This document shows positions 1 to 64,000 of a stretch of 64,000 nt of DNA, piece after piece (the first letter of the stretch is position 1; each line of letters starts with the position of its first letter). The translations under genes and the position numbers were made by a program. This DNA comes from a phage. The notes under the pieces were generated by a model. The model saw only the letters and a list, made by a program, of their open reading frames with translations. It was not told the origin of the DNA and searched no databases. Where the stretch lies: the NCBI GenBank assembly GCA_009015555.1, contig GCA_009015555.1_3613.1; one strand, written 5' to 3'.

Positions 1-196
1 GCCGGAGATCATCGACATGCTTCCCTTGGTCACTCACCTCCGTGTGGTTGAGAACCAGGGTTACCCATTCGGTTTCAACGGTGACGCACAGGCATTTGGG
101 TTCGCATCGGTTTATGACTCAGAGCGTACCGGGGCAGGTGGCATGTCCACCCTAATTTATGTATCGGACGACGAGGAAGACTGGTCGTTCACGTGA
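1..196 (+). CDS. 3' end of an upstream gene truncated by the window edge (probably structural)
   Basis: Open frame from position 2 to TGA at 194-196, then GAGGAG RBS and ATG of the fibre gene at 207. Confidence 0.35.
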   Translation, partial: PEIIDMLPLVTHLRVVENQGYPFGFNGDAQAFGFASVYDSERTGAGGMSTLIYVSDDEEDWSFT

Positions 197-206
197 GGAG
201 ATTTTC

Positions 207-1862
207 ATGGCTAAACCAAAGGACCCTATTTACGTTTGGGCTGCTGCCGACGTAAACCTTCCAGGCACGGGTCGTCCTAACAAATCAAAACCTATTGACG
301 ACTTGCTCGCCAAGGGTTACGATAAAGGACAAAAGCCAGCAGCAGAAGAGTTCAACTATATCCTGAATATGTCCTCTGCCTGGGTTAACTGGATCGTCAA
401 CGAGAAGTTTCCAGAGCTTGAGGCAGAAATCGCCCGGCTCTTGGCAGAACTTGAAAACCGCATCAACCAGCAGTTGGCTGTTATCCGTCAGGATATTGCC
501 CAACTGAAGCAAGATGTCGCAGACCTTCGTCGGTATGTCGATCAGAAGGTTCAAGAACTGAAGCAAGAAATCCAAGGCGTCCGAAACGACCTGAACAAAC
601 TGCGTCAAGACTTTGATGCTGCGATTGCTCAAGTCAACGGACGAATTGATGACCTTGAGCCACGCCTTGTTCCAATCGGTGCCGTTATCCCTTGGCCTGG
701 GGCTACAGTCCCTAACGGCTGGTTGGAGTGTAACGGCCAGGTGTTTAATACCGGGACAAACCCTAAGCTGTATGGAGTCTTGGGGCGTAACGTTGTTCCT
801 GACTACCGTGGTCTCTTCCTGCGCGGCTGGGCACACGGCTCCGGTGCTAACGATCCTGATGCTGGTCGTGCTCTCGGTTCTGTTCAGGGTGACGCCATCC
901 GTAACATCACGGGTTACTTCCCTGCGGATATCGGTCAGTCAGGCTGGATCGGTCGTTACGTTGGTGGTGTGTTCCGGGACGATGGCGCACTGACCTCTGG
1001 TGACCAAGGATCTCGTAGTGGTGAAGTACGTAAGTATAGCCTCGATGCTTCCCGCCAGGTCCCAACGGCCCCGGAAAACCGTCCGAAGAACGTCGCGGTT
1101 ATGTACATCATCAAGACTGACCAGGCACAATCCTCCGGAGGCAACTCACCAACGGCGATCGTCGTCTCTCCAGACACAATCACCAACCGTGTAGGATACA
1201 CCGTCAAAGCGACTGCGAGTGTACTCCCTGCTTCCATCGCAGGTCAATACCCTGTAACATGGTCTACTCAAAATGCTGCGGTGGCAACGGTTGATGGTTC
1301 TGGCAACATCCGCCTTGTAGGGCCGGGTGAAACCAACATCATCGCTTCCATCTCTACCGGGATGAACGTAGCGATCCGTGTGACGAGCTATTCTGTTCTG
1401 ACCAGCATCTCCATTGCTGATCCGGGCCAGATTCCGGTCACAGAATCGAAGATGCTGGTTGTTACCAAAAACCCGGGGAGCGCGAACGAACCTCTGCAAT
1501 TCCTGTCAAATAACTCCGGTGTTGCGACTGTGAACGACGCAGGTTACGTAACTGGTGTTTCCCCGGGAAGTGCCACAATCACGGTTCGTGGTACTCTTTC
1601 CGGAGTGTCATCAACTCGTTCAGTGACTATTATCCCTGAGCAAGTGGAGGAGAGCGTACAGGACAACCGTCTCGGTGCGGTAGGATCTTACATCCCACCC
1701 GGCAACGAAATCAGTTGGACTTTCCAAGCCCCTCAAGGTTGTGCTCTGACAGGTATCATCGTACAAGACGTCGGGTCCAACTCCGCCGACAACATCGGTG
1801 GTGTTTATTACAAACCGATCCAGAAGAAAGTTAACGGCGTCTGGGTCACGATCACGGGGTAA
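207..1862 (+). CDS. tail fibre protein (tail-collar domain, coiled coil, Ig-like repeats)
   Basis: GAGGAG RBS 6 nt before ATG 207. Heptad-like coiled coil (LAELENRINQQLAVIRQDIAQLKQDV), tail-collar-like signature IGAVIPWPG..VPNGWLECNGQ..YP.L...LG..VPDYRGLFLRG, then two Big_2-like Ig segments. Confidence 0.8.
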   Translation: MAKPKDPIYVWAAADVNLPGTGRPNKSKPIDDLLAKGYDKGQKPAAEEFNYILNMSSAWVNWIVNEKFPELEAEIARLLAELENRINQQLAVIRQDIAQLKQDVADLRRYVDQKVQELKQEIQGVRNDLNKLRQDFDAAIAQVNGRIDDLEPRLVPIGAVIPWPGATVPNGWLECNGQVFNTGTNPKLYGVLGRNVVPDYRGLFLRGWAHGSGANDPDAGRALGSVQGDAIRNITGYFPADIGQSGWIGRYVGGVFRDDGALTSGDQGSRSGEVRKYSLDASRQVPTAPENRPKNVAVMYIIKTDQAQSSGGNSPTAIVVSPDTITNRVGYTVKATASVLPASIAGQYPVTWSTQNAAVATVDGSGNIRLVGPGETNIIASISTGMNVAIRVTSYSVLTSISIADPGQIPVTESKMLVVTKNPGSANEPLQFLSNNSGVATVNDAGYVTGVSPGSATITVRGTLSGVSSTRSVTIIPEQVEESVQDNRLGAVGSYIPPGNEISWTFQAPQGCALTGIIVQDVGSNSADNIGGVYYKPIQKKVNGVWVTITG

Positions 1863-1867
1863 TTAAC

Positions 1868-2383
1868 ATGCGTATGAATAACTTCAAACACTACAACCCG
1901 AAGGCGAAAGCCTTCGGGGACGGTGTTCAATATTTTTCTGATGACAAGGGCCGTGATTTTTACGAGAGTCTCGGCCTGTTTACCAAGAAATATGCGGTCC
2001 TTTTCGATGAGTTCGGAATGGTCCGCTTCTTGGTCAAGTCTGTGGATATTTCTATGACTTATCCATTGGGCCTGTCTATTTCTGACCTGAACAGCATCCC
2101 AAAGGACTTCGACATCATGAAGGGGCCTTGGATGTTCGATGGGAAGAAAATTACCAAGGTGGACTTCGACTTGGCTATCGGAACTGCCAAGCGTAAGAAA
2201 GCCATCATGGGGTCTCTGTCCAGCCAGATCACACCATTGGCTGATGCAGTGGGACTGGGTGAAGCAACAGAAGAGGAGATTGAGAAATATAATGCTCTTC
2301 TGAAACTTCGTGTTAAGCTAAATCGGATCTCTGATGACACTCCCGCGAGTGAAATTGATTGGTCTGAGTTCACCGCTGCATAA
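1868..2383 (+). CDS. putative tail fibre assembly chaperone
   Basis: Starts 6 nt after the fibre stop; size and position typical of fibre chaperones; no diagnostic motif. Confidence 0.45.
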   Translation: MRMNNFKHYNPKAKAFGDGVQYFSDDKGRDFYESLGLFTKKYAVLFDEFGMVRFLVKSVDISMTYPLGLSISDLNSIPKDFDIMKGPWMFDGKKITKVDFDLAIGTAKRKKAIMGSLSSQITPLADAVGLGEATEEEIEKYNALLKLRVKLNRISDDTPASEIDWSEFTAA

Positions 2384-2424
2384 CCTTTCAGGCCGGGTAT
2401 TTGCCCGGCCCCAGGAGAACACAC

Positions 2425-2763
2425 ATGGCTCTTGATATTATGTTGATTCTGAAGTCTCTTTGGGGTTTGGTGACTTTCCTTCTGTTGGGGGTACTCAAAA
2501 TCTTTTATTCCGACTTCAAGAAAATGCAGGAGAAGCAGGACGCTCTTGAAAAAGATCTGATTCGGCTTCGTGGTGAGATGGTCAGCAAAGATAGTATTGA
2601 TGACATCCTGGATCGTAAGATCAAGCATATCACCGACACTATTGGCGACATTCGTGCCGACATCACTGACATGCGGAAAGAGGCCAAAGAAGAGACTAAC
2701 GCTCTTCAGAAGGACATCCGCTCCGTACTTAACGTCATGTTGGAGAGTCGTCGCAACAAATGA
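2425..2763 (+). CDS. membrane-anchored coiled-coil protein
   Basis: AGGAGA RBS before ATG 2425; N-terminal TM segment then charged coiled coil. Track start 2401 is TTG inside a GC hairpin. Confidence 0.5.
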   Translation: MALDIMLILKSLWGLVTFLLLGVLKIFYSDFKKMQEKQDALEKDLIRLRGEMVSKDSIDDILDRKIKHITDTIGDIRADITDMRKEAKEETNALQKDIRSVLNVMLESRRNK

Positions 2764-3218
2764 TCACGTCCATTATTTTTGGACTCTGCTTCGTCATCCT
2801 GGCAACTCGCCCGGATGCCGGGGCCAAGATTATGGCGGGGCTTGGCCTCGCCTATCTTGTTCTCGAAAACCTGATGTTTTGGTTTTTCAGCGGGGCCGAG
2901 TTCTTCGACATCACGCTGTACTTTACCACAGCTTGGGCATTGGATTCAATACTTTTATTTGCCGTGGCACTCTTTGTCCGAGGGTATCGTCAGGTCGCTG
3001 TTTTGGCGCTGGCCCTGCCTCTGATGCTGGTACAAGTATTCGCAATCCAATATCCAATCTTATTCCCCGATTGGGTTTATTCCTTCGCCGTACAGGATGC
3101 ACACAGGTATTTCATCGAGGTGTTTATCTTCGTCTATTCCTGGAAGGACAATACAGTCTCCGAGTGGCTCAGAACAGGAACCGTTCTGGCACTTGTTATT
3201 GTTGCCCATCTGGTGTGA
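2760..3218 (+). CDS. multi-pass membrane protein
   Basis: ATGA overlap with upstream stop; four or more hydrophobic segments. Confidence 0.5.
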   Translation: MITSIIFGLCFVILATRPDAGAKIMAGLGLAYLVLENLMFWFFSGAEFFDITLYFTTAWALDSILLFAVALFVRGYRQVAVLALALPLMLVQVFAIQYPILFPDWVYSFAVQDAHRYFIEVFIFVYSWKDNTVSEWLRTGTVLALVIVAHLV

Positions 3219-3241
3219 CGCATTGATAATGAAGGTGTTCT

Positions 3242-3505
3242 ATGCTAAAATTCTTCAAAGACCTCGTAACTTCCCCCATCGAACCTGACAAGGCTTCCCA
3301 CACGAAGTTCTGGTCAAACGTGGGTATGGCGGCTATGACGGCAGTTTTCCTCTGGTACGGCTTCAACAACACCCTCCCGGAGTGGTATGTTTGGGTTTAT
3401 GCACCCACAGTAGTAGCACCTCACCTTCTGAGTGACCTCATCAATCTTCGTTGGGGTATTGCCAAGAAAGAGTCGGAAGTTTCCAACAACGAAGAATCCA
3501 AATAA
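3242..3505 (+). CDS. small membrane protein (one TM)
   Basis: ORF with a central hydrophobic helix (MAAMTAVFLWYGF), same strand as the fibre genes. Confidence 0.45.
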   Translation: MLKFFKDLVTSPIEPDKASHTKFWSNVGMAAMTAVFLWYGFNNTLPEWYVWVYAPTVVAPHLLSDLINLRWGIAKKESEVSNNEESK

Positions 3506-3517
3506 GAGGAGATTCGC

Positions 3518-6500
3518 GTGTCATCCAATACTGATATCATTGCCCTGTTGAGCAGCGATGCTGACAAGGCAGTTGACCAGATCATCGAAGACTCCAAACG
3601 TCTTCACATCGTGGTCAACGGGACGGGCACCGAGCAGGCTGTTGCAGAGGATGGGAGCTTGCTCCCGTCTGTTCGCAAAGCGCTGATCGACAACCTGTAT
3701 TTCAAAACCCCACCTCTTCCCTGGAGAAACGGTGGGTCTGTCAACGAGTTCAACCAGCTTTACTCCTTCACCGACGTAAGCGGGAACACCACTTGGTGGT
3801 ATGCGCCCGGAGCTACGGTATCAAACCCGGTTGTGATGCGTGACAGCCCGATCAATGACGGCAAGTTCAAGGTTTTCTTGGACAAAACCAACATCGCCGA
3901 TATCTATGCCCCTCTGAACTCTCCGAACTTCGTCGGTAACCCCCGTGTGCCTACCCCGGCCCCTGGCGACAACAGCCAAACCGTCCCGACAACCGGGTGG
4001 GTTCAGTCAGAGATGCAGGACCTGGAAGACCAGATCATTGCCTCTATGAAGGGTGATTTCGAAAACATCACCGTCCGTAACGATGCCGTTCTCAAAGACA
4101 CGTATATCAGCGGTGAGTTCATTGTCACCAGTGATAAGTTGTCCGCTGCCAGCGCCGAAGCAACCTTCCGTCGTATTCGTGTGGTCGGCACCGCAGACAA
4201 TACTGAGATCGCTTTTGAGCAGAACACCGCACCTCCAGCGGGGGCGAGCACAAAGACTAACATCAAGCCGTACACGATGTCAACAGGCATCTTGACGATT
4301 GACCAGTTGAAAGGAAAATCTGCCCAGATTGGTGATGTTGCTGTTGCCACGGACTCCCTGAATGTCGATGGGTACATGCGTGGGGATTACCTGCATCTGG
4401 AAGGTAACAACCGAAACAGCACAACCCGCCCTCAGTTGATCGTTGATGGTATTGCAGAGATCAATACGCTGCGGGTGACTGGAACCATCGAGGGTGTAAA
4501 AGCTGATGTTGATGGCTTGGATATTCATCCTCGTAGTGTTATCATCGACGAAGGTTTGACGGTTGGCAAAGATACCTCCCTGACAGGAAAGCTGACTGTC
4601 GGCGGTACAACCAAGGTGAATAACCTGGAGGTTACTGGAACCCTGTCTGGTGTTGCTATCAGTGTTGACGGTAAAGACATCAAGCCCCGCTCTGTTAACA
4701 CCGGGAACTTGGTTGCTACTGGCAACGTGCAGATCAGTGGGACGACCACTGCAACCGGGAAGATCACAACTCAAGATCTTGAAGTGCTTGGCACACTGAC
4801 AGCTAACCTCGACCTGTCCGGGTCGGATCTGAGTGTTGATAATATCAACGTTGCAGAAACCGCGACAATAAAGGATTTGGTGGTTACCGGAAAAACAACC
4901 GGGGTCAAAGGTGACGTTGATGGAACCTTGATCAAGCCTTCTTCTGTTCAGGCAACGGGCCTTGTGTCAGCAGGTTCATTGTCTACCAATGCAAATGCCT
5001 CTATCGGGGGTAACCTGACGGTGACTGGAGAGTTCCGTCCCGCCAGCATGGAAACAGGTGCAGTTGAGGCAGATAGTCTGGTTGTTAATGGTAACATTTC
5101 CCAGACGACAGGAACAACCTCTGTAGTCAACCTGGTTGTCACAGGAACGACAACTGGCGTAACAGCCGATGTCAATGGTGACGACATTTTGCCTCGCTCC
5201 GTGACTACTACTGCGGGGGTTAAAGTCGGAACCACCCTCGACGTAACTGGAAAGACTACCCTCGGAGATGTTGATTTCACTGGGGTTGTTACCGGGCTTG
5301 AACTTGATCTTTCTCAAAAGAACGTGACAGTTAAGTCAATTGCTGCTGTAGATCCTTCTGCATTTGGGGATGTGACGACAGATAATCTGACCAACAGCGA
5401 GAAGATCATCACTCAAGACATCCAAGTTCTGGGTGATATTCTGGATGCTGCGGGGAATCCTGTCAACACCTTTGATGTTACAGGCAAAGATATTCTGCCA
5501 AACAGTGTTCAATCTGCGACGTTTATTCGCGGAAAAACTCTGGACATCAGTGACGGTTCCACCCTCCGTGGCCCTGTCGAGTTCCGTAACGGGCTGACAG
5601 TAACTCTTGGAGACATCATGTCGCCCCAAGGGAAGGCAACGTTCAACGATGTACAGGTCAATGGTGCATTGACGGACGCTAACGGCAACGTCATCGGCTC
5701 CGTTGAAAGCATCAAGGGCAAGGACATTGAACCACGCTCCGTTGTGGCTACCGTGTCTGTACAGGCCCCTCGTCTCCAATCAACTGGGGATATTTTGGGC
5801 CAGAGCGCGACAATCACCAATAACGTCTCTGCGGGGACCTTGGGTGTTTCCGGGTTGACAAACCTGGCAGAAACTCGTGTGAATGCGAAGCTAACAGGGC
5901 AATCCACAGAGTTCGAAACTCTGCTCCTGAAGCGCGTTGCTGGTCAAGATACACCTCGCTTGGTTGTGCAGGGGGATTCAGATCTCCAGGGGGACCTGAA
6001 CGTCTCGGGGACCATTACCGGGATTGTTGACCTGACGGCTCAAGATATCCGTATGAACAGCCTTGTGCTCGCCGAGGATCTTTCTGCAAGGAATATTACA
6101 GGATCAGGCACGGTTCAGGGCGCTAATGGAATTTTCGGCCAGTCTTCCCAGCCCACCACCCAGTACGGTTTGCAGTCTCTTTCCAGCGCTAAGGTAGATA
6201 AAAACCTCGATGTTGGAGGAAACTTGCGGGTAACTGGGGCCATTACCGGAAGTATGGACTTCACAGGGAAGGATATTACCCCACGGAGTGTCGCGGCGTC
6301 AGCCGGAATCGGGGCCGTGGATATCACGGCATCCGGCACGACAACGACGAAGGACCTTGTGGTCACCGGGACGACAAGTTTTGCGGGAGACAGCGTTTTC
6401 AATGCAGGCCAGGTTAAGTCCAAGTTGTTCACCGTTGACATTGGTACTGATATCACTTCAGGATCGGGGTCTTGGATTCCAGACGGGCTTCAGTCCGTTT

Positions 6501-6742
6501 ATAACGTGACGGTTACCGCCGATACCGTTATCGGTTCCATTGCTCAGTTGCCGGGCGCGGGGACTTACTTCTTCTATATCGAGCAGGATGCTGTTGGGGG
6601 CCACACTGTGACCTTTGACCCAGCTTACCTCAAGATTGGTGATGGAGAAGTGGCTACAGCGCCAAACGCAATCTCTCTGGTCCAAGTAATCTACCGTGGT
6701 AAAGGTTCAATCTTCGACTACGTGATTCTTAACCGAGGTTAA
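3518..6742 (+). CDS. large tail fibre / adhesin with tandem ~30-aa repeats (1074 aa)
   Basis: GTG start after a purine-rich RBS. About 8 copies of TGx(T/S)GVxADVDGxDIxPRSV. Followed by a terminator. Confidence 0.8.
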   Translation: MSSNTDIIALLSSDADKAVDQIIEDSKRLHIVVNGTGTEQAVAEDGSLLPSVRKALIDNLYFKTPPLPWRNGGSVNEFNQLYSFTDVSGNTTWWYAPGATVSNPVVMRDSPINDGKFKVFLDKTNIADIYAPLNSPNFVGNPRVPTPAPGDNSQTVPTTGWVQSEMQDLEDQIIASMKGDFENITVRNDAVLKDTYISGEFIVTSDKLSAASAEATFRRIRVVGTADNTEIAFEQNTAPPAGASTKTNIKPYTMSTGILTIDQLKGKSAQIGDVAVATDSLNVDGYMRGDYLHLEGNNRNSTTRPQLIVDGIAEINTLRVTGTIEGVKADVDGLDIHPRSVIIDEGLTVGKDTSLTGKLTVGGTTKVNNLEVTGTLSGVAISVDGKDIKPRSVNTGNLVATGNVQISGTTTATGKITTQDLEVLGTLTANLDLSGSDLSVDNINVAETATIKDLVVTGKTTGVKGDVDGTLIKPSSVQATGLVSAGSLSTNANASIGGNLTVTGEFRPASMETGAVEADSLVVNGNISQTTGTTSVVNLVVTGTTTGVTADVNGDDILPRSVTTTAGVKVGTTLDVTGKTTLGDVDFTGVVTGLELDLSQKNVTVKSIAAVDPSAFGDVTTDNLTNSEKIITQDIQVLGDILDAAGNPVNTFDVTGKDILPNSVQSATFIRGKTLDISDGSTLRGPVEFRNGLTVTLGDIMSPQGKATFNDVQVNGALTDANGNVIGSVESIKGKDIEPRSVVATVSVQAPRLQSTGDILGQSATITNNVSAGTLGVSGLTNLAETRVNAKLTGQSTEFETLLLKRVAGQDTPRLVVQGDSDLQGDLNVSGTITGIVDLTAQDIRMNSLVLAEDLSARNITGSGTVQGANGIFGQSSQPTTQYGLQSLSSAKVDKNLDVGGNLRVTGAITGSMDFTGKDITPRSVAASAGIGAVDITASGTTTTKDLVVTGTTSFAGDSVFNAGQVKSKLFTVDIGTDITSGSGSWIPDGLQSVYNVTVTADTVIGSIAQLPGAGTYFFYIEQDAVGGHTVTFDPAYLKIGDGEVATAPNAISLVQVIYRGKGSIFDYVILNRG
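4440..6330 (+). repeat. in-frame tandem coding repeats inside the fibre gene
   Basis: Repeated protein motif V(T/D)G(K/D)DI(x)PRSV at irregular spacing; DNA copies are diverged. Confidence 0.6.
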
Positions 6743-6745
6743 TAC

Positions 6746-6771
6746 AGCCGCCTTCGGGCGGCTTTTATTTT
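6746..6771 (+). terminator. rho-independent terminator
   Basis: AGCCGCC-TTCG-GGCGGCT hairpin followed by TTTTATTTT, directly after the fibre stop. Confidence 0.8.
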
Positions 6772-6780
6772 GGAGGTATT

Positions 6781-7977
6781 ATGTTTCCTTTTGCTATTAT
6801 TCCACCGTTTGTTCTTTCAGGCAAGGAAAAAATCAAGCAGTTTTCGGTTACGTCTTACGACAGTATGGTCCTGACTGATAAGGGGAACCTGTATGTTACA
6901 GGATTCAACCGGGTGGGTGAGCTTGGTGTTGGGGACACAACTAACCGAAATAACCAATGGGTTTTGGTAATGCAGGACGTAAACTGGATTGCAAGCAACC
7001 GTGAGAAGCTGTGGGCAATTAAGAACGACGGTTCCATTTACACCCCGGATCTTCGGTCATCCAGTACAACTGCATATACTTGGCAAATCGACACGGTAGC
7101 ACCTGGAAGTATTGGGGATTTGTCTGGGGATAATATCAAGGAGATTTACAGCGACACAGAGAGCGTATATATCCTCAAAAAGGATGGTTCACTGTGGTAT
7201 CTGGGAAATAACTCTAAAGGCCAAGCTGGAAACGGGGGAACTTCCTTAACCACACGCTTTGTGAAGGTTTCAGATGGTGTGGTATCTTGGTCATCCAGTG
7301 GACCCACTGTTGTTTTCGTGAAAACAGACGGATACTTCTGGGGCTGCGGATCAAATTCCCGAAATATCATTTCCTCTGCTGGCAGCAGTATCACAACCCC
7401 TACCCGGATGTTTAGCACCACCCACGCTGACGGAGGTGTTGTAACAGATTACACGCTGGCCTCTGACCAAGCGTTTTTGATCAGATATAGTAATGGTAAA
7501 TATCGTACCAAAGGTCTCAATATCGGACAACTTCCTTCAGGGGATGCAAGTCCATACAATACCCTTACGGACGTTCCTGACGGATACACCCCCGGTGATG
7601 GAACGGAGCCTCTGGTAAGCAAAACAGGAGGGGTGTCGGCCTCTGGAACTTGGCCTAACTATAGTGGTCTTTTCTTCTACCATACGGGAGGGAAATTCAT
7701 AGTCACTGGTCAAGCAAGCGGGAGAATTTCCGGGACCAGCCAAACCAGCGGTACACTCTCAAACTGGACCAATGTCGATGCGGCAAGTGACGAGATCCCA
7801 TCTATCAAGGGAATGACCTTCGGACTGGGTTGGGTTGCTGCCTACAACGATACGCAGATTCTGTACTGGGGGTATACGGGAAACTCCTCTGCATATCCGG
7901 TTGTGGGATACCTAATGCCCGGACCTTCAAGGCTTGAATATGTGGCACGTTTTGCAACCCCGCCGATCGAGGCATAA
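6781..7977 (+). CDS. RCC1-repeat (beta-propeller-like) protein, probably fibre-associated
   Basis: GGAGG RBS. Repeated G-x-N-x-x-G-x-L/A-G-x-G motifs (GFNRVGELGVGD, GNNSKGQAGNGG, GLNIGQLPSGD). Confidence 0.65.
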   Translation: MFPFAIIPPFVLSGKEKIKQFSVTSYDSMVLTDKGNLYVTGFNRVGELGVGDTTNRNNQWVLVMQDVNWIASNREKLWAIKNDGSIYTPDLRSSSTTAYTWQIDTVAPGSIGDLSGDNIKEIYSDTESVYILKKDGSLWYLGNNSKGQAGNGGTSLTTRFVKVSDGVVSWSSSGPTVVFVKTDGYFWGCGSNSRNIISSAGSSITTPTRMFSTTHADGGVVTDYTLASDQAFLIRYSNGKYRTKGLNIGQLPSGDASPYNTLTDVPDGYTPGDGTEPLVSKTGGVSASGTWPNYSGLFFYHTGGKFIVTGQASGRISGTSQTSGTLSNWTNVDAASDEIPSIKGMTFGLGWVAAYNDTQILYWGYTGNSSAYPVVGYLMPGPSRLEYVARFATPPIEA

Positions 7978-8010
7978 TAAAAAGGCACCCTAACGGGTGC
8001 CTTTCTTTTT
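7978..8010. terminator. bidirectional rho-independent terminator between convergent blocks
   Basis: AAAAA-GGCACCC-TAAC-GGGTGCC-TTTCTTTTT: A-tract on one side and T-tract on the other. Confidence 0.8.
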
Positions 8011-8021
8011 ATCATGACAAC

Positions 8022-9254
8022 TTAGAAGGGGATGTCATCGTCGAAATCAACTTCCGGCGGAGTCATGTCGATATGACCGTTGCTGCTTGTCGCAGGAGTC
8101 GATTGTAGAGTCTCCGGTTTAGGGTCCACCTTAGGGTCAGGCTGGGACTGTGCAGTTTGTGCCACAGAGCCACCAGAACTTTGCTCACCCTTGACGTATG
8201 CAGATACGCCCGGGACAACCTCGCTCATGAGACCACGAGCATAAGCCAACAGCTTACCAGTGATCTCTTCTGGATTGTCGTTCTCACCAACCTGGATATC
8301 ACGGGTGGCGTTCAGAACAGCATGGCCCACCATCGCACCCAGATCGTAATCAGACATACCCTTGTTAGCCGGATCATTTGCAGCGTCCAGCTTCAGATGT
8401 TTGGTGACATCATGAACAACCTTGGCTACTTCCACCACCGGAGGGATAGTCAGACCGCTACGACGCAGGTTCAGGGCACCGTTCAGTGCATGGCCCGTTT
8501 CCATACCGGAGTTGTCCTTCTTGAAACCACCTTTGGAACCGCCCGCACCTGCACCAGCAGAACCTTTTGGACCGTAGGCTTTGAAACCTGACAATGTACC
8601 ATCCTCAGCACGTTGCCCTGCCAGGCGACCACCCACCTGAACTTGGGCGATCTGCTCTTTGTTCAGAACCACAGAGACTTCATTACCGTTCTCATCCTTC
8701 ACCACAGCGCCTGTATCGCTCAGGGAGAGGATTTCTCCGTAAACCTTAGTGGTTTTGCCACCTGGGGCGTTGGACGACGCAGAGGACGTCTGAGAGCCTC
8801 CTGCATTGCCTGCCGGGGCGGCATCACGGGCACCGGATTTGTCGGTAATAACGATCTTGGATTTCTTACCCTCCGGGGCAGAGCGTTCGTTGCCGTCACT
8901 ATCAGTCCACTTACGGATCTGGACAGGAACACGAATTGCCATACCCGGCTTCAGGTCAACCCATACTTCGCCTTCTTTTACCTGATACTGGCTTTCGTAT
9001 TTCATGTTCTTCACTTCGTGAGTTCCGAAGCTGATCCACACCTGATCTTCACCGTTTTTAACCAGCAGAGATGCACGGTGAGTGGCAACGATAGTCTTAC
9101 CCTTGTTCGGACCCTTGTTAATGGGGGTAATTTTCGGACTGCCGTCCTCGTTGATGCGTTTAATGTTGATACGTTCGATAGTACCAACAGCCAGGCTTAC
9201 CGTAGAGTTGTCGATCGGGTTAACTACTTCGGTAATTACTTTAACATCAGACAT
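8022..9254 (-). CDS. ssb: single-stranded DNA-binding protein
   Basis: C-terminus DFDDDIPF (bacterial SSB-type acidic tail); Gly/Ser/Ala-rich linker; N-terminal beta-rich region. Confidence 0.75.
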   Translation of the reverse strand: MSDVKVITEVVNPIDNSTVSLAVGTIERINIKRINEDGSPKITPINKGPNKGKTIVATHRASLLVKNGEDQVWISFGTHEVKNMKYESQYQVKEGEVWVDLKPGMAIRVPVQIRKWTDSDGNERSAPEGKKSKIVITDKSGARDAAPAGNAGGSQTSSASSNAPGGKTTKVYGEILSLSDTGAVVKDENGNEVSVVLNKEQIAQVQVGGRLAGQRAEDGTLSGFKAYGPKGSAGAGAGGSKGGFKKDNSGMETGHALNGALNLRRSGLTIPPVVEVAKVVHDVTKHLKLDAANDPANKGMSDYDLGAMVGHAVLNATRDIQVGENDNPEEITGKLLAYARGLMSEVVPGVSAYVKGEQSSGGSVAQTAQSQPDPKVDPKPETLQSTPATSSNGHIDMTPPEVDFDDDIPF

Positions 9255-9339
9255 TCACTTCTCCTTCGAGGATAAACAAGGCCCCAGAATTGAGGCCAGG
9301 ACAACAGGTTACCACATTTACTCAGAATTGCAAGGTGCC

Positions 9340-9525
9340 TTACCAGACACCGAACCAAACGCCGACCCCGTGGATAACACCGACCGGGGCGAAGATAGCA
9401 CCCGCAATCAGGAACAGCCACGACGCAGTTTTGATACACACCACAACGTGGGTGATCCATGCGACGATGGATGCGATTACGATTGCCAGCCAACCCAGAC
9501 CTAAACCTGCCAGTAACTTGTTCAT
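9340..9525 (-). CDS. small membrane protein (two TM)
   Basis: 61-aa ORF, almost entirely hydrophobic. Confidence 0.4.
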   Translation of the reverse strand: MNKLLAGLGLGWLAIVIASIVAWITHVVVCIKTASWLFLIAGAIFAPVGVIHGVGVWFGVW

Positions 9526-9537
9526 TTCCTCTCCTTT

Positions 9538-9915
9538 TTACAAATAGACGCGCTGCACCTCTTTGTCTGCTTGATCAAACATCAAGTTTGCAGCATTAAT
9601 GTCCTTAATCATCTCCTCCGTCATCTGATCCGGGCGCAATGCCCGCAGTGAACGTTTGAAGAGGACTTTCGGATCTTCAGTTACATCTCCCGACACATCG
9701 AACATCTTGATGATCATCTTCACCGGAACCTCACGAGAAATCTGTCCGCCGACGTTGATGGCGTATGTAGCCCCTACTTCAACTTGACGGTGGTCCAGTT
9801 CGTACATCAGATTCAGGTTAACGTATTTGTATTCGTCGCAGCGAGTAATGTTCTTCTGTGCCTGAACACAAACCCAGCCCGGCTCAACAAAAGTGTTATC
9901 GAAAATGCTCATCAT
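9538..9915 (-). CDS. hypothetical protein
   Basis: Track ORF in operon orientation; no motif recognised. Confidence 0.5.
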   Translation of the reverse strand: MMSIFDNTFVEPGWVCVQAQKNITRCDEYKYVNLNLMYELDHRQVEVGATYAINVGGQISREVPVKMIIKMFDVSGDVTEDPKVLFKRSLRALRPDQMTEEMIKDINAANLMFDQADKEVQRVYL

Positions 9916-9967
9916 GTCTTCCTCATCAGTTAATGTTGTGACCAGTATACCTACATTCCCGTAGAAG

Positions 9968-10621
9968 TCAACTTACTTTTGAAATTACCAGTTTTTGAAC
10001 GTAGCCCTGCAACAGGGCGTAAGTTACACCACCCACATAACTACCGCCGACAGAGAGTCTCTCTCCGGCACCGAACCAGTTGGGAACAGAAAAGTTCTGA
10101 ACTTCCCCGCTCACCATATTTCTCACACGGATCTGCCGAGAGTCCGGGTAAGTTTCGATCCGCAGATTAAAAACTTGGCCCTGATTACCATTGATCGAGC
10201 AACGAACATAATTTCCGCTGTTGTCTGTTGGGAACAATTGGTGCCCTCCAACCCCAACCATGCCATAATGCGCCAGTCCGGCGACGATCCTTGTGACGTA
10301 ATCGCCAGAACACCACACCATCTGGGTTGCAGAAGGACTAAGGCTTTGGAAAACAACCTCAATCACCATAGGATCTGTGGATAGATCCACTGAATACTGA
10401 GTTTGGAAATACCCTTGGCCTTGGGCAGGTATGAACTGCATGACCCTTCCAATCCCTGCAACATCGACTATCCTTGGGCCTGTGCCGACCAAAGAGAAGG
10501 TGTGGTTTTCAGACCAGTCCTTCAAAACAGTCTCGCCGAGAGATTGCCGTGTGGCATCCACGTAGAGAATGGCATCCTCTTTGCGAGATGACTTCCCTAT
10601 AATCATTATCTCGTTCATCAA
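9968..10621 (-). CDS. hypothetical protein
   Basis: 217-aa ORF; 4-nt overlap with the downstream gene. Confidence 0.55.
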   Translation of the reverse strand: MMNEIMIIGKSSRKEDAILYVDATRQSLGETVLKDWSENHTFSLVGTGPRIVDVAGIGRVMQFIPAQGQGYFQTQYSVDLSTDPMVIEVVFQSLSPSATQMVWCSGDYVTRIVAGLAHYGMVGVGGHQLFPTDNSGNYVRCSINGNQGQVFNLRIETYPDSRQIRVRNMVSGEVQNFSVPNWFGAGERLSVGGSYVGGVTYALLQGYVQKLVISKVS

Positions 10622-10989
10622 TTTCTCCGAGGTTTTAAAACACCTGATTTTGAAAGAGGGATCTCATCGGCATCTCTGCCTTTCTCTCCATCTTTCCCGT
10701 CCTTCCCGGCCTTTCCTGGTTTGCCCTCCGGGCCTGCCGGACCCGCTGGACCTGGCACATAAACATACTGCGGTTCAGTAAACGCTGCAATAAACAGCAG
10801 TATTGCCCAAGCAACACCATTCACCCACAGTGCAGGCCACATTGAAAAGAATACCGACAGCGCCAGAATCAACATCGTATTCCGATGTTCTCTCTTGCGG
10901 GCCACGAAGTAAGGGACCAGCCAGAACAGTACAAATACCCAGGCCGAGCCTGAGAACAACGACCACATCACATCGACAAACTCTGTCAT
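10618..10989 (-). CDS. membrane protein with collagen-like Gly-X-Y repeat
   Basis: Three hydrophobic helices, then GPAGPAGPEGKPGKAGKDGKDGEKG (8 G-X-Y triplets). Confidence 0.5.
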   Translation of the reverse strand: MTEFVDVMWSLFSGSAWVFVLFWLVPYFVARKREHRNTMLILALSVFFSMWPALWVNGVAWAILLFIAAFTEPQYVYVPGPAGPAGPEGKPGKAGKDGKDGEKGRDADEIPLSKSGVLKPRRN

Positions 10990-11282
10990 TTGATCAGCCC
11001 CTCTTGGATTTTAATTTGGAGGATCTCCGCATCGATCGAGTAGGTATTGCTGGTTCGGGTGTAATCTGCATCCCGGTATCGACACATCACACCTTTGGCC
11101 TCGCCGTCTCGCTGGACCACCCAGCTTGTGTCATAATTGGGTTGGCTCTTACACACCTTGTGTAATGCCACTACCTCGGTCGGCATCAGCGATTTCTTCG
11201 ACTCATAATGATCTGGTTTCCCGTCATCGAAAGGATTGCATCCCGAAAGCAGGAGCGCCGTTAATAAAATCAGTTTCTTCAC
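10986..11282 (-). CDS. lipoprotein
   Basis: GTG start giving KKLILLTALLLSGC (signal peptide plus lipobox). Track ORF begins 26 codons further upstream at a TTG. Confidence 0.5.
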   Translation of the reverse strand: MKKLILLTALLLSGCNPFDDGKPDHYESKKSLMPTEVVALHKVCKSQPNYDTSWVVQRDGEAKGVMCRYRDADYTRTSNTYSIDAEILQIKIQEGLIK

Positions 11283-11431
11283 ATCCACCCCCAGTATTTC
11301 GAAAGTTCTGTGGAGATCATGATCCCCACGACATAAGTCATTGAGAAAACCACGGTCCAATACATGAACCGGGTCCCAGCCATCGCTACCATAATGAACA
11401 ATATAACAAAAGTTTCAGGCGCGATCAACAT
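11279..11431 (-). CDS. small hydrophobic protein (50 aa)
   Basis: Hand-translated MLIAPETFVILFIMVAMAGTRFMYWTVVFSMTYVVGIMISTELSKYWGWM; stop overlaps the lipoprotein GTG (GTGA). Confidence 0.35.
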   Translation of the reverse strand: MLIAPETFVILFIMVAMAGTRFMYWTVVFSMTYVVGIMISTELSKYWGWM

Positions 11432-11844
11432 TTTGTTGCTCCCTTGCGACGTTTATCTTCATCTTCAATAGCCTCGTCTTCTGCCCGGGCCAAGATCTGA
11501 TAGATTGTCTCTGGATTGTCGAGGAACTCTGTATACTTCTTGATCCTCACTGCCAACTTGCCACGGATCTTACGCTCCTGCATCTGCTGGTTCTGCATGA
11601 AACCACGCTGGTACAGGATGAAATAGTATACCTGCTTTGCTCGATTACGATCGCAACCCAGTGCATGGGCGAAGTCATTGAAGCAGTCGCTGTCGTGTTT
11701 GACCATGAAAATGTCCCAGAACACCTCACGCGCTTTTGCAAGCTCCTCGGGAGTCACTTTTGGGAACTCCGGGTCGCCATAGCGTGGATGCTTTTTGCCA
11801 GCCCACTCGGGTTTTGCCGGATAAACTTTTCTTGTATTGCTCAT
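11425..11844 (-). CDS. hypothetical protein
   Basis: GAGGAG RBS before ATG at 11844; track start is an upstream TTG. Confidence 0.55.
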   Translation of the reverse strand: MSNTRKVYPAKPEWAGKKHPRYGDPEFPKVTPEELAKAREVFWDIFMVKHDSDCFNDFAHALGCDRNRAKQVYYFILYQRGFMQNQQMQERKIRGKLAVRIKKYTEFLDNPETIYQILARAEDEAIEDEDKRRKGATKC

Positions 11845-11910
11845 TTCATCACTCCTCAAGGTAAAACGTTATTCCACAGGATGGGGGCCGAAGCCCCCGA
11901 TATTACTTAC

Positions 11911-12603
11911 TTAATCACAGGACGAGGAACTTGAACCGCTGTCATACGAACTGGAGTCGTAAGAACTGCTGGAAGAAGAACCATAGCTCGAACTGCTGTA
12001 GCTGTCGTCAGAAGACGAGTAGCTTGAACTGTACGTTGAGGTCGCAGAGGAACTGCGGCACTCTTCCACCGGGGCAGGCTGCGCCGCCGGGGTGTCGTCA
12101 CTCAGGATCGCTCCGGCTGCATAGCCGTACATCGCCGCGTTTACGGGATCAATACCGTGAGAAACGACATGACCACCTGTGCTGTGCGGGGTATCGTCAA
12201 GACGTCGGCTTGGGGCCGGAGAACCGGACATCTTAGCCTGCTTGATGAACTGACGCTTCGCCTTCGGCGGTAGAGTCTTACCCTTCGCATACGCTGGCAG
12301 TTCCACACCTTTAAGCTGCTCGTTCAGAGGCTTTGGTGGGGTCTTTTCCACCGGGGCCTCACGAACAGTCTGGCGAGTTTCTACTGTCACCACGCGCTTG
12401 GTGTTTTCTGCTACATTTGCACTTACCAAGACTTGGTTCTTTTCCAGAGGCTCGTCCAGCGGACGGGTTTCAGCCTTGGTAAAGCGTACCTGACTTACGG
12501 TCTGGGCCTGAGATTGTTTGGCGATATACTCGTCAACCTTTGCGTCTTCGATCTTCGCCGGGGCGAACAGGGCTTTGATCCACGCCACAAATTTCTTGAT
12601 CAT
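11911..12603 (-). CDS. hypothetical protein with Ser/Tyr-rich low-complexity C-terminus
   Basis: 230-aa ORF; C-terminal SSYSSSDDSYSSSSYGSSSSSSYDSSSY. Confidence 0.5.
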   Translation of the reverse strand: MIKKFVAWIKALFAPAKIEDAKVDEYIAKQSQAQTVSQVRFTKAETRPLDEPLEKNQVLVSANVAENTKRVVTVETRQTVREAPVEKTPPKPLNEQLKGVELPAYAKGKTLPPKAKRQFIKQAKMSGSPAPSRRLDDTPHSTGGHVVSHGIDPVNAAMYGYAAGAILSDDTPAAQPAPVEECRSSSATSTYSSSYSSSDDSYSSSSYGSSSSSSYDSSSYDSGSSSSSCD

Positions 12604-12815
12604 ACTTTCTCTCCTTTCTCGTTGAGAACAGTTAGGTAATTGGTGCCCAGCAAGCCAGCGGAGATCAGATCATCAATACCCGCCTGCCCGGTAAGGCCGT
12701 CTTCGAAACAATCCTTCAGATTGTCGTTGTTGAGCATCCAGTTATTGGCGGCTTCCTCTGAAGTAAACAGAACGCCCTCCTGACCAACATCCCATTCGCA
12801 GAAAATCTCAAACAT
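12600..12815 (-). CDS. hypothetical protein
   Basis: 71-aa acidic ORF; ATGA overlap. Confidence 0.45.
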   Translation of the reverse strand: MFEIFCEWDVGQEGVLFTSEEAANNWMLNNDNLKDCFEDGLTGQAGIDDLISAGLLGTNYLTVLNEKGEKV

Positions 12816-12816
12816 C

Positions 12817-13146
12817 TCACTTCCTCCTCTTATTGTAAACTTCCCTCGCCCATTTCACAGCCGCTTCAAGTACGTCTCCGTGACATGGGTGGGGATGACA
12901 AAAGCATACCAGATCTTTACCTTCCAAATCAAGAAGATCTTCAATGGTAATTTTCCCGGTACGAATCTGTTCCCACAACCAAACACGGTAGCGTTCGATA
13001 GTGGCCCCTCTCGGCTCGTCTTTCGACAGCTTGAAGGGGTTTGCAAACTTAGACTGCTGTAGCCCGAAGTGGGGCATCCTGCGTCCTATGTATACAGCAT
13101 TATCCGGGATTACTTTACTCAGGTGGTAAAAGTTAAGGACCGCCAT
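12817..13146 (-). CDS. DUF4326-like protein
   Basis: Motif NPF...GK.L.CFCHP.PCHGD typical of a widespread phage domain of unknown function. Confidence 0.45.
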   Translation of the reverse strand: MAVLNFYHLSKVIPDNAVYIGRRMPHFGLQQSKFANPFKLSKDEPRGATIERYRVWLWEQIRTGKITIEDLLDLEGKDLVCFCHPHPCHGDVLEAAVKWAREVYNKRRK

Positions 13147-13436
13147 TATCGGTCGGCCTTTAACTTCTTGTCAACCTCCGCCACCATACGGTTCAGTTCA
13201 GCCATTTCTTCGTCCAGCTTCTTGTTGATAGGTTTCCCAAACAACCAGAATTTATCCTTCGCAAAGTCCACCTTGTCGGCTGTCCACTGGCAAAGGTCTT
13301 CCAACTTTCCCGCCAGGAAACTGCCAAAGGCAGCGAGCAGGCTGAACGGAATCAGTACCGCACGATGTGGGTTAAGCACAATGAGCGCCGTCAGCAGAAG
13401 AATGACTTTAGCAAACTTCGACAATACCTTCAACAT
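13146..13436 (-). CDS. membrane protein
   Basis: Two hydrophobic segments; start moved to an internal ATG to avoid overlap. Confidence 0.4.
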   Translation of the reverse strand: MLKVLSKFAKVILLLTALIVLNPHRAVLIPFSLLAAFGSFLAGKLEDLCQWTADKVDFAKDKFWLFGKPINKKLDEEMAELNRMVAEVDKKLKADR

Positions 13437-13437
13437 T

Positions 13438-13671
13438 TTATCGCTCCAAAAGTTCAACAGCTTGATTCACCAACGCTTGCAGTTTGAGAAGGCCCGCTTT
13501 GTCGAGGAGTATGATATCGCAGCCTTCATCATCCCCTCCTTGGTTCAACCCGAAAGATGAGGATGTTTTGCACACCCACACTTCGGTTTCCCCACCAAGA
13601 TCCCCGCCATCAATTTTGGCATGGTAGGTCTCAAACTCCGGACGGATACTTGGGTCAAGTACCAGCTTCAT
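13438..13671 (-). CDS. hypothetical protein
   Basis: 77-aa ORF, operon context. Confidence 0.4.
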   Translation of the reverse strand: MKLVLDPSIRPEFETYHAKIDGGDLGGETEVWVCKTSSSFGLNQGGDDEGCDIILLDKAGLLKLQALVNQAVELLER

Positions 13672-14072
13672 CAGTTCCCCTCCAAACGAACATGTGGGTC
13701 AGCAAGATCATCCAACCCGTAATCCCAGAGGTCCATCCCGAAGTGACGAACGCCATCCTCTGGCTCGTAGCCCGGTCGGGTGCATGGAGACACCCAAATA
13801 CCTTCGACATTTGCTTCGATAAGCCCCTCGACACCAATACGGCTGTATGTCAGATAAGGGACCAACACCGGGTCTTTTTCGCCGCAGCCGCAGTCACAGA
13901 CCCATGCTTTTCCTTCCCCGATATACGGAAGTTTCTCTGCCGGGATGAAATTTAACTGTGCCAGAGGGAATCTTTGGATCATCGCCGCCTGGTAGTCCGG
14001 GCCTACCAACCCGGATACGAAAGCATTGACTTCTTCAGATTGCTTCTCAACGAGTTCGCCGTTATTTAGCAT
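13671..14072 (-). CDS. hypothetical Cys-rich protein
   Basis: 133 aa; CDCGCG cluster. Confidence 0.5.
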   Translation of the reverse strand: MLNNGELVEKQSEEVNAFVSGLVGPDYQAAMIQRFPLAQLNFIPAEKLPYIGEGKAWVCDCGCGEKDPVLVPYLTYSRIGVEGLIEANVEGIWVSPCTRPGYEPEDGVRHFGMDLWDYGLDDLADPHVRLEGN

Positions 14073-14409
14073 CCAAAAGCTCCTTCTTGGTTTTGATTTC
14101 CTGATTAACTTTCACGTAAACATCCTTGGCGATCGGCTTGTAACAGCGGTTGTCAGAGAAGATGTACCCGGCCTGTTTGGCTTCGTACTTCTCACACGTT
14201 GCATAGTGACGCTTGTAATCACCGTAGTCCATACGAATGACCAGGGGAGACAAGATGAACCCCCAAAAAATAACCCCAACCCCCACACCTGCCAGTTTAT
14301 ATTTCCATGACTCACCGAGGCCCTGTACAAATCCAAAAAGTGCGCCTGCAATCACGAACACCAGGATAACTTCAGCGTTTTGCATCAAAAACTCAAAGAA
14401 ACCAATCAT
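14062..14409 (-). CDS. membrane protein
   Basis: Three hydrophobic segments. Confidence 0.45.
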   Translation of the reverse strand: MIGFFEFLMQNAEVILVFVIAGALFGFVQGLGESWKYKLAGVGVGVIFWGFILSPLVIRMDYGDYKRHYATCEKYEAKQAGYIFSDNRCYKPIAKDVYVKVNQEIKTKKELLDAK

Positions 14410-14419
14410 CTACTTCTCC

Positions 14420-14641
14420 TTAAAAATCAAACTGTTTAGTTAACTTTTTCATCGTGCCCTGATAAGACGGGTGTAGTTTGTAATTACACCCCTTCTCAAC
14501 ACACCAATCCGAAGCGGGGTTACGAAGCGCCACCAAACCACACCAGGCGCAGACTTGCTTGCCTGCGTGTTTGTCCAGATAGAAGTGGTGACGCTCATAA
14601 TGGTACTCTTCTTTCTGGCCCTTGTCTACCTTTTTCACCAT
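14420..14641 (-). CDS. zinc-ribbon-like small protein
   Basis: CAWCG ... CNYKLH spacing. Confidence 0.45.
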   Translation of the reverse strand: MVKKVDKGQKEEYHYERHHFYLDKHAGKQVCAWCGLVALRNPASDWCVEKGCNYKLHPSYQGTMKKLTKQFDF

Positions 14642-15309
14642 CCGAATTTCTCCGTTGGGAGGTAAACTTGCTGCTGATTACGCAGAACCAGCCGCAGATC
14701 TTTTTGTGGCTCAAGATAGTCAGTCTCGGTCACACGAATAAGGTATCGCCAGCCCGGCGCACGGGCCTGCTGTGCGGTGTGAAGTTCCCACCAGTCCCAT
14801 TCCACCACCTGCCCATCCGGTGCGTCGTAGGTGTCGAGAAGGCCCTTATTGTCCATCTCACAAACCTGACTGGAGATTCCGGCGTACAGGTTCGGGAGGT
14901 TCTCCGTCACGAGGTTGATGTTTCGTGAGGCAATGAACTTCGTCGGGCAATCTCCGCCGACAACCAGCAGGTGGTAACGAGGTGAGTCGGAACCGATCTG
15001 CATGTGGATGTGCGGAGCGCCGGAGGCCGGAGACAGAGACTTCCCGCCACGAGGAACGCCGTCCGTGTGCCAACCAGGGATCGCAGGGATCATACCCGGC
15101 ATTAGCATGTGGGTCTTCACGTCAACCACGATATGCTTTTTGTCGCCACGGATGTTCATCGCTTGCAGGGCGGCGCGGGTCACGTCCCCACCGAAGCGGA
15201 AAGCATCATCGAACGATGCGTTCCACAGGCCCTGTGTGTTCTTGATGTCGTCCTGAGACGGCTTCTCGATCTTATTGCCAAACTGTACTTCGCCACGGTT
15301 AAATTTCAT
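14635..15309 (-). CDS. hypothetical protein, possibly cupin / 2OG-Fe(II)-oxygenase-like
   Basis: H-x-D ... H spacing (WHTDG ... HIHMQ); weak, by eye only. Confidence 0.5.
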   Translation of the reverse strand: MKFNRGEVQFGNKIEKPSQDDIKNTQGLWNASFDDAFRFGGDVTRAALQAMNIRGDKKHIVVDVKTHMLMPGMIPAIPGWHTDGVPRGGKSLSPASGAPHIHMQIGSDSPRYHLLVVGGDCPTKFIASRNINLVTENLPNLYAGISSQVCEMDNKGLLDTYDAPDGQVVEWDWWELHTAQQARAPGWRYLIRVTETDYLEPQKDLRLVLRNQQQVYLPTEKFGW

Positions 15310-15318
15310 TTCGTCACC

Positions 15319-15567
15319 TCATTGATATTGGGCTTTCCAGGTAATTCGTCCGGTCTTGCATACAAACTTGTCTTCAACAACCAAGCCGCTGAAGGCACCG
15401 TCCGGGGCGTTGACCACGGAGTTGACCATCCGCTGCTCCCCAGTCTTTACACATCCGTCCTTGAAGTCTTGGTATTCCTGCATCAGGTAACCAACGAGAC
15501 CAAGTATAATCAAACCGCCGATGAAAGTAAACCACAATTTGAACCAAAAGTTACTATTTTTACGCAT
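15319..15567 (-). CDS. small membrane protein
   Basis: Start re-chosen at MRKNSNFWF..; one TM segment. Confidence 0.4.
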   Translation of the reverse strand: MRKNSNFWFKLWFTFIGGLIILGLVGYLMQEYQDFKDGCVKTGEQRMVNSVVNAPDGAFSGLVVEDKFVCKTGRITWKAQYQ

Positions 15568-15796
15568 CCGAACCCCCGAAGATCTTGTACGCCTTGCTGT
15601 AATCAATGTGCCCTTCCACAACGTGAGTCTCTTTCTTCAGGCACTTGCAGCAGATCCGGTACACATTCGTCTGCTTCGACTCCGGGACAACGTATGCCGG
15701 AGTGTCGTGGTGCCGAGTGACGTGCAGGTTCTGGGTTATTTCCCAAGTGTGGTCGCAGGTACGCTCTTTCTTTCTCTTTTTGCTGAACCAACCCAT
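15560..15796 (-). CDS. Cys-rich small protein
   Basis: CDH ... CCKC pattern. Confidence 0.4.
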   Translation of the reverse strand: MGWFSKKRKKERTCDHTWEITQNLHVTRHHDTPAYVVPESKQTNVYRICCKCLKKETHVVEGHIDYSKAYKIFGGSDA

Positions 15797-15797
15797 C

Positions 15798-16016
15798 TTA
15801 CACCCCCGGTGGTAAAGTTACGCCGCCGACGCTACGGCAGGCTGACAGGTACTGGGCTTGCGCCCGTCCGGCGTGAGCACGAAGCTCCTCATTCTCAATG
15901 TTCTGGCACTCAATGAACTGGAGCATTTCCCACAGTTTGTCGATAAGGACATCTTTCTTCAGGGATTTCCAGTGTTTGCGGAAGGCAACCTCATCTTCAC
16001 TCATCAGTCTTTTCAT
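15798..16016 (-). CDS. hypothetical protein
   Basis: Start re-chosen at an internal ATG abutting the upstream stop. Confidence 0.4.
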   Translation of the reverse strand: MKRLMSEDEVAFRKHWKSLKKDVLIDKLWEMLQFIECQNIENEELRAHAGRAQAQYLSACRSVGGVTLPPGV

Positions 16017-16384
16017 TACATCTTCCTCATTTTCTTGATGTTTTTTGGGGACACGTAAGAGATATTGTTGAAAATCTTCATCTCTTCGGTGGAAACGCAC
16101 ACATTGTCTGTTTCTGCACAGAACGTACTGCCGAGCCACACGTACATGCAGCGCTCATCGCCGATGCCGAAGCATGGCTTGTCCCGGAGGTCACCGAAGA
16201 TAAAGTTTTCATCCTTGTCCATCGGTTTCCCGTCAATAAAGATAATATACCCCTCGTCCTTTAGTTGCTGAATCTCAAAGGCCCGGTCAAAACCCTTCAT
16301 GAAGCGACGGTATGAAGACTTATTCATGAAATCACTTTCGTGGATGATTGCAGAACTTACCTGCGTGATTTTGGTGTTGGTCAT
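16016..16384 (-). CDS. hypothetical protein
   Basis: 122-aa ORF. Confidence 0.5.
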   Translation of the reverse strand: MTNTKITQVSSAIIHESDFMNKSSYRRFMKGFDRAFEIQQLKDEGYIIFIDGKPMDKDENFIFGDLRDKPCFGIGDERCMYVWLGSTFCAETDNVCVSTEEMKIFNNISYVSPKNIKKMRKM

Positions 16385-16452
16385 GTCTTTTCCTCTTTGT
16401 TGTCGATGAGAGGATTATGCGGGAAATCAGGAAGGAAGTCAACAATTTTGTG

Positions 16453-16481
16453 CAAATAAAAAGGCCACCCGAAGGTGGCCT
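16453..16481 (-). terminator. rho-independent terminator (minus strand)
   Basis: On minus strand GGCCACC-TTCG-GGTGGCC followed by TTTTTATTT. Confidence 0.75.
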
Positions 16482-16486
16482 TAATC

Positions 16487-16885
16487 TTATTCAGCGTCCA
16501 GCGCCGCCAGTTCCGCACGAAGCTCTTCTGGGGTCTTGGACTGAACTTCACGCTGCTCGGCTTCCGCCAGGGCGTTGATCAGTTTCTGACGCTGCGCCGC
16601 CTTGTTCTGCGCTGCAACGCGCTCTGCCGCTTCGGTCTCTTTCACGCCGATCACGTGCTTAACGATCTCCAGCTTCAGTTCCAGATCTTTACGCACGGCG
16701 TTTTTGTTCTGGGACAGGAAGGACTCTTCCTTCTCTGCATTGATCTGGCGGTTGATACCCTTCGCCACTTCATCCAGTTGGGTCAGAGACAGATCGAACA
16801 GGTCTTCAGTCGCCAGTGACGCGAAGCGTGGGGAAGCGAAACGGATTTTTGCACGTGCTGCGATTTCAAAGATGTTGGTAGACAT
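16487..16885 (-). CDS. hypothetical coiled-coil protein
   Basis: GAGGAG RBS; own promoter upstream and terminator downstream. Confidence 0.6.
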   Translation of the reverse strand: MSTNIFEIAARAKIRFASPRFASLATEDLFDLSLTQLDEVAKGINRQINAEKEESFLSQNKNAVRKDLELKLEIVKHVIGVKETEAAERVAAQNKAAQRQKLINALAEAEQREVQSKTPEELRAELAALDAE

Positions 16886-16917
16886 TGTATTTCTCCTCAG
16901 TAATTAAGTTCGGGTTC

Positions 16918-16946
16918 ATTATGGGGCCTTTCGGCCCCGCTGTCAA
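16918..16946 (-). promoter_or_regulatory. sigma70-type promoter with GC hairpin in spacer (minus strand)
   Basis: Minus strand TTGACA-gcGGGGCCgaaaGGCCC-CATAAT. Confidence 0.7.
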
Positions 16947-18956
16947 TTAAAAAATCACTTTCAGTGTGCGGGTGAATGCACCAGTCACTTTCACCGTCAG
17001 TTCGTTGCGCTGGGTATCAGAGAAGCCCAGGCCAGACAGTTGTTCGTCAGAGGCCGGAACCTTCATCTTACCTGCCAGATGCTCGAACACTTTACGGTGC
17101 TCGTTCAGTTCGTTACGCAGATACTCGTTGTAGAAACCGCGAGTAGTGCCCGGCTGTTTTGCGCCTTCCAGCATGAAGAAGTAATGCTTGTTACCAATCG
17201 CCTGACCGTCCCAGTGGTTCGGAGAGTTCATGATTACAGACACCTTCTGGAACTGCTCGGTAGCCATTCCCCACACATCTTTAGACTGCTTGCTGTGTGG
17301 CAGTGATTCAATGACCTCCACGCCACCTTTACGGGTGTAACGGAAGGTGATTACATCAACATCGCTACCGCGAGACATCGCCTGTGGACGACTAAACTCC
17401 AGCGTTGTATTGCCATGCTCCAGTTCAAGAGTGAAGCCAACACGGTCACGAGAACGAACATTGTACTGGTTCACCCACACCTTATAAATACCTTCTTCGA
17501 TCTGACTCTCGCGTTCGAAGATGATGTTCTCAACAGGGTTCAGATCATCATGCTTATCCATGCCGTTCATATCCAGGTCCAGATACGCACCGCCACCACG
17601 ACGATTACCGTAATACAGGTGCTCACCGCGAGGGGTACGCATATGCAGGTCAAGGTCATCGCCATTGTTCCACGCCAGAGAGATACGCAGGGCACCCTCC
17701 ACTTTACCACCCGCTGCTTTCACACGCTCTTTAATAGAGTCAGTAACTTCACCATTGTAAGACCAGGAGAAGTTGTTGTCCCACTTCAGCATGTTCGGAG
17801 CGTCCGGATATACCGGGGCCACCAGAGACACCAGGTTGCCAGTGTGGCGGTTCTCAACCAGCGCTTCGATGCTTGTTGCCGTCGGCAGAACTTCACGGAT
17901 GAATTTCTCGATGGAGATCTCTTCCACGTTAGCCGGGCCTTTAACAGGCTTCTTCGCCCCTTTCAGCAGGTCACCGAACACATCTGTGGCCTTCTGGGTG
18001 TTGCGGTCAGCAAACAGCACGTTGTTAACGGTCAGGTCTTCCAGTACAGCGTAGCGGCGAGGCAGAGAGTCCATCAGACCCAGTTGCTGAACCTTCTCCT
18101 GTGCTTTCTTGATCATCGCTTCGGTAACCAGCGCAGTCGGGCGCTTGTAGTTTGCCGGGGCCATAACCTTTTCCCAGCGCTTAACCGCAGATTCGATATC
18201 CATACCGCCGGACAGATCTTCCAGCAGGTTGCCGATCGCAGTATTACGGAACTTACCGCGCTCACCCAGCTTCAGGCCGTTTGTCCACACGAACGCTTCT
18301 TTACCTGCGGTATCCAGAGCATCGTATTTGTTCTTCAGGTCGAGGAACAGGTTGACGCTGGCGATCTGCTCGTTACCACGGTACAGGGAACCCTGTGCGT
18401 TCAGTTCGATGATCGTTTCTGCTGCGTCGGCAGTCAGTTCAATCAGGCTACGCTCCAGAACCTGCACGTTGCTACGAGAGCGGCTCAGGGCAGTTGCGAT
18501 ATCTGAGTTTGGCTTCACGAAGTTCTGCGGCAGAACGGCGTGGAAGTGGTTATACGTCACGACCTGATCGTTTTCCAGAACGTTGCTTTGTGCCGTACCC
18601 ACCTTAGTGGTGAAGTGCAGGAACTCGTCAGCGATCGGTGCTGCATGGATCAGCTTGGACAGCGAGTCAACCACCGCCTGGTAGTAACCCGGCACCTTGA
18701 TGTCCCAGATGGAGACACGCTTACCGTCAACGAAGGTCACCACACGACCAACATCACGGATGAATTGCTTACAGCAGTTGCAGTCGTACTCACGGCGCTC
18801 ACGGAACATCAGGTTGGTGCCCGCCGGGAATGAATCGAGATAATGGTTCCACACGACGTCTTTGTCAGCAGCCACTTCAAACAGGCCAGTTTTAGCCATC
18901 TTGGTCAGTTGTTTCTGGATAGCCAGTACGAAGTTATGATAGTTGTTAGTGCTCAT
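16947..18956 (-). CDS. large hypothetical protein (669 aa)
   Basis: Long uninterrupted ORF; N-terminal CNCC cluster; C-terminal Gly/Asp-rich region (WNNGDDLDLHMRTP ... LDLDMNG). No family recognised. Confidence 0.7.
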   Translation of the reverse strand: MSTNNYHNFVLAIQKQLTKMAKTGLFEVAADKDVVWNHYLDSFPAGTNLMFRERREYDCNCCKQFIRDVGRVVTFVDGKRVSIWDIKVPGYYQAVVDSLSKLIHAAPIADEFLHFTTKVGTAQSNVLENDQVVTYNHFHAVLPQNFVKPNSDIATALSRSRSNVQVLERSLIELTADAAETIIELNAQGSLYRGNEQIASVNLFLDLKNKYDALDTAGKEAFVWTNGLKLGERGKFRNTAIGNLLEDLSGGMDIESAVKRWEKVMAPANYKRPTALVTEAMIKKAQEKVQQLGLMDSLPRRYAVLEDLTVNNVLFADRNTQKATDVFGDLLKGAKKPVKGPANVEEISIEKFIREVLPTATSIEALVENRHTGNLVSLVAPVYPDAPNMLKWDNNFSWSYNGEVTDSIKERVKAAGGKVEGALRISLAWNNGDDLDLHMRTPRGEHLYYGNRRGGGAYLDLDMNGMDKHDDLNPVENIIFERESQIEEGIYKVWVNQYNVRSRDRVGFTLELEHGNTTLEFSRPQAMSRGSDVDVITFRYTRKGGVEVIESLPHSKQSKDVWGMATEQFQKVSVIMNSPNHWDGQAIGNKHYFFMLEGAKQPGTTRGFYNEYLRNELNEHRKVFEHLAGKMKVPASDEQLSGLGFSDTQRNELTVKVTGAFTRTLKVIF

Positions 18957-18989
18957 ATTTGAATCTCCTCAGTGAATGAAATGGGTTGC

Positions 18990-19274
18990 TTACTTAACTG
19001 TTACGAAGTTTACACCAGCTTGCTCAAGGATGTCAATACGCAATTGACGTTCTTTTCCACGGTAAATGTTTTTCAGGGCTTGACGCTGCTTTTCGAGGCT
19101 CTCGTACTCTCCTTCTGGGAAGATACGGATTACCGAATCAGCAGAGTAAATTCCAACACCCACGGCGTTGATCCCGCCCGTTTTTGTTAGCTTACCCTTT
19201 GTCACCAGGTAATAAGGATACAGGTCATACCCCACAATCGCCGTGACTGTCGGCAGCAGATCATCAGGATTCAT
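18990..19274 (-). CDS. hypothetical protein
   Basis: Start at internal ATG (MNPDDLL). Confidence 0.45.
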   Translation of the reverse strand: MNPDDLLPTVTAIVGYDLYPYYLVTKGKLTKTGGINAVGVGIYSADSVIRIFPEGEYESLEKQRQALKNIYRGKERQLRIDILEQAGVNFVTVK

Positions 19275-19455
19275 CAGCCTTACCCTCCACTTTTCCAATA
19301 TATGTCATATCCAGCTTGCTGCTGAATGTTTCGAGTCCGAGTTCATAAACCCCGTTCTCAACCAGACCAACACCCGGGATTTCGTGATTAATAACTTTTC
19401 CAGTGATGGTCCCGTCAGGGTGAACAGTCACCTGAGCCAGTGCTTTAAATGACAT
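19264..19455 (-). CDS. hypothetical protein
   Basis: 63-aa ORF. Confidence 0.4.
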   Translation of the reverse strand: MSFKALAQVTVHPDGTITGKVINHEIPGVGLVENGVYELGLETFSSKLDMTYIGKVEGKADES

Positions 19456-19612
19456 AATCCGTCTCCTTTATCTTCGTCAGATCTTTTATCAGTTGTGCCA
19501 GAGAATAATTCTTTGCCACCCACGTGTTGTCTTTGCCAACTCGTTCCGGGTCACCAAGATATTGCACTATTTCTTCCAGCGTGTCAAACGATTTGTTGTC
19601 ACGGGTTTTCAT
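19445..19612 (-). CDS. hypothetical protein
   Basis: Start at internal ATG (MKTRDNK). Confidence 0.35.
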   Translation of the reverse strand: MKTRDNKSFDTLEEIVQYLGDPERVGKDNTWVAKNYSLAQLIKDLTKIKETDYVI

Positions 19613-19895
19613 TTTTCCACTCCTGAAACTCTTCCCACTCATCGAACCAACGCTTGTACTTGGCGAAAGCGGCATTCGCCCGGTCCTCAGTCTTGAACTT
19701 TCCTTTCACCGGGTAAATGTCCAGTGCCATCACCAAGGTCGGGTCGATGCTGCTCGGCCCGGCGACCCAGATCTTCCAGTTGATGTCGAAAGGATCGTTA
19801 GAGTAATTCAGGCGGAGACCGTGTGGCTTCCAGTTTCGCCGGGCGAAGTATTCAACCGACTTGTCCAGAACGTCGAAGAAATCGTCTTTAGTCAT
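19599..19895 (-). CDS. hypothetical protein
   Basis: 98-aa Trp-rich ORF. Confidence 0.5.
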   Translation of the reverse strand: MTKDDFFDVLDKSVEYFARRNWKPHGLRLNYSNDPFDINWKIWVAGPSSIDPTLVMALDIYPVKGKFKTEDRANAAFAKYKRWFDEWEEFQEWKNENP

Positions 19896-20089
19896 TAGTC
19901 CTCCGCCGGGGCAGTTAACCCCGCCATGTATCGCCGGGCAACTTGGAGTCCCAACCTCTCCTGTGGGGTGGCCTCATTGAAACCCTCCCCCATCATCTGT
20001 CTCAGTTGGTACTGTGTCACGGCAGACTTGATAGTCTCCTCGTAGCACTCAATCTCAACTGTGAACTTCACAATTTTCTTCTCGGTCAT
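19895..20089 (-). CDS. hypothetical protein
   Basis: AAAGGAGG RBS; promoter just upstream. Confidence 0.5.
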   Translation of the reverse strand: MTEKKIVKFTVEIECYEETIKSAVTQYQLRQMMGEGFNEATPQERLGLQVARRYMAGLTAPAED

Positions 20090-20116
20090 GATGACCTCCT
20101 TTGTTTCGATGGGGCC

Positions 20117-20144
20117 ATATTACCAGAATGAATCTGGACGTCAA
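20117..20144 (-). promoter_or_regulatory. sigma70-type promoter (minus strand)
   Basis: Minus strand TTGACG-16-TAATAT followed by GGCCCC. Confidence 0.55.
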
Positions 20145-20159
20145 CACTTTTCTTCAGGT

Positions 20160-20187
20160 AATAAAAAACCGCCCCGAAGGGCGGTTA
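20160..20187 (-). terminator. rho-independent terminator (minus strand)
   Basis: Minus strand AACCGCCC-TTCG-GGGCGGTT followed by TTTTTATT. Confidence 0.75.
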
Positions 20188-20811
20188 TCTTTTCTTGGTT
20201 TCAATCTTGATTGAGCGCATCAAGCACCGGGAATGATACAGAGCTTGGTCTTGAGAACCGCCGATCATGAGATTAAAACTTGTCCCGTCTGCAAGATCTG
20301 GGATGGCTTTGTTGTTTATCGTTGGCGATCCATCAACAGTTACAGTGAGGCTCTTGTTAATAGACTCGAAGATTATCTCGTGATAAACACCTTTTGTCAC
20401 GGCGGGGCCTGCATTGACCCTGCTGGAATTATACCACCAGTCAAGGTATCCGTTACTCAGCATGTTGGCGATCCAAGTGCCAGACCCGTTTCCTTGAATA
20501 GATCTCCCCACAAATATCATTGGGTTTGTTGCCGCTGCCTTAACCTTCAGATTCATGGTGATCTTCCAGTCATTGTTTAGCAGCTTGTCTGGGGTGGTCC
20601 CTCCGCTCAATGCCCCATCTCCAACAAAATCCATCGCTGGCAGGCCCTCGTCGAGAACCGTCGCGGATGTTCCGGCGGTCCTGTTGAACGTTATCCCGCG
20701 ATCAGTGAATCCTGAGAATGTGCCCAAGGGATACTTGGTGAAGTCCAACTCGAACCAAGTGCTGTACTTTTTCGGATCTCCGCCCCCCGGCAGTACCAAC
20801 ATCTCTTGCAT
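20185..20811 (-). CDS. MQEML-family paralog 1; concanavalin-A/LamG-like lectin fold suspected
   Basis: N-terminus MQEMLVLPGGGD shared with three other genes; beta-rich with a LamG-like segment (LTVTVDGSPTINN). Confidence 0.6.
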   Translation of the reverse strand: MQEMLVLPGGGDPKKYSTWFELDFTKYPLGTFSGFTDRGITFNRTAGTSATVLDEGLPAMDFVGDGALSGGTTPDKLLNNDWKITMNLKVKAAATNPMIFVGRSIQGNGSGTWIANMLSNGYLDWWYNSSRVNAGPAVTKGVYHEIIFESINKSLTVTVDGSPTINNKAIPDLADGTSFNLMIGGSQDQALYHSRCLMRSIKIETKKR

Positions 20812-20825
20812 ATTGCCCCCTAAAA

Positions 20826-20851
20826 GAAAAGGGGCCGAAGCCCCCGGAATA
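20826..20851 (-). terminator. rho-independent terminator after the DNA polymerase gene (minus strand)
   Basis: Minus strand GGGGGCTTCGGCCCC followed by TTTTCTTTT. Confidence 0.7.
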
Positions 20852-20885
20852 CAAGCATTTTACCACAAATGTGTAAAAATAGCCA

Positions 20886-23522
20886 TTAGTGACAATCTCC
20901 CCAGCTTGTGCCCGTCAGGTATTCACCTGTGATGTGGACTGGAGATTTCATCATCTTAGCCGCCTGCTCCACGCACTTAACGACCATCTGCCCGACCGGG
21001 CAATGAATAATCGTGTACACGCCGTTCTCGTCCGGATCACACTTGAACTTACCTTCTTTCACACAGTGACCATCCAGAACCAGACCTTTCGCCAGGCACT
21101 GCTCAACAAAGGCTTTTGCGGTTGCCTCGTCGTTGAACTTCCATTCTTTCTTGAACTTGTGCGGCACTTCAAGCTGGTATTCATCGTGGTAGTAGATGAT
21201 ACGGCGGACGCCTTCATCATACCAGCCACGCTTAACCAACTGCCAGTGCAGCAGGATACCGACCAGATCGAACAGTGCAGCACCGCCGTTCTGCTGGTAT
21301 GCGTTCAGCAAGGAGTGTTTGGAGCGGGTGTAGATCTTACGACCATCGAGGCCGTAGATAAAGCGTTTCCCGGTCAACTCCCAGAACTTCTCAAGTGCTT
21401 CTTTACGACCTTTCAGACCGATGTTGCTATCCCAGAATGCGTCGATTACCGCCTGAGCCTTGTCGAGGGAAATACCCAACATGGAGGCGATCTTCGCGGC
21501 CTGGGCACCGTACATGATGCCGTATGTCACACCCTTACCTTCACCACGGGAAACCTTCTTACCCGCCGCTTTGGTATACGCTTCAGCGTTTCGGCTGTGG
21601 GCGTCACCTGATTCCATGATCCGGAGATATGCCCCGCCGTCGAACTCGTAGGCACCCCATGCTGCGATCATACCTTCGAGGTTTGAGCCGTCGATACCAA
21701 CCTGATATTTCCCTTCAGATGCCCGGAATAAGCCACGCATCTCTTTACCCAGTAAAACCTTCTCGTCTGGTTTAGGGACGTTAGCCACGATTGTGTGCTT
21801 ACGTCGCCCGGTGTTGGTGATCCCAGAATAACGCGCCGGGAGTTTACCGTCAATACGCAGTCGTGGGTGGTTCAGCCATCCTGTGTCAACCTTGTCTTCC
21901 TTGAGCGGGTCAAGTACAGAACGACGGTTACGCAGAGACAGCCACTTCACGATCTGCTTTGCCATATGACCGTCAACCTTCTCCAAGTTCGGACACAGGC
22001 CGCTCATATCTTTCAACTGCGGAGACGTAGGCAGGCCACGGGCCTTACGTCGCAACAGCTTGTACATCTTCTCTTTGTCCTGCCACGCCTTCGGGGTGAT
22101 GCCGAGGTATTCCAGAATAAGATCCCGGTATTCAACTTGGTCCAACTGCTCAATGTACTCACGGACAAGCCCATCGACCTCGTTATCGGGGCGTTGTTTC
22201 TTAAACTGGTCCTTCGTCACATCCTTACTGCGCCACAGGGTTGGCTTCCAGCCTGCATCACGGATAAGGAACTTCTTCACGTCATCTTGGTTACCGATAC
22301 GCATCGGAATCATAATGTCCGGCATGGTTTGGTTCTTCAGATCCAACATTGCCCGTGCCATGTCCTCTGGTGAGAGAGGGATCAGGGTCGTTTGCTTGTT
22401 GTTCTGGTCCCGGATAAACTGCGGCATCGCTGCCTCATCCTCGACACCATGCTCATTGCAATACTTGATTGCTGCCGCCGTCAGGCTACCATCGGCCTTG
22501 AAAGACTTCGCCGGGGGACCCTTAAAGTCGAGTGCCTCCCAGTTGACATTATACCCCAACTTCTCCAGCCACTTCCACCCAGTCCCGGACAAAGATCCAT
22601 CGCCCTTGAACGGCTTAGAAGGGAAGGTCGGTTGTGCTGACTTCGCCATCTCTTTCTTCGGGAGATGGGGTTCAACATCTCCCTCGATCTCTCGCATCAT
22701 TTGATCGATACGGTCACGAAGTTTAAGTGCCGCCTCTTCGTCGAAAGATACGCCCTGAATCTCCTGCTCAATCATCAGGTAGTCTGTCAGCATACCACGA
22801 CGCATGGCATTCTTCCAGTTGATCAGCTTGTACTTCTTGGCGTCCTTATCCTTATCTTCATCCTTGTACATGAAGCGTTTGTCATCTACCAGCTTGCCGT
22901 CGCAGGCGATCTCCTCCATGAGGGCCGTCCACACCATTTCGTTGATGATAACGTCTTCGATGATACGATCACAATACTTCCACAGCGGCAGGCCACGCCA
23001 GTCTTCGATTGCCACTTTCTGGTTGGCAACACGCATACCCCACGCCTCTAAGCCGTGAGGGCCGACAGGTTTCATCTTCCCGGTGACCGGGTTCTTTACC
23101 ATCTCCGGACACCCACGAGGAAGCGGTCGGTCTGGATAAAGAGTTCGAGACATTGACAGAGTGTCGAACAGGTTAACCTGCTTGCCGTTCAGGGTGCCCA
23201 TGCACTTAGGGTCGCCGAACATATCATACTGTGTTCCCAACATCTTTTTAAACAGACGAAGGTCGTAGCCGAACAGGTTGTGGATCGCGATGGATTTAGG
23301 CTCCGTCTTGAACCAATCGTTCAACTCCTCAAAGGTACGAATTTTGAAATTCTTGCCCTTCGATTGGATAAATTTCAACGCCTGATCGTACCCTTCCCGG
23401 TTGGGGTCGAGGAAGATATTCCAGTTATCGACCTTATACTCCTTGAACAGGATCACGTGAAGCTGGTCTACTTCTTCGAGCAGACCATTGGCTTCAGCAT
23501 CCCCTACAAACAACCCTTTCAT
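20886..23522 (-). CDS. family-A DNA polymerase with 3'-5' exonuclease domain
   Basis: Exo motif FVGDAEANG; motif A IDGSNLEGM; motif B R...KGVTYGIMYGA; motif C YYHDEYQLE. AGGAGA RBS before ATG at 23522. Confidence 0.9.
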   Translation of the reverse strand: MKGLFVGDAEANGLLEEVDQLHVILFKEYKVDNWNIFLDPNREGYDQALKFIQSKGKNFKIRTFEELNDWFKTEPKSIAIHNLFGYDLRLFKKMLGTQYDMFGDPKCMGTLNGKQVNLFDTLSMSRTLYPDRPLPRGCPEMVKNPVTGKMKPVGPHGLEAWGMRVANQKVAIEDWRGLPLWKYCDRIIEDVIINEMVWTALMEEIACDGKLVDDKRFMYKDEDKDKDAKKYKLINWKNAMRRGMLTDYLMIEQEIQGVSFDEEAALKLRDRIDQMMREIEGDVEPHLPKKEMAKSAQPTFPSKPFKGDGSLSGTGWKWLEKLGYNVNWEALDFKGPPAKSFKADGSLTAAAIKYCNEHGVEDEAAMPQFIRDQNNKQTTLIPLSPEDMARAMLDLKNQTMPDIMIPMRIGNQDDVKKFLIRDAGWKPTLWRSKDVTKDQFKKQRPDNEVDGLVREYIEQLDQVEYRDLILEYLGITPKAWQDKEKMYKLLRRKARGLPTSPQLKDMSGLCPNLEKVDGHMAKQIVKWLSLRNRRSVLDPLKEDKVDTGWLNHPRLRIDGKLPARYSGITNTGRRKHTIVANVPKPDEKVLLGKEMRGLFRASEGKYQVGIDGSNLEGMIAAWGAYEFDGGAYLRIMESGDAHSRNAEAYTKAAGKKVSRGEGKGVTYGIMYGAQAAKIASMLGISLDKAQAVIDAFWDSNIGLKGRKEALEKFWELTGKRFIYGLDGRKIYTRSKHSLLNAYQQNGGAALFDLVGILLHWQLVKRGWYDEGVRRIIYYHDEYQLEVPHKFKKEWKFNDEATAKAFVEQCLAKGLVLDGHCVKEGKFKCDPDENGVYTIIHCPVGQMVVKCVEQAAKMMKSPVHITGEYLTGTSWGDCH

Positions 23523-23611
23523 ACTCTCTCCTTTTTGGCATACCTCCACTCAGGATAGCCCAATGCCTCGTAAAGATCAACCTATCAATACCCGTCCTTG
23601 GGTGAATAATC

Positions 23612-24328
23612 CTAAAGTTTTTCGAACACGGGCCACCAGATCCCGTTGTTTACCGTCGTCTGCAAGTAGGTGTTGTCGAACTGCACATACTTAAAGGGGT
23701 ACGTTGCCGAGTCCGGGTAGTTAGTGTCAAACCTACCACGAATGAATGCCTTGGTGGTCAGGTTTCCTTTCACCATTGCCCCGCTTCTCGTAGACCCGGT
23801 GTAGTTAGGCTTCGTGACCTTCACCGACTCCGGGACAAAAAGATCATGAAAGTTGATGACCGCCTTTACCTGATCTGACAATGCCCACATATTGGGCACA
23901 AAAAGATCGTATTCCTGAACCGGAGTGAAGTCAGGAACATTTATGGTGGCAGAGGCTCCATAAACATCGTTGGGCACACCTGACATCAAGCGGACCCGGT
24001 AGGTATCCTGCCCAATGGTGATCTTTCTGTCCTGTGCTGTTGCTGCCACCCCTGGTGGGGTTATTCCAACACCGTCACTACCGAATACCGCCCCTTTGAG
24101 ATAAACAGCCTGGTAATTGTCCCGTCCGATGGGATGGGAGGGGACAATAATGGTCTTGCCTCCCTTTGTGTAAATGAAATATTTAAAGGAAGCCGCCTTG
24201 GCAAGTATATTCGCCGGGGCAAGATCTGCAACAAGGTCAGCGTGTGATATGAAGGAACCTTCTGAGAGAATCCCTACATACGTAGCCTCCGCGCCGGGCT
24301 TAGAGGCAACAATCAACATTTCCTGCAT
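23612..24328 (-). CDS. MQEML-family paralog 2
   Basis: N-terminus MQEMLIVASKPG; beta-rich. Confidence 0.55.
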   Translation of the reverse strand: MQEMLIVASKPGAEATYVGILSEGSFISHADLVADLAPANILAKAASFKYFIYTKGGKTIIVPSHPIGRDNYQAVYLKGAVFGSDGVGITPPGVAATAQDRKITIGQDTYRVRLMSGVPNDVYGASATINVPDFTPVQEYDLFVPNMWALSDQVKAVINFHDLFVPESVKVTKPNYTGSTRSGAMVKGNLTTKAFIRGRFDTNYPDSATYPFKYVQFDNTYLQTTVNNGIWWPVFEKL

Positions 24329-24507
24329 CAGCCCTCCAGTTTAACCATGCACGAACCGCTTTTCCATTTGCTTACGGTGCCCAGAACTTCGACCTTGGCC
24401 TTGTTCCCTTTGATCTGGCGGATGATCCCACCCTGAAGCTCATTGTAGCCCCAATAAATAGCCACCTTGTCGCCCTCTTTAAGAGGGGTCCCACGATAAT
24501 CAGTCAT
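24328..24507 (-). CDS. small hypothetical protein (59 aa)
   Basis: Hand-translated MTDYRGTPLKEGDKVAIYWGYNELQGGIIRQIKGNKAKVEVLGTVSKWKSGSCMVKLEG; AAGGA RBS; stop overlaps the next ATG. Confidence 0.35.
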   Translation of the reverse strand: MTDYRGTPLKEGDKVAIYWGYNELQGGIIRQIKGNKAKVEVLGTVSKWKSGSCMVKLEG

Positions 24508-24591
24508 TATGGTTCCTTATGTCCATGATGTACATGACAACACAAAGGAGGCCCACGGCCCCCAAGAAAACTAAACCAAACCAATCCGGCA

Positions 24592-25062
24592 TCAGTCCAC
24601 CTCAACAGGCTCGATGAAGTAGTTCTGGCCCTTCTTGACTTGCATGAAGGTCCCCTCTACCCAAGTACCTGAACCTTGAATACGTGTTTCCGAGATGTCA
24701 TACTTCGTGTTTGGATCACGTTTTCTGTGAAGCAGTTGGAGAATCAACTCCAGACTACTGAAGGAGATCTTGTATTCAAATCCCTCTTTGTCTTCAAAGA
24801 CCGCCACCGCAGAACTCCTTCCTTTCTCTGTGTGAGAAAACTGGAGAGACATCTTGCGGGTTTCGTGCTCTATCTCTTCTACACGTTTGTTTTCCGAACC
24901 GGGCCGGAACATATGAACAAAGTCACAGAGTGGGAATCGGGCAGCATACACCTCTTCTGCTTTTGGTGTAAAAGCAAATCCCTCCCATCCTGTGAACCAC
25001 TTCCCGCCTGACCCGGCTTCCGCCAAGGCAGGGTATGAACGTTTACGAAGTTTTCCCATCAC
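24592..25062 (-). CDS. hypothetical protein
   Basis: 156-aa ORF. Confidence 0.5.
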   Translation of the reverse strand: MMGKLRKRSYPALAEAGSGGKWFTGWEGFAFTPKAEEVYAARFPLCDFVHMFRPGSENKRVEEIEHETRKMSLQFSHTEKGRSSAVAVFEDKEGFEYKISFSSLELILQLLHRKRDPNTKYDISETRIQGSGTWVEGTFMQVKKGQNYFIEPVEVD

Positions 25063-26012
25063 AAACCTCCCGGTAATTTGTATTGATAGATCGTCTTCGA
25101 ACTATAACCAGATAGCCAGAAGAACAAGTCGCCCACCCTTAAACATGGGCAGTGGAACTGGTTTGTTGGGACAGAAGCTGTTGTTTTACTACCTGTCAAG
25201 ATATCGAACTGGTTAAGTACCGTACTGCTTTGTTGGACTGTATATATAACCCCTTTCCATACGCAAGACGGCATATCATAAGGGGTAAATCCCGGGCTTG
25301 TAACTTGTACTGTTGAGATCTGAAGGTTTGTCAAATCCACACGGAGGACATCCAGATATGGAGAGCCGTCACCCTCGCTTGTGTTCTTTATTGAACCCCC
25401 TCCGGTTATATAAACAAACCCGCCCATCAAAGTGGCGTCCCCACCAGACACCCCGTGAGAAAAAGCACCGGAAAGAACTACGTCTTCCCAAGCCAAGCCA
25501 TCTATCCGGCACCTGCGGATTGCATTGGATGAAAACCCGGTGGACTTGTAGACATTGGCAATAGAGTACACGTAATCGTCATCTACGTAAATAGCTCCAT
25601 AATCATAAGGCAAGGCGGGATAAGTTTTGTACACACCCGTCTCCAAGTTCAGGGATTCGATTACCCCTGTCTTTGTCCTGCCTTGTCCGAAGTAAAGAAC
25701 TCCCTTATGGAGATAACTGGCGGTATTCAACGGTATGGTTCTTCCAGCCACACCAGGGACCATACCTGAGTATGCCATGTCGCTCACATTGAAGGTGTGC
25801 AAACCATCTGCTTTCAGGACATAGATTTTTCCATTCCAATACCCGATCGCGACGGCTGCTGTGCTGGTAGGAGAAGAGCCTCCCAAAGTTCCACCACGGG
25901 ATTGGCCCGGCATCATGGCGGCTGATGCCGACACTAATGCCTCGTCAGCATTAACGTCATCCATGTCCACAGGCACCCCTTTCTTCCCTCCTGCCATTAA
26001 TAACTCGATCAT
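25059..26012 (-). CDS. MQEML-family-related protein (beta-rich, Gly-rich)
   Basis: N-terminus MIELLMAGGKKG resembles the MQEML..GG family. Confidence 0.55.
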   Translation of the reverse strand: MIELLMAGGKKGVPVDMDDVNADEALVSASAAMMPGQSRGGTLGGSSPTSTAAVAIGYWNGKIYVLKADGLHTFNVSDMAYSGMVPGVAGRTIPLNTASYLHKGVLYFGQGRTKTGVIESLNLETGVYKTYPALPYDYGAIYVDDDYVYSIANVYKSTGFSSNAIRRCRIDGLAWEDVVLSGAFSHGVSGGDATLMGGFVYITGGGSIKNTSEGDGSPYLDVLRVDLTNLQISTVQVTSPGFTPYDMPSCVWKGVIYTVQQSSTVLNQFDILTGSKTTASVPTNQFHCPCLRVGDLFFWLSGYSSKTIYQYKLPGGL

Positions 26013-26203
26013 TATTCCTCCACCAACTCGCCCGCGCCGTTGTACCGAGTGTTCCAGTCCCTCAGCACGGAATCGTACCCGTACTCAGATCTCTTTTCTG
26101 CCCCGCACCAGCCGCAGGTTATTACGTGCCTGTCTTGATAATGGGTATCTTCCCAGTAATCAGGTTGCTTACCACAGAAAGGGCATGGTTTAATATCAGT
26201 CAT
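26012..26203 (-). CDS. Lar-family restriction-alleviation-like zinc ribbon
   Basis: MTDIKPCPFCG ... CGWCG matches the Lar family signature (KPCPFCG). Confidence 0.5.
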   Translation of the reverse strand: MTDIKPCPFCGKQPDYWEDTHYQDRHVITCGWCGAEKRSEYGYDSVLRDWNTRYNGAGELVEE

Positions 26204-26570
26204 CGGACCACTCCTTGTCGTACCCGGCATCTTCACGGGTCATAGCGATATGCGGGGCATCGCACCCGTCATACCAGTTATCGACAAACATTTTCTCGGA
26301 CCCTTCTACGATGAACAGGCCCGCCTGCCGTAATTCCTCTTGCAGGTTGCCAAACATATTATCGTTCTGGTCGAAGATCACCAGGCCTGCATCATACGAC
26401 GGTCCGTCTTCATGACGGTAAACGACCATATCACCACTGTAAGTGATCTTCAGCTTGGAATCGATCTCGTCAAGCCTGTCGGAAACCTCTTGCCAAGAAT
26501 CCGTGTGCAGATTGCCCAGCGGAGGGTCTAACAGTGCAATGACGCCCACGGTTACACGTTGCTCGCTCAT
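26196..26570 (-). CDS. hypothetical acidic protein
   Basis: 124-aa ORF. Confidence 0.5.
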   Translation of the reverse strand: MSEQRVTVGVIALLDPPLGNLHTDSWQEVSDRLDEIDSKLKITYSGDMVVYRHEDGPSYDAGLVIFDQNDNMFGNLQEELRQAGLFIVEGSEKMFVDNWYDGCDAPHIAMTREDAGYDKEWSDD

Positions 26571-26585
26571 GAATACTCCTCTCTA

Positions 26586-27239
26586 TTAATCAAGAACAAA
26601 TGGTGCCGTCGGCACTGAGAAATTACCGTCGTAACGGGCCACCTTGCTGATACGGAATTGGTCAAGCCCACCAAACATAGTTTGTTCGCCGAAGCCGATT
26701 CTTGCAAAACGGCTTACGTCACTCCACCCTCCGGAAGCAAAGGACGTGGTGGTTGGTGCCACTTTACCGTTCAGATATAACTTCGTGACTCCCCCTTTGC
26801 TCACAATAGCCACATGTGTCCAGTTGGAAAGAGGCCAGTAGTTGGTACTAAAGCTCAAATAATTCTTCTGGTCCTGAAGATAAACCACACTTTGGTAAAC
26901 CTTGAGGCAACTCTGAGTACCTGTCCCAAAATACATCCACCAGGAAGAGGCAACTGAAGAGTTTCTTGACCAAAATTCGATAGTGAACTCGTCCTCTGGT
27001 TTGAAGACGAGATCTGTTTTCTCTGTCGCCATCATCTCAAAATAGCTGGCAGTGTTAGTACAGTCAAAGTATTTGTTGTTGAATTTTCCGTAACTTCCGG
27101 TGCCTACTGTTGCTACTTTTGAAAATTGCCGGGTAGGCTTGGCAACATCAATACCTCCCTTGTCTGCTTGCAGGAGAAGGAGAGTTTTATCTCCCTTCAT
27201 GCCGCCGCCTGCACCAGCCGCCAATAGGATTTCCTGCAC
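26586..27239 (-). CDS. MQEML-family paralog 3; LamG/concanavalin-A-like
   Basis: N-terminus MQEILLAAGAGGG; LamG-like segment SNWTHVAIVSKGGVTKLYLNG. Confidence 0.6.
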   Translation of the reverse strand: MQEILLAAGAGGGMKGDKTLLLLQADKGGIDVAKPTRQFSKVATVGTGSYGKFNNKYFDCTNTASYFEMMATEKTDLVFKPEDEFTIEFWSRNSSVASSWWMYFGTGTQSCLKVYQSVVYLQDQKNYLSFSTNYWPLSNWTHVAIVSKGGVTKLYLNGKVAPTTTSFASGGWSDVSRFARIGFGEQTMFGGLDQFRISKVARYDGNFSVPTAPFVLD

Positions 27240-27249
27240 TTTTTACTCC

Positions 27250-27921
27250 TTAATGATTGAAGTGGTAAACAGCCCGGGCAAACCCCTCTGGGGTCAGCGA
27301 TCGTAGCTGTTTGGTCCTCTCCGACTTACCACCTAAAAACTTCCAGCCCCAGAAGCAGCCTATATGAGGCACAGGCTTCTTGTCAGGCATCACAAAGCCA
27401 TTCCCTACCCAGAGGCAAGTTTTCTTTGTGTAGGCGTTCCTGTACGGCATTTTTGGGTGGTACGAGCCTTCAATCTGACTCAAGTACCCTCCATACTCGT
27501 AAGGGTCGAAATAATGATCCGGCTTGCGCCACAGCGTACTCATCTTACCCACCGGGTTCTCGACCATCCAAGGACAGCCAAAAACGTTAGCAACACGCTC
27601 TACCATTTTAGCATTATCTATCGACTCCATCAACTCCGATTTCGTCCGGGTATGCTTGGCCCCGGCTACAGACAGGTTGGTGCAGCTTGGAAATGCAAAG
27701 ATAATGTCCGGCTTCGGAATACCCGCTTTGGCAACGAAGGCTTCGAAGTCTTCATCGATCCAACAATTCACATACTGGATGTTGGGGTGCTCCCGGCGCA
27801 GTTCATACTGACCATGATCAGCGGTGTCTGCATTAAAGCAGAACACCTTCCAACCATTCAGGGCGTACTCATACCCCATGAAACCAGACCCATCAAACAG
27901 GCTCCAGACGACTTTAGACAT
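27250..27921 (-). CDS. putative divergent DNA (cytosine-5) methyltransferase-like protein
   Basis: Motif I-like LFDGSGFMG, PSC in place of PCQ (motif IV), ENPVG (motif VI). By-eye only. Confidence 0.45.
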   Translation of the reverse strand: MSKVVWSLFDGSGFMGYEYALNGWKVFCFNADTADHGQYELRREHPNIQYVNCWIDEDFEAFVAKAGIPKPDIIFAFPSCTNLSVAGAKHTRTKSELMESIDNAKMVERVANVFGCPWMVENPVGKMSTLWRKPDHYFDPYEYGGYLSQIEGSYHPKMPYRNAYTKKTCLWVGNGFVMPDKKPVPHIGCFWGWKFLGGKSERTKQLRSLTPEGFARAVYHFNH

Positions 27922-28168
27922 TACCAACCTCGCCGTGAATTGTGCAAGGGACAAATACATCACGTCCGAAACCATCGCGCATCTTAACTTTTTGGTAAGG
28001 GAACAGGATGTCGTCTTCATCTGCCGCGATCATGTTTTCGCCGTGTTCGATGTAAAAACGAAGCTGCCGGATCAGATAGATGGAATCTATACCGGAAGAG
28101 TCCAGCAGGTCCTCTTCGTCGTAATCTGCCATGATGCGCTGCTTATCCAGACGGACCCAATATTTCAT
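27914..28168 (-). CDS. hypothetical protein
   Basis: 84-aa acidic ORF. Confidence 0.45.
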   Translation of the reverse strand: MKYWVRLDKQRIMADYDEEDLLDSSGIDSIYLIRQLRFYIEHGENMIAADEDDILFPYQKVKMRDGFGRDVFVPCTIHGEVGNV

Positions 28169-28515
28169 TGCATTCTCTCCAAAATGATCCCTGCCTCTTT
28201 GGCCTCTTTCACAGGCACATATCCACCATGCCAGTCAAGGATGAACTCCTTGCCCTGGCGCACGAAGATTTGGTAGCGTCCGTTAACCGTCAACGCCGGA
28301 ACCTTGCGAGTTGTGCTGACCACTCTTACTGTACCACCCATCATAGCGTACCCCTCGCAATAAGTCCACCAAAAGACATCAGAACGGCGATAAAGTTGGT
28401 GGTAAACACCACCCGGCTCCAGATGCCGTCGCCATAAATCTTGGGCCAGTACACCGCAGTTAACATGAAAAACCCATTGGTAATCAGGAAGATCAGGTCT
28501 AAAATATCGCGGCAA
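28165..28515 (-). CDS. hypothetical protein
   Basis: 116-aa ORF. Confidence 0.45.
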   Translation of the reverse strand: MPRYFRPDLPDYQWVFHVNCGVLAQDLWRRHLEPGGVYHQLYRRSDVFWWTYCEGYAMMGGTVRVVSTTRKVPALTVNGRYQIFVRQGKEFILDWHGGYVPVKEAKEAGIILERMQ

Positions 28516-28516
28516 C

Positions 28517-28858
28517 TCATCGTTTAGCTCCTTTCACAGACACAACAACCAAGAACTGGAATACCGCCAAGACGCCCATCAAGAATAACCCTGCGATAGT
28601 GGCAAAAAATATGAACGGTAAACCGTATACCGATGCCAAAACGCAACCACCGATAAACCCAGCCACAATCACCTCAATGCCCTCCAAGATGAACATGGCT
28701 TCACATTTCTTGTACTGATCTCGTAAGATAAAGAACAGCGCCACTGCCGAGAAGGCTATGAGGTAAATAATTAGGGTTGTCGGTGAAGTGATGGGTTTCA
28801 GGATTTCCCACCACCAATCCTGTGCCGCCGTCATCAGCCCAATAATCCTGTCAATCAT
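28517..28858 (-). CDS. membrane protein
   Basis: Three hydrophobic helices. Confidence 0.5.
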   Translation of the reverse strand: MIDRIIGLMTAAQDWWWEILKPITSPTTLIIYLIAFSAVALFFILRDQYKKCEAMFILEGIEVIVAGFIGGCVLASVYGLPFIFFATIAGLFLMGVLAVFQFLVVVSVKGAKR

Positions 28859-29127
28859 GATCCATACCTCGCTTCATAAAGGAAAGTGTCCAAATCTGTT
28901 TTGTTGTCCCAGCCCGGCTCGGAGACAGGCATCAGCCAATCTACGTTGAGGATCAGCATATCCCCTTTGCGGTCGAAGGACTCCCACCAACCGAACTCGT
29001 CGGCCTTGCTCAGGAAGACCATCTTCCCGTGGAACTCTTTTGGCCCGGCGTAGACCAAGGCATACCCGCCGGAGAACAACGTCCCCTCGTGCAGGTTGCA
29101 AGGGTCTTTGCGTGAATCGTCAATCAT
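28855..29127 (-). CDS. hypothetical protein
   Basis: 90-aa ORF. Confidence 0.45.
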   Translation of the reverse strand: MIDDSRKDPCNLHEGTLFSGGYALVYAGPKEFHGKMVFLSKADEFGWWESFDRKGDMLILNVDWLMPVSEPGWDNKTDLDTFLYEARYGS

Positions 29128-29333
29128 TTACGTGGTTTCCTCTTTGAGGGTTGTGGTTCACAGACCCGCGCCCGGTAGCAACTGTACTCAACGTAGCGCC
29201 AGGTTTTCTTTAAGTGCTCGATCAGTTCTTTGAGATGTTCCTCGGTCCGGGCATAGCCGCACACATGATAACAGTCCCCGACTGACATCCGGCACTTCAC
29301 ACTGTAGTGTGTTTCGAAGTTCTTGTCAATCAC
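29124..29333 (-). CDS. Cys-rich small protein
   Basis: GTG start overlapping the upstream stop (GTGA); CYHVCGY ... CYRARVC. Confidence 0.3.
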   Translation of the reverse strand: MIDKNFETHYSVKCRMSVGDCYHVCGYARTEEHLKELIEHLKKTWRYVEYSCYRARVCEPQPSKRKPRK

Positions 29334-29470
29334 TTCAACAACTCCCCTATCGCCAGCCCGGCGATCAGAAGCTCCAGCATACCAACCATCATTGCAATCA
29401 CCCAAATCACCTCATCCACAGGTCGGCGACCAAAACAGTGTGCCAGCAGCGTCATGAAAAATGTGATCAT
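29330..29470 (-). CDS. tiny membrane protein (46 aa)
   Basis: Hand-translated MITFFMTLLAHCFGRRPVDEVIWVIAMMVGMLELLIAGLAIGELLK; ATGA overlap. Confidence 0.3.
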   Translation of the reverse strand: MITFFMTLLAHCFGRRPVDEVIWVIAMMVGMLELLIAGLAIGELLK

Positions 29471-29763
29471 AATCCAAGTTCCTCCGCAGAATAAATGTCG
29501 TTGCCCTCATAACCACGGAACAGTACCATCACTGGGTCACAGCGGCCCTTGGTAGACATGAAACGCGACTTCTCGGCATTCACCAAGTAAACATCTTTGT
29601 TCACCGGAAATGTCTTTGGCTGACCCATACCGGGCGTTGCCACCGTGATACGGCTGTGCTTAGGGATCTTCTTGACGACTTCGACCTGCTTGCCGACCAG
29701 CGACTCGATCCCTTCACGTTCTGCGACCATATCCCGCACTACCGGGACCAGTAACTTAATCAT
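29467..29763 (-). CDS. hypothetical protein
   Basis: Start at internal ATG (MIKLLVPV). Confidence 0.4.
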   Translation of the reverse strand: MIKLLVPVVRDMVAEREGIESLVGKQVEVVKKIPKHSRITVATPGMGQPKTFPVNKDVYLVNAEKSRFMSTKGRCDPVMVLFRGYEGNDIYSAEELGL

Positions 29764-29971
29764 CCACAACCTCCACTTCATCTTCAAACAGGCAAACCGA
29801 CAATCCATCGGTGTTCTTCACCACATAGTACACCGGGGTTCCATCGTAGCCACCATAGGGTACACCTTGAACTTCCAGAATATCCCCGACCTTAGTCCGA
29901 GTGAACAGGGCCGGGTGCGACCAGCAACGGTTCATGCTGGCTACCTTGACCTTGACTTTAGTCACAATCAT
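29756..29971 (-). CDS. hypothetical protein
   Basis: 71-aa ORF. Confidence 0.45.
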   Translation of the reverse strand: MIVTKVKVKVASMNRCWSHPALFTRTKVGDILEVQGVPYGGYDGTPVYYVVKNTDGLSVCLFEDEVEVVDD

Positions 29972-30057
29972 ATAACCTCCTACTGGTTGATAAGGGGAGT
30001 TTACAGGGGTTTTATCGGGGAGTCAAACGAAAAAAGGCCCCCGAAGGGACCTTTTTA

Positions 30058-30576
30058 TTATTCTGCCGCTGCTTCAGGCATTGCCTCAGCAACTTCCGGC
30101 TCCGGAGTGAATACACGGAAAGAGGTTTCTGTCTCGATAGAGAAACGGTCATTGTGCCGACGCAGAAATGCGTATACCGAACGGGCCTGCGTGTTTGCGT
30201 ACATGATCATATCTGCCGGGTGGAACTCCAAACAGGAGTGGCCTGACGCCTGCACACGCTGAATAACATTATTCGCCTGCACGGTGATCACTTGGGCGAT
30301 AAAGTTACGCAGTTCGGTAGATGCCGTTCCAGTACGAACAAACTCCGACAGGTGCGGATAAAGATATTGCGGCACATTCCGATCCAGCGGATAGAACTGA
30401 GAGTCGTTCGGCACAGACGTCGAGAAGGTCACCTTCACAGAGTTACCAAGATTCTGCAAGATCGCATTCTCAAAAGCGGTTGTCACAATATCGGTGATGT
30501 CCACAACCGCACCATTTTTCATCGGCGGGATGTCAAAATCGTTACGTTCGCCACCACGTTGACGTTCAATAATCAT
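30058..30576 (-). CDS. hypothetical protein
   Basis: GAGGTGA RBS before ATG at 30576; follows the primase-helicase after a GC hairpin. Confidence 0.55.
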   Translation of the reverse strand: MIIERQRGGERNDFDIPPMKNGAVVDITDIVTTAFENAILQNLGNSVKVTFSTSVPNDSQFYPLDRNVPQYLYPHLSEFVRTGTASTELRNFIAQVITVQANNVIQRVQASGHSCLEFHPADMIMYANTQARSVYAFLRRHNDRFSIETETSFRVFTPEPEVAEAMPEAAAE

Positions 30577-30613
30577 AATCACCTCGAAGTAAATGGGGCC
30601 GAAGCCCCGTTAA

Positions 30614-32686
30614 TTAAAATGGGCAGTCATCATCCATTTCATCAGGCATGTCCGGGACTTCCGGGATGTCTGGGATAACGACAGGTTTTGTTTGAACAGG
30701 CTCCGGAGTTTCCTCCTTCGTCTGTTCCTCTTCCGGAACTTCCAGGCCCAGATCCTGCTGTTCAACCTGCTGTTCCTTGGCCTCTTCCTGTGCTGCCAGG
30801 AACTGCTCGTCCGCCGGAGGGATGTCATCATCCGTCAGGTCAGATCCGGTCTTATCTTGGTTCTCCGGAGACAGAGGTTGTGCTGCACTTCCCGTCGGCT
30901 CCTGATAAGAATCGTTGCTCGGATCATGTTCCGGGTGGACCGCATACCACTCACGGAGAGTTTCGTATGGACTGTCCAAGAACCCCTCTGGCGGTTCCAG
31001 ATAATCACCTGTGTCGATGTCGTAGAACACCGGGAACTTACCAGCACGACCGTGCTTACGGTCATCCAACAGCACAAACCAAGAGGTGTTGCGCTGCTTC
31101 ATTGGAAGCTCCGGGTCCTTATTACGCTCAATACCTACCATGTAGTAGGTGTTACGCATCATTGCACGGGAACCAGCAAACTGTGCCGACTGAACCTGAC
31201 CACCGAACTCGTGAGGCTTACCAGTCTCCGGCTTGTTCAGGTGACAGAAGCAACAATACCAGAAGCCCAGTTCCTTCGCAAGTTTGGAGATTTCATCAGA
31301 GAAACGCTCCAACTCCACGTTCGCTTCGGATGCAGACATACCCTGCACCAGACGAGTGATCGGGTCAATGAAGATGTCCTCACAACCCTCTACGATAACC
31401 GCATGGCGGATAGCGCCCTTAACCTCGTCCCATACTGCACGACCGTAGTTGTTGTAGTAGATGATGTTGTCACCTACCTTGTCGGTAGCCTCAATCAGTT
31501 CTTCCTGTTTGAAGTAACCACGCTGACCCTCGAAGACTTCCTCACCCCAGATGTCCCGGTAAGTTCCGTCCTCTTGTGGGATCATCACCTTCTCTGCGTT
31601 CACGAAATCCTTGTGGTACAGCTTACCAGCGACCTTCTTACACGTGATCTCGTTCTCTTCCTCGAACTTGAACACTGCGGCCTTACGGCCCTCTGTACCG
31701 ATGATGTGCTCCACAAGCTGGTTAAGCCACTCGGACTTACCCATCTTAACCCCGGCACCGACGAACATACCTTCCCCGAGACGACGGCCCAACGTCAGGC
31801 GCGTCATTGTAGGCCAAGGCCATTTCTTCCCGAGTTTAGGGATCTCGTGTGCCTTCTCACGGAACTGAGAGTAGGTCGCAAAGCCGTCCGGCACGTACTC
31901 TTTAGGCTTCATCGCTGCCCAGAAAAGCTGCTGCGCCAAGCCCTTATTGTACATGTCACAAGGGTCCATGTCTTCAGGGATATCGACGACTTTCATCTGT
32001 GGGATGACAGAATACACTGCCGCCACGGCATCTTTACCCTTCATGATACCCTTGGCTTTCTCAGTTTCGTTCGCCCGGTCGGCGTCGAAAGCCACAATGA
32101 TCTCTTCGAACTTACTCAGGAGCTTATAGTTGTTCTTCTGAGACAGGTTCTGTACTGCGTTGGATGTGCCGTTGGAGATTGACACAACCGTGAAGTTAGG
32201 CTTACGGGCATTGCCGTCCTTCGATTTGTAGTTCTCGCGGAGAACCTGCCACAAAATCGCTGCATCGTACTCACCTTCGGTGATGAAGATCATACGCTTG
32301 GACGACTTGTTGGCACCTTCCAGGCCAAACAGATCACAGGCTACTGACTGGAAGCCGATGGTGCTGAAGTGGCCCTTCTGCTGCTTAGGGATGGTCAGGT
32401 CGCGCTTCTTAAAACCAACGATCTTTCCTTCCAAAGTATATGGAAAATAATGCGCTTCCGGCGTCATACCGTCCTTAGCAGACAGTTTTGTGCGAATACC
32501 GAAGCGTTCAGCCGTCTTCTCATCAATCCCGCGCTCTGGGATCGCCTTGAAGGGATACGTCTTTACATCTTCAACTGTCTCTTCAACTCGCTGCACTCCG
32601 CCTCCAAAACCACGGGTGGTTGACGCCTTCGGGTTGGTGTACCCCGTCTTATATCCACCGAACAACCCTTCACCAAATGTGCTCAC
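30614..32686 (-). CDS. bifunctional primase-helicase (T7 gp4-like: TOPRIM + DnaB-type helicase)
   Basis: GTG start. TOPRIM-like FITEGEYDA ... VAFDAD; Walker A GAGVKMGKSEW; acidic C-terminal tail. Confidence 0.85.
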   Translation of the reverse strand: MSTFGEGLFGGYKTGYTNPKASTTRGFGGGVQRVEETVEDVKTYPFKAIPERGIDEKTAERFGIRTKLSAKDGMTPEAHYFPYTLEGKIVGFKKRDLTIPKQQKGHFSTIGFQSVACDLFGLEGANKSSKRMIFITEGEYDAAILWQVLRENYKSKDGNARKPNFTVVSISNGTSNAVQNLSQKNNYKLLSKFEEIIVAFDADRANETEKAKGIMKGKDAVAAVYSVIPQMKVVDIPEDMDPCDMYNKGLAQQLFWAAMKPKEYVPDGFATYSQFREKAHEIPKLGKKWPWPTMTRLTLGRRLGEGMFVGAGVKMGKSEWLNQLVEHIIGTEGRKAAVFKFEEENEITCKKVAGKLYHKDFVNAEKVMIPQEDGTYRDIWGEEVFEGQRGYFKQEELIEATDKVGDNIIYYNNYGRAVWDEVKGAIRHAVIVEGCEDIFIDPITRLVQGMSASEANVELERFSDEISKLAKELGFWYCCFCHLNKPETGKPHEFGGQVQSAQFAGSRAMMRNTYYMVGIERNKDPELPMKQRNTSWFVLLDDRKHGRAGKFPVFYDIDTGDYLEPPEGFLDSPYETLREWYAVHPEHDPSNDSYQEPTGSAAQPLSPENQDKTGSDLTDDDIPPADEQFLAAQEEAKEQQVEQQDLGLEVPEEEQTKEETPEPVQTKPVVIPDIPEVPDMPDEMDDDCPF

Positions 32687-32862
32687 TTCTTACCTCCCTC
32701 TTTCGGAGATTCAACCATTGTGGCAACATAAATCGTACTGCCATTGGGGTTAGTTCCCACAGAAACAGACCCTTGCAAGGTGTAACCGTAATCCCTGATC
32801 CATTTTCGGATCTGGCGCTCTAACTCCACCGGGTGAGTATACACCAACAGTTTAACTTCCAT
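32683..32862 (-). CDS. small hypothetical protein (59 aa)
   Basis: Hand-translated MEVKLLVYTHPVELERQIRKWIRDYGYTLQGSVSVGTNPNGSTIYVATMVESPKEGGKK; stop overlaps the primase GTG. Confidence 0.4.
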   Translation of the reverse strand: MEVKLLVYTHPVELERQIRKWIRDYGYTLQGSVSVGTNPNGSTIYVATMVESPKEGGKK

Positions 32863-33137
32863 TAAAAACCCCCGTCTTCTTCCAAAAACGCACGTGACAT
32901 TTCGGCATCACGAATTTGAGCCGAGATCTCAGCATAAATCACTTGACGGGGAATGTCAATGTCCAGCACATCACCTTCGAAGTAGACGGAAACCGAAATG
33001 ATGTCGAGGTAATCCTCTGCATCCCAGTCGCTTGCGGCGTTGGGAATGCCCTTATACAGCATCACTTCGGCTTCGACTACAACTTCCTGTCCGAAATCCT
33101 TGTGAAAATATGGGAACTCTACAGTTGTGCTACGCAT
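32862..33137 (-). CDS. hypothetical acidic protein
   Basis: 91-aa ORF. Confidence 0.5.
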   Translation of the reverse strand: MRSTTVEFPYFHKDFGQEVVVEAEVMLYKGIPNAASDWDAEDYLDIISVSVYFEGDVLDIDIPRQVIYAEISAQIRDAEMSRAFLEEDGGF

Positions 33138-33172
33138 GATAACTCCTTATTGATGATTTCTTAACTGATCTG

Positions 33173-33364
33173 TTACTTCTTACCGGAAATTTGGTCTTCT
33201 CTGACCTGTGTCTTGACTCCATCCGGCATTTCGACCAGATAAGCATTGCAGGTCAGGTATTCCTGTTGAAGCAGGACCTTACCTTCCCCGCGATAATCCC
33301 AGCGCTGATTGCCCTGGTCAAAGAGAACAACGTCGTTGATCTCATAAGCAAAAACAGGTTTCAT
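33173..33364 (-). CDS. hypothetical protein
   Basis: 63-aa ORF. Confidence 0.4.
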   Translation of the reverse strand: MKPVFAYEINDVVLFDQGNQRWDYRGEGKVLLQQEYLTCNAYLVEMPDGVKTQVREDQISGKK

Positions 33365-33576
33365 CGGAACTCCACCGCAGATACCTTTTCGAAACCATCC
33401 TCTGCGAGGTGCTTTTCGAACAGCTTTAGTAAACGTTCAGGGGTCGTACAGGCGCTCCCCGGGTAAATCAACCACATATAACCCTCAGCGCAGTTCAGGT
33501 TGATGGCGTATCCCAGCCCTGCGGCCCGATCAAAATCCCCTTCACCCTTCTTCACCAAACAACGGACATCTTTCAT
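33361..33576 (-). CDS. hypothetical protein
   Basis: Start at internal ATG; ATGA overlap. Confidence 0.4.
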   Translation of the reverse strand: MKDVRCLVKKGEGDFDRAAGLGYAINLNCAEGYMWLIYPGSACTTPERLLKLFEKHLAEDGFEKVSAVEFR

Positions 33577-33842
33577 CTTGGCCTCGTATGTGAATGGTCC
33601 GGCACAACGTACTTGGAGATAACTCCGACCAGCTTGGTCCGGCACTGCTGGGTCGCACCATAGGTCTTAACGGTATCCATGATGTCGATCACCAGCTTGT
33701 TGAACAAATCCGGGCGGATTCGAGGAGTTTCACGCTCACGCTGTAAAAGCTCCTCAATCGCGCTCTCAGCGATTTCTGCCATTTGCTGGGCGTTTCCATG
33801 ACATGCCTCGTCAAAACGCTCCCAGTGGCGTTCTGCGGTCAT
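33573..33842 (-). CDS. hypothetical protein
   Basis: Start at internal ATG. Confidence 0.4.
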   Translation of the reverse strand: MTAERHWERFDEACHGNAQQMAEIAESAIEELLQRERETPRIRPDLFNKLVIDIMDTVKTYGATQQCRTKLVGVISKYVVPDHSHTRPR

Positions 33843-33849
33843 TCTGACC

Positions 33850-34014
33850 CTATTCTGCTGCTCGGTTTCCACGGACTTCGATCTCCAGCTTAATTGCCGC
33901 CAACATTTCTTCCAGTTCTGCTTTGTTCTTCTCCACACGGCGAAGATCATCACGGCCCAGATCACGCAGGGCCAGAAGGTGACTCATGGACAGATTGCTC
34001 AGGTCTTTAGTCAT
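33850..34014 (-). CDS. small coiled-coil protein
   Basis: Start at internal ATG with 8-nt overlap on the upstream stop. Confidence 0.3.
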   Translation of the reverse strand: MTKDLSNLSMSHLLALRDLGRDDLRRVEKNKAELEEMLAAIKLEIEVRGNRAAE

Positions 34015-34435
34015 TGAGAGACTCCTCATATTTTTCCACCAGAGCATCAACAAAGTACGCATGGTGAACCCACGCAGATGCACATCCGTCTTTGTGAAGC
34101 TCTTCGGAGATTTCTCTACGAAGTTCTGCCGCAGGACCAACAATATTGCGGACGTGTTTGTCAAACGACTCCCAAGCGTTGGCCCGGCCCTCTTTGCCGG
34201 GGTCTCGTTTCGTCGTGTCAATTACGAAACAACCCTCTCCCCGGCGAAGCTCGTCGGAAGCAGAACGGTACATGGACCCGGTTTTACCGGAGAAGAAAAC
34301 GGATTTCTCCGTCATCTTCGTGATCACTGCCATCTCGAATGGCTTGGCCCCGGCATTTCCCCGGGAAAAGGCGATGTGGTCACCCACACGCGCCTCGATT
34401 CCGAAACAGTCCTTAATCACCACACACCTCAACAT
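34007..34435 (-). CDS. hypothetical protein (start uncertain)
   Basis: Frame open 34007-34519; start placed at an internal ATG to limit overlap. Confidence 0.4.
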   Translation of the reverse strand: MLRCVVIKDCFGIEARVGDHIAFSRGNAGAKPFEMAVITKMTEKSVFFSGKTGSMYRSASDELRRGEGCFVIDTTKRDPGKEGRANAWESFDKHVRNIVGPAAELRREISEELHKDGCASAWVHHAYFVDALVEKYEESLND

Positions 34436-34631
34436 CAGTTTCGAAACAGTAGAAGCCCTCGCATACCGTGCCGTCTTGGCGGGTAAAGTTGACGATGACC
34501 TCATCGTCATCGGCGTCAACAGAGACTACGACGCCCTTATCCCCCGGACTAACCCCGTCGAGGCTATAATCTTCCAGATTTTCCGGATTGAAGATAACCT
34601 TTTCGCCTACCGCTACCAGTTTGTTGCTCAT
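34413..34631 (-). CDS. hypothetical acidic protein
   Basis: 72-aa ORF; ATGA overlap with the helicase stop. Confidence 0.45.
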   Translation of the reverse strand: MSNKLVAVGEKVIFNPENLEDYSLDGVSPGDKGVVVSVDADDDEVIVNFTRQDGTVCEGFYCFETDVEVCGD

Positions 34632-35989
34632 ACCTCACCTCCAAAAATTTCAGGGAATGTCTCATGATAGAACTTACGGACACCTTGGTCAACAATAATG
34701 TCCTTCACACGTAGGCGCTTCATCAGGCGAAGACCTTCGGTGCTCGTCGCTCGGGACAGCATAACATAGGCTTGGCCCGGCGTGAAGGTGCCGAAACCTA
34801 AATCAATGTTCACTTTACCCAGCGTCAGGCCCTGTGCTTTGTGTCCGGTGATAGCATAGCCCAATTTGAACGGGAACTGCAAGTATTTCCCGATCTCTTT
34901 GTCAACCAGTACGGTCTGCTTCTCCATCACCTTGACAGTCTGCTTGGTGCCGTCTTCCAGTTCGATCTCCTTTTCAACCTGGACCATCTTTTCTTCCGGG
35001 ACCTGTGTCACGTTGGTCCACTCGTACTTGCCGATGTGGATCGGCTTTCCGTCAATGTCCACGATGACAAAAGTCTTGGCGATTTTCTTGATGATCCCCA
35101 CCGTACCGTTGACGTAATCTGGCTCCTTTTTCTTCTGGTCGTTGTCGTTAACAACAATCATGACCTTCAGACCTTCTTTCAGGTTCAGAACTTCGTTGAC
35201 CGGACGCTCCGGGAACTCGCCCGAGATCTTGGCTTCGAACACATGAGGCTGGGCCTTGATCTTCTCAAACTCCCGCTGGTTGATTTCCTCTGCGAGTTTG
35301 TTGGTGGTCGTTAAAGTCACCGCCCCTGGCAGGGCCGGGCCGAAACAGTGTTGGTTGAAGTAATCAACCGCCGCCCCGACGTTATTACCCACACGGATGT
35401 TGTTCAGGTGTTGAGCGAACACAGGATCAGACTGGCGGTGTACCTTCGGAAGATACGCATTGGTAAAATCCAGTTGGTTCCAAATATCCGAACCGAACGG
35501 GATTTCATTGCCGTGCAGTTCACGGAACATCGCCGTCTCTTCGCGCTTCAGAACAGGCTTGATCTGGAAACCGTCGCCAAACATGATGACCTGAAGGCCA
35601 CCGAAAGGCTTGTTTACCTTGCGGTGATAACGCAGCTTCATGTCGATCTCCCGCAGCTTGTCGCTACGAATCATGGAGATTTCGTCGAACACGATAGCGT
35701 CCAGCGCATTAGATGCCATCAGCATCGCAGGCTTCTTGGACTTCGCTTTGTAATCTTCCTTGGTGGTAACACCAAACGTCAGACCAAAAGCCTTGTGAGC
35801 GGTGATCCCTGAAATGTTCAGCGCCGCAATCCCTGTCGGTGCAACGAACAGGAAACTGTCAGCGAAGAACTCACGCAGAGTGGCAATCATCAAGCTCTTG
35901 CCAGATCCACCTGGCCCGGTGATGAACACGTTATCACCCGCCATGATGGCTCGCATTGCTTCTTCGTTACCAATTACTGTTTTACCCAT
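34628..35989 (-). CDS. SF1 DNA helicase (Dda/RecD/Pif1-like)
   Basis: Walker A GPGGSGKS; Walker B VFDEISM; further helicase-like motifs toward the C-terminus. Confidence 0.85.
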   Translation of the reverse strand: MGKTVIGNEEAMRAIMAGDNVFITGPGGSGKSLMIATLREFFADSFLFVAPTGIAALNISGITAHKAFGLTFGVTTKEDYKAKSKKPAMLMASNALDAIVFDEISMIRSDKLREIDMKLRYHRKVNKPFGGLQVIMFGDGFQIKPVLKREETAMFRELHGNEIPFGSDIWNQLDFTNAYLPKVHRQSDPVFAQHLNNIRVGNNVGAAVDYFNQHCFGPALPGAVTLTTTNKLAEEINQREFEKIKAQPHVFEAKISGEFPERPVNEVLNLKEGLKVMIVVNDNDQKKKEPDYVNGTVGIIKKIAKTFVIVDIDGKPIHIGKYEWTNVTQVPEEKMVQVEKEIELEDGTKQTVKVMEKQTVLVDKEIGKYLQFPFKLGYAITGHKAQGLTLGKVNIDLGFGTFTPGQAYVMLSRATSTEGLRLMKRLRVKDIIVDQGVRKFYHETFPEIFGGEV

Positions 35990-36174
35990 TACGCCTCTGC
36001 CTCAAATTTGGTGGTGCCAATGATTTTGGCCTCACTGATTTCAATATTCGTGTGGCCTTTCTTTGCCAAACGGCTGGCCTTCAGTGTTGCCGCCTGCGGA
36101 TCGTCAACTTTGGCGCGAACGCTTTGACCATAACCCGCATCGGATGATACCAGAAAAACAGACTTCTCTTCCAT
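35989..36174 (-). CDS. hypothetical protein
   Basis: 61-aa ORF. Confidence 0.4.
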   Translation of the reverse strand: MEEKSVFLVSSDAGYGQSVRAKVDDPQAATLKASRLAKKGHTNIEISEAKIIGTTKFEAEA

Positions 36175-36183
36175 ACACTCCCC

Positions 36184-36372
36184 TTAATCGTGAGCCAAAC
36201 AAGCAGTGATTACAGTTGCCAAGAGGAACATCAAGGCTCCCCACCCCATCAAATACGGGACCTGGGATGAGAACTGTGCCATCATCTCAGGGAAAAAGAA
36301 CTGTGCGCCCCAGCGGGCCGGGAATATCCAAACCAGCATGAATGTAATGAACAGAATGATAAGATTTCTCAT
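36184..36372 (-). CDS. small membrane protein (two TM)
   Basis: 62 aa, two hydrophobic helices; immediately downstream of the wall hydrolase. Confidence 0.4.
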   Translation of the reverse strand: MRNLIILFITFMLVWIFPARWGAQFFFPEMMAQFSSQVPYLMGWGALMFLLATVITACLAHD

Positions 36373-36902
36373 GTCGCCTTTTCCTCTTTTGGTTTATAAA
36401 ACACATGGTAGCCGATAGTGGCTGTTTTCGTAAAGAACTTTCTCCAGTATGGCTTGACCTTCTTCGTGTGGAAGTGAGTCGCACCATGTGTTGGGTCCAG
36501 CTTGTTGTACAATACCTCATTATTCCGGATCTTGTAAAGGAATCTCGCAATATCTTGTGCGACCATCCAAGACTCCCGATCCCTGACTGCATAGCCGTTT
36601 CTTGCCATTGTCCAGGAAAATTGTGCAGATTGATACACAACCTTCCTGACTGACCCGGGATACCCGTCGTGCTTTAGCCTGTTCAGAGTAACAAATCCAA
36701 CCGCCATCTGTCCACTGATATTTTCCCCACGCGACTCGAAATAAATATTGCAGGCCAGTGCGTTGACCGACGAGTCATTGTTTTTGCACACATGAACAAC
36801 CGGGGCGAGCTTTTTCTTCGGTGCGTTATCTTTTGCCAAAGCAGATACTGGGGCGAAAGATAAAGCGCTGGCTGCGAATAGTGCAGCGATGCTCTTTTTC
36901 AT
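36369..36902 (-). CDS. secreted cell-wall hydrolase (SleB/CwlJ Hydrolase_2 family)
   Basis: Signal peptide MKKSIAALFAASALSFAPVSALA; NIYFESRGE ... GQMAVGFVTLNR ... YQSAQFSW conserved block. Confidence 0.75.
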   Translation of the reverse strand: MKKSIAALFAASALSFAPVSALAKDNAPKKKLAPVVHVCKNNDSSVNALACNIYFESRGENISGQMAVGFVTLNRLKHDGYPGSVRKVVYQSAQFSWTMARNGYAVRDRESWMVAQDIARFLYKIRNNEVLYNKLDPTHGATHFHTKKVKPYWRKFFTKTATIGYHVFYKPKEEKAT

Positions 36903-36951
36903 CCAAACTCCTAAATGAGAAAGGCCCAGTTTATCACTGAGCCTTTAGAAG

Positions 36952-37332
36952 TCAAGCCTTTTTGGAGGCTTGAGCGAGAACTCCCTTCTTAACATCTTCC
37001 CAAAGAGAATTGAGGAAAGGGTCGTTGGTGATCACGTCGGCATACCAAGGGCCGTAGATACGGTACACGGAATCGACGGTGATCGCGTACAAATGCCCAG
37101 AATGGACGGCAAGGCCAGTCACGTAGCCAGTACGCACTTGGGTCCCATCCTTACCTGTCTTCCGGCGCTTCGCCTCATTGAACTCGATATAACCTGTCAA
37201 TGTGACAATCTTCTCCGGGACCTGAAGATCCGGGAGTTTTTCGTGGCTAAGGACCTGATTCCCAGATTTACATCCCTCCAGGCACAGATTTCCGCCGTAC
37301 TTCTTCCCGTACTTACGGGCAAACTCAGCCAT
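36952..37332 (-). CDS. hypothetical protein
   Basis: Start at internal ATG (MAEFARK). Confidence 0.45.
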   Translation of the reverse strand: MAEFARKYGKKYGGNLCLEGCKSGNQVLSHEKLPDLQVPEKIVTLTGYIEFNEAKRRKTGKDGTQVRTGYVTGLAVHSGHLYAITVDSVYRIYGPWYADVITNDPFLNSLWEDVKKGVLAQASKKA

Positions 37333-37855
37333 TTTGATCGTGGACAATTTCACTCTCCTTCAGAACATAAATGGTCACATCGAAGTCTCTCAGGCGACCT
37401 TCAATCATCCGAGATATGATACCCCAATCGCCACCTGCGAGTCCAGCCCCTATTTTTGGTAGCCCGATACGAAGGTCTTGGGTACTCATATCCAGAGTAC
37501 GACACTTGGCATGGAGAGATACCGCCATTGCAGACAGGGCCGAACGCAATGCCCAGTAATCGAGGTCCATCTTACCCTCTCTGCGCCCGGTGAAGGTGTA
37601 TTGACCGTACAGATTGTAAACCAGTAAACCATTTTTGCAGAAGGCCGACGACAAAGTTCCCAGTTTAGCCCGATCACCACGGGTGGTCATTTGGTCTGCC
37701 GTCCACGCTTCCGGAAAAGCTGACGCAATCTTTGGGGCAATACCAGACTTCATGGTATTCATGCAGTTACAGCAGTGGGCTATCACGTTTACCTCTCCAG
37801 CCTGCGCCGCAGAGATCAGATCGCCCACACGGTATGTCATTTTACCACAAGGCAT
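37325..37855 (-). CDS. macro-domain protein (ADP-ribose binding / ADP-ribosyl hydrolase-like)
   Basis: VNVIAHCCNCMNTMKSGIAPKIA resembles the macro vvNAAN..l.gGgGva.aI block; later GLPKIGAGLAGG resembles fPaIstGiyG. Start chosen at MPCGK. Confidence 0.65.
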   Translation of the reverse strand: MPCGKMTYRVGDLISAAQAGEVNVIAHCCNCMNTMKSGIAPKIASAFPEAWTADQMTTRGDRAKLGTLSSAFCKNGLLVYNLYGQYTFTGRREGKMDLDYWALRSALSAMAVSLHAKCRTLDMSTQDLRIGLPKIGAGLAGGDWGIISRMIEGRLRDFDVTIYVLKESEIVHDQNG

Positions 37856-37856
37856 A

Positions 37857-38069
37857 TTAAAGTTCACCCCGCTTCGCCTTCTGGCACATCTGGAGAACGT
37901 CATAGCAAGACTGCTTGACGATCCACGGCTCGCCACGGTACAGGGTAATCAGGGTTCCCTTGCGGTCTTTCCCTTCTACTTCGGTCACCTGCGGGTGAAA
38001 CTCCCGGATATTTGCAACATCGAGGCAGATTGGTTCTTCAGACGCTAGTTGGTTCAGGTATACGAACAT
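37857..38069 (-). CDS. hypothetical protein
   Basis: 70-aa ORF. Confidence 0.4.
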   Translation of the reverse strand: MFVYLNQLASEEPICLDVANIREFHPQVTEVEGKDRKGTLITLYRGEPWIVKQSCYDVLQMCQKAKRGEL

Positions 38070-38077
38070 AAACCCTC

Positions 38078-38344
38078 CTACAGGTATTGATTTTCAAGCC
38101 ACTGCGCCGCCTCATCAGGGGACTTGCAGTCTCGCTTTTCGTTGATGGTGAACCAGCCGTCAACACAATGACACGCCCAGTCCTCTTCATCCTCTTCCTC
38201 AGCACGTTCTTGAACCTCAACGTGCCAAGTGCCGTCCCAGTTCTGGTCGATAATTACCTGAACCTCATTGTGGAGTTCTTTTTCCACACGGTCAGCAACT
38301 TCATTGAACTGATCCATAATATCAATTTCATTTTCCACTTTCAA
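38078..38344 (-). CDS. hypothetical acidic protein
   Basis: 88-aa ORF; acidic stretch EEEDEEDW. Confidence 0.45.
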   Translation of the reverse strand: MKVENEIDIMDQFNEVADRVEKELHNEVQVIIDQNWDGTWHVEVQERAEEEDEEDWACHCVDGWFTINEKRDCKSPDEAAQWLENQYL

Positions 38345-38705
38345 TCTCCTTCAGTTTGAGAGACAGAGCTTCAACTTCCCTCTTGAGGTCCTCAGCCAAC
38401 AGCGTTGTCCGGGACCACTCTCGGGCTTTCTCCATGAGTTGGCGACCAATAGCGAGCGCCTCAGTGGCGCACACAATTTCACCTTTGCTGTAACGAACTT
38501 TCACAGTGCTGTTGTATGGAACATCACACCAACCGACCGCCCCAAGGTTAGTGTAGTGGCTGAATTTGTACGGCCCCCACACCTTCCCCGTCTTTTGGTT
38601 AAAGACCCAGAAGTCATCACCCCGTTTCAGTTGCGGGTTCCAACTTTTGTCGATCTCTTCCTGATAGCGATAATCGGTCGGTTTGTATTCAGGACGTCTT
38701 GACAT
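38328..38705 (-). CDS. hypothetical protein
   Basis: 125-aa ORF. Confidence 0.5.
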   Translation of the reverse strand: MSRRPEYKPTDYRYQEEIDKSWNPQLKRGDDFWVFNQKTGKVWGPYKFSHYTNLGAVGWCDVPYNSTVKVRYSKGEIVCATEALAIGRQLMEKAREWSRTTLLAEDLKREVEALSLKLKEIESGK

Positions 38706-39150
38706 GTTTGCCTTCTCCGGTCCCCATGCAATTCAGTTCTCGGCCTGTACGCATCTCTAAAAATGCCTTCAGGTCCCCAAACTTCCCTGTTGCCACCGCT
38801 CCTGCTGGCGCTCGGTTGTAGTCCCAAGTGTCCTTCGCCTCCTCGATATCACCAACCCGAGTTTCGACCTGCTTACGGAATTTGTATGCAGAGAACTTCG
38901 ACTTGATTTTTCTGGGCGGTACATAACGCATCGTATCACAGAACCCACCGTGCAGACGGACCTTGTTCTGGTGCAACTTAATGCAGCGTTTTGTGTACTC
39001 TTCGAACTCCACTTTGAACGCCGGGTGAATCAATTCTTCAGGGGCCGTAATCGTCACTTCACGGTAATTGCCGTTACCGTCATTGTGGTAAACGATCTCG
39101 GGCTTACCCGCCAGAACTGTCACCTCAAAATCTTCAATCGTAAATTTCAT
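38689..39150 (-). CDS. hypothetical protein
   Basis: 153-aa ORF. Confidence 0.5.
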   Translation of the reverse strand: MKFTIEDFEVTVLAGKPEIVYHNDGNGNYREVTITAPEELIHPAFKVEFEEYTKRCIKLHQNKVRLHGGFCDTMRYVPPRKIKSKFSAYKFRKQVETRVGDIEEAKDTWDYNRAPAGAVATGKFGDLKAFLEMRTGRELNCMGTGEGKHVKTS

Positions 39151-39193
39151 CTAAAAAGCCCTCTCTGTTTCCAATGAGGGCAGATTACATGAC

Positions 39194-39382
39194 TTACTGG
39201 TCGGTGTCAACCTTTTCGATAAACACAATGTCGCCATACTTCAATTTACGACGTTTGTCTTCGTCCTGCTCTTGGTTCAGGTTGAATGAACCCTTACCAT
39301 TAGAACGACGCCAGCCAGATGCTCCCGTGAACTGCTTCAACAGGGCCGCAAAGTCTTCTTTCGTCACTTCAACCTTGTGCAT
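39194..39382 (-). CDS. hypothetical protein
   Basis: 62-aa ORF. Confidence 0.4.
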   Translation of the reverse strand: MHKVEVTKEDFAALLKQFTGASGWRRSNGKGSFNLNQEQDEDKRRKLKYGDIVFIEKVDTDQ

Positions 39383-39705
39383 TACAGGCTCCCCGGCAGT
39401 ACCAGTTTAGGACCCTCGCCCTTCTTAGATTCACGGATACGCTCACGAACGTATACCTCGATGTCCGTCGGACGCCACAGTTCAACAGCGACAACCTGGA
39501 ATCGACCAATGTGGGCACCCGGTTGTTTGTCCATGTGGTTAGCCATCAGTTTGGCGCTGTCTTCGTCAGCAAACACAGCTTTCACCACAATCGGATGACC
39601 GTCATCGGTCTGCCCGAGGCTCATGGAAGGCACATTGTGCCCGGCGGCGGTGTCGTCGATTGCATACATCAGGGTGGTGCCGCCAACGTTATTAGTCAGT
39701 TCCAT
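39382..39705 (-). CDS. hypothetical protein
   Basis: GGAGA RBS before internal ATG (MELTNNV). Confidence 0.4.
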   Translation of the reverse strand: MELTNNVGGTTLMYAIDDTAAGHNVPSMSLGQTDDGHPIVVKAVFADEDSAKLMANHMDKQPGAHIGRFQVVAVELWRPTDIEVYVRERIRESKKGEGPKLVLPGSL

Positions 39706-39910
39706 CAATTTTCTCCACTTTGCTACCAAAAGAGGCCATAAAACAACGGCCCTCGTCTCCACCGAACGGGATCATCACGGTCCCGCCGATGATAATTGCA
39801 TCATCACTTGCCAGGATCGGCTGGCTCATGATCGGCTTGCCGAACAGGTCGCAATCACACACGTATTTGAACGTGTCGCCAACCTTGATGTCTTGTGCCA
39901 ACACTTGCAT
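39692..39910 (-). CDS. hypothetical protein
   Basis: Start at internal ATG (MQVLAQD). Confidence 0.4.
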   Translation of the reverse strand: MQVLAQDIKVGDTFKYVCDCDLFGKPIMSQPILASDDAIIIGGTVMIPFGGDEGRCFMASFGSKVEKIDGTD

Positions 39911-39914
39911 CCGA

Positions 39915-40034
39915 TTACCCCACGCAGACTTCGTACCAGCCGCATTTTGTGCATTCACGAACAAAAGCGTGTACGCTGCCCTTGGTAATGAACTTATGCT
40001 CACAATTTTGCTGCTTCACAGATTTTACTGTCAT
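39915..40034 (-). CDS. tiny zinc-ribbon-like protein (39 aa)
   Basis: MTVKSVKQQNCEHKF ... CTKCGWYEVCVG; ATGA overlap with the upstream stop. Confidence 0.3.
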   Translation of the reverse strand: MTVKSVKQQNCEHKFITKGSVHAFVRECTKCGWYEVCVG

Positions 40035-40375
40035 ACAACACCCCTCGGTTTTACCAGTTCCAGATCTGATTGCGGGATGAAGTAGAACCCGCTGCGATAG
40101 AACCATTCGTACCCGTCGCTACCTTCCTGTACCTCGGCATCGCTCACATAAAACGACTTGCCGTTGAACTTGTCACGAACAAAGTCGCCACGGGTAAAGC
40201 CCGGGATGCCACACTTACGAACGTGATAAAGCTCATGACGAACTCCCTCGAACGCCCCACGCAGATCCATAACCTCACGAAGCTCGAACTCTACGTCCTC
40301 TTCGTCGTTACCGATCCCGTGGATTTTGGCATCAATCCGGGTCAGCAGGTCCTCTACTGTAGCCCAATCTGTCAT
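40031..40375 (-). CDS. hypothetical protein
   Basis: 114-aa ORF. Confidence 0.5.
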   Translation of the reverse strand: MTDWATVEDLLTRIDAKIHGIGNDEEDVEFELREVMDLRGAFEGVRHELYHVRKCGIPGFTRGDFVRDKFNGKSFYVSDAEVQEGSDGYEWFYRSGFYFIPQSDLELVKPRGVV

Positions 40376-41103
40376 CCTTTGTCCTCCAACTCCAGAGGCT
40401 TCATGCCCAGCGCCTTGATCCCGGTGCGGGTGATCAGGCTGTTGAGGGACGCTTCAATCTCTGCATTGGCACGGGCCATGACCGTCTCCGAGTGCTCAGT
40501 GAAGGTATGGAGTGCATATGCCGTTACTTCTGGCAGCTTGGCATGAATGGTCTGGAACTTCTCCATCGCCGCCTGCAACTCTCCCTTGTTGGCCTTGCCT
40601 TTGGCAATCAATGCCGACAGCGCTTCCAGACCCTCTGCATGGCGTTTCATCATGATCTTGAGGGATGCCTCAATCTCACGGTTGGCCTGCTCGGTACTGG
40701 TGTTCTGCCCATCAATCAGAGGAAGGTTACCCTGCCCATGAGGGGTAATGTAACGCAAGGTACACGGTACACCATTCCCGCTGTGGGATGCAACCAAACC
40801 TGCCCACTGGTAAGCTGTCAGTTCCAGTTCCAGCACACGCCCTCCACGGCTCTGTGGCTGGCTGCGGTAATTAGGAATACCGTAGGCCGTCTCTTCATAC
40901 GCCAGGTCGATACGCAGCGCTATGCGCTCATTGTGGATGATGTCCGAACCAAACATCTCCGTATTGCCACCGGACGGGTGGGTCAGGGTGATGCGACCAT
41001 ACGCCGGGTGCTCTTGGATAATACGATCACAACCTGAACCCGTCATTTCAGAACGGATCGTTGGTCGTTCCTTCGGGTAAGGTTTGAACTCCTCTTTACT
41101 CAT
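40372..41103 (-). CDS. hypothetical protein
   Basis: 243-aa ORF; ATGA overlaps on both sides. Confidence 0.55.
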   Translation of the reverse strand: MSKEEFKPYPKERPTIRSEMTGSGCDRIIQEHPAYGRITLTHPSGGNTEMFGSDIIHNERIALRIDLAYEETAYGIPNYRSQPQSRGGRVLELELTAYQWAGLVASHSGNGVPCTLRYITPHGQGNLPLIDGQNTSTEQANREIEASLKIMMKRHAEGLEALSALIAKGKANKGELQAAMEKFQTIHAKLPEVTAYALHTFTEHSETVMARANAEIEASLNSLITRTGIKALGMKPLELEDKG

Positions 41104-41303
41104 TTCGCCACCTTAATTACATAGTCGGAAGTTTTCTTGGTGGTTTTCGTCTCACCGTAATGGGAATACTCTACGATGACCATCCCCATACCTTTAGAAA
41201 ACCCTTTCACGGTGCCACGGGTCAAGGCGTGGCGGTTATATTCGGTGAAGGCGACATCATCACCCTCTTTCAGTTCATTGCCCACAAAATCACGCATTTG
41301 CAT
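41100..41303 (-). CDS. hypothetical protein
   Basis: GAGGAG RBS before internal ATG (MQMRDF). Confidence 0.4.
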   Translation of the reverse strand: MQMRDFVGNELKEGDDVAFTEYNRHALTRGTVKGFSKGMGMVIVEYSHYGETKTTKKTSDYVIKVAK

Positions 41304-41535
41304 TGGCTCGTTGCTCCTCAAAGAACAGTTGGTCTGCCAGTGCATTAAGGTGATCCGCCATCTGGCGGGCCTGCTCACGGGTAAGTCGGATACCTGCACT
41401 ATCACGGTCCCCGTTTTCAATGTCTTTCATCCAGAGTTGGATGAGAATCATACCAGGGTTCGCTTTTGATTCCATCACCTCGATGTCACCACGATAGAAA
41501 CGAGTATCTTCTTTCAAATTCAGGTACTTTTCCAT
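41290..41535 (-). CDS. hypothetical protein
   Basis: 81-aa ORF. Confidence 0.45.
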   Translation of the reverse strand: MEKYLNLKEDTRFYRGDIEVMESKANPGMILIQLWMKDIENGDRDSAGIRLTREQARQMADHLNALADQLFFEEQRANANA

Positions 41536-42731
41536 TATTTCTTCCCCTTACGTTTAAATTTATTGTGGCCCTTACCACGGCGGAGTCGCCCCTGCTCCCA
41601 GTCACGTGCTGGCTTGTCCAGCTTCGCAATGTTGGCGAAGTCTTTGAAGTTCCACGTGTCGAAAGAGTCAACACATACAGACAGGCCATGCTGATCTGCG
41701 ATAATCCGCTTCACCATCCCGCTGATTCCGCCGCCACCGACAATTGCGACCCTGCGGAGCTTGCTTTCGTACATCTCGATGGCTTTCTCCACAGAGATCT
41801 CGTCAAGCTGCGACATGTCGAGGTCTTCCTTCTTGGCACCGTACATCAAAGAGTACAAAGCAGTCTTCAATGCAGGCTTGGTGCCGAAGTAGATCTGCAC
41901 TTTATACTTTCTTGCGAGCGCTGTCAACTGAGACATTACGTCTGCCGCCGCACGGGCCACAATGTTGGCATCGGGGATTGCTTCGATGAACATAGGTGGC
42001 GCAGGCCAGCCGATCATCTCTTCAATTTCTTTGTTGCGCTCCAGAGTCTCTTGCAGGCGCTTCATCTCTTGTGCCTCTTCCACCAGGTCGGTGATCTTGA
42101 AGATCATCGGATGCTTACGGACCTTCAGCGCCGGGTCATCGCCGGAGATGTGCAGGTCCGGGCGAGGCAGGTCGGCCTTGCAGAGTTCTTCCAGACGAGA
42201 CCAATCCATCTCGCTCTCCATGCAGATAAAGGCATCACCATCTTTAGGTGGCATGTACGTCTTGTTCAGGCGTGGCATGTGGTGCATGTCCGGCAGGAAC
42301 GGATAATCGAAACGCCCGGTAGAGCTACGGCCCTTGAGGATCTCGAAGGTTACAAATTCCTCTTTCGGTGCATTGACCTCATCAAAACAAACCAAGTTGA
42401 TGTCACGAACTTCCGGCATGTTGGCAATCTTGTCCTTGAGAGCTTCACGCTGCTCGGCGGTCTCGACCCCGTGCGCCGCACAAACCTGGTCAATGTCGAT
42501 AACCAAAGTGCGATTACGGATATCCTTCGGCAGGTCAGAATAGTCGATGCCAGACACGGCGTCTTCGACAACCTTTTTCGCCTTCTCCATATCAAATCCC
42601 AAGCCCAACTCACGTTGCTTACGGATGTTTTCCATGTGGTTCTTGAAGAACGGATCTTCAACGAAGACATCATCTGCCAGCGCGGAACGAACTTCTTCGA
42701 AAGTCTGACCTTGGGATTTGTAATTGTTCAT
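41535..42731 (-). CDS. hypothetical protein (398 aa) with Gly-rich GGGGISG loop
   Basis: Start MNNYKSQ with GAGGAAA RBS and own promoter; track start lies inside the promoter. VAIVGGGGISGMV near the C-terminus. Confidence 0.6.
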   Translation of the reverse strand: MNNYKSQGQTFEEVRSALADDVFVEDPFFKNHMENIRKQRELGLGFDMEKAKKVVEDAVSGIDYSDLPKDIRNRTLVIDIDQVCAAHGVETAEQREALKDKIANMPEVRDINLVCFDEVNAPKEEFVTFEILKGRSSTGRFDYPFLPDMHHMPRLNKTYMPPKDGDAFICMESEMDWSRLEELCKADLPRPDLHISGDDPALKVRKHPMIFKITDLVEEAQEMKRLQETLERNKEIEEMIGWPAPPMFIEAIPDANIVARAAADVMSQLTALARKYKVQIYFGTKPALKTALYSLMYGAKKEDLDMSQLDEISVEKAIEMYESKLRRVAIVGGGGISGMVKRIIADQHGLSVCVDSFDTWNFKDFANIAKLDKPARDWEQGRLRRGKGHNKFKRKGKK

Positions 42732-42763
42732 CGGTGTTTCCTCATTTGTGTTGGTATGGGGCC

Positions 42764-42792
42764 ATAATACAGGCCCCATTTATTACTGTCAA
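42764..42792 (-). promoter_or_regulatory. sigma70-type promoter with -10 inside a hairpin loop (minus strand)
   Basis: Minus strand TTGACA-17-TATTAT; -10 flanked by GGGGCC / GGCCCC inverted repeat. Confidence 0.65.
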
Positions 42793-43052
42793 CCGAATTT
42801 AATGATTTCGGTAAACAAAATGTACACGATCTGCGGGATGAGGATCACAACATAGATTCGGATTGGCATCCAAGCCACAGTTTTCCACGTGTAACCTTGT
42901 CGCAGGCCCTTATTGAACAGGGCGCGGACGCGCTCATAGATGCAATAGACTTCCACACAGAACAGCCATAATACCCCGATCAGTCCGAAGGTCAGCAGGG
43001 TAATCAGTGCGCCAGCAGGTTCAGCGGTGAAAAACGCGATTACAGCTTCCAT
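42789..43052 (-). CDS. membrane protein
   Basis: Three hydrophobic helices. Confidence 0.45.
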   Translation of the reverse strand: MEAVIAFFTAEPAGALITLLTFGLIGVLWLFCVEVYCIYERVRALFNKGLRQGYTWKTVAWMPIRIYVVILIPQIVYILFTEIIKFG

Positions 43053-43327
43053 TATTTAATCTCCTCAAGATTGGATTCACATTGGTAAAAATTAAAAGCC
43101 GGGACGTAATACACCCAAGAGTGCAGTAAGTCCGACCAAAACATCCCTTCAACTACGAACTGATGCCCGGCGTACCCGGCACCTGAACTCCCATCAAGCC
43201 GCAGGATGTCCCCACAGCAATACTTCGGCATCCCGTACAAGGAGATGCTCTGGCGGTCATGCCCATACAGTTCACGACCGAAGAACTTTTCCAGGAGGTC
43301 TGGCCCAGTCTCTACGATCTCACCCAT
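43052..43327 (-). CDS. hypothetical protein
   Basis: Start at internal ATG. Confidence 0.4.
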   Translation of the reverse strand: MGEIVETGPDLLEKFFGRELYGHDRQSISLYGMPKYCCGDILRLDGSSGAGYAGHQFVVEGMFWSDLLHSWVYYVPAFNFYQCESNLEEIK

Positions 43328-43586
43328 GATACACCCCGTCAATGGTGGTAACAGACTGCTGCGGTGACTTACCTGCCTTAGTGCGGGATGTCACCTGTGC
43401 GTTCGGGCAGTACACCACATCGAGGGAGTTCTCATACTTCCCTTCCATGTGGTAGATCTTGCAGCCCTTTTCCAGCAGGTCCTTCGGGAGGACATAGCTG
43501 TCAGTGGATTCACGGGTGCTGGCGTCGCAACCAGCCAGGACGAAGCCCATCAGTGCAGCCATCAGAATCAGTCGTGTACGTTTCAT
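43320..43586 (-). CDS. lipoprotein
   Basis: MKRTRLILMAALMGFVLAGC: signal peptide plus lipobox. Confidence 0.55.
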   Translation of the reverse strand: MKRTRLILMAALMGFVLAGCDASTRESTDSYVLPKDLLEKGCKIYHMEGKYENSLDVVYCPNAQVTSRTKAGKSPQQSVTTIDGVYHG

Positions 43587-43816
43587 GCTCTTTCCTCCAA
43601 GGTTAGGCGGTCGTTAACAGGTTTCTTGATCACATCGTACCCTTTAGTTTTCAGGTACAGGGCGCAGTATTGCTCCAGCAGCGGGGAGAACCAACCCATC
43701 CCATGCTCCAGTTCATCCACGCCTACCACAAAGCCAATGAGGCGTTTGTCCGGCTCGTTAGTCTTTGGTGCATTCGACAGGCGCAGGTTAATCTGTCCAG
43801 TCAGATCTTCTTTCAT
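43583..43816 (-). CDS. hypothetical protein
   Basis: 77-aa ORF. Confidence 0.45.
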   Translation of the reverse strand: MKEDLTGQINLRLSNAPKTNEPDKRLIGFVVGVDELEHGMGWFSPLLEQYCALYLKTKGYDVIKKPVNDRLTLEERA

Positions 43817-44109
43817 GATGCCTCCGGAAACGAATAAAAGGTTCTCACAACCACAATCTCAAGGTTAATACCCGGATTGTCTCTTGTCAAGGCTTCTTTT
43901 TTCCTTTCTGCATTTTTCAGTTTGGAGAAAACTTGGAACTTCTTGTTGATGACCGGAAGGGTGTCAGACCCAACCATCTTTATCGCAAAGTACACATCTC
44001 CGCCACGCAACCCTTGGCCCAGCTTATGCTGGAACCAGGCGTTGAACTCATCAGGCGTGGTGTCAATACCTGCGAATCTTTTCAGCCACAGCCTCAGCTT
44101 ATTCATCAT
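43813..44109 (-). CDS. hypothetical basic protein
   Basis: Start at internal ATG. Confidence 0.45.
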   Translation of the reverse strand: MMNKLRLWLKRFAGIDTTPDEFNAWFQHKLGQGLRGGDVYFAIKMVGSDTLPVINKKFQVFSKLKNAERKKEALTRDNPGINLEIVVVRTFYSFPEAS

Positions 44110-44626
44110 AGTCCCCTTTCGCATAACGTGGGCCACGAAGTTCAAGGCCCGTCTTATCCAGTGAATGTGGGGATATCATGCCATTACTGTTCCAGAACTT
44201 CAAGTCTTTTTTCACCTGCTCCGCCTTTCGGTCCACGAAAGCCGCAACGATGTCGGGGTTTGTCTTCGGCATTGCCCGGTACACAGCACTGCGGGCATTT
44301 TCAAACTGGTCCTCGATAATCTTCAACTGATCCATCATTTCCAGTTCGTCCATTGCCTCTTTACACACGCAGCAATGACCTTTGGAGAAATACTCCCGGC
44401 TATCCTTGAAGTGGTCCCAACGCTCACCTTGGATAGGGAGGGCCATACGCCCACAGTAAGCACAGACGTGGGTAGATTTGTCAGACAGGACGGTGGTAGG
44501 GCGGATGCCTTCCTTTGTACTGTTCCAGCCGTAATGGTGACCTTCCCTGCCATACATATAAGAGAAGAATTTATAGGCGCGTTCATCGACGTGCTCTTCG
44601 TCACGATTTTTGGTACGTTCGAACAT
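44099..44626 (-). CDS. Cys-rich hypothetical protein (first gene of the leftward block)
   Basis: AAGAGGAA RBS; promoter upstream; CAYCG ... HCCVCK. Confidence 0.55.
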   Translation of the reverse strand: MFERTKNRDEEHVDERAYKFFSYMYGREGHHYGWNSTKEGIRPTTVLSDKSTHVCAYCGRMALPIQGERWDHFKDSREYFSKGHCCVCKEAMDELEMMDQLKIIEDQFENARSAVYRAMPKTNPDIVAAFVDRKAEQVKKDLKFWNSNGMISPHSLDKTGLELRGPRYAKGDYDE

Positions 44627-44658
44627 ATTTTCGTTCCTCTTTTGTGTTTGATGGTGGG

Positions 44659-44687
44659 ACTATACCGAGTCTCGATCGGGAAATCAA
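44659..44687 (-). promoter_or_regulatory. sigma70-type promoter heading the leftward block
   Basis: Minus strand TTGATT-17-TATAGT; spacer contains CGATCGAGAC, the motif repeated at 55.5-55.7 kb. Confidence 0.6.
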
Positions 44688-44750
44688 CCCTTGCATCGTG
44701 TTTTTGTTCATGGTACTTTATTGTTCACTCAACATGAACAGGAGATTACT

Positions 44751-45314
44751 ATGAACAAAGTATTATCCCCGGCAGAGCAGCTTGCCATGATGATTAAGTT
44801 GGCTGCAACACACCACATGCAACAGTTTGATAAGGGCGGGCGTCCTTATGTTCTGCACGTCCTGAAGGTAATGCACTACCTTAAGGTAAAGGATGACGAC
44901 GAACTGAACTGTATTGCCGTGGGCCACGACATCGTTGAAGATACCCCGGTACAACCCTGCGATTTGGAACGGCTGGGTATGTCCAACAGGGTTATCTCTG
45001 GGATCGCTCGGCTGACCAAGGTAGAAGGTCAGACCCACGGCGAATACCTCAAAGGTGTCCTGGAGAGTTATGATGCCTGCCGTGTTAAGCTGGCAGACCT
45101 GCGTCACAACACCGATATCCGCCGTCTGAAAGGACTGCGTAAAAAGGACTTGCAGCGAATCCAGAAATATCATAAAATGCACATGCAGATTAAAGACATG
45201 ATCGCATGGTACGAAAACAACCATTTGAGCATGTTCTCTTTCCCGGGCGATTATTTTTCTGCCCGTGATGAGCAGGTGAAATCAATCATGGAGAAAGAAT
45301 ACGATGCGGATTAA
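44751..45314 (+). CDS. HD-domain phosphohydrolase, (p)ppGpp-hydrolase (SpoT/RelA HD)-like
   Basis: AGGAG RBS. H..H ... GHDIVEDT, resembling the HD motif of alarmone hydrolases. Confidence 0.65.
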   Translation: MNKVLSPAEQLAMMIKLAATHHMQQFDKGGRPYVLHVLKVMHYLKVKDDDELNCIAVGHDIVEDTPVQPCDLERLGMSNRVISGIARLTKVEGQTHGEYLKGVLESYDACRVKLADLRHNTDIRRLKGLRKKDLQRIQKYHKMHMQIKDMIAWYENNHLSMFSFPGDYFSARDEQVKSIMEKEYDAD

Positions 45315-45465
45315 GGTTTTAGATGCCCCTCTGGGGCATAAATTCGACCCGGACAAGCACTATCTGGTTTACGGGACACACGGCTATGCCTTCGTTTTTG
45401 ATGACGACTGTGAATCTTGCTTTTTGAGCGATATGGAATGGGAGGAAGTGACAAGTGAAAGTTGA
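45304..45465 (+). CDS. small hypothetical protein (53 aa)
   Basis: Hand-translated MRIKVLDAPLGHKFDPDKHY..; overlaps both neighbours. Confidence 0.3.
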   Translation: MRIKVLDAPLGHKFDPDKHYLVYGTHGYAFVFDDDCESCFLSDMEWEEVTSES

Positions 45466-45661
45466 AATCATTGAGCGCGGTACTGAGGTGATCTTGGTAA
45501 GCCGAGATACTGCGGTCAACCCGGGGTTTATCGTCCCCCGCAAAAACGAGCGAATCTGCGCCCACGGAGATAACTATTTTGTCCGTGAGGTTAACCATTA
45601 CTACTACCGTGCCATCCCTGGTGAAGATGATTTCATTGAGATTTTGGTGGAGGCAGAATGA
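45455..45661 (+). CDS. hypothetical protein
   Basis: GTG start 7 nt after GGAGGAAG. Confidence 0.45.
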   Translation: MKVEIIERGTEVILVSRDTAVNPGFIVPRKNERICAHGDNYFVREVNHYYYRAIPGEDDFIEILVEAE

Positions 45662-46188
45662 AAAAGACACTAAGCATTAAACCTGTTATCTCCACATACC
45701 TCGGTTGTCCTGACCGATACGGGAGTGCCGAGGTTATGGACGATGGTGATTGGTTGGACCTCGAAGAGGACAAGCAATACCCTATCACTCGTTTGGGTTG
45801 CCTGATCAACGGCAAAGAGCCGGAGGAGACGTACTGCATGTACTACTTCCTCCAAGCAATGAAGCCCGGCTATAAGGGCGATTATCAGGACGGTTGGACG
45901 TGGAACACGTTCTTTACCTGTTCCTGCGGTCACGGCGGTTGCGCCGGGTATCACGAGAACGTCCGTATCCACCGTAAAAAGGCTACCGTCCGGGTCATGG
46001 GTAAGGTATCCGACGGTTATAAAAACGGCGTGGTGGGCACTGGGGAGGCCGTGGTGTACTTCGATAAGAAGGAGTGGGATGCGGTCCGTGATTACTACAT
46101 GGACCTGTTCCGCAAGAACCCGGATGGCATCTTCCAGGATAACGAAATCTTCTTTACCGGGCGTTACGGCCTGAAAGCATGGGGTTGA
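45658..46188 (+). CDS. hypothetical Cys/His-rich protein
   Basis: 176 aa; CSCGHGGCAGYH. Confidence 0.55.
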   Translation: MKKTLSIKPVISTYLGCPDRYGSAEVMDDGDWLDLEEDKQYPITRLGCLINGKEPEETYCMYYFLQAMKPGYKGDYQDGWTWNTFFTCSCGHGGCAGYHENVRIHRKKATVRVMGKVSDGYKNGVVGTGEAVVYFDKKEWDAVRDYYMDLFRKNPDGIFQDNEIFFTGRYGLKAWG

Positions 46189-46190
46189 GA

Positions 46191-46805
46191 ATGAAGCGTA
46201 CCAAAGTAATCAACAAGGCGCGATTCCGTAAATCCTTTCTGGGGTTTGCTGTCGCGGCTGTTGTAACCTTCACCCTGTCCGGCTGTGAGCAAGCTGACGA
46301 AACGGTGAAACTGTACATGAACTCTGAGCAGTGTGCCAAAGAAAGCGGAAATACGCTCGAACAGTGCCAAACTGCGGAGAAAGAGGCCCAGAAGGTTGCC
46401 GCAGAAACGGCACCGAAATTTGGGACGTATGCCGAGTGTTACGAAGAGTTTGGCAGTATGTGCCAACATAACTCGGCGGCTGCTGCCAGTACGGGCGGGG
46501 AATCCCCGTGGATGCCTCTGATGATGGGTTACATGCTGGGCAATATGATGGGGTCAAGTAACTCCTATCACGCAGCACCGATGTACCAGAGCCGTTCTGG
46601 TCAGTGGGTTGACAACAAGGCCCGGTCTTACGACGTGAAGCCGGGGAAATCGTTCAAAGTAACGAAGTCTGCCATTAAGCCAAAGGTTGAGGCACCGCGA
46701 TCCACTTGGTCCGGTTCCAAATCCGGCTTCTCCTCGTCAAAGACAACCACCCGTGGCGGGTTCGGTTCCTCTGTGGGGCGTAGTAGCAGTTCTTTTGGTG
46801 GATAA
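46191..46805 (+). CDS. lipoprotein
   Basis: MKRTKVINKARFRKSFLGFAVAAVVTFTLSGC signal plus lipobox; Gly/Ser-rich C-terminus. Confidence 0.55.
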   Translation: MKRTKVINKARFRKSFLGFAVAAVVTFTLSGCEQADETVKLYMNSEQCAKESGNTLEQCQTAEKEAQKVAAETAPKFGTYAECYEEFGSMCQHNSAAAASTGGESPWMPLMMGYMLGNMMGSSNSYHAAPMYQSRSGQWVDNKARSYDVKPGKSFKVTKSAIKPKVEAPRSTWSGSKSGFSSSKTTTRGGFGSSVGRSSSSFGG

Positions 46806-46810
46806 AAGTA

Positions 46811-46838
46811 TTGACTTATCAGATGGCCCATATATAAT
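46811..46838 (+). promoter_or_regulatory. sigma70-type promoter with -10 inside a palindrome
   Basis: TTGACT-16-TATAAT; the -10 sits in the loop of GGCCCAT...ATGGGCC. Confidence 0.65.
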
Positions 46839-46870
46839 GGGCCTCATTGACAACAAAGAGGAGAAATTCA

Positions 46871-48109
46871 ATGCAGCAGACTTACAAACGTACTGACCAA
46901 ACCATGTTTAAGAAACGAATCAGTATCCGACAGATGGAAGATCTGATCCGCCTTGGTGCCCGTATCGGTAAAACCACTTTCTTCTTCGGTGGTGCAGGTC
47001 TCGGTAAGTCCCAAAAAGTGTTGCAGGTAGCCAACAACATGTTCCCCCACCGCATCGGGGACAACCTGTGTGACGTTCGCCTGTCCGACAAAGAGCCGCA
47101 GGATATTGCAGGTATCCCGGTCCCGGTAACCTATTTCGATCCGGTTCAGGGCAAAGAAGTTACCCGTACTGTGTACGCATGTCCGAGCTTCTGGCCTACA
47201 GACCCGAACTGGGAAGGTATCGTATTCCTGGATGAACTGCCGAACGCAATGCTGGGCACTCAGCACTCTGCGTATCAGGTTATTCTGGACCACGTTGCAG
47301 GTGACCACCGCTTCCCGAAAGGTTGTGTGTTCGTTGGTGCAGGTAACCGTGACACCGATAACGCAGGCACCACCGAAATGCCTGGGCCGCTGGTTAACCG
47401 TATGATCATGGCAGAGGTTGAATACAATCTGGATGTGTGGATTGAGGACTTCGCAGTCCCATTCAAACTGCACCCACACGTAATCGGCTTCCTGAAGCAG
47501 TTCCCGGAGCATTTCTACACTGGTGACGTAGAGAAGCGCTCTACTCCGGTGTTCGCATCACCTCGTCAGTGGAAAACTGTTTCTGACATTCTGTACGATT
47601 ACGAAGTACAGAAGAATGAGTACATCACCGAGATCGCTATCGCGGGTTCTGTTGGTGAAGGTCTGGAAACTGCGGTTCTTGCGTACCACTTACGTGCCGC
47701 TGAACTGCCGAAAGTTGAAGACATCTTCTCCGGTAAGGTGAAAAAGCACGAACTGTCTCGTGAGAAGAACGACCTGGTTTACGTACTGGCACAGACCTGC
47801 TTACGTCAACTGGAGAAAGAAGTGATGGACAATGGCATGAATGATGAGATCTTCATCGAACGTGCTTCTAACTTCCTAAACTTCATGTTCAACAACTATT
47901 ACAAGGCGAACAAAGACACCATGATCGCGCTGATGATTGGTATCTTCCGTGCATCCAATACGGATCAACAGGCGATCCTGAGCCTGAACCCGAAACGTAC
48001 CAAGATGATCCCGGCGCTGCGTAAGAACTGCGAAGCTGTTATGACTATCGTAATGGAGTATCAGACTCGTTATGGTAAAATCATGGAGGATTTCAACGTT
48101 AAAGGTTGA
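46871..48109 (+). CDS. MoxR-type AAA+ ATPase
   Basis: GAGGAG RBS. Walker A GGAGLGKSQ; Walker B VFLDELPNA. Confidence 0.8.
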   Translation: MQQTYKRTDQTMFKKRISIRQMEDLIRLGARIGKTTFFFGGAGLGKSQKVLQVANNMFPHRIGDNLCDVRLSDKEPQDIAGIPVPVTYFDPVQGKEVTRTVYACPSFWPTDPNWEGIVFLDELPNAMLGTQHSAYQVILDHVAGDHRFPKGCVFVGAGNRDTDNAGTTEMPGPLVNRMIMAEVEYNLDVWIEDFAVPFKLHPHVIGFLKQFPEHFYTGDVEKRSTPVFASPRQWKTVSDILYDYEVQKNEYITEIAIAGSVGEGLETAVLAYHLRAAELPKVEDIFSGKVKKHELSREKNDLVYVLAQTCLRQLEKEVMDNGMNDEIFIERASNFLNFMFNNYYKANKDTMIALMIGIFRASNTDQQAILSLNPKRTKMIPALRKNCEAVMTIVMEYQTRYGKIMEDFNVKG

Positions 48110-48133
48110 CATCACAATATAAGCTGATAGAAT
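48106..48133 (+). promoter_or_regulatory. candidate promoter ahead of the VWA gene
   Basis: TTGACA-16-TAGAAT overlapping the MoxR stop codon. Confidence 0.4.
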
Positions 48134-48167
48134 GGGGTCATCTTTCGAGATGGCCCCTTTTTCTTTT
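48134..48167 (+). terminator. terminator-like hairpin / leader stem-loop
   Basis: GGGGTCATC-TTTCGA-GATGGCCCC followed by TTTTTCTTTT, between the MoxR stop and the VWA RBS. Confidence 0.6.
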
Positions 48168-48176
48168 GGAGGAAAT

Positions 48177-49733
48177 ATGTTCGACAATATCATGAGTGCC
48201 GAGGAGCTTGAGCTTGCCAACGCCAATACAGAAGAGGCAGAGAAACTCCTTGAGGCTGCAAGTCTTCAACTGATGCGCTACAAACCTTTCTATGGTGTTA
48301 TGTTGGCGTCAATGCCGATTATCCGTGCCACAGAGACCATCAACACGATGGCTACCAATGGGCGCGACCTGTTCTATTCTCCGGAATTTGTTGCCGGGAT
48401 GTGCGATAAGCGCAAGGCGCTGGTAAAACAGCGCATTGACCAGCAAATCACCGACAAGAAGAAGAATGCTGAGATGAAGTTGATGATCGATGTGTTCTAT
48501 CGTAGAAAGACTGCCCGTGAGGTGGCCTTGGTGTTGGAGCACGAGTGTGATCACGTGGTTTCTGAGCACATGTACCGTGGAAAGGGTTACAACTTCGCGC
48601 TGTTCAACATTGCTGCCGACCACCGTATCAATACGAACGCTGTTCTTAACCACACAACGAATAATGAAATGGGGACAGCGTGGTTCCCTCTGGGTGCCAA
48701 AACAGTGTTCGACCCAGGCAAAGAGTTCGGCTTCATGAAGTGGGCATACTGTGACTTCCAGTATGCAGATATGTATGCCGAGCAGATCTATGAGCTTCTC
48801 GTTAAGCAGACCCCTCCCCCTCCGCCGAGCGGTGGTGGCGGTGGTGAATCGGGAAGCGGAGAGGAAGGTCAAGGTGATTCCGGTGGTCAGGGTAATGGCC
48901 CAATGGGTACTGACCAACACCCGAATGCAGACGGGACCTTCAGTGAGCAAGATGGGGAAGACGATCTGTCCAAAGCAATGGGCACTGACCCGGGGGCTAT
49001 GAAGCCGCTGACCCAGGATCAAAAGAACTATAACGACACGGTAATGCGTCGGGCAATCGAGAACGCTGTTCAGGCAGCGGGCAAGGGAGCGCCAGCGGAT
49101 GCTCGTAAGTTTGTGGAGGAGGCAGGAAAGCCGAAGGTTAACTACCTGCGACTGTTACGTCGGACAATTGAGCGGCTGTTCAAAGACAACGTTTCATACC
49201 GTCGTTTAAACCGCCGTAGCTACTCCCTGACGCGATCTTTACGTCAAGCAGGGCATCTTACTTCCCGGCAGACGATCGGCCTTCCTTCGTACACTAAGGC
49301 TAAGACAATCCGTGCTCACGTATTCTTCGACGTGTCTGGATCTTTTACTGATGATTTGCTGGCTCCGACCAAACGTGAGATCAAGGGCCTGTGCAACCAG
49401 TACGAGGACTTTGAGGTCACTATGGCGGCATGGTCCACAAAGGTTGGTAATATCTGTACTTACACGAAGAAGAACCTGAAGGAGATTGATAACTACAAGA
49501 TCAAGACTACCTACGGGACCGATGTACAGTGCGTGTTCGAATGTCTTGATAATCTTGACAAAGAACCCGATCAGATTGTAATCTATACAGATGGTTACTT
49601 CTCTGATGTGTCCAATGTTAAAAACTGGGCCGAGAAGTATGGCAAGAAGACGCTGTGGATCATCCTGGGCCGTCACGGACCGGAATGGACCCCTCCGTTC
49701 GGCACTGCCATCGACTTCGACAAATATCTGTAA
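48177..49733 (+). CDS. von Willebrand factor A (VWA) domain protein with MIDAS motif
   Basis: GGAGG RBS. MIDAS D-x-S-x-S (VFFDVSGSF) and TDG (IYTDGYF); Pro/Gly-rich linker. Confidence 0.8.
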   Translation: MFDNIMSAEELELANANTEEAEKLLEAASLQLMRYKPFYGVMLASMPIIRATETINTMATNGRDLFYSPEFVAGMCDKRKALVKQRIDQQITDKKKNAEMKLMIDVFYRRKTAREVALVLEHECDHVVSEHMYRGKGYNFALFNIAADHRINTNAVLNHTTNNEMGTAWFPLGAKTVFDPGKEFGFMKWAYCDFQYADMYAEQIYELLVKQTPPPPPSGGGGGESGSGEEGQGDSGGQGNGPMGTDQHPNADGTFSEQDGEDDLSKAMGTDPGAMKPLTQDQKNYNDTVMRRAIENAVQAAGKGAPADARKFVEEAGKPKVNYLRLLRRTIERLFKDNVSYRRLNRRSYSLTRSLRQAGHLTSRQTIGLPSYTKAKTIRAHVFFDVSGSFTDDLLAPTKREIKGLCNQYEDFEVTMAAWSTKVGNICTYTKKNLKEIDNYKIKTTYGTDVQCVFECLDNLDKEPDQIVIYTDGYFSDVSNVKNWAEKYGKKTLWIILGRHGPEWTPPFGTAIDFDKYL

Positions 49734-49741
49734 GGAGAATT

Positions 49742-50119
49742 ATGTCACAGTATGGTTATCAATTAGAGTGTGGTCGCCGGGGGGCGACCCTCTCTGTGTT
49801 CCGTTTGGATAAGGCTGGGCAGGTAGAATACACCTGGCGATCGATGTTCAACAGCCGGGGTATGGAAGTTGTCAGGGCCAATGCCGAGGGTATCGAGACA
49901 GAACTTGCCCATTTTGAGACATTCCTTTACCCGGATCGTGTAGACGAGGATGAACTTGCCTTTGTGGATCTTCTGTCGATGTCTCCGGTAAAAGAGGATC
50001 ATGATTTCATTATGCTGTGCTCTTTCTTGGTTGCCAAGTGGGCAGCGGGACATAACGAAGAGATGTTGCATGATGCTATTCGCCCGACCCTGAAAAAGTG
50101 GGCAGAAAAGACAACATAG
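49742..50119 (+). CDS. hypothetical protein
   Basis: AAGGAG RBS before ATG 49742. Confidence 0.55.
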   Translation: MSQYGYQLECGRRGATLSVFRLDKAGQVEYTWRSMFNSRGMEVVRANAEGIETELAHFETFLYPDRVDEDELAFVDLLSMSPVKEDHDFIMLCSFLVAKWAAGHNEEMLHDAIRPTLKKWAEKTT

Positions 50120-50359
50120 TATGTAGCCCTGAAAGGCACACGAAGTAATAATAGATCTAACACCTTCGCTACGCTCACCCATCCGGGCCTACGGGGTGTT
50201 GATCTGATCTTATAATAAAACTTCCCCACTCACATTCGTTCGGAGTCAGTTTTATTAAATTTCTTCGAAATTGTATTGACACCAACATTTCTCTCATGTA
50301 TCTTTGTGTTCAAGGGAGAGAACTCCCACACACAACAAACAACATGAAGGAGAGATAAT

Positions 50360-50602
50360 ATGAGAGTTCGACAGCATCGCGGTTCACTGGTGGAAAGCCT
50401 GAAGACTGTGAAACAGATCCCAGCCACCAAAGAGGCTCTGGCAGATCATATCAACATGGTGATGGACTTCCCGGTGAAGTTTGGACCAGGCTCGATCAGC
50501 CTGATCTACCAGGGTGTTGATGATCGTATTGGGTGGAAGACCTATATGATCACGGTTGCAGGTCTGGGTGTGTTTGGATATTGTGATGAGGAGGTCAAAT
50601 GA
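50360..50602 (+). CDS. hypothetical protein
   Basis: GAAGGAGAG RBS. Confidence 0.55.
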   Translation: MRVRQHRGSLVESLKTVKQIPATKEALADHINMVMDFPVKFGPGSISLIYQGVDDRIGWKTYMITVAGLGVFGYCDEEVK

Positions 50603-50908
50603 CCGTACTGATTGCAGGTATTGCTTTGACACTTGTTGTGGATTTCTTCTACTCAAAATATCGAAGGAATCCATATGGAACTTGGGGATAAGATCTATAA
50701 GGGTCTTGTAATCCTCGGTGGGTCTATGCTACTGTTAGGCGTGATCGGAAAGATCATTGTGTTTGTTATCCAAATCTGTGGAGGTTATAATGGGTAATAT
50801 CAAATGGTGGGCACTTATGCCTGCGGCAAACGAAGATAAGGGTGGCGACGGTAAACGTGCCCCGGCACAGCAGTATTTCTGGTGGCCTTCCAACATTCAG
50901 CCGGGGGC

Positions 50909-51262
50909 ATGATGGAGCACATTTACTTCTATCTCCTCTGGGTACTGTTCTCAGTGGTCGGCATCTGGCGTATGTTGTCCCTGATGTCCGTTTCTGGTCG
51001 TGTAGGCAATGATGACCGGGTAATGCTCTTTTTTATGCTTACCCCGGCTTGCTTTTTGATGACACCCGTGCTACTGTTCGTAGAGTTGATGTTCTGGGTC
51101 GGCAGGAAGATCGATAAGTTCAGAGAGTCCCCTCGTTACGTGACGTGGAAGATCCAACGCCAAATCCGTAAGCGCCGCCGGGGGCCGCTGGTCCGTGTTG
51201 TTGAGCACCTGCACAATAAACGTAAGGAGAAGACACGTGAAGAAGACGTACCTGAAGTATAA
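50909..51262 (+). CDS. membrane protein with basic C-terminus
   Basis: Start at ATGATG; three hydrophobic helices then RQIRKRRRGPLVR. Confidence 0.45.
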   Translation: MMEHIYFYLLWVLFSVVGIWRMLSLMSVSGRVGNDDRVMLFFMLTPACFLMTPVLLFVELMFWVGRKIDKFRESPRYVTWKIQRQIRKRRRGPLVRVVEHLHNKRKEKTREEDVPEV

Positions 51263-51395
51263 GTGGCGGTTCTGGGAGCATACCCTTGTCTTTACCGGGT
51301 GGTTGTTCGGTTACGGGCATGATGCCTATTACGGCGTGAAAAATAGCCGCAATAAAGCATACTTTGCCTATGCTTTCTACAAGGAACGGGTATGA
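51237..51395 (+). CDS. small aromatic-rich protein
   Basis: GTG start 5 nt after AAGGAGAAG. Confidence 0.4.
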   Translation: MKKTYLKYKWRFWEHTLVFTGWLFGYGHDAYYGVKNSRNKAYFAYAFYKERV

Positions 51396-51634
51396 ACCTT
51401 GGGAAAAACCAAATCGGGGTCCTGAAGTGTCTCAGCGACGGTCGTTACGGCTATATCGCCTTCCCCTGGGGCTGTGGGTGGGTGTGGAACACACGCCAGG
51501 GAACCATCAAGATCCTTGAGACCCTTGTCAAAAAGGGTCTGGTGGAGAAAGGGACATATACAACCGAAGAGGGTAAAACTTACCCTCAATATACCATCTC
51601 CCGCACCGGGAAAGTGTATATTCTCGGCAGATAA
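51392..51634 (+). CDS. hypothetical protein
   Basis: 80 aa; ATGA overlap. Confidence 0.5.
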   Translation: MNLGKNQIGVLKCLSDGRYGYIAFPWGCGWVWNTRQGTIKILETLVKKGLVEKGTYTTEEGKTYPQYTISRTGKVYILGR

Positions 51635-51665
51635 CAGCACAATCCTATTGATAAAGGAAGAAATA

Positions 51666-51863
51666 ATGGCTAAACTAACTAAACCCCAGCAAAAATTCCT
51701 GCTGGCTGCACTCGGTGGTGACCACAATCGTGACCTGAAGGGAAAGGTTCAGGACAACCTGGCTTCCCAAGGACTGATCCGTTATCTCCCGCCGTTTGGC
51801 TGGGTACTCACCGCAGAAGGCGGGGAAATTGCCCGTGAACTGGAGGCCCGCCGTGCAGATTAA
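51666..51863 (+). CDS. hypothetical protein
   Basis: AAAGGAAG RBS before ATG 51666. Confidence 0.5.
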   Translation: MAKLTKPQQKFLLAALGGDHNRDLKGKVQDNLASQGLIRYLPPFGWVLTAEGGEIARELEARRAD

Positions 51864-52392
51864 ACGTTCCACAATCGAAAAGATCCGTATCGAAGACATT
51901 CAGGATTCCCACCGTCTCGACCCGGTTGAGGTTATTGTGGAAAACTTTGAACCGGGCACTGGCAAGATTACCATCTCTTGCTACGGGCAGGTCTGGACAG
52001 GCTTCTGGGGCAGCATGGGCGGCACAGTGGAGGAGTTCTTCCAGCGTGTGTCCAATGACTACCTGATCGACAAGATGTCTGATTACCGAGCCACTGAGCC
52101 GGACCCGGACAGAGACCCGGACTACCTGAAGTCTTTAATTCTGAAACACCGCCGTTCCGGAGACATCACCAAAGACCAAGCCAAACAGGCGTGGTACTAC
52201 GTTGATAGCTACGGCCCGGATCGTAACTCTTTGTGTTACGGTCATGTGCCGGAGGAGTTGCGGGTCATCGAGGGGATGTGTGAGCCGTGGCACATTGACT
52301 GGCCTAAAATGCCAAGCCACCAATACGCATACCTGGAGCGTATTCTTGATCTCGTTCGTGAAGTTATAAAACCCGGAGGAAACAATGAATAA
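51853..52392 (+). CDS. hypothetical protein
   Basis: GTG start after GGAGG, overlapping the upstream stop. Confidence 0.5.
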   Translation: MQIKRSTIEKIRIEDIQDSHRLDPVEVIVENFEPGTGKITISCYGQVWTGFWGSMGGTVEEFFQRVSNDYLIDKMSDYRATEPDPDRDPDYLKSLILKHRRSGDITKDQAKQAWYYVDSYGPDRNSLCYGHVPEELRVIEGMCEPWHIDWPKMPSHQYAYLERILDLVREVIKPGGNNE

Positions 52393-52594
52393 GGTACGCT
52401 GTACGTATGTCGAAGAGGATATGGAATGCCACTTCACCGTAGGTAAAGAATATGCCTGCAAGGTTGACGAGTCAGCGGCAGATCCTAACTCAATGATCGT
52501 TGTTGGGGAGGATAAAGAGCGGTGGTATGCGGAGCGTCTCGACGACAAAAACGCCGCTTTGCTGGGGATGTTTGTAAAATTTGAATTTATTTAA
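52385..52594 (+). CDS. hypothetical protein
   Basis: 69 aa; overlap with upstream stop. Confidence 0.5.
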   Translation: MNKVRCTYVEEDMECHFTVGKEYACKVDESAADPNSMIVVGEDKERWYAERLDDKNAALLGMFVKFEFI

Positions 52595-52597
52595 TTA

Positions 52598-52625
52598 AAG
52601 GGGTTGACTTCGGTCAACCCCTTTT
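52598..52625 (+). terminator. rho-independent terminator
   Basis: AAAGGGGTTGAC-TTCG-GTCAACCCCTTTT. Confidence 0.8.
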
Positions 52626-52671
52626 GCTATTCTTAGTCCATCGAAACGAAACAGAGAAAAGGAACGACAAG

Positions 52672-52902
52672 ATGAGCATGAAGAAAAAAGCAAATGACCT
52701 GGCTCGTGTCGCAGTACAGAAAGGCCACATCGAGGCAGTTCGCCGCTTGCAGCAGGCTTTCGAACTGGAACTCCGCGCCGCAGGTGTGAAGGGAGAGGAA
52801 GTGAACAAGGCACTGGCAATCATCAATGCCAACATCGGGTTCTACGAAGACAAGATCGGCGGCGAGTATGACAACGCACTGTTCGAGATGGAGGATCTGT
52901 AA
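52672..52902 (+). CDS. hypothetical protein
   Basis: AAAAGGAA RBS before ATG 52672. Confidence 0.55.
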   Translation: MSMKKKANDLARVAVQKGHIEAVRRLQQAFELELRAAGVKGEEVNKALAIINANIGFYEDKIGGEYDNALFEMEDL

Positions 52903-53264
52903 TGGATATTCGTAAAATCGTCCCGCAGTTCATGGTTCGCCAGGGCCTCGGCGACTGCGAGTGCCACATCAACGACTCCTGTGACTGTATGCCGGAACTG
53001 ATCCTAACCCGCAACGGCCTGTCCGGGTTCGGTGTGGCTCACTGGACGTACACCGACGAGACCTGCCCGAAGTCCATCGACTCATGGGGAAAGGCGTACT
53101 GGTGTGAGTTCCTCGGCCTGCCCGGCTTCTGGGCTATGGGTGAGGATGATGCAGCAGAAACTCTGCTGGAACGTCTTGACATGATGGGGCAGAGTGCTAC
53201 AATCAACTTCCGAAATACAAAACAGGCGTCCGCCGTGATTGCCGAACTGGAGAAGAACAAATGA
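52902..53264 (+). CDS. Cys-rich hypothetical protein
   Basis: 120 aa; CECHINDSCDC. Confidence 0.55.
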   Translation: MDIRKIVPQFMVRQGLGDCECHINDSCDCMPELILTRNGLSGFGVAHWTYTDETCPKSIDSWGKAYWCEFLGLPGFWAMGEDDAAETLLERLDMMGQSATINFRNTKQASAVIAELEKNK

Positions 53265-53602
53265 GCCACATTTTCGACAATATCCGCAACATCGAAGCCC
53301 AAGCAGAGATCTGCGAGAAAGACCAGCGCCAGTACATGGCGATGCGTTCCGGCGGTGCGGAGCGCTGGGAACTGGATGCGTTCATCCCCCGCATGGATGA
53401 TAACGATCACCACTTCACCCAAACGGTGCGGGAACTGAGTCTCGACAACCCGGCGCAGATGGTTCGCTTCATCAAGGCCATCAAGGCCCTCGGTGCCGTT
53501 GAAGCACTGGAGCGCATCCAAGAGGGCCAAGAGTTCTCCAACTGGGTAAACCTGGGTCTGGAGTCATGGGTAAACCGTATCACTGCGGAGGCACACGAAT
53601 GA
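53261..53602 (+). CDS. hypothetical protein
   Basis: 113 aa; ATGA overlap. Confidence 0.55.
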   Translation: MSHIFDNIRNIEAQAEICEKDQRQYMAMRSGGAERWELDAFIPRMDDNDHHFTQTVRELSLDNPAQMVRFIKAIKALGAVEALERIQEGQEFSNWVNLGLESWVNRITAEAHE

Positions 53603-53823
53603 AGTTGATTAGTCAGAAGAATGCGTGTAAACTCATTGACAGGGCCTATGCTCTTAACCGGGCACACCCTCAGTTACGAGTAGGCCAGAACCTGTGGAAC
53701 TACGTCAACGAAGATTTTCCTGACGTGGCTAATATGTTCCACGGGACGGTGAACGATTTCTTTTATCAAACCAACGCCGCATTGGCGGTAGAAACTTTCC
53801 TTACCCATTACGTGGAGAAATAA
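53599..53823 (+). CDS. hypothetical protein
   Basis: Start MKLISQK; ATGA overlap. Confidence 0.5.
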   Translation: MKLISQKNACKLIDRAYALNRAHPQLRVGQNLWNYVNEDFPDVANMFHGTVNDFFYQTNAALAVETFLTHYVEK

Positions 53824-53824
53824 C

Positions 53825-54097
53825 ATGAAAGACCTGAAGATCACACGCACTATCAGCACCGGGGTAATGTTCTTCGTTCCTCATGACGAAGACCGTTATG
53901 ATGAAATTGAAACCACGATCCTGAATGAGTTTATCGATCTGGATTGCGGGTCTGTCGCGCTTCACACCGATGATGCCGAGTTCTGTCAGTATTACCTAAC
54001 TGCCGACATCGGGGATGAGGAAGAGTTCCACAAGGTGTGCCAGTGGCTTCTGAAGCGTATGGAAGAACTGGGCACCACATTGGACTTCGTATCATGA
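53825..54097 (+). CDS. hypothetical acidic protein
   Basis: 90-aa ORF. Confidence 0.55.
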   Translation: MKDLKITRTISTGVMFFVPHDEDRYDEIETTILNEFIDLDCGSVALHTDDAEFCQYYLTADIGDEEEFHKVCQWLLKRMEELGTTLDFVS

Positions 54098-54366
54098 TCG
54101 CCTACGACAAGTACGGTAAGATGACGCCGGAGTTCCAGGCTTACCAACAAGAGGCTTGGGACAAGCTGCGGGCCATTGCCGGGCAACTGACGAAGCAAGC
54201 CATTGCCAGTGGTGTTTGTCCTAATGCAATGCGGGATACAATGACCAAGGCCATCGAATGCGGCTGTGTTGTTGCAAGCGCAGAGGTCTTCGTCGAAGAC
54301 AATAAGAAGGAAGTGCCTCACAGAGGCTCTCCTGACTGGCACATGGGTCTCGTGAAGGGTCTTTGA
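54094..54366 (+). CDS. hypothetical protein
   Basis: Start MIAYDKY; ATGA overlap. Confidence 0.5.
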   Translation: MIAYDKYGKMTPEFQAYQQEAWDKLRAIAGQLTKQAIASGVCPNAMRDTMTKAIECGCVVASAEVFVEDNKKEVPHRGSPDWHMGLVKGL

Positions 54367-54424
54367 TAAATCATACCGGGAGAGGCTTGCGCCTCTCCTG
54401 ATGCGTTACAGGAGCTTTTAGAGC

Positions 54425-55264
54425 ATGTCCTCATTTGATGCAGCTTTTCTACACGGTGTCGCTGATTATTCCAAGGGCACCAGTCCAACGCCCGAGATCC
54501 CCGATTGGAAAAATTTACAGCGGCGGCTGTCTGATGTCCAAGATACTTTGCTGAAGGAATGGCAGAGCAATGATTCTGTAGCTTCCGACATCAAAGACAT
54601 AGCCAGTGATTTTGACTTTGATTCTTCTCTTGAGGATTTTGTTTACAGGGCCAACGAAAAGATAGATACTTTGCACCGCGCTGTGCGTGATTCGTGTTAC
54701 GATCTGAAGATGAACTGGGACCCGGATGGAATGACCCGTGACCAGATGGTGACCTTTGTCGAAAACTTGAAGGACCAACTTGAAGAGTACCTACCACAAT
54801 CCCACATAATGAAAGATGTGGTTATGGGTTGGTACGGGTACAATGTGGCCCGGTTTGTTCAGGATTACCATGCACTGGGTCAAGCCTGGTTGTCATATAC
54901 CCACGATGATACGTACATGGGGGATCTGGAAGATTCCAAACTTGGAGACTTGACCATCAAGGCGTGTTCGAACGGCATCCTCCGATTATCCACCCAGTGG
55001 GTGCCAGGCTACCTGTACTTTACCAGTGATAATAAGATTATCCTTGGGGGTGAGAAGCACAGTCTTGCCATGAAAGTAGAAGAGTTCAGGACTTTCTTTG
55101 ATGACTGGAAGCGACCAACGGAAGAAGAGATTGCCCTGTTTGATGTCCTCAACCCTGGGGCCAACTGGTCTGTGTTCAGATACTTGAGGGATTACGAAGG
55201 GAAGAACTACATCTCGAACGTGAAACCGATCACATTGCAGGTGTCGGTTAGCACCAAGCTGTGA
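54425..55264 (+). CDS. hypothetical protein (279 aa), last gene before the repeat region
   Basis: Long ORF; no motif recognised. Confidence 0.6.
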   Translation: MSSFDAAFLHGVADYSKGTSPTPEIPDWKNLQRRLSDVQDTLLKEWQSNDSVASDIKDIASDFDFDSSLEDFVYRANEKIDTLHRAVRDSCYDLKMNWDPDGMTRDQMVTFVENLKDQLEEYLPQSHIMKDVVMGWYGYNVARFVQDYHALGQAWLSYTHDDTYMGDLEDSKLGDLTIKACSNGILRLSTQWVPGYLYFTSDNKIILGGEKHSLAMKVEEFRTFFDDWKRPTEEEIALFDVLNPGANWSVFRYLRDYEGKNYISNVKPITLQVSVSTKL

Positions 55265-55440
55265 TATTTGTGGGCCAAGGACGGCTCAGTTTTCAGATCG
55301 GATTTCGATTTGATATTTGCCTGTGATATTTGCGCCGATATTTGAAATCAGATTTCAATTCGAAATTCAATTTGAGATTTTATTTGAGATGGCCCGCCGG
55401 GCCGGGACTCAGATCAGATTCCTTTTTCAGATTTACTCAA
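55263..55440. repeat. cluster of short A/T-rich direct repeats (GATATTTG / GATTTCGA / ATTTGAGAT)
   Basis: gtGATATTTGtg ... GATTTCGATTTGATATTTGcctgtGATATTTGcgccGATATTTGaaatcaGATTTCAATTCGAAATTCAATTTGAGATTTTATTTGAGAT. Confidence 0.7.
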
Positions 55441-55564
55441 CAATGTACCAGCACACCCGGCCCCGGTCAAGGGCTAATGTACCATAAATGTTACATTAAG
55501 GGGCTTATGCACCACTAACGGCACATATACGTTACAATACGGGAGTTATCTCTGGTCAAAAAAT

Positions 55565-55735
55565 TTGAGGGTCTCGATCGGTTTTTCGTTTTGCCGATCG
55601 TATTCTCTGCCCGCCGGGCCGGACTGGGGTCTCGGTACAGAAAGCAGGGTCTCGATCGAAAACTCAATTTCGAGATCGTATTCTCGATACAGGTACAGGT
55701 CTCCGCCCGGGGTCTCGATCGAGATTTCATTTTCA
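55565..55735. repeat. three ~45-bp direct repeats GGGTCTCGATCG-N-CGTATTCTC
   Basis: GGGTCTCGATCG at 55569, 55647 and 55710, each followed 14-18 nt later by CGTATTCTC; GCCCGCCGGGCCGG blocks in between. Confidence 0.75.
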
Positions 55736-55769
55736 AAAACGTATTCTCAAAATCTATACAGAGGTGAAA

Positions 55770-55895
55770 ATCGAAATGAGAATTTTTATCATTCACGTTA
55801 GGCCCGAGGCGAAATGAGAATCGTTCTCATTTGCAAATTGAAATGATAATTATTCGCATTTACGTAGTTGAATGAGAATCATTCTCATCTCCAGA
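55770..55895. repeat. four palindromic repeats GAAATGAGAAT-n-ATTCTCATTT
   Basis: Four copies, two of them perfect palindromes (AAATGAGAA-TCG-TTCTCATTT; ATGAGAAT-C-ATTCTCAT). Confidence 0.75.
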
Positions 55896-56164
55896 ATAGC
55901 GGGCACCCCCGGTGATTGTCTCCGGGTCATTTCTCCCCGCTATGTGTATAATATAGCCCAACCCCGGCCCGGTTGCAAGCGTCTTTACAGTTCTTTACAA
56001 AACTATTTTGGACGAACTACCGGCGATCCACCTTCCGACCTGGCCCCGGTGCCCGGTACGTTAGCCCCGCCTTTTCGCCGTGGGGTGGCGTCTCCTCTCC
56101 TGTATGTGTACATTATGGACTAGCCCCGCCGGGCCGTCAATACCAAAACGAAAATAAATTTTTC

Positions 56165-56193
56165 TTGACCTGCCAGGCAAGCCGGGCCACAAT
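56165..56193 (+). promoter_or_regulatory. sigma70-type promoter
   Basis: TTGACC-17-CACAAT ahead of ORF 56223. Confidence 0.55.
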
Positions 56194-56222
56194 GCAGGCA
56201 CACCAACAAAGGAGATCGACCG

Positions 56223-56555
56223 ATGCAACAGACGAAATATTTTATTGAAGGTAACGCCGCCGCCCACGCCGGGCAGATCCGCGCCTGCCGCTACAATAAA
56301 GAAGAGAACCGCCGCGAATGGTTCGCCGGGTTCGATAGTGTGGATCGTGGTTTCGCCGTGTTTAAGATCCTGCCTGGTCCCGGCGCTGTTAAGCTGGCGG
56401 ACCTGGACCCGGTTTATATTGGTGGCGTCAAGCAATGCCAGGATCGCGCCGTCACACTGCAACAGGCGGACCGCGCCGGGCAATATGTGATCTATGATAT
56501 GACAACGGGCAAGCCGTACCAGGAAAGCACAAAATTAAATTACAAAAAGATTTAA
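56223..56555 (+). CDS. small early-type protein (110 aa)
   Basis: AAGGAG RBS; own promoter; no homolog recognised. Confidence 0.6.
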   Translation: MQQTKYFIEGNAAAHAGQIRACRYNKEENRREWFAGFDSVDRGFAVFKILPGPGAVKLADLDPVYIGGVKQCQDRAVTLQQADRAGQYVIYDMTTGKPYQESTKLNYKKI

Positions 56556-56563
56556 AATAATGC

Positions 56564-56592
56564 TTGACGGGGCCAGCGATAGGCCCCATAAT
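56564..56592 (+). promoter_or_regulatory. sigma70 promoter with GGGGCC...GGCCCC spacer hairpin
   Basis: TTGACG-gGGGCCagcgataGGCCC-CATAAT. Confidence 0.75.
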
Positions 56593-56647
56593 TCACCACA
56601 TAGCGACGCACACCGCGCCGCGCTAACAGAAGAGAGAGACCGTTATC

Positions 56648-57088
56648 ATGTTACATTCAATCAATAAAGAACAACGCCTTTACGTTATGCCTTGCGGGAA
56701 TGGCTTTACCTGCTACGGGTTCGACGTGTTAGACAAACGCGCCCGCGCCTTGTCTGCCTGGTACTTTGAACAGAATCCGCAAGCTATCGCACAGATCCCC
56801 GCCCGGATTGGCACTAAAAAACATTTTAAAGCCTGCCAGGCAGTGATCCAGCAGGTGGGCCGCTATTGCACCCATAAGGGCATTAAATGCCCGGTTGAAT
56901 TGTCGCCACAATTAAAAGGCCTGGAGGGTCGCCGGGTTGAGGTTGTCACCATGTACGGCGAAAAGCGCCGCTTTATTGTGGGCCGTTCTACTGGCTGGCT
57001 GGTCACTCATCTGGAGATCCCCCGCGCCAACAGTAGCGGCGGTATGAGCGCCGAAAAACAATACAAATCTGTAACCGTCATAAAATAA
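56648..57088 (+). CDS. small early-type protein (146 aa)
   Basis: Own promoter and a conserved leader shared with ORFs 60528 and 63616. Confidence 0.6.
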   Translation: MLHSINKEQRLYVMPCGNGFTCYGFDVLDKRARALSAWYFEQNPQAIAQIPARIGTKKHFKACQAVIQQVGRYCTHKGIKCPVELSPQLKGLEGRRVEVVTMYGEKRRFIVGRSTGWLVTHLEIPRANSSGGMSAEKQYKSVTVIK

Positions 57089-57101
57089 TTTAAAAATAGT
57101 A

Positions 57102-57130
57102 TTGACACCGGGGCCACCTGGCCCCATACT
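57102..57130 (+). promoter_or_regulatory. sigma70 promoter with spacer hairpin
   Basis: TTGACA-ccGGGGCCacctGGCCC-CATACT. Confidence 0.7.
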
Positions 57131-57180
57131 ACAAACAAGCCCGGCAAATGGTGCCCGGCAAAATCAGAGAGTAAAAGAAA

Positions 57181-57402
57181 ATGGCTAAAGTAACCTATAA
57201 AAAATCACGTGGCATTTCCTCTGTTAACCTGGCGGCGGTTGTAACCCTGCCCGCATACCGTACCCGCGACGAGGCCCGCGCCGTTGCCAGTAAGATCCGC
57301 GCCGCTGGCGTGACCCCGACAACGCCAACCAAAACGGCGGACGGCTGGCGCGTTACCGCAAAGCATAACGGCGGCACACTTTCCCGCAACACTCACCGCT
57401 AA
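57181..57402 (+). CDS. small early-type protein (73 aa)
   Basis: Purine-rich RBS; own promoter. Confidence 0.55.
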   Translation: MAKVTYKKSRGISSVNLAAVVTLPAYRTRDEARAVASKIRAAGVTPTTPTKTADGWRVTAKHNGGTLSRNTHR

Positions 57403-57409
57403 CCAATTG

Positions 57410-57434
57410 CAGGCCCCCGCCGGGGGCCTTTCGT
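57410..57434 (+). terminator. GC hairpin with weak T-tract (possible terminator or processing site)
   Basis: GGCCCCC-GCCG-GGGGCC followed by TTTCGTGT. Confidence 0.4.
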
Positions 57435-57448
57435 GTGGAGTCAGTACC

Positions 57449-57793
57449 ATGACCAAACAGATCCCCGCTGTCCAGATCACGCCGCTTTTCCGTTGCCATA
57501 TCTTTTATGACTGTAATGATCTTGCGGGGCAATGGATCGGCGATACCGATCAACAATATGATTTCCCGGAATGGGACGAACTAAACCGCCGTGTAAGCAA
57601 CGCCGCACACAATGCCGATCCTGATAGCCTGGCGGACGTGGAACACTTCCCCGGCGGGGCCGCTTGCTTTCCTTATATTGAGATCACCGCGCCAACGTGG
57701 GCGCTATGTAAAGCGATGAGCGACGCCGTGATCCGTTGCATCCTGGACAATGGCGGGATCGTCGAACCAAAAGACAACGGAATAAATATTTAA
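57449..57793 (+). CDS. small early-type protein (114 aa)
   Basis: GGAG RBS; no promoter of its own. Confidence 0.5.
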   Translation: MTKQIPAVQITPLFRCHIFYDCNDLAGQWIGDTDQQYDFPEWDELNRRVSNAAHNADPDSLADVEHFPGGAACFPYIEITAPTWALCKAMSDAVIRCILDNGGIVEPKDNGINI

Positions 57794-57812
57794 ATTATTT
57801 TGCTTTTGGGGG

Positions 57813-57841
57813 TTGACGCCCGGCGGCGCTTCCCCCATAAT
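57813..57841 (+). promoter_or_regulatory. sigma70 promoter with GC-rich spacer
   Basis: TTGACG-17-CATAAT, flanked by GGGGG / CCCCC. Confidence 0.7.
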
Positions 57842-57894
57842 ACACCACATAGGGCGACGGAATAACCCGCCGCCAAAAACCAAAAGGTAACAGT

Positions 57895-58134
57895 ATGCAA
57901 ACCGTAATGATTAGCCACCCGGATCACGCTTCAGATTTCTACGCACCGATCTACGCCCCGCTTGAATGGCAACGCCAGGGCCTGCAAAAAACCGCCACGG
58001 GCTATGGCACCAAGATCCCCACGTCCTATATGTTGGACTATCAAGGCAAGCGCCGCCGGATCTATGTTGACCAGTACAGCAACGCCGGGCACACTTACAT
58101 AATGATCAAAGGCGAAAAAATTACAGTTTGCTAA
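57895..58134 (+). CDS. small early-type protein (79 aa)
   Basis: AAAAGG RBS; own promoter. Confidence 0.55.
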   Translation: MQTVMISHPDHASDFYAPIYAPLEWQRQGLQKTATGYGTKIPTSYMLDYQGKRRRIYVDQYSNAGHTYIMIKGEKITVC

Positions 58135-58143
58135 AAATAATTG

Positions 58144-58172
58144 TTGACCGGGGGCCGGGTAGGCCCCATAAT
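58144..58172 (+). promoter_or_regulatory. sigma70 promoter with spacer hairpin
   Basis: TTGACC-gGGGGCCgggtaGGCCC-CATAAT. Confidence 0.75.
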
Positions 58173-58212
58173 ACCAGACATACCAAACAGACAAGAAAAC
58201 GAGGCTTACAAA

Positions 58213-58443
58213 ATGAATCTGACTACTATCGGCGCTAACCAAACCATGATCACCCTGGCCGACGGCTCACAGGTTTTCTTTTCCTACAATACCCCGGTTG
58301 CGGCATACCTGCCCGGCGTGGGCTATGTAGTGACCGCCAAAAAGCACAGCGCCACCACGTCAAAACATGTTAATGCTTGGGCTGGCAAAGGTTGCGACAC
58401 CCGCCCACAGGAATTTTTTGATAATCTCATTAAATCCGCTTGA
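58213..58443 (+). CDS. small early-type protein (76 aa)
   Basis: GAGG RBS; track start 58141 lies inside the promoter. Confidence 0.55.
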   Translation: MNLTTIGANQTMITLADGSQVFFSYNTPVAAYLPGVGYVVTAKKHSATTSKHVNAWAGKGCDTRPQEFFDNLIKSA

Positions 58444-58469
58444 CGTTTGAATTATGCCGGGGTTATAAT
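58440..58469 (+). promoter_or_regulatory. sigma70 promoter with -10 in a hairpin loop
   Basis: TTGACG-18-TATAAT; GCCGGGG-ttataat-TCCCGGC. Confidence 0.7.
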
Positions 58470-58519
58470 TCCCGGCATAGACAAGCGAAAGCAAACAACC
58501 AAACCGAAAGGATCACACA

Positions 58520-58900
58520 ATGAACATTATCAACACTGTAAACGCCGCCGACATCAAAGAAATTTCCGTAACTGGTAAACGTTGGTTCCAGCGTAGCTAC
58601 GGCAACACTTATCACAGCGTAAGCCTGGGGGCGCTGGTATCCGTTGAAGTGGCGGACCGCTTAGGCGCTAACAAGTACGGCAACAAAAGCGGCGACGTGT
58701 GGATCGACCTGGCTTATGTTGGTTTCGCCTATGGTTATGATCGCGGGTTCGAACAAACCGCATTAAGCGCGATGATCGAGGCGGTGAAGGATGCCCCGGC
58801 GGCGTGGCGTGGTATGTCCTACGCTTGCCAGGCGGCGGCGGATCTCGGGGTTGTCTACACTGATAACGTTTATGATGTTAGCCGCAAAAAAGATTTATAA
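58520..58900 (+). CDS. small early-type protein (126 aa)
   Basis: AAAGGA RBS; GYDRGFEQTAL segment loosely resembles GYNREDAAFQEAI in ORF 59264. Confidence 0.6.
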   Translation: MNIINTVNAADIKEISVTGKRWFQRSYGNTYHSVSLGALVSVEVADRLGANKYGNKSGDVWIDLAYVGFAYGYDRGFEQTALSAMIEAVKDAPAAWRGMSYACQAAADLGVVYTDNVYDVSRKKDL

Positions 58901-58906
58901 TTTTGG

Positions 58907-58936
58907 TTGACACGGGGCCGGGTTAGGCCCCATAAT
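58907..58936 (+). promoter_or_regulatory. sigma70 promoter with spacer hairpin
   Basis: TTGACA-cGGGGCCgggttaGGCCC-CATAAT. Confidence 0.75.
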
Positions 58937-58968
58937 ACCCCCACACCAACAGAAAAGAGATTGACACC

Positions 58969-59178
58969 ATGATCAACGAACAGCAAGTAAACGACGTTAA
59001 ACATGAGGCTTACCAGGTGGCGATCCGTAGTGGTTCCCGCGCCGCCTTCAATCTGGTTATTGAGTTGTACCCTGAACAGGCGGAAAATATTTTAATGCAG
59101 GTTTCCGTATTACTGGAAGCAACAAAGCACACCAAATTAAGCGCCGGGATCGATAAGCTGGCAAAAAGTTTAAAATAG
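58969..59178 (+). CDS. small early-type protein (69 aa)
   Basis: AAGAGA RBS; own promoter. Confidence 0.55.
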   Translation: MINEQQVNDVKHEAYQVAIRSGSRAAFNLVIELYPEQAENILMQVSVLLEATKHTKLSAGIDKLAKSLK

Positions 59179-59181
59179 TTG

Positions 59182-59211
59182 TTGACTCTTACCCCGTCCC
59201 GCTGGCATAAT
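59182..59211 (+). promoter_or_regulatory. sigma70 promoter with -10 in a hairpin loop
   Basis: TTGACT-18-CATAAT; GTCCCGCT-ggcataat-AGCGGGAC. Confidence 0.7.
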
Positions 59212-59263
59212 AGCGGGACTGATTAAGAGAAACACCACAAACCAAACGAAGAGAGAAAACATT

Positions 59264-59650
59264 ATGAACGCTACTTACGATTTTTCCAACATGGTTGTAA
59301 CTTCTGGCGACCTGGGCAAGGCCCGTAACCAAAACAATTTTTACAAGGCCGTTCACCTGGTCGGGCTGGTAGACAATGAGATCAAAGATCTGGCGGAGGT
59401 CCGCTTCTACGGCACCGGGAAAACTAACACGGCGATCCTTTGGATTCACTCCCCGATCCTGGGTCTGTATGGTTCGGAGTTTGGCAAGGCTGGCGGCTAT
59501 GGCTATAATCGCGAAGATGCAGCATTTCAGGAGGCGATCCGCAAGATGGGGGTTAAGGGTGACGGATACCATACGCCCCGCGATTTTTTCGAGGCCCTTG
59601 CTAAATATCTTGGGGTTGCTGTATACTCTGTTATTGAATCCCATGCTTAA
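59264..59650 (+). CDS. small early-type protein (128 aa)
   Basis: AAGAGAGAAA RBS; own promoter. Confidence 0.6.
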   Translation: MNATYDFSNMVVTSGDLGKARNQNNFYKAVHLVGLVDNEIKDLAEVRFYGTGKTNTAILWIHSPILGLYGSEFGKAGGYGYNREDAAFQEAIRKMGVKGDGYHTPRDFFEALAKYLGVAVYSVIESHA

Positions 59651-59659
59651 TGGTGTATA

Positions 59660-59971
59660 ATGACAATCGTAACTCTGATTTGTTTAGCACTGGCGGCGCT
59701 TTATTGCGTCGCCACTCACAAAGCCGCACTATGGCGAAAGGGTCAAAAAATGTACGGTTATTTTGAATACGAGTACAAAGGGGAGAAGGGATCAAGCCGG
59801 GACTATGGCGCAATGTGTGAGATCGATATGGTTGGCGCTATGAACTACCGCCAGGAGTTGGGCGCGGTGATCACTTATGAGGTTTACGACTCCTCAGAAG
59901 AGAAGATCGGAGAAATAATCGATCAACGTTACTACATGGAACAACAGCAAAACAAACGCCGGAGAAGATGA
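59660..59971 (+). CDS. hypothetical protein with N-terminal hydrophobic segment (start uncertain)
   Basis: Track ORF; alternative start at MYGYFEYEY; no clear promoter. Confidence 0.4.
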   Translation: MTIVTLICLALAALYCVATHKAALWRKGQKMYGYFEYEYKGEKGSSRDYGAMCEIDMVGAMNYRQELGAVITYEVYDSSEEKIGEIIDQRYYMEQQQNKRRRR

Positions 59972-59973
59972 GA

Positions 59974-60108
59974 ATGATTCACACTAACATTAACCGCGAT
60001 AAACAACCGCGCCGCGCCCGTCTCTCATACGCTGAAGCAGGCGAGCGCCTGCAACGTGAGAAGGCCAACAAACAACAGCGCCGTAAAACGCGCTATAACT
60101 GGGAGTAA
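59974..60108 (+). CDS. tiny Arg/Lys-rich protein (44 aa)
   Basis: Hand-translated MIHTNINRDKQPRRARLSYAEAGERLQREKANKQQRRKTRYNWE; GGAGAAGATGAGA before the ATG. Confidence 0.35.
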   Translation: MIHTNINRDKQPRRARLSYAEAGERLQREKANKQQRRKTRYNWE

Positions 60109-60143
60109 GCGCCCCGGCATGGAAACACCAGGCCAAACAGTTT

Positions 60144-60170
60144 AAACCGCACAGGGGGCCGCTTAGGCCC
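60144..60170 (+). terminator. rho-independent terminator
   Basis: GGGGGCC-GCTTA-GGCCCC followed by TTATTTTTT. Confidence 0.75.
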
Positions 60171-60184
60171 CTTATTTTTTATCT

Positions 60185-60424
60185 ATGGGGTACACAATGC
60201 AAAACCTTTTAACCTTAACAGATTTTATCCGGGCTATGGGGTCCCGTCCGATGGGGTTTAGCGCCCTTTACCTGGTAACCGATGGCAAAGGATACCGCGC
60301 CACCTGCAAAGCGCTTGCCGCCGTTGCGGCCCGCGAAGGGGTCAAGATCTCCACGGGTCAAGCCTTGGTAGTTGACCCGGCGACATTGGCAACGGCGGAG
60401 GCGATCCGGGTCACTGTAAAATAA
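60185..60424 (+). CDS. small early-type protein (75-79 aa)
   Basis: ATG at 60185 or 60197; no promoter of its own. Confidence 0.5.
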   Translation: MGYTMQNLLTLTDFIRAMGSRPMGFSALYLVTDGKGYRATCKALAAVAAREGVKISTGQALVVDPATLATAEAIRVTVK

Positions 60425-60448
60425 TTTAAAATATTTTCATCCTGGGGC

Positions 60449-60477
60449 TTGACGTCCGGCCCCGGTTCCCCCATAAT
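60449..60477 (+). promoter_or_regulatory. sigma70 promoter with GC-rich spacer
   Basis: TTGACG-tccGGCCCCggttcccc-CATAAT. Confidence 0.75.
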
Positions 60478-60527
60478 CTAACCCATAGCGACGCACACCG
60501 CGCCGCACTAACAGAAGAGAGACCGTT

Positions 60528-60962
60528 ATGACTTCCCCAATTTTCCGTATCAAATCAGGTTTATCCGTTTACGCACTGGCTTGCGGCTATATCCAAGAGA
60601 TCGACACAAAGATCACCGGGAAAAATATCCGGGTACAGCTTTTAATGGAACACGGCGCTTTTCACGTCAAGGCACATGATTTTGATGACGTGGGCCGGAT
60701 CGAGTGGGTTGTTGAAGATCAGATCGGCGACGCCCGCACACAATGGAAAGCGCTTGTTAATCAGCTTTTCGGGGAAGTTATCCGCACAATCAAAAAAGAT
60801 AAGCGCTACACCGTAACCCGTGAATTTTCCGGCGACCCTTGCGGGGCCTTGTATGTTACCCGTTTTTGTGGGGAATTTGTAAGCCGTGCCGACACAATCC
60901 CCGGCGCATGGGTAAAAGCCGCCGAACACAACGCCGAAAGAATGAAAAATTATCAAAAATAA
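60528..60962 (+). CDS. small early-type protein (144 aa)
   Basis: Shares the conserved leader with ORFs 56648 and 63616. Confidence 0.6.
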   Translation: MTSPIFRIKSGLSVYALACGYIQEIDTKITGKNIRVQLLMEHGAFHVKAHDFDDVGRIEWVVEDQIGDARTQWKALVNQLFGEVIRTIKKDKRYTVTREFSGDPCGALYVTRFCGEFVSRADTIPGAWVKAAEHNAERMKNYQK

Positions 60963-60964
60963 TT

Positions 60965-60993
60965 GTTGACCGGGGCCGGGTTAGGCCCCATAA
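60965..60993 (+). promoter_or_regulatory. sigma70 promoter with spacer hairpin
   Basis: TTGACC-GGGGCCgggttaGGCCC-CATAAT. Confidence 0.75.
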
Positions 60994-61025
60994 TACCCCC
61001 AGACAAACAAACCGGAGTTAGACCA

Positions 61026-61178
61026 ATGAAACAATATCTTGTAAACATCCCTGGCGTGGCTGGCCCGTTGAAAGTTTATGGCTATGATGAGCAGGACGCA
61101 AGAAAGCGCCTACGTGATCGGGAAGGTTTCGGATCACGCCTCCCACGTGGCACAAAATTTTATTTGCAAAACGCTTGA
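61026..61178 (+). CDS. tiny basic protein (50 aa)
   Basis: GGAG RBS; track start 60963 lies inside the promoter. Confidence 0.45.
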   Translation: MKQYLVNIPGVAGPLKVYGYDEQDARKRLRDREGFGSRLPRGTKFYLQNA

Positions 61179-61203
61179 CGTGTGGTTATGCCGTCGCCTA
61201 TAA
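61174..61203 (+). promoter_or_regulatory. sigma70 promoter with -10 in a hairpin loop
   Basis: TTGACG-18-TATAAT; ATGCCGTC-gcctataat-GACGGCAT. Confidence 0.7.
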
Positions 61204-61257
61204 TGACGGCATAGACAAACGAAAGCAACACCAGACAACCAAACGAGGGTTAAAATT

Positions 61258-61515
61258 ATGTTTGAAGTATTCGCCGGAATGTGTTTTTATGCCGCCGCCG
61301 CTTTAAAACAGTGTGATGATTACACCGTTGAAGCATACGACGATCAGTTAACTTGCGAGATCGTCGCCAACGGCTACCGCCAGGACCCGCGCTGGATTAA
61401 TCCGGCTTGTATCCCTGGGCCGGAAGTTGAAGCAATGCCGGAAGGTGAGCCGCTATTAGAACCGATCCCGGCGGCTAATCACTTGAACGTAAACCCGGCG
61501 CAAAAAGAGTATTAA
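61258..61515 (+). CDS. small early-type acidic protein (85 aa)
   Basis: GAGGG RBS; own promoter. Confidence 0.55.
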   Translation: MFEVFAGMCFYAAAALKQCDDYTVEAYDDQLTCEIVANGYRQDPRWINPACIPGPEVEAMPEGEPLLEPIPAANHLNVNPAQKEY

Positions 61516-61521
61516 AAGCGC

Positions 61522-61551
61522 TTGACGCCGGGACGGTTCCCGGCTTATAAT
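61522..61551 (+). promoter_or_regulatory. sigma70 promoter, CCGGGA...TCCCGG spacer palindrome
   Basis: TTGACG-CCGGGAcggtTCCCGGC-TTATAAT. Confidence 0.8.
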
Positions 61552-61588
61552 CTCAGACATACCAAACAGGCAAATGAGGCCGCAAATC

Positions 61589-61795
61589 ATGACACGTTAT
61601 TTTGTTACTCGCAATGTTTACCGCTTAGAAAATGGCAACGTTTACCGCTGGAGTGGGGCGCGTGGTGGCTGGTTGCACCGTGACGGCTTTACCCCTTCAG
61701 ATCTCACCGATGGGACCGTGATCGGCGCGGTTGAGGTATCAGAAGAGGAAGCAAACCGCCGGATCTCTGAATTGTTAAAAGGCGGTGCAAAATGA
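61589..61795 (+). CDS. small early-type protein (68 aa)
   Basis: GAGG RBS; own promoter. Confidence 0.5.
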   Translation: MTRYFVTRNVYRLENGNVYRWSGARGGWLHRDGFTPSDLTDGTVIGAVEVSEEEANRRISELLKGGAK

Positions 61796-61971
61796 AATCA
61801 TCTTTACTTTTCGCCCTGGTTGACATCGTGATCGGCAATGGTTGCGGGCAACATACATTTATTGCTAACCGCCCCTATCCGCTAAAGTCATTGCAGGCTG
61901 ACGCCCGATTAACAGCGGCACAGATCCGCCGCTACTTTCGGGAACCACACCCGGCAAAGAATGCAAAATAA
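61792..61971 (+). CDS. small protein (59 aa), translationally coupled
   Basis: Hand-translated MKSSLLFALVDIVIGNGCGQHTF..; ATGA overlap. Confidence 0.4.
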   Translation: MKSSLLFALVDIVIGNGCGQHTFIANRPYPLKSLQADARLTAAQIRRYFREPHPAKNAK

Positions 61972-61974
61972 TTG

Positions 61975-62004
61975 TTGACGCCGGGCACCGTCCCGGCTTA
62001 CAAT
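61975..62004 (+). promoter_or_regulatory. sigma70 promoter, GCCGGG...CCCGGC spacer palindrome
   Basis: TTGACG-CCGGGCaccgTCCCGGC-TTACAAT. Confidence 0.75.
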
Positions 62005-62034
62005 GACCCCACACAAACAAACGAGGCTTTAAAC

Positions 62035-62340
62035 ATGCAACAGGCTAACACTCTTTTCATTCTGGCAAACGTAGCGGATCACGTCGTGGCGTCGCTGTCC
62101 AACGTAGCGGGCACCGTCCAGATCATTTGTCGTCATATGGATGACAAAGCGCCGAACCGCTTACAAATCAACGTAGACCGCGACGGGAAAGAATTTGTGA
62201 TCTCTTATGACGCTATCTATAATGGCAACCGGATCACGCAAGCCAAAAGCCAACCGATCCCCGCCGATTTTATCCAGCAAGTGATCGCCGAAATCGTAAA
62301 CGACACGATCCCAGCGGGGGCGCTGTATGAATCCGCATAA
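62035..62340 (+). CDS. small early-type protein (101 aa)
   Basis: GAGG RBS; track start 61972 lies inside the promoter. Confidence 0.55.
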   Translation: MQQANTLFILANVADHVVASLSNVAGTVQIICRHMDDKAPNRLQINVDRDGKEFVISYDAIYNGNRITQAKSQPIPADFIQQVIAEIVNDTIPAGALYESA

Positions 62341-62482
62341 ACTCTTAATCACCAGTTACCCCAGCAAGGCGGATCGCCGTGAAACTTTGGACCGCTTAAC
62401 GCGCTACTATCAGGAGGCCGGGCACAATAAGACAACCGCCCGCGCCCTGGCTAAAAAGCGTTTGCGATTTGGTAAAAATTAG
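62327..62482 (+). CDS. tiny basic protein (51 aa)
   Basis: Hand-translated MNPHKLLITSYPSKADRRETLDRLTRYYQEAGHNKTTARALAKKRLRFGKN; overlaps the upstream gene by 14 nt. Confidence 0.4.
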   Translation: MNPHKLLITSYPSKADRRETLDRLTRYYQEAGHNKTTARALAKKRLRFGKN

Positions 62483-62483
62483 C

Positions 62484-62513
62484 TTGACGCCGGGAACCGT
62501 CCCGGCTTATAAT
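62484..62513 (+). promoter_or_regulatory. sigma70 promoter, GCCGGG...CCCGGC spacer palindrome
   Basis: TTGACG-CCGGGAaccgTCCCGGC-TTATAAT. Confidence 0.8.
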
Positions 62514-62564
62514 CTCTCACATAGCGCGGGGGATGGTCCCCGCATTATCTAAGAGGTTATGAAT

Positions 62565-62717
62565 ATGTTTACTTTGATGACTTGGGAACACGAAACAAGC
62601 TCCCCGATCCGCCGCACTTTTGAAGACCTATGCGCCGCTTATCGCCTGGCGCAAGGCGGTTATTATAAGGCCCAAATCATTGATGAAAACAATGTGATCA
62701 TGTACGAATTTAAATGA
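62565..62717 (+). CDS. tiny protein (50 aa)
   Basis: Hand-translated MFTLMTWEHETSSPIRRTFEDLCAAYRLAQGGYYKAQIIDENNVIMYEFK; AAGAGG RBS 8 nt upstream. Confidence 0.45.
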   Translation: MFTLMTWEHETSSPIRRTFEDLCAAYRLAQGGYYKAQIIDENNVIMYEFK

Positions 62718-62746
62718 TTGACATCCGGCCCGAAAGGGCCGATAAT
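62718..62746 (+). promoter_or_regulatory. sigma70 promoter with spacer hairpin
   Basis: TTGACA-tccGGCCCgaaaGGGCC-GATAAT. Confidence 0.7.
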
Positions 62747-62777
62747 GACCCACACCAACAAAAGAGAGACCGTAAAA

Positions 62778-62984
62778 ATGATTACAATGATTCTGCAAAA
62801 GTCCCGCCTGATTGATGTTACTGTTACCCTGTCCGCTTGCGGTGAATCATCCCGCCGGGCCGATCATTACCAGGTTACCGCTGTAAGCGACAACGGCGCG
62901 ATCCTTCTCTCTGAAGCGACCCCCGCGCTACATGAGGCATTTTTGACCTATTCGAAGTGGAAAGGGCCGGAAGAAATAAAATAA
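62778..62984 (+). CDS. small early-type protein (68 aa)
   Basis: Track start 62718 lies inside the promoter; start taken at MITMILQ. Confidence 0.5.
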   Translation: MITMILQKSRLIDVTVTLSACGESSRRADHYQVTAVSDNGAILLSEATPALHEAFLTYSKWKGPEEIK

Positions 62985-62991
62985 AAAGTAG

Positions 62992-63020
62992 TTGACGGCG
63001 GGGCCGATAGGCCCCATAAT
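62992..63020 (+). promoter_or_regulatory. sigma70 promoter with spacer hairpin
   Basis: TTGACG-gcGGGGCCgataGGCCC-CATAAT. Confidence 0.75.
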
Positions 63021-63052
63021 ACCCCCACACCAAACGAAATAGGATTCACAAA

Positions 63053-63307
63053 ATGTTAAAATTCATCAAATCACTTTTCACCCGCACCGCCCCGGCTTGC
63101 AAGTTGCCACCGCTGGAGGCGCAAGGCGTGATCGCTCGCAAAGTCTCAGAACTGTTTATCATTTCATTGGTTCACAATGGCGGCGACTGTTACGAAATCA
63201 TCGAAATGGGCCGCTACACCAACACCGGATCAAGCCGTGTCCGCTACGGTGAACACCGCGCCCGGAATCATTTTGATTCTGTATGCTGTATGGTTGGTGC
63301 AAAATGA
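63053..63307 (+). CDS. small early-type protein (84 aa)
   Basis: AGGA RBS; own promoter. Confidence 0.55.
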   Translation: MLKFIKSLFTRTAPACKLPPLEAQGVIARKVSELFIISLVHNGGDCYEIIEMGRYTNTGSSRVRYGEHRARNHFDSVCCMVGAK

Positions 63308-63516
63308 TCGCGTTTACCTTTGAGCGCCTGCCGGACACCTCCCCCCGCTGGGGGGAGTGTGAAGAGGTTGTGATCCTTGCCCGCGATGAGGCGCAAGCCT
63401 GGCAGATGTTAGGGGAATATGTAGCGGCGCACACGTTGCCAGCCTGGAAGCTGGCAGAACAAAAGCCAGCCGCGCCCGGCGTGATCTTTTTCACGTCCTA
63501 CACGTTAGGCGTTTAA
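63304..63516 (+). CDS. small protein (70 aa), translationally coupled
   Basis: ATGA overlap with the upstream stop. Confidence 0.5.
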   Translation: MIAFTFERLPDTSPRWGECEEVVILARDEAQAWQMLGEYVAAHTLPAWKLAEQKPAAPGVIFFTSYTLGV

Positions 63517-63533
63517 TCTTTACAAAACTATTG

Positions 63534-63563
63534 TTGACGCCGGGCACCGTCCCGGCCTATAAT
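63534..63563 (+). promoter_or_regulatory. sigma70 promoter, GCCGGG...CCCGGC spacer palindrome
   Basis: TTGACG-CCGGGCaccgTCCCGGC-CTATAAT, followed by the conserved leader. Confidence 0.8.
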
Positions 63564-63615
63564 TCACCACATAGCGACGCACACCGCGCCGCGCTAACAG
63601 AAGAGAGATCGTAAA

Positions 63616-63984
63616 ATGAGCAAATACACCCCGTGGGAACCAATGTATAAAATCAGCCTGGTTGAGTGCAGCAAAAACGAACTGGATGGAATTGTCCGCG
63701 CCGCTACCGCCGTGATCCGGGGTCTTAACTTCAAACACCTGAGATTCAAAGAAGTAAAACAGATTTTCGAGATGCCGGATCACAAGGCCGCTTCCCGCTT
63801 GGGTCTTACTGTAACCTCGCAAGGGCTTTACAAAGATCACGACCTGAAAGGGCCGCATGTTTGGCTTTTGGCTTGCGCCGTGGGCCGTACCATCGCCGAC
63901 ACCATAAAGAGCATGAAAGCGTTACGCGATGCCGCAAAGGCCCGCCGGGCCGAACTGGAAACAATGATCAGCACTAAATGCTAA
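63616..63984 (+). CDS. small early-type protein (122 aa)
   Basis: Shares the conserved leader with ORFs 56648 and 60528. Confidence 0.6.
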   Translation: MSKYTPWEPMYKISLVECSKNELDGIVRAATAVIRGLNFKHLRFKEVKQIFEMPDHKAASRLGLTVTSQGLYKDHDLKGPHVWLLACAVGRTIADTIKSMKALRDAAKARRAELETMISTKC

Positions 63985-63991
63985 AAATAAA

Positions 63992-64000
63992 GTTGACGCC
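63992..64000 (+). promoter_or_regulatory. start of another promoter of the same family, cut by the window edge
   Basis: AAAATAAAGTTGACGCC at the last bases, matching the -35 context of the family. Confidence 0.4.

Follow-up and report, generated by a model that had tools for sequence, protein, structure and literature searches.

The window analysed here, a stretch of 64,000 nucleotides of phage DNA, probably carries two independent accessory genes of interest, one for a compact Dcm-like cytosine-5 (C5) methyltransferase and the other for a Lar-family zinc-ribbon protein (Table 1). On the basis of 96.4% nucleotide identity to Cronobacter phages CR3, CR8 and PBES 02 we assigned the source of the window to a Cronobacter phage CR3-like myovirus (Certrevirus). 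Both genes are already known, as they are annotated in CR3, where the RefSeq names are 'Lar-like restriction alleviation protein' for gp064 and 'DNA methyltransferase' for gp067, and the Certrevirus literature already describes a cytosine methylase, recognized by HHpred. The two genes are located in the leftward early/middle replication region, with the DNA polymerase gene on one side and the primase-helicase gene on the other.

Both open reading frames were confirmed at the coordinates given in Table 1, each with a Shine-Dalgarno sequence and an ATG start. They lie on the minus strand, which the earlier note on this DNA did not mention. The mechanically called frame of the Lar-like gene reaches up to 26236 (GTG). 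AAGGAG lies 7 nt upstream of the ATG at 26203; this ATG overlaps the stop codon of the upstream gene (ATGACTGA) and is the start used in CR3. The translation from this ATG is MTDIKPCPFCGKQPDYWEDTHYQDRHVITCGWCGAEKRSEYGYDSVLRDWNTRYNGAGELVEE (63 aa), with cysteine residues at positions 7, 10, 30 and 33. In the methylase gene, whose mechanical frame extends to 28020, GAGG lies 6 nt ahead of the ATG at 27921; this ATG overlaps the upstream stop and agrees with CR3 gp067.

Table 1. Features of the methylase gene, the Lar-like gene and the two genes between them, with coordinates in the window.
Feature	Coordinates	Strand	Basis
Predicted compact Dcm-like DNA cytosine-5 methyltransferase, 223 aa, CR3 gp067 orthologue	27250..27921	minus	phrog_757, AlphaFold model
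Motif I FDGSG, residues 9-13, putative AdoMet-binding loop after strand beta1	27883..27897	minus	aligned with FAGLG of M.HhaI
Motif IV FPSCT, residues 77-81, presumed catalytic Cys80 (codon 27682-27684), Ser79 for the usual Pro	27679..27693	minus	hhalign
Motif VI ENPVG, residues 121-125, Glu121-Asn122	27547..27561	minus	aligned with ENV of M.HhaI
Lys166-Lys167 before strand beta7, motif VIII position	27421..27426	minus	family conservation; K42 Dcm K175/K176
Conserved C-terminal helix RSLTPEGFARAV, motif IX- or X-like	27268..27303	minus	family conservation; helix 209-222 in model
Lar-family zinc-ribbon protein, 63 aa, CR3 gp064 orthologue	26012..26203	minus	PF14354, TIGR03655, phrog_38103
First zinc knuckle CPFC, Cys7 and Cys10	26174..26185	minus	translation; pairs with KPCPFCG of Rac RalR
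Second zinc knuckle CGWC, Cys30 and Cys33	26105..26116	minus	translation; pairs with CNGC of Rac RalR
Intervening gene, 124 aa, function unassigned, CR3 gp065 homologue	26196..26570	minus	phrog_10749; context only
Intervening gene, concanavalin A-like/LamG domain, CR3 gp066 homologue	26586..27239	minus	PF13385 E 1.6e-10, phrog_3545; context only

The 223-aa protein matched phrog_757 over its full length (residues 1-222, E 7.9e-85). Homologues numbered 4,588 at E <= 1e-3, and the family was found in 1,512 phage records, with 1,397 spanning at least 80% of the query; clustering at 50% identity gave 1,806 representatives, mostly of 200-260 aa. The window protein fits the length class of the small phage Dcm-like family (phrog_757; K42 Dcm, AAS23 gp52), which we took as approximately 215-240 aa. 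There was no match to PF00145 even at E <= 1, and only two of 100 diverse phrog_757-type members touched this profile (E 0.004). An NCBIfam profile search likewise returned no match and sequence searches of the PDB gave nothing significant. The earlier note had proposed a divergent C5-methyltransferase-like protein. The AlphaFold model (pLDDT 83.4) bears this proposal out, the methyltransferase fold being present with DNMT3A/B, M.HhaI and other C5-methyltransferases as the best structural matches, and as modelled the protein has the C5-methyltransferase catalytic-domain fold.

All three sequence blocks that had been singled out in the earlier note are present (motifs I, IV and VI in Table 1). 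D10 and G13 of motif I are conserved across the family. Alignment of the protein with M.HhaI by hhalign paired FPSC with GFPC, which places Cys80 at Cys81 and Ser79 at Pro80 of M.HhaI, and the cysteine nucleophile is therefore retained; the description of this block as PSC in place of the catalytic PCQ was a misreading of the register, as PSC aligns with (P/F)PC. In motif VI (E121-N122-P123-V124) a proline is inserted or substituted ahead of Val, relative to Glu-Asn-Val, while the start of strand beta7 reads Y-T-K-K-T, with lysines in place of the absent arginines of motif VIII (QxRxR). Residue conservation was counted over 244 family members. Cys80 was found in 242 of these, Glu121 in all 244, Asn122 in 239 and Lys166 in 240, and Arg207 was essentially invariant. 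Residue 79 was Pro in 105 members, Asp in 68, Ser in 48 and Glu in 11, with Val also occurring, and Ser and Pro were exchanged at this position between two members which are 88% identical (P0018 and P0028). Cys80 and all other presumed catalytic residues were invariant in the close relatives, 46 with Ser and 65 with Asp at residue 79. This pattern argues that serine before the cysteine is a neutral family variant which brings no change of chemistry.

Experimental support comes from two relatives. Phage K42 Dcm, the product of a 711-bp gene, raises 5mC in msDNA as determined by LC-MS and triggers retron Ec86, while a quadruple mutant (C82, E128, K175, K176) gave no rise in 5mC; K175/K176 were assigned a substrate-binding role by the K42 authors following superposition on DNMT3A (bioRxiv 10.1101/2023.08.16.553469). 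The G29-2 orthologue, which is 48% identical to the window protein, carries exactly these four K42 residues at those positions, and they align with C80, E121, K166 and K167. The CCWGG specificity of K42 Dcm was inferred from msDNA mutants and not mapped. The second relative, gp52 of Pantoea phage AAS23, is 52% identical to the window protein. AAS23 DNA was reported to be Dcm-methylated, the restriction digest panel having included EcoRII, and such digests do not alone separate phage from host Dcm activity (PMC8004638).

The earlier note had suggested that the Ser-Cys dipeptide might mark a non-catalytic decoy or an enzyme of altered chemistry. A CmoX-like transfer of a non-methyl group would be one form of such chemistry. 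The missing canonical PC dipeptide and the failure to match PF00145 could be read in this way, and both experimentally supported relatives are of the PPC type, with no assayed member of the Ser/Asp subclade found in the literature. However, there would be little reason for a decoy to keep Cys80 and the other presumed catalytic residues, and the near-invariance of this cysteine, of Glu and Asn in ENP and of the two lysines alongside a freely varying residue 79, with Ser, Asp and Pro interchanging among close relatives, argues against one, as does the formation of 5mC by PPC-type members of 48-52% identity, the one at 48% having identical catalytic residues. CmoX itself scored no better against the window protein than did ordinary methyltransferases. 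According to PMC12783734, the Cx-SAM cofactor of CmoX is supplied by a phage-encoded CmoA, which typically lies alongside CmoX and CmoY in phage genomes. At the level of annotation no CmoA/CmoY, TET/JBP dioxygenase or glycosyltransferase is found between 1 and 109 kb of CR3, a span which covers the window, and a Pfam search of the methylase neighbours revealed no CmoA/CmoY-type family. We consider a decoy or a different chemistry to be highly improbable. The question of target sequence is more evenly balanced. The relatives suggest by analogy that CCWGG may be the site. Past motif VI the profile alignment with M.HhaI was unreliable and motifs VIII to X were not mapped reliably. Strand beta7 is followed by approximately 30 variable residues and then by a single conserved RSLTPxGFARAV helix at the C-terminus; R207, S208, T210, P211, G213 and A217 are each kept in more than 90% of members. 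The segment from beta7 to the C-terminal helices, where the target-recognition domain is expected, differs between subclades (MPDKKPVPHIGCFWGWKFLGGKS in the window, IPPRATIIPKDGDKDNPGWAKTGGKS in the K42-like protein), and the CCWGG specificity is therefore not transferable to the window protein. The number of CCWGG sites in the window (129 observed vs 129.5 expected) was uninformative. An active methyltransferase with non-CCWGG or relaxed specificity, conferred by a short variable segment unlike that of the tested relatives and much below a canonical target-recognition domain in length, is a serious possibility, towards which we do not quite lean: the subclades agree in the residues of the catalytic loop and those flanking it, and these phages infect enterobacteria, where Dcm/CCWGG methylation is frequent. 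It is unlikely that the Ser/Asp subclade, with its own FWGWK mini recognition segment, works differently from the assayed phage Dcm enzymes, which are of the PPC type. If it did, the target might be new or less strictly defined, single-stranded or hairpin DNA might be the favoured substrate or, with the lowest probability of all, a non-methyl group might be transferred. On this reading the Pfam-invisible family of approximately 220 aa would, more widely, represent a minimal C5-methyltransferase operating without a conventional target-recognition domain.

The assignment of the small open reading frame to the Lar family, also made in the earlier note, was upheld by profile searches in which the 63-aa protein exceeded the curated cut-offs of both PF14354 (E 1.4e-10, 41.7 bits vs 28.6) and TIGR03655 (E 4e-13, 49.4 bits vs 39.6); it also matched phrog_38103 (E 8e-27). 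As with the phrog_757 match of the methylase, chance does not account for profile hits of this strength. BLASTP against Rac RalR/Lar gave 32% identity over 56 aa, with both CxxC knuckles aligned. By homology alone the protein may, like Rac Lar, relieve type I restriction, and this is the weakest step of our account. A RalR-type DNase, or a small zinc ribbon with an unrelated early function, is possible instead, although we somewhat doubt it. The founding member b1348 is now listed as 'endodeoxyribonuclease toxin RalR' in the E. coli K-12 annotation, and since Rac Lar/RalR has also been described as a toxin with non-specific DNase activity (PMC4041452) a restriction alleviation role for members of the Lar family is insecure. 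The identity to RalR is low, and the Lar slot in related phages is filled by different small Cys-containing proteins, whereas the family whose thresholds were exceeded takes its name from restriction alleviation. That the two genes might form a functional anti-restriction module, for example one in which the methyltransferase modifies the DNA while the Lar-like protein guards it against type I restriction or methyl-dependent restriction of type IV, appears very unlikely. Both genes do belong to one leftward transcription unit within approximately 1.9 kb, and the Lar homologue of phage Bas63 is conditionally important on hosts with type IV systems. The spacing of about 1 kb which had been claimed for the pair is also correct, but two unrelated genes intervene, the product of the first matching no Pfam family above threshold. 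In phage phiTE the Lar-like gene, here encoding 133 aa, has other neighbours and the cytosine methylase is absent. KaOmega and Enterobacter F1M1E-type phages, by contrast, keep the methylase block while nucleotide similarity ends exactly at the Lar gene, the Lar slot of KaOmega holding an unrelated 67-aa Cys-containing protein, and in Vequintavirus AlexBoehm the methylase adjoins a primase/helicase gene with none named Lar-like in the annotated stretch. The Lar orthologue was found in 121 phage records vs 1,512 for the methylase, and by organism name these overlapped only in six Cronobacter records (CR3, CR8, PBES 02) and possibly in one Enterobacter and one Salmonella record. With their presence uncoupled across Certrevirus, the two genes as judged from these genomes are not a conserved functional pair, and the notion of a pair was not sustained.

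In the mechanism which we propose for the methyltransferase, AdoMet would be bound at the FDGSG loop, Cys80 would attack C6 of a flipped-out cytosine and Glu121 of ENP would protonate N3, with Lys166/Lys167 standing in for the arginines of motif VIII. Transfer of methyl to C5 would follow, yielding post-replicative 5-methylcytosine in the DNA of the phage (and of the host). The analysis showed the reading frames, their family membership, the fold, the conservation of residues and the absence of co-inheritance, whereas we infer the enzymatic activity, its target sequence, an anti-restriction role and the function of the Lar-like protein. The likely benefit would be that cognate type II restriction enzymes spare the modified sites, and the likely cost that methyltransferases of this kind can set off retron Ec86-type defence. 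For each of the two genes an anti-restriction function is plausible. The E. coli Vequintavirinae carry the methylase family and have been described as 'exceptionally susceptible' to restriction-modification systems, and in Drexlerviridae no simple link of methyltransferase genes to restriction resistance was reported, so any anti-restriction benefit would be narrow. Since a 5mC-writing member of the family triggers retron Ec86, carrying such a gene may expose a phage to Ec86, and with a family of approximately 1,500 phage records this possible exposure is relevant to picking or engineering therapeutic phages. Beyond correct annotation the finding is of little significance, real but ordinary, and Ser-Cys vs Pro-Cys represents ordinary variation within a very large phage methyltransferase family outside Pfam coverage.

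When compared with the canonical PF00145 enzymes (M.HhaI, E. coli Dcm, DNMT3A/B), the window family has in common the motif I FxGxG, a Cys after strand beta4 and the motif VI Glu-Asn. It falls below the PF00145 threshold, unlike these enzymes, and is approximately 100 residues shorter than the smallest well-known canonical members, with no recognisable counterpart of their large target-recognition domain. The presumed catalytic Cys is preceded by Ser, Asp or Pro and followed by Thr where canonical enzymes have Gln, ENP replaces ENV, Lys-Lys replaces the RxR of motif VIII and a single conserved C-terminal motif was recognised where these enzymes have separate motifs IX and X. The phage DNA cytosine C5-carboxymethyltransferase CmoX (PDB 8yf3; PMC12783734) has 333 aa vs 223 in the window protein, and the likeness is one of shared fold alone. 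AAS23 gp52 is of the same length class, and as with the window protein C5-methyltransferases were reached by HHpred with no conserved-domain hit in BLASTP (PMC8004638), but it is of the PPC type rather than PSC. The K42/KarlJaspers-type Dcm of Drexlerviridae has the same family and architecture (236 vs 223 aa, full-length identity 48%), its Cys82, Glu128, Lys175 and Lys176 corresponding to Cys80, Glu121, Lys166 and Lys167. It differs in having the canonical FPPCT rather than FPSCT and in the variable segment of approximately 30 residues, and its activity was demonstrated where that of the window protein is predicted. The Lar-like protein resembles Lar/RalR of the Rac prophage (E. coli K-12 b1348) in size (63 vs 64 aa), in the N-terminal KPCPFCG knuckle and second CxxC, and in the WN(K/T)R motif and PF14354 match. 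It is nevertheless divergent from RalR, which has an antisense RNA partner, RalA, and a reported DNase activity. Closest of all are CR3 gp067, or 'putative DNA methylase 1' of PBES 02, and CR3 gp064, which are essentially the same genes in the same order and on the same strand as in the window; few substitutions separate the window from CR3, with a protein identity of 99.6% for the methylase and of 100%, to CR3 and CR8, for the Lar-like protein.

Every ORF of the Lar-like/methylase region lies on the minus strand, and translation gave the two ORFs and the quoted sequence blocks just as the earlier note had described them (table below). The surrounding 4-kb region shares 96.4% identity with the Certrevirus (Vequintavirinae) phages CR3, CR8 and PBES 02 of Cronobacter, and in the CR3 RefSeq record the corresponding genes are named 'Lar-like restriction alleviation protein' (gp064) and 'DNA methyltransferase' (gp067), the gp067-type methylase being called 'putative DNA methylase 1' in GenBank. 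AAGGAG precedes the Lar-like ATG and GAGG the methylase ATG, and each start overlaps the stop of the preceding gene. Both genes sit in the leftward replication region with DNA polymerase on one side and primase/helicase genes on the other, and they are separated by two genes encoding a 124-aa protein of unknown function and a concanavalin A/LamG-like protein.

Coordinates of the Lar-like and methylase genes, their neighbours and other cysteine-rich matches in the window
Feature	Coordinates	Strand	Details
Lar-like ORF	26012-26203	-	63 aa, MTDIKPCPFCGKQPDYWEDTHYQDRHVITCGWCGAEKRSEYGYDSVLRDWNTRYNGAGELVEE; Cys at 7, 10, 30, 33
Methylase ORF	27250-27921	-	223 aa
Methylase blocks			FDGSG residues 9-13; FPSCT 77-81; ENPVG 121-125 (from translation)
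Concanavalin A-like/LamG protein	26586-27239	-	204-217 aa; PF13385 E 1.6e-10
phrog_9022 protein	25059-26012	-	317 aa; immediately downstream of the Lar-like gene
Zinc-ribbon-like motif	44363-44464	-	CxxC...CxxC (CAYCG ... CCVCK) within a 186-aa ORF; by sequence not Lar-like
Cysteine-rich pattern match	5060-5152		not Lar-like

PHROG matches of the LamG protein were portions of very large virion or baseplate proteins, and a lectin-like domain was unexpected for early/middle genes. The phrog_9022 protein gave weak Kelch/beta-propeller matches (E 0.004-0.02), and the corresponding, syntenic part of Klebsiella phage KaOmega lacks it. Outside the window, CR3 has a second annotated 'DNA methyltransferase', gp003 (NC_017974.1 3100-3675, 191 aa), located in the head-gene region between the portal gene and the hypothetical-protein gene gp004, and the CB7 paper suggests that the genus carries an N6-adenine (Dam-type) methylase as well.

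The 223-aa protein had been read as a divergent C5-methyltransferase-like protein, and both halves of that description were borne out. Pfam and NCBIfam profiles did not match it, and PDB searches with the single sequence and two family profiles returned nothing significant, the best being DNMT2 (E 0.24, motifs I-IV only). It matched phrog_757 'DNA methyltransferase' over its full length (E 7.9e-85), and a large protein collection held 4,588 homologues, several of them NCBI-named 'DNA cytosine methyltransferase'; at 50% identity the family comprised 1,806 cluster representatives, mostly of 200-260 aa. Matches were found in 1,512 phage records, including Drexlerviridae, Dhillonvirus and Vequintavirinae, from Escherichia, Klebsiella, Salmonella and other hosts. 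An AlphaFold2 model built from 24 family sequences was confident (pLDDT 83.4, pTM 0.84) with the strand order of a class I methyltransferase, and Foldseek against the PDB ranked DNMT3A, DNMT3B and DNMT1 at the top, followed by the prophage methyltransferase 3g7u and M.HaeIII. Because of this strand order and these matches, a C5-methyltransferase fold is predicted for the protein, which was the outcome sought in the structure-prediction check that the earlier note had named. This cytosine methylase was already described by HHpred in the Certrevirus genus paper, where the gene is missing in phiTE, DU_PP_I and DU_PP_IV (PMC7344957).

The presence of PSC instead of the catalytic PCQ had been taken as a possible sign of altered chemistry or a non-catalytic decoy. 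The methylase family was aligned by hhalign with the M.HhaI sequence (identical to PDB 10mh), singly and as 120 M.HhaI homologues; little was gained from the latter, the homologue search having yielded only close isoschizomers (71-80% identity). In this low-probability alignment, confined to motifs I, IV and VI with the C-terminal half unmappable, FAFPSCTNLSVAG was placed opposite CAGFPCQAFSISG, so that Cys80 paired with the catalytic Cys81, Ser79 with Pro80 and Thr81 with Gln82. The PSC/PCQ comparison was thus off by one in register; since Cys80 aligns with the catalytic cysteine, the nucleophile is predicted to be retained and the flanking residues alone to differ.

Among 244 family members Cys80 was conserved in 242, Glu121 in all, Asn122 in 239 and Pro123 in 243, and further conserved residues were Lys166 (240/244), Thr168 (238/244) and Arg207 (237/244). 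Position 79 was occupied by Pro (105 members), Asp (68), Ser (48), Glu (11) or Val (8), and among relatives of at least 58% identity, the subclade of the window protein, the prevailing residues were Asp (65) and Ser (46), with Pro rare (7). Each of the Asp, Ser and Pro classes of this subclade kept all other conserved residues, and a Ser-Pro exchange at position 79 was seen between proteins 88% identical. As judged from the alignment, position 79 is a tolerant site beside a constrained catalytic residue and the pattern is not decoy-like; with that residue so variable and the others kept, the suggestion of altered chemistry or a decoy was not sustained. In the ProCys motif of M.EcoRII, changing Pro to Ser or Ala lowers activity without abolishing it.

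Two relatives have been studied experimentally. In the retron Ec86 preprint (bioRxiv 10.1101/2023.08.16.553469) escape mutants of the Drexlerviridae phage K42 were isolated, expression of K42 Dcm led to more 5mC in msDNA as measured by LC-MS, a C82A/E128A/K175A/K176A mutant gave no such rise, and defence was lost once the CCTGG site of the msDNA stem-loop was altered. The retron paper PMC12548924 had no bearing on cytosine methylation. We compared K42 Dcm through the 711-bp methyltransferase gene of Hanrivervirus G29-2, whose product has Cys, Glu, Lys and Lys at exactly 82, 128, 175 and 176; it is 48% identical to the window methylase, and these four residues align with Cys80, Glu121, Lys166 and Lys167. 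Gp52 of Pantoea phage AAS23, 52% identical to the window methylase, is described as lacking conserved domains by BLASTP and matching C5-methyltransferases in HHpred at 99.7% probability, and AAS23 DNA was reported to be Dcm-methylated on the basis of restriction digests with a panel including EcoRII. Both the K42 and the AAS23 proteins are of the PPC type, with Pro before the presumed catalytic Cys, and a look for an experimentally tested non-Pro-Cys member, of the Ser/Asp subclade, found none. AAS23 gp52 supports activity of the family, not of the Ser variant specifically.

The assignment of the 63-aa protein to the Lar family held. It scored 41.7 bits against PF14354 (curated cut-off 28.6) and 49.4 bits against TIGR03655 (curated cut-off 39.6), and it aligned with Rac prophage RalR/Lar, itself a PF14354 match, at 32% identity with both CxxC knuckles in register; because of these scores and this alignment it is, at the level of sequence, a Lar-family member. 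Rac Lar was reportedly described by King and Murray in 1995 as alleviating EcoKI restriction. Its current annotation is 'endodeoxyribonuclease toxin RalR', and a published study described RalR as a DNase without sequence specificity whose antitoxin is an antisense RNA (PMC4041452). A Lar homologue of phage Bas63 was conditionally important, a pattern which its authors tentatively tie to type IV restriction; it belongs to another Lar subgroup and was absent from the tblastn matches of the window protein. The EcoSal restriction-modification review covers lambda Ral, and a whole-word search of it for Lar was empty. Restriction alleviation is the single most likely role of the Lar-like protein, although still less likely than not.

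No further Lar-like zinc ribbons were found within the window. In phiTE, phiTE_014 (locus L009, 3501-3902) is a 133-aa Lar-like protein whose 58-aa zinc-ribbon N-terminus is 69% identical to the window protein, which is missing the C-terminal extension of about 75 aa. Truncation of the CR3-type protein, or a fusion in phiTE_014, may account for the difference.

The two genes had also been proposed to form an anti-restriction pair, a claim that did not survive comparison with relatives: two other genes lie between them, and they are inherited separately. The Lar orthologue was found by tblastn in 121 phage records, comprising Certrevirus of Cronobacter and Pectobacterium and, with identities of about 32%, many Vibrio phages; by organism name the overlap with the 1,512 methylase records was essentially the CR3, CR8 and PBES 02 group. 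phiTE has its Lar-like gene in another neighbourhood and lacks the methylase. KaOmega and Enterobacter F1M1E-type phages have the methylase block in common and similarity stops exactly at the Lar gene. In Vequintavirus AlexBoehm a 'Dcm-like C5 cytosine methyltransferase' adjoins the primase/helicase gene, and no gene named Lar-like was found in the annotated stretch. From this distribution the genes are judged not to be a conserved pair.

The Lar slot of KaOmega holds OMEGA_66 (locus L008, 2305-2508), an unrelated 67-aa protein with cysteine pairs of its own (CGFNGC ... CNVC), and the slot seems to be a place where small cysteine-rich proteins are exchanged. In Pectobacterium phage PcCB7V (MW367417.1 53123-53215) a gene annotated 'N-type ATP pyrophosphatase' overlies a 31-residue match to the methylase, 84% identical and confined to its C-terminal end; this Pectobacterium certrevirus may thus preserve what is left of a methylase gene that was lost or replaced.

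The most probable reading of the methylase, on our analysis, is an orphan Dcm-like enzyme, which would write 5mC on replicating phage DNA and shield the modified sites, at the likely cost of triggering retron Ec86-type defence. E. coli Vequintavirinae are reported to be 'exceptionally susceptible' to restriction-modification systems, and in Drexlerviridae no simple link was reported between methyltransferase genes and restriction resistance; any protection by the methylase must therefore be narrow. A 5mC-derived hypermodification or a CmoX-like carboxymethyl pathway was rejected, as the CR3 annotation between 1 and 109 kb includes none of the partners (TET/JBP, glycosyltransferase, CmoA/CmoY). 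Near-identical phages already carry annotations for both genes, and members of the methyltransferase family have been backed by experiment.

Compared with canonical enzymes, the phrog_757-type family falls about 100 residues short of the length of M.HhaI and has ENP where they have ENV and Lys-Lys at the motif VIII place of RxR. In the 244-member alignment motif I of the wider family is usually F-D-x-T-G, not F-x-G-x-G, and strand beta2 ends about evenly in Asn (124) or Asp (117); the AdoMet-binding loops thus do not follow the textbook motifs of C5-methyltransferases. Just some 30 variable residues stand at the place of the canonical target-recognition domain, and this segment reads …HIGCFWGWKFLGGKS in the window subclade and …DKDNPGWAKTGGKS in the K42/AAS23 type, so CCWGG specificity is not simply transferable; CCWGG occurs 129 times in the window versus 129.5 expected from base composition, which gives no signal. 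Past motif VI, where profile alignment to M.HhaI is unreliable, the family C-terminus is one conserved helix, RSLTPxGFARAV, which by eye resembles motif IX (R-x-L-T-x-R-E-x-A-R) and the DNMT3A form of motif X (G-R-S-W-S-V-P-V-I-R-H-L-F).

Follow-up and report, generated by a model that had tools for sequence, protein, structure and literature searches.

Many large lytic phages encode, besides a canonical endolysin, a second wall hydrolase that is SleB-like and secreted, and why they keep it is the modest question raised by two overlapping genes in the 64,000-nt stretch of phage DNA analysed here (the window). An earlier note had described the pair as a secreted SleB-type wall hydrolase followed by a small membrane protein with two transmembrane segments, inside a block of replication genes. 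Both open reading frames were found exactly at the coordinates given there, on the minus strand. The 177-aa hydrolase gene (36369..36902) is defined by its open reading frame, by matches to Pfam PF07486 and PHROG 938 and by an AF2/Foldseek fold, and the 62-aa two-helix membrane protein gene (36184..36372) by its open reading frame, phrog_10205, hydropathy and an AF2 hairpin. The pair is flanked by a PIF1/Dda-type helicase (34628..35989, minus strand) and, on the other side, by a macro-domain phosphatase (37325..37936, minus strand), which bears out the location in the replication block. In phage CR8, a primase/helicase and a DNA polymerase lie farther along the same strand as the pair.

The window is approximately 98% identical to Cronobacter phage CR8 (Certrevirus; CR3/CR8 group), with 97.8% identity over the 5 kb surrounding the pair, and the 62-aa protein does not differ from its CR3 version (100% identity). 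Orthologues of the hydrolase are CR8 gp090, CR3_087, CB7_83, phiTE_033 and PBES 02 ADU18_0206, and those of the 62-aa protein are CR8 gp089, CB7_82, phiTE_032 and PBES 02 ADU18_0205. As both genes are kept in about 20 phage genomes, as well as in metagenomic contigs, they are not a chance pair of open reading frames. GenBank and RefSeq label them "endolysin (SleB)" ("endolysin, SleB" in the CR8 RefSeq record) and "membrane protein". The CB7 paper describes the same pair, with a signal peptide on the hydrolase, an overlapping 2-TM gene and no classic lysis cassette, and names the 2-TM protein a "candidate class II holin" (PMC7344957). The pair, the signal peptide and the candidate-holin reading are thus already in print and in database annotation. 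New in this work are the selection on the cleavage site; the signal-peptide SleB-like enzymes in T5, rV5-like phages and phi92; a partner that lacks a holin-type tail, is lost or broken in some close relatives and has rIIA/rIIB in its place elsewhere; the soluble GH108 endolysin and spanins elsewhere in CR8; and the absence of the enzyme from the CB7 virion proteome.

The catalytic domain of the hydrolase (36396..36728, minus strand; residues 59-169 by Pfam) matches Hydrolase_2 (PF07486) with an E-value of 2.6e-22 and 79.8 bits against a cut-off of 27, over positions 1-100 of the 100 in the domain, and PHROG 938 "endolysin" matches the protein with an E-value of 5.9e-26. In the AF2 model (pLDDT 89.6) the fold begins near residue 37, and Foldseek pairs it with the SleB catalytic domains 4f55 and 4fet (probability 1.00; TM 0.72-0.77, normalised by target); beyond these two, the PDB gave no match with E <1. 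Just upstream of the Pfam domain, E56 in an FESRGE motif aligns with the YGESRGE of B. cereus and B. anthracis SleB. This residue is invariant across 61 sequences in one comparison and, like C39, C51 and E60, in 38 out of 38 aligned homologues. For the protein as a whole, the SleB equivalog TIGR02869 gives 48.5 bits against a cut-off of 236.5 and only model positions 83-201 are matched; no peptidoglycan-binding domain was found by Pfam profile search. The designation SleB-type therefore holds for the catalytic domain, on the basis of PF07486, the fold and the ExRGE motif, but not for the whole protein, and true membership of the SleB family is rejected on the NCBIfam score and the missing peptidoglycan-binding domain. 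A literature search found no genetic or biochemical data on any orthologue of the hydrolase and nothing relevant on experiments with phage SleB-like enzymes or T5 sleB; the KPP-1 endolysin study concerned a GH19 enzyme, not a SleB-like one. The CB7 authors state, with data not shown, that their orthologue is toxic when expressed in E. coli (PMC7344957), which may be counted as support for holin-independent toxicity.

By inspection of sequence and hydropathy, the N-terminus of the hydrolase follows the n/h/c scheme of signal peptides, consisting of MKK, SIAALFAASALSFA and PVSALA before KD. The corresponding codons (36834..36902, minus strand) encode residues 1-23, MKKSIAALFAASALSFAPVSALA, with a predicted signal peptidase I cut after ALA. 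All 38 aligned homologues have Ala at position -1 and A, S, V, G or C at position -3, and 36 of the 38 have Pro, Ser or Thr at position -6. The h-region varies while the -3/-1 rule holds throughout and, judged from this alignment, the cleavage site is under selection (invariant -1 Ala). These features uphold the proposal that a catalytic domain of the SleB/CwlJ type is preceded by a signal peptide of the cleavable type. A sig_peptide is annotated on the orthologue in the PBES 02 record, and a signal peptide has been reported in the CB7 (PMC7344957) and P7_Pc papers. SleB-like enzymes with a signal peptide are found in T5, rV5-like phages and phi92 as well; in the orthologues from T5, the rV5-like phage nomine, SSE121 and phi92, this peptide is strongly hydrophobic and of typical form. 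Export as a lipoprotein or through Tat is ruled out by inspection, as there is no Cys at +1 and the twin-arginine motif is missing.

The CB7 paper takes the pair as the main lysis module, in which a class II holin or pinholin would trigger a signal-peptide endolysin by depolarising the membrane (PMC7344957), a reading that we hold to be rather unlikely. As the earlier note had it, the small membrane protein comes after the hydrolase and not before it: its start codon ATG shares bases with the TGA stop of the hydrolase (ATGA) and is served by a GAGGA ribosome-binding site of its own, and the gene is directly downstream of the hydrolase in all 20 phage records. By hydropathy, two stretches are hydrophobic (roughly residues 3-19 and 38-60), the structure predicted by AF2 is a helical hairpin of H2-26 and H37-61, and phrog_10205 "membrane protein" matches with an E-value of 6.6e-30. 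Two TMDs by TMHMM are given for CB7_82 in the CB7 paper (PMC7344957). The charge distribution of the 62-aa protein fits N-in, so that the two TMDs and N-in/C-in topology by which class II holins are defined are both predicted, and this topology argues for a lysis module together with the adjacency and overlap of the genes. The same can be said of the diversity of the small membrane gene, which is swapped among close relatives, as is often the case with holins (CB7 and phiTE have a 65-aa "type B" version, 38% identical to the 62-aa one), and of the Certrevirus annotations, where no recognised holin other than this candidate is found.

Against this reading, the 62-aa protein lacks a charged tail at its C-terminus, as it ends in ...CLAHD about 2 residues past TMD2 (other versions end in TVGNE, GDSL or KGKD); it has no dual start, the next Met being residue 12 inside TMD1; and it has no holin-family match in Pfam or NCBIfam, while its PHROG family is labelled just "membrane protein". 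The partner gene is absent from the close relatives L016 and L021 and from L014 and is frameshifted in CR9, yet L016, L021 and CR9 must lyse; an essential lysis timer would be expected in every related genome. The most conserved part of the partner is the loop, with the motif FPE(L/M)(M/V)A...VP, rather than the TMDs. A 116-aa protein with two TMDs and a strongly basic tail (50912..51262 of the window), intact in CR9, fits the features of a holin better. Moreover, a pinholin would be unable to release the soluble endolysin CR8 gp213 (GH108+PG_binding_3), which has neither signal peptide nor TMD. This endolysin and the Rz/Rz1-like spanins gp266/gp265 are scattered in the near-identical CR8 genome, away from the hydrolase pair, in agreement with the earlier view that the locus is not a canonical holin-endolysin cassette. 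The further suggestion, in which a signal-peptide endolysin would work with a pinholin-like protein, is still plausible as a hypothesis; its partner half is weakened by the missing charged tail, the single start, the lack of a family match and the losses.

Two further searches concerned the partner. Co-variation of hydrolase type with membrane-protein type was not found, since hydrolases about 90% identical to each other pair with type A or type B. A wider family of the 62-aa protein was not found either: a word-indexed search yielded 6 proteins and an exhaustive profile search of 1.84 billion protein representatives 4 matches at E up to 0.001, one of which is a short stretch of a 1231-aa protein.

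It is unlikely, in our estimate, that the hydrolase is a non-lysis enzyme that remodels the periplasmic wall in early or middle infection, for example by loosening the sacculus or altering the envelope. Within this alternative, the membrane protein (rIIA/rIIB in sister genera) would guard membrane integrity against the enzyme. One argument for it is that the hydrolase gene is in the replication block, preceded by a sigma-70-like promoter. Upstream of the hydrolase, a conserved intergenic element of 49 nt (36903..36955, minus strand) contains a sigma-70-like site, TTGACT-16-TAAACT (with TG; promoter at 36928..36955), inside a strong hairpin and followed by an AGGAG ribosome-binding site; it is nearly invariant across 7 Certrevirus genomes. 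The promoter-like site agrees at only 9/12 positions, and the phiTE annotators read a terminator at the same element. The element folds to -23.2 kcal/mol (z -4.1), with an outer stem that pairs the Shine-Dalgarno sequence. Occlusion by this stem was considered and rejected, as no compensatory change is seen and phiTE, F1M1E and CR9 have an uncompensated U-to-C. The upstream 133-aa gene was likewise rejected as part of a wider hydrolase module, because it is kept only in Certrevirus-like genomes and not in rV5-like or Seunavirus phages. A literature search on the timing of Vequintavirinae transcripts returned nothing relevant.

Other phages provide the remaining arguments for wall remodelling. 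The T5 homologue is situated among putative early promoters, the hydrolase gene overlaps rIIA by 4 nt in rV5-like phages and precedes rIIA in SSE121, and sister genera carry rIIA/rIIB where Certrevirus has the membrane partner. These phages all own a separate canonical endolysin. Against it, the role has no known precedent, and the toxicity stated for the CB7 orthologue suits a lytic enzyme. T4 and T5 likewise transcribe their endolysin genes early, so gene position says little on function. In one specific form, which we find quite improbable, the SleB-like hydrolase would be no endolysin but an early or middle wall remodeller that is functionally coupled to membrane-integrity proteins. These would be rIIA/rIIB in Vequintavirus and Seunavirus, and a two-helix protein of 62-72 aa could occupy the same slot in Certrevirus. 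This version covers Certrevirus, rV5-like phages, Seunavirus, phi92 and T5-like phages, all large virulent phages of Gram-negative hosts, and if it were true, the long-enigmatic rII proteins would gain a concrete partner.

A SAR endolysin, in which an uncleaved N-terminal stretch tethers the inactive enzyme in the membrane until depolarisation, is very doubtful. The hydrophobic stretch S4-A23 does resemble a SAR domain, with 20 residues of which 60% are Ala or Ser, and this also counts against the explanation that we prefer. However, the -3/-1 site is strictly conserved and preceded by a helix breaker at -6, a linker rich in Lys and Pro lies between the h-region and the fold, and the orthologues from other genera have strongly hydrophobic Ile/Leu/Phe h-regions; the conserved cleavage site and these h-regions argue for cleavage over SAR. 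A precedent is T4 RI, whose presumed SAR domain reportedly turned out to be a cleavable signal peptide (PMC8385771). The ejection-phase wall hydrolase that had also been suggested is exceedingly improbable: it would account for a peptidoglycan hydrolase outside any lysis cassette, but the 26 proteins detected by MS in CB7 virions include the gp25-like tail lysozyme CB7_28 and not CB7_83, and a Sec signal peptide takes the protein out of the cytoplasm, where particles assemble.

The explanation that we prefer, with about even confidence, is that the hydrolase belongs with the signal-peptide endolysins, as an auxiliary muralytic enzyme exported by Sec, and that its membrane partner is an accessory modulator and not the essential holin. 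Established in this analysis are the genes and their conservation and synteny, as well as the fold and signal-peptide features; export, cleavage, enzymatic activity, timing and all functions of the partner are what we infer. The 177-aa hydrolase gene would be transcribed with the replication (middle) genes, apparently from a sigma-70-like promoter of its own. Its product would be made in the cytoplasm and carry a classical Sec signal peptide for export, to be removed by a cut after Ala23, and Sec export would allow it to reach the cell wall without any holin. The mature enzyme would fold in the periplasm, probably with a Cys39-Cys51 disulfide, as a single-domain SleB/CwlJ-type protein that cleaves glycan strands via Glu56, a putative lytic transglycosylase by homology. 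Its activity would be restrained until, with the membrane depolarised at lysis, it aids wall breakdown beside the soluble GH108 endolysin and the spanins. An auxiliary rather than sole lysin is indicated by the presence of this endolysin and spanins in CR8, and by T5-like phages, in which the SleB-like gene is far from the holin-M15 endolysin pair. The 62-aa protein is predicted to be an N-in/C-in two-helix inner-membrane protein, made in a fixed ratio to the enzyme through translational coupling. From the conservation of its periplasmic loop, it may set when or how strongly the enzyme acts, by depolarising the membrane or by restraining the enzyme. Its losses, frameshift, tiny family and swapped types point to an accessory role. 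Against this explanation, a periplasmic wall hydrolase made from mid-infection on should lyse the cell early unless restrained, and a non-lytic role would fit the location among replication genes and the rIIA/rIIB linkage of sister genera equally well. The 9/12 agreement of the promoter-like site and the terminator annotated at its element in phiTE also count against it.

An answer to the question posed at the outset would clarify lysis timing in phages without a lysis cassette, and would show whether Sec-exported hydrolases require a dedicated membrane partner. Exported single-domain hydrolases that act on Enterobacteriaceae walls also hold some interest as enzybiotic scaffolds.

When compared with known systems, the pairs of CB7, CR8, CR3, phiTE and PBES 02 consist of the same genes as here, with no material difference beyond the type B membrane protein. 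The catalytic fold and the ExRGE motif with its catalytic Glu are shared with SleB/CwlJ (4f55, 4fet), which lyse the spore cortex in Bacillus, but the hydrolase lacks the N-terminal peptidoglycan-binding domain of SleB, is about 24% identical to it over the aligned fold, and cannot have the muramic-lactam cortex as its substrate. In Bacillus, sleB shares an operon with the downstream gene ypeB. Membrane-anchored YpeB is reported to keep SleB inactive (PMC13252411); the 62-aa partner is unrelated to YpeB.

The signal-peptide endolysins of Oenococcus phage fOg44 (Lys44) and Campylobacter Fletchervirus (F352) are Sec-exported and activated by holin-driven depolarisation (PMC7692668). In common with these, the hydrolase has an n/h/c signal peptide apart from its catalytic domain; their export without a holin, from lysis genes that are not in a cassette, is predicted for it likewise. 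In contrast to their SLT or muramidase domains, the catalytic domain here is Hydrolase_2, and the genome also has a soluble endolysin. Class II holins and pinholins (S21 68), and the SAR endolysin and pinholin of phiKMV, likewise feature a small N-in/C-in protein with two TMDs beside an exported endolysin. Unlike those pinholins, the 62-aa protein lacks a charged C-terminal domain, dual start and family match, and its gene is downstream of the endolysin instead of upstream and is dispensable in relatives. Finally, Firehammervirus F379_024 is a lysis inhibitor whose gene overlaps that of a Sec-dependent endolysin, and co-expression delayed and limited lysis (PMC7692668). F379_024 is 106 aa and encoded upstream of its endolysin, whereas the 62-aa gene is downstream and unrelated in sequence, but both are small and overlap the gene of an endolysin-type enzyme that is Sec-dependent or predicted to be so, which provides a precedent for a partner that restrains the enzyme.

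The hydrolase gene (36369..36902, minus strand, 177 aa) and the partner gene (36184..36372, minus strand, 62 aa) are ORFs that lie exactly where the earlier note had placed them. The partner ATG overlaps the hydrolase TGA (ATGA), and each gene has a separate Shine-Dalgarno sequence. The assignment to a replication block is correct as well, since a PIF1/Dda-type helicase (34628..35989) adjoins the pair and a primase/helicase and a DNA polymerase are encoded further along on the same strand. Other neighbours encode a 61-aa soluble protein, a 133-aa protein without assigned function and a macro-domain "phosphatase". The latter is a 203-aa ORF with a GTG start in the window (37325..37936, minus strand) versus 180 aa in the CR8 annotation, and its true start is probably internal. 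The helicase gene is 1362 nt long in the window versus 2472 nt in phage phiTE (contig L009, 911..3382), the longer form being in keeping with an intein that has been described in the helicase of CB7.

Over the 5 kb that surround the pair, the window shares 97.8% identity with Cronobacter phage CR8 and 96-98% with CR3, PBES 02, P7_Pc and DU_PP_I/IV, which like CR8 belong to the genus Certrevirus (subfamily Vequintavirinae). RefSeq names the products "endolysin (SleB)" and "membrane protein", and a sig_peptide is annotated on the hydrolase in the PBES 02 record. For the SleB-like CB7_83, a signal peptide and toxicity upon expression in E. coli (data not shown) have been reported (PMC7344957, section 2.8); the same authors describe a lack of a classic lysis cassette and terminase-adjoining spanins in Certrevirus, with CR9 as an exception as to the small protein (PMC7344957), and the P7_Pc paper makes the same statements. 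With the same genes, features and hypothesis in print and in database records, the pair, its signal peptide and the lysis hypothesis are already known, and our analysis therefore recovers what had already been published from in-silico work. To this we add evidence that the cleavage site is under selection, the invariant cysteine pair, the non-holin features and patchy presence of the partner, the positional exchange with rIIA/B, a conserved promoter-in-hairpin element and an alternative holin candidate.

The term "SleB-type" used in the earlier note is appropriate for the catalytic domain, but not for the whole protein. The hydrolase matches Pfam Hydrolase_2 (PF07486) over all 100 model positions (E 2.6e-22; 79.8 bits versus a cut-off of 27) and PHROG 938 "endolysin". 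A Foldseek search of the PDB with its AlphaFold2 model (61-sequence alignment, pLDDT 89.6) retrieved the SleB catalytic domains 4f55 and 4fet (B. cereus, B. anthracis; probability 1.00, target-normalised TM 0.72-0.77), and nothing further at E <1. Residue E56 (FESRGE) aligns with the Glu in SleB YGESRGE and, like E60, C39 and C51, is invariant among homologues; in an exported protein, the cysteine pair suggests a periplasmic disulfide. True SleB membership was ruled out by the score against the SleB equivalog model (48.5 bits versus a cut-off of 236.5) and by the absence of a peptidoglycan-binding domain in the Pfam search. In architecture, the hydrolase is like CwlJ.

Our best reading, in which we place about as much belief as doubt, is that of a Sec-exported, signal-peptide-type auxiliary wall enzyme with an accessory membrane factor. 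The hydrolase would be exported via Sec, have its signal peptide cleaved and act as a single-domain glycan-cleaving enzyme, reaching the periplasm without a holin. It may contribute to wall breakdown at lysis, as signal-peptide endolysins do, alongside the soluble GH108 endolysin and spanins, and the 62-aa protein would be an accessory membrane factor stoichiometrically coupled to it.

The published reading, in which "endolysin plus class II holin" form the main lysis module, we regard as doubtful. The partner has two TMDs by hydropathy (~residues 3-19 and 38-60) and its AF2 model is a helical hairpin (H2-26 and H37-61; pLDDT 72). With Arg/Lys at the N-terminus and a net neutral to acidic loop, the sequence fits an N-in/C-in topology with a periplasmic loop of ~20 residues, the same topology as reported from TMHMM for CB7_82 (PMC7344957). 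It matches phrog_10205 "membrane protein" (E 6.6e-30) and has no Pfam match; the holin hallmarks looked for, a charged C-terminal tail, a dual start and a holin-family match, are all absent. The family is very small: a word-indexed search returned 6 clusters, and when 1.84 billion representatives were searched exhaustively with a profile, there were 4 matches at E up to 0.001, one being a short stretch within a 1231-aa protein.

The partner gene occurs in 20 phage records, immediately 3' of the hydrolase gene in all but DU_PP_I/IV, where an inserted ORF separates the two. Two sequence types, of 62 aa ending in ...AHD and of 65-72 aa ending in ...VGNE and similar, share 38% identity, a single PHROG and conserved residues in and around the loop (W15, R/K20, FPE(L/M)(M/V)A and VP). 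As ~90% identical hydrolases occur with either type, there is no sign of co-evolution of the partner with the catalytic domain. In DU_PP_I (contig L006, 1331..2698) the pair region is a swapped module within otherwise near-identical surroundings: its flanks match the window at 98% identity, the hydrolase diverges past the signal peptide (54% identity overall), and a 216-aa ORF without a Pfam match is inserted 3' of it, followed by a membrane gene of the other type. Among further relatives, the partner gene is present in contigs L017-L020 and absent from L014 (hydrolase 43% identical) and from the Certrevirus-like metagenomic contigs L016 and L021 (63% and 68%), in which the gene for the 61-aa soluble protein lies directly 3' of the hydrolase. 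In CR9 (contig L008, ~1490..1700) the reading frame shifts between TMD1 and TMD2, splitting the gene, which the record leaves unannotated; either it is a pseudogene or the sequence contains an error. The absence from close relatives argues that the partner is not the essential holin, and thus against the main-module reading.

The remaining lysis functions of CR8 are scattered outside the window region, in line with the earlier view that the pair is not a canonical cassette. They include gp213, a 197-aa GH108+PG_binding_3 protein without signal peptide or TMD, and the Rz/Rz1-like spanins gp266/gp265 just 5' of the terminase. A soluble endolysin requires a hole-forming holin. A candidate is a 116-aa two-TMD protein (50912..51262, plus strand; phrog_14197) with a very basic C-terminal tail (…KIQRQIRKRRRGP…KRKEKTREEDVPEV), encoded in 23 Certrevirus records and intact in CR9, which would fit the classical class II description better than the 62-aa partner.

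The 49-nt gap 5' of the hydrolase is almost invariant across seven Certrevirus genomes and carries a sigma-70-like promoter-like site (TTGACT-16-TAAACT with a preceding TG) within a hairpin (36900..36960, minus strand; folding -23.2 kcal/mol, z -4.1). Because the outer stem pairs with the hydrolase Shine-Dalgarno sequence and the promoter lies within the hairpin, read-through transcripts might be translationally silent and promoter-initiated ones active; on this hypothesis the latter, without the 5' arm, would leave the ribosome-binding site free. No compensatory changes or covariation were found in the outer stem. The element is annotated as a terminator in phiTE, and clear terminators occupy the equivalent position in rV5-like and Seunavirus genomes. 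Strong TGTTGAC-N18/19-(C/T)ATAAT promoter-like sites preceded by A-rich tracts cluster at 57800..63600 (plus strand). A strong early-type promoter consensus is described in the literature for Certrevirus; the plus-strand cluster at 57.8-63.5 kb matches it, and the hydrolase region lies outside. As the early-type promoters cluster away from the pair, expression in the middle phase with the replication genes is the most reasonable guess; the literature search found no transcript data.

A non-lytic, early role in wall remodelling, tied to rII-type proteins, appears unlikely. Certrevirus lacks rIIA/B (PMC7344957), and its small membrane protein gene occupies the slot held by rIIA in Vequintavirus and Seunavirus. 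In rV5-like phages (Vequintavirus), exemplified by Escherichia phage nomine (contig L010, 1941..4420), a signal-peptide SleB-like gene and rIIA share a 4-nt overlap; in Seunavirus, exemplified by SSE121 (contig L011, 1932..4447), the SleB-like gene lies 190 nt upstream of rIIA. The SleB-like gene of T5 is located among putative early promoters.

The hydrolase N-terminus consists of MKK, SIAALFAASALSFA and PVSALA, followed after the predicted cleavage site by KDNAPKKK, and contains neither a lipobox nor a twin-arginine motif. When aligned with its 37 closest homologues (43-99% identity; n=38), position -1 is Ala and position -3 A/S/V/G/C in 38/38, position -2 is variable and frequently bulky, and position -6 is Pro/Ser/Thr in 36/38, a pattern that we take as characteristic of selection acting on a signal peptidase I site. 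The h-region is 60% Ala/Ser, a composition that, taken alone, could also be that of a SAR domain. However, the orthologues of T5 (MKAAWLLVAALTFSFSSQAS, with the predicted cut before HD), rV5-like nomine, Seunavirus SSE121 and phi92 have ordinary, strongly hydrophobic signal peptides, and the N-terminus is therefore read as a predicted cleavable signal peptide, making a SAR endolysin improbable. The interpretation in the earlier note is partly supported: of its two options, the signal-peptide endolysin is plausible, whereas an ejection-phase hydrolase or virion lysin is hardly credible, as both the CB7 virion proteome and the logic of export count against it.

Large virulent phages that infect Gram-negative hosts commonly carry signal-peptide SleB-like genes; SleB-like matches occur in 1323 phage records, among them T5-like, rV5-like, phi92-like and Pseudomonas phages. 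In the T5-like group, the gene is distant from the holin-M15 endolysin pair. For the auxiliary wall enzyme that we favour, fOg44 Lys44 and the Fletchervirus endolysin are examples of signal-peptide endolysins that are Sec-exported and activated by depolarisation (PMC7692668). The partner could be a pinholin-like depolariser. By analogy, it could also be a restraint on the hydrolase, as in the Firehammervirus lysis inhibitor, whose gene overlaps that of its endolysin (PMC7692668), and in Bacillus, where YpeB keeps SleB inactive (PMC13252411).

Follow-up and report, generated by a model that had tools for sequence, protein, structure and literature searches.

Two phage macrodomain proteins of one sequence family, which share the same active-site motifs, have been assigned counter-defence roles: Adpp, acting against aRES via NARP1, and AdfM, acting against DarTG2. 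In the case of Vibrio phage Gary, Adpp was shown to convert ADPR-1''-phosphate into ADP-ribose in vitro, and to be required for the extended NARP1 pathway to defeat the RES-domain defence aRES (bioRxiv 10.64898/2026.01.28.702374). In T4, tk.4 was the single match of a transposon screen on DarTG2 and its clean knockout sensitised the phage; the gene was named adfM, for anti-DarT factor Macrodomain, and the de-ADP-ribosylation by Tk.4 was inferred in that preprint, not measured (bioRxiv 10.1101/2025.11.20.689424). DarG and the PhiKZ AdfM (gp104), an orphan phage copy, reverse the thymidine ADP-ribosylation introduced by DarT2 (PMC13309987). [quoted passage not shown] The gene described here belongs to the already known phage family that comprises Gary Adpp and T4 Tk.4.

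The window (the whole 64-kb stretch of DNA that was analysed) comes from a lytic myovirus that belongs to Certrevirus, a genus of the Vequintavirinae. Around the macro gene, a 1.2-kb stretch shows 99.5% identity with Cronobacter phage CR3 and 99.3% with Pectobacterium phage vB_PcaM_P7_Pc, and window positions correspond to CR3 positions minus 24,384. The following features were identified at the locus:

37325..37855, minus strand: macro-domain gene of 176 aa plus stop; its orthologue CR3_gp089, annotated as “putative phosphatase”, spans the same 531 bp.
36952..37332, minus strand: downstream gene, 126 aa, phrog_12555, function unassigned (CR3 annotation, sequence).
37857..38069, minus strand: upstream gene, 70 aa, phrog_12235, function unassigned (ORF list, sequence, CR3 annotation, PHROGs).
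38316..38344, minus strand: sigma-70-like promoter match, TTGAAA-17-TATTAT with an upstream TG (consensus match only).

The macro ORF ends with a TGA at 37327-37325 on the minus strand, and its most upstream start in the program-made ORF list is a GTG at 37936. The ATG at 37855, which is the start annotated for CR3_gp089 and gives the 176-aa product, is preceded by GGGGTG at about 9 nt. An internal in-frame ATG at 37840 was rejected as start, and ATG 37855 was preferred, because close relatives retain the M-[PNS]-[CR]-G-K leader and have I or L at residue 6 in many cases. The stop codon of the upstream gene lies about 1-2 nt before the macro ATG, while the ATG of the downstream gene overlaps the macro stop codon (ATGGCTGA), an overlap that makes translational coupling of this downstream gene to the macro gene probable. 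No function could be assigned to the downstream gene from PHROGs, Pfam, PADLOC or NCBIfam.

The initial annotation had placed the gene in a leftward block among small unknowns, and this picture was borne out: the gene is part of a long minus-strand run that includes the replication genes (helicase, primase/helicase and DNA polymerase), and a search of eight neighbouring ORFs against PADLOC, NCBIfam, PHROGs and Pfam returned only genus-restricted unknown families without Pfam match, next to a SleB-type cell-wall hydrolase gene located two genes downstream. No ART domain was found among these eight ORFs, and a toxin-antitoxin-like pair with an adjoining transferase or toxin was rejected on this basis. 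The promoter match at 38316..38344 could drive a gp091-gp090-macro-gp088 unit, judging from its consensus and position; the scan returned 10 sites compared to 5.9 +/- 2.6 in shuffled sequences, so that the match is not significant by itself. Overall, neither promoter nor terminator matches exceeded the shuffled expectation, and an Rfam scan of the window gave no matches.

That the gene at 37325-37855 encodes a macro-domain protein, as initially annotated, was confirmed by several approaches. The single-sequence Pfam comparison was weak, since PF01661 (Macro) was matched with E=0.013 and 15.8 bits, below the gathering threshold of 22 bits. Several homologues do exceed this threshold and the family profile matches solved macrodomains, from which it follows that the low score reflects the sensitivity of the model and not a missing domain. 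The protein matches phrog_335 with E=1e-59, and phmmer against the PDB retrieved BT1257 (3e-8), SCO6735 (2e-7) and the macrodomain of M. tuberculosis DarG (8e-5), as well as Poa1p and TARG1. With a profile built from 130 homologues these matches became much stronger (BT1257 6e-25, SCO6735 4e-22, TARG1 1e-16, Poa1p 1e-13 and DarG 3e-12), and fifteen of the sixteen PDB matches at E<=0.01 were ALC1/TARG1-like macrodomains, the sixteenth being the marginal match TTHA0132 (0.0027). The AlphaFold model (pLDDT 94.9, pTM 0.90) has the three-layer alpha/beta/alpha fold with an ADP-ribose cleft that characterizes the macro superfamily, and Foldseek returned TARG1, BT1257, Poa1p and the DarG macrodomain as top matches with a probability of 1.00, along with viral macrodomains. 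As the PDB profile matches and Foldseek both point to TARG1, SCO6735/BT1257, Poa1p and DarG, the protein is assigned to the ALC1/TARG1-like class, and not to the MacroD or PARG types.

Within this class, three conserved motifs outline the putative active site:

37736..37777, minus strand: loop-1 motif H27-C-C-N30-C-M-N-T-M-K36-S-G38-I-A40 (translation; conservation in 130 homologues; HMMER alignment; PMC9411070).
37598..37615, minus strand: motif N81-L-Y83-G-Q85-Y, with N81, Y83 and Q85 invariant (translation; alignments; PMC9411070).
37424..37459, minus strand: glycine-rich diphosphate-binding loop P133-K-I-G136-A-G138-L-A140-G-G-D-W144 (translation; conservation; alignment with TARG1, SCO6735 and BT1257).

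Across the 130 homologues A40, D54, N81, Y83, Q85 and G136 are invariant, and conservation reaches 90% or more at H27, N30, C31, G38, P48, T57, K64, L65, G66, Y100, P133, G138, G141, G142 and W144. All motifs of the phage Tk.4/AdfM-Adpp family (phrog_335) are present, i.e., H-x-x-N-C, D-x-x-T...K-L-G, N-x-Y-[GTS]-Q and P-x-[IL]-G-x-G-x-[AG]-G-G-D-W. Residues N30, Q85, G136 and G138 map onto N27, Q85, G126 and G128 of SCO6735, and in the HMMER alignment C28 corresponds to V25 and K36 to K34. Q85 thus aligns with the catalytic Lys84 of TARG1 and with Lys80 of DarG (Taq K80), and likewise with the essential Gln85 of SCO6735. The Lys84/Asp125 dyad of the TARG1 type is absent, being replaced by Q85 and A140, the latter standing in place of the catalytic Asp125. 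As read from these alignments, the active site is of the SCO6735 (glutamine) type, with N30, Q85 replacing the TARG1/DarG lysine, and the PKIGAGLAGGDW loop (G136-A-G-L-A-G-G-D-W144). The catalytic site is predicted to be intact; the residues expected for catalysis are present, but in the glutamine rather than the lysine version. SCO6735 contacts DNA through K34 and K89 and has a long mobile loop; K34 aligns with K36, and K89 with T89 in a loop that has R91, R92 and K95.

Some macrodomains bind ADP-ribose without catalysis, and the protein could in principle be a non-catalytic reader or sponge of this type. We consider this highly improbable: all catalytic residues of the closest characterised enzyme are kept, several of them invariant in the 130 homologues, and both characterised family members are enzymatic or inferred to be so.

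In the defence-system library PADLOC, DarG alone was matched, in its macro part (1.2e-6; positions 2-144 of the 329-position profile), and in NCBIfam the DarG score was 24 bits against a cut-off of 250. A DarG antitoxin in the strict sense is not what the gene encodes, as it has Gln at the lysine position, its 176 aa comprise the macro domain only, and no ART-domain gene adjoins it. The first of the functions proposed in the initial annotation, i.e., reversal of the ADP-ribosylation imposed by host defence toxins, gained support from the T4 Tk.4/AdfM homologue and its DarTG2-sensitive knockout. The second one, by which ADP-ribose-based signals such as those of Thoeris would be destroyed, received no such support from the literature consulted. 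Thoeris signals (1''-2'/1''-3' cADPR, His-ADPR) are all linked via C1'' of ADP-ribose, which is the type of bond that macrodomains cleave, and their destruction or sequestering would block the activation of the effector. It has further been argued in a survey that phage macrodomains mainly target soluble ADP-ribose derivatives (PMC9503650), and the Thoeris II effector ThsA binds His-ADPR with a macro domain of its own. However, no report of a family member acting on Thoeris signals was found in the literature, both characterised members have other substrates, cleavage of cADPR signals by a phage has been reported for an unrelated RyR-domain glycosidase, and the known phage sponges (Tad proteins) are unrelated as well. 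This explanation is therefore regarded as quite improbable.

The family is large, with 5,181 cluster representatives (50% identity) at E<=0.001. Of 50,697 phage records, 2,929 gave a tblastn match to it, about 6% of the sequenced phage genomes. Compared to Adpp of Vibrio phage Gary, the protein shows 38.5% identity (95 bits; BLASTP 1.2e-28, small database), and the Gary sequence, as given in Table S1 of the aRES paper, has the family motifs AHQCNCF..MGRGIAP, AD..T..GD.SKLG, NVYGQY and PLIGCGLAGGDW. Compared to the T4-like Tk.4 of phage ime09 the identity is 36.6% (89 bits; BLASTP 5.6e-27, small database; 5e-19 in tblastn against the whole phage collection). The PhiKZ AdfM (gp104) was rejected as a close relative, with a BLASTP E of 0.6 and a lysine-type site. 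Several homologues carry the name “O-acetyl-ADP-ribose deacetylase” in JGI, an automatic annotation, and one family member (P0224) is a fusion of NADAR with a macrodomain of the same GQ type.

The nearest relatives outside its own clade are the macro proteins of Pakpunavirus and Otagovirus (45-47% identity), for which Table S1 of the aRES study (bioRxiv 10.64898/2026.01.28.702374) gives an association with NARP1, and in phage B55 one of them was seen adjoining Adps/Namat. Within the clade, 3.4 kb separate the Mydovirus macro gene (50% identity) from an Adps/Namat pair that is divergently transcribed, and the macro gene of Phapecoctavirus lies within a block leading to replication genes, as in CR3. 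A Sir2 gene occurs near the macro gene in Mydovirus. An apparent RNA-ligase-macro fusion in the same genus was traced to a faulty annotation, as it contains 16 in-frame stops and the true macro ORF is separate. In a neighbour-joining tree (200 bootstraps) the protein forms a clade with its counterparts from Mydovirus and Phapecoctavirus (78% bootstrap), and this Certrevirus/Mydovirus/Phapecoctavirus clade stands beside the NARP1-linked Pakpunavirus/Otagovirus clade (88%), in a placement that is itself unsupported, and apart from the Tk.4 clade, in which Tk.4 groups with the Vequintavirus macro (86%). The deep nodes of the tree are below 50% bootstrap.

Several simple discriminators between AdfM and Adpp were considered and discarded. 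The pairwise scores are nearly equal (95 vs 89 bits), the isoelectric point fails to distinguish the groups (the two validated AdfMs are acidic), and residue 28 (Q/G/C), residue 84 (G/T/S) and the loop length vary among near homologues and do not cleanly track the genomic context. The macro of phiAbaA1, for instance, is NARP1-adjacent and yet has T84. Family membership alone therefore does not decide, at the level of sequence, between the AdfM and the Adpp role.

The genomic context was examined in the reference genome CR3. CR3 gp257 matches the Namat structures 9W5X/9W5W with 3e-124, whereas canonical Nampt entries reach about 1e-45 to 1e-55; the adjoining gp256 is Prs-like. On these matches, CR3 encodes NARP1 (Adps and Namat, gp256/gp257). 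The NARP1 genes of the source phage would be located outside the 64-kb window, and we infer their presence from CR3, given the 99.5% identity in the 1.2-kb comparison. The CR3 macro gene (minus strand, 61.7 kb) and the Adps/Namat pair (plus strand, 139.5-142.3 kb) are about 78 kb apart, too far for a NARP1-AP operon, in which by definition the macro gene is no more than two genes away from Adps and Namat. The NARP1 locus of CR3 has no macro gene of its own, and the genome contains a single gene of the family. Namat-like genes were found in 1,098 phage records, including most of the Gram-negative lineages that carry the macro family. No T-even phage was present among 60 sampled of these Namat matches, on the basis of which the role of Tk.4 in T-even phages cannot be NAD+ salvage. 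On the host side, aRES homologues have been listed for Pectobacterium genomes.

Taken together, we tentatively favour a role of the macro protein as an Adpp-like ADPR-1''-phosphate phosphatase that acts in trans, as counter-defence against NAD+-consuming host systems, an assignment that falls somewhat short of being probable. We infer catalysis, substrate and effect on defence of the protein. Being a stand-alone member of the phage Tk.4(AdfM)/Adpp macro family, predicted to be catalytically competent, it would bind ADP-ribose and hydrolyse whatever sits on C1'', as expected for the enzymes of this family. Cleavage of NAD+ by a host RES-domain protein (aRES) yields ADP-ribose-1''-phosphate, a product that the phage NAD+ reconstitution pathway cannot use; the macro enzyme would dephosphorylate it to ADP-ribose, from which Adps and Namat (CR3 gp256/gp257) would rebuild NAD+, the macro protein thus supplying the Adpp step in trans. 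The slight lean towards this role is due to the fact that the closest outside relatives adjoin NARP1 and that CR3 carries NARP1, be it 78 kb away. This role was absent from the initial annotation and is of equal or greater likelihood than those proposed there.

There are observations that go against the Adpp role. The gene lies far from NARP1, on the other strand and in the replication block, not in an operon with it; the T4-like Tk.4 is practically as similar as Gary Adpp, with all family motifs in common; and the GQ-type NADAR+macro fusion (P0224) and the activity of SCO6735 on DNA suggest that this type of site can act on DNA. The main alternative is an AdfM role only, in which the protein would remove DarT2-derived ADP-ribose from thymidines (TNTC motifs) of the phage single-stranded DNA, restoring replication and packaging, an activity that has been proposed for T4 Tk.4 and demonstrated biochemically for SCO6735 and PhiKZ gp104. 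The T4 knockout phenotype and the transposon screen speak for it, as do the motifs HxCNC, D..T..KLG, NLY[GT]QY and GxGxAGGDW shared with T4-like Tk.4 (36.6% identical), the activity of the Gln-type SCO6735 on thymidine-linked ADPr-DNA and its ability to protect E. coli against DarT (PMC9411070), and the restriction of the PADLOC and NCBIfam matches to DarG. The location of the gene among replication genes and away from NARP1, and the NADAR fusion within the family, NADAR being the guanine-ADPr DNA hydrolase of DarTG1/AdfN, are in line with it as well. On the other hand, the protein groups with NARP1-adjacent macros and not with the Tk.4 clade (“NLYTQ”, shorter loop), the biochemistry of Tk.4 has only been inferred in the preprint, the PhiKZ AdfM is a different, lysine-type (DarG-like) macro without significant similarity, and a genome of the CR3 type has NARP1 and with it a clear use for Adpp activity. 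An AdfM role only is possible, and ranks close behind the Adpp role, of which it is not exclusive. No ADP-ribosyltransferase, sirtuin or NADAR was found in the CR3 annotation, and a tblastn search with the NADAR domain gave no match in CR3 or the window.

Further explanations are the reversal of protein or RNA ADP-ribosylation (CmdT-modified mRNA, glutamate-linked ADP-ribose or the marks of phage transferases) and the deacetylation of O-acetyl-ADP-ribose, the sirtuin product. SCO6735 and TARG1 do act on protein-linked ADP-ribose too (PMC9411070), and such functions would agree with the JGI names of several homologues and with the Sir2 gene in Mydovirus. We consider them improbable, given the lack of an ADP-ribosyltransferase or sirtuin in the CR3 annotation and of any such domain in the neighbours; moreover, SCO6735 is inactive on 2'-OH RNA ADP-ribose, the same paper being inconsistent on phosphate-linked ADP-ribose, and the JGI names are automatic annotations.

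Returning to the Adpp role, the same active site may also strip DarT2-type ADP-ribose from the thymidines of phage single-stranded DNA, in the manner proposed for T4 Tk.4/AdfM. A single promiscuous site appears chemically plausible because both reactions cleave a substituent on C1'' of ADP-ribose. That one Gln-type site serves both purposes, i.e., dephosphorylation of ADPR-1''-phosphate (anti-aRES, with NARP1 in trans) and thymidine de-ADP-ribosylation (anti-DarTG2), is a doubtful proposition. If true, the unlinked macros of NARP1-carrying Certrevirus, Phapecoctavirus, Felixounavirus and Vequintavirus would already complete an “extended” NARP1-AP. Its share would then lie far above the 15% obtained from operon adjacency, and the names AdfM and Adpp would both denote a single enzyme family. 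The macro gene alone adds little, its family being common already and roles having been assigned. Certreviruses, with NARP1 and a single unlinked macro, do represent a clean system for asking whether one enzyme does both, and the answer bears on the prediction of phage host range against DarTG2- or aRES-carrying Enterobacterales and on whether the extended NAD+ reconstitution pathway is missed in part when only operon-adjacent genes are counted.

Of the closest known systems, the locus has the following in common with Gary Adpp (KNV71_gp137): the family, the motifs HxCNC, D..T..KLG, N-x-Y-G-Q-Y and GxGLAGGDW, a stand-alone protein of about 160-176 aa, and a phage genome with Adps and Namat. 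It differs in its organisation, as the Gary gene lies between Adps and Namat in one operon while the macro gene here is unlinked and on the other strand, and in residue 28, which is Q in Gary Adpp and C here. With T4 Tk.4/AdfM it has in common the family, the motifs, Gln at the position of the “catalytic lysine” and the status of an orphan macro without toxin partner in a lytic myovirus, whereas the Tk.4 clade has Thr before this Gln (NLYTQ) and a following loop that is 4-6 residues shorter. SCO6735 (PDB 5E3B) and BT1257 (2FG1/2AFC) are the closest solved structures by sequence and have a Gln-type site, both without K84 and D125 of TARG1; they are, however, cellular proteins of 28-29% identity, with “ND” after the His instead of the phage “NC” and without D54, T57 and K64 of the phage family, and K89 of SCO6735 is not kept in the macro protein, which has R91, R92 and K95 nearby. 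The DarG macrodomain (PDB 5M3I, 5M31) and PhiKZ gp104 share the ALC1/TARG1-like fold class, but have lysine-type (T-K motif) sites unlike the Gln type found here, and DarG in addition carries a DarT-binding domain at its C-terminus and is encoded next to darT, both of which are lacking in this case. Finally, human TARG1/OARD1 and yeast Poa1p, the top structural matches, show about 20-27% identity and have eukaryotic housekeeping roles; TARG1 has the K84/D125 dyad where the macro protein has Q85/A140, while Poa1p, an ADPR-1''-phosphate phosphatase, shares the H-x-C-N-C motif.

Two sequence types were distinguished among the macro genes embedded in NARP1 operons, when the gene of Vibrio phage F88 was compared with Table S1 of 10.64898/2026.01.28.702374.

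L007:5007-5453 (L007, public-genome stretch of Vibrio phage F88): F88-type macro

The Gary type carries the motifs N-V-Y-G-Q-Y and GCGLAGGDW, while the second type (F88, RYC and 1.063.O) carries N-L-H-A-Q and GCDRAGG[SA]W and is missing D54, K64, Y83 and G138 (numbered as in the window macro protein), which are invariant elsewhere. In the tree each type falls into its own clade, a split that has 100% bootstrap support, and the biochemical assay of NARP1-operon macros covers the Gary type only (10.64898/2026.01.28.702374).

In Cronobacter phage CR3, the NARP1 pair lies outside the window.

CR3 139550-142282 (L005:21551-24283, L005 being the CR3 stretch): gp256/gp257, annotated as ribose-phosphate pyrophosphokinase / nicotinamide phosphoribosyltransferase

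These two genes are the Adps/Namat pair: gp257 matched the Namat structures 9W5X/9W5W at 3e-124, and canonical Nampt entries at ~1e-45 to 1e-55.

Around the window macro gene, two features were recorded.

Window 36369-36902, minus strand: SleB-type cell-wall hydrolase (PF07486, 2.6e-22)
Window 38316-38344, minus strand: sigma-70-like promoter match (TTGAAA-17-TATTAT, extended -10 TG)

The hydrolase, which has a hydrophobic, signal-like N-terminus, sits two genes downstream of the macro gene, within the replication block. A second endolysin is annotated elsewhere in CR3 (gp210), and Phapecoctavirus nieznany also has a SleB homologue downstream of its macro gene. The candidate promoter lies upstream of the closely packed four-gene run gp091-gp090-macro-gp088; the count of promoter-like matches around the macro region was not significantly above shuffled expectation.

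Further along, a tandem repeat (window 55811-55888; 29-nt unit, 2.7 copies, 76% matches) contains within its unit the palindrome AATGAGAATCATTCTCATT. The window-to-CR3 offset places it in the ~1-kb gene-free gap that separates gp127 from gp128 in CR3. A small-RNA locus, an iteron or an operator are candidate roles for it. Comparing the whole window with Rfam gave no match.

At L010:3051-4109 (L010, public-genome stretch of Klebsiella phage vB_Kpn_K23PH08C2), the public record places the macro region within a CDS named "RNA ligase and tail fiber protein attachment catalyst". This RNA ligase-macro CDS was rejected because of 16 in-frame stops, and the two genes have their own ORFs.

L010:3495-3989: actual macro ORF
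L010:4327-5418: RNA ligase, apart from the macro ORF

Fusions were found in two metagenomic homologues. P0224 combines NADAR with a GQ-type macro domain, which would join putative guanine- and thymine-directed de-ADP-ribosylation in a single protein. In P0231 the macro domain is fused to an AAA_33 kinase-like domain, an arrangement paralleling that in Pakpunavirus and Thalassavirus, where NARP1 is flanked by genes for an AAA ATPase and an RNA ligase.
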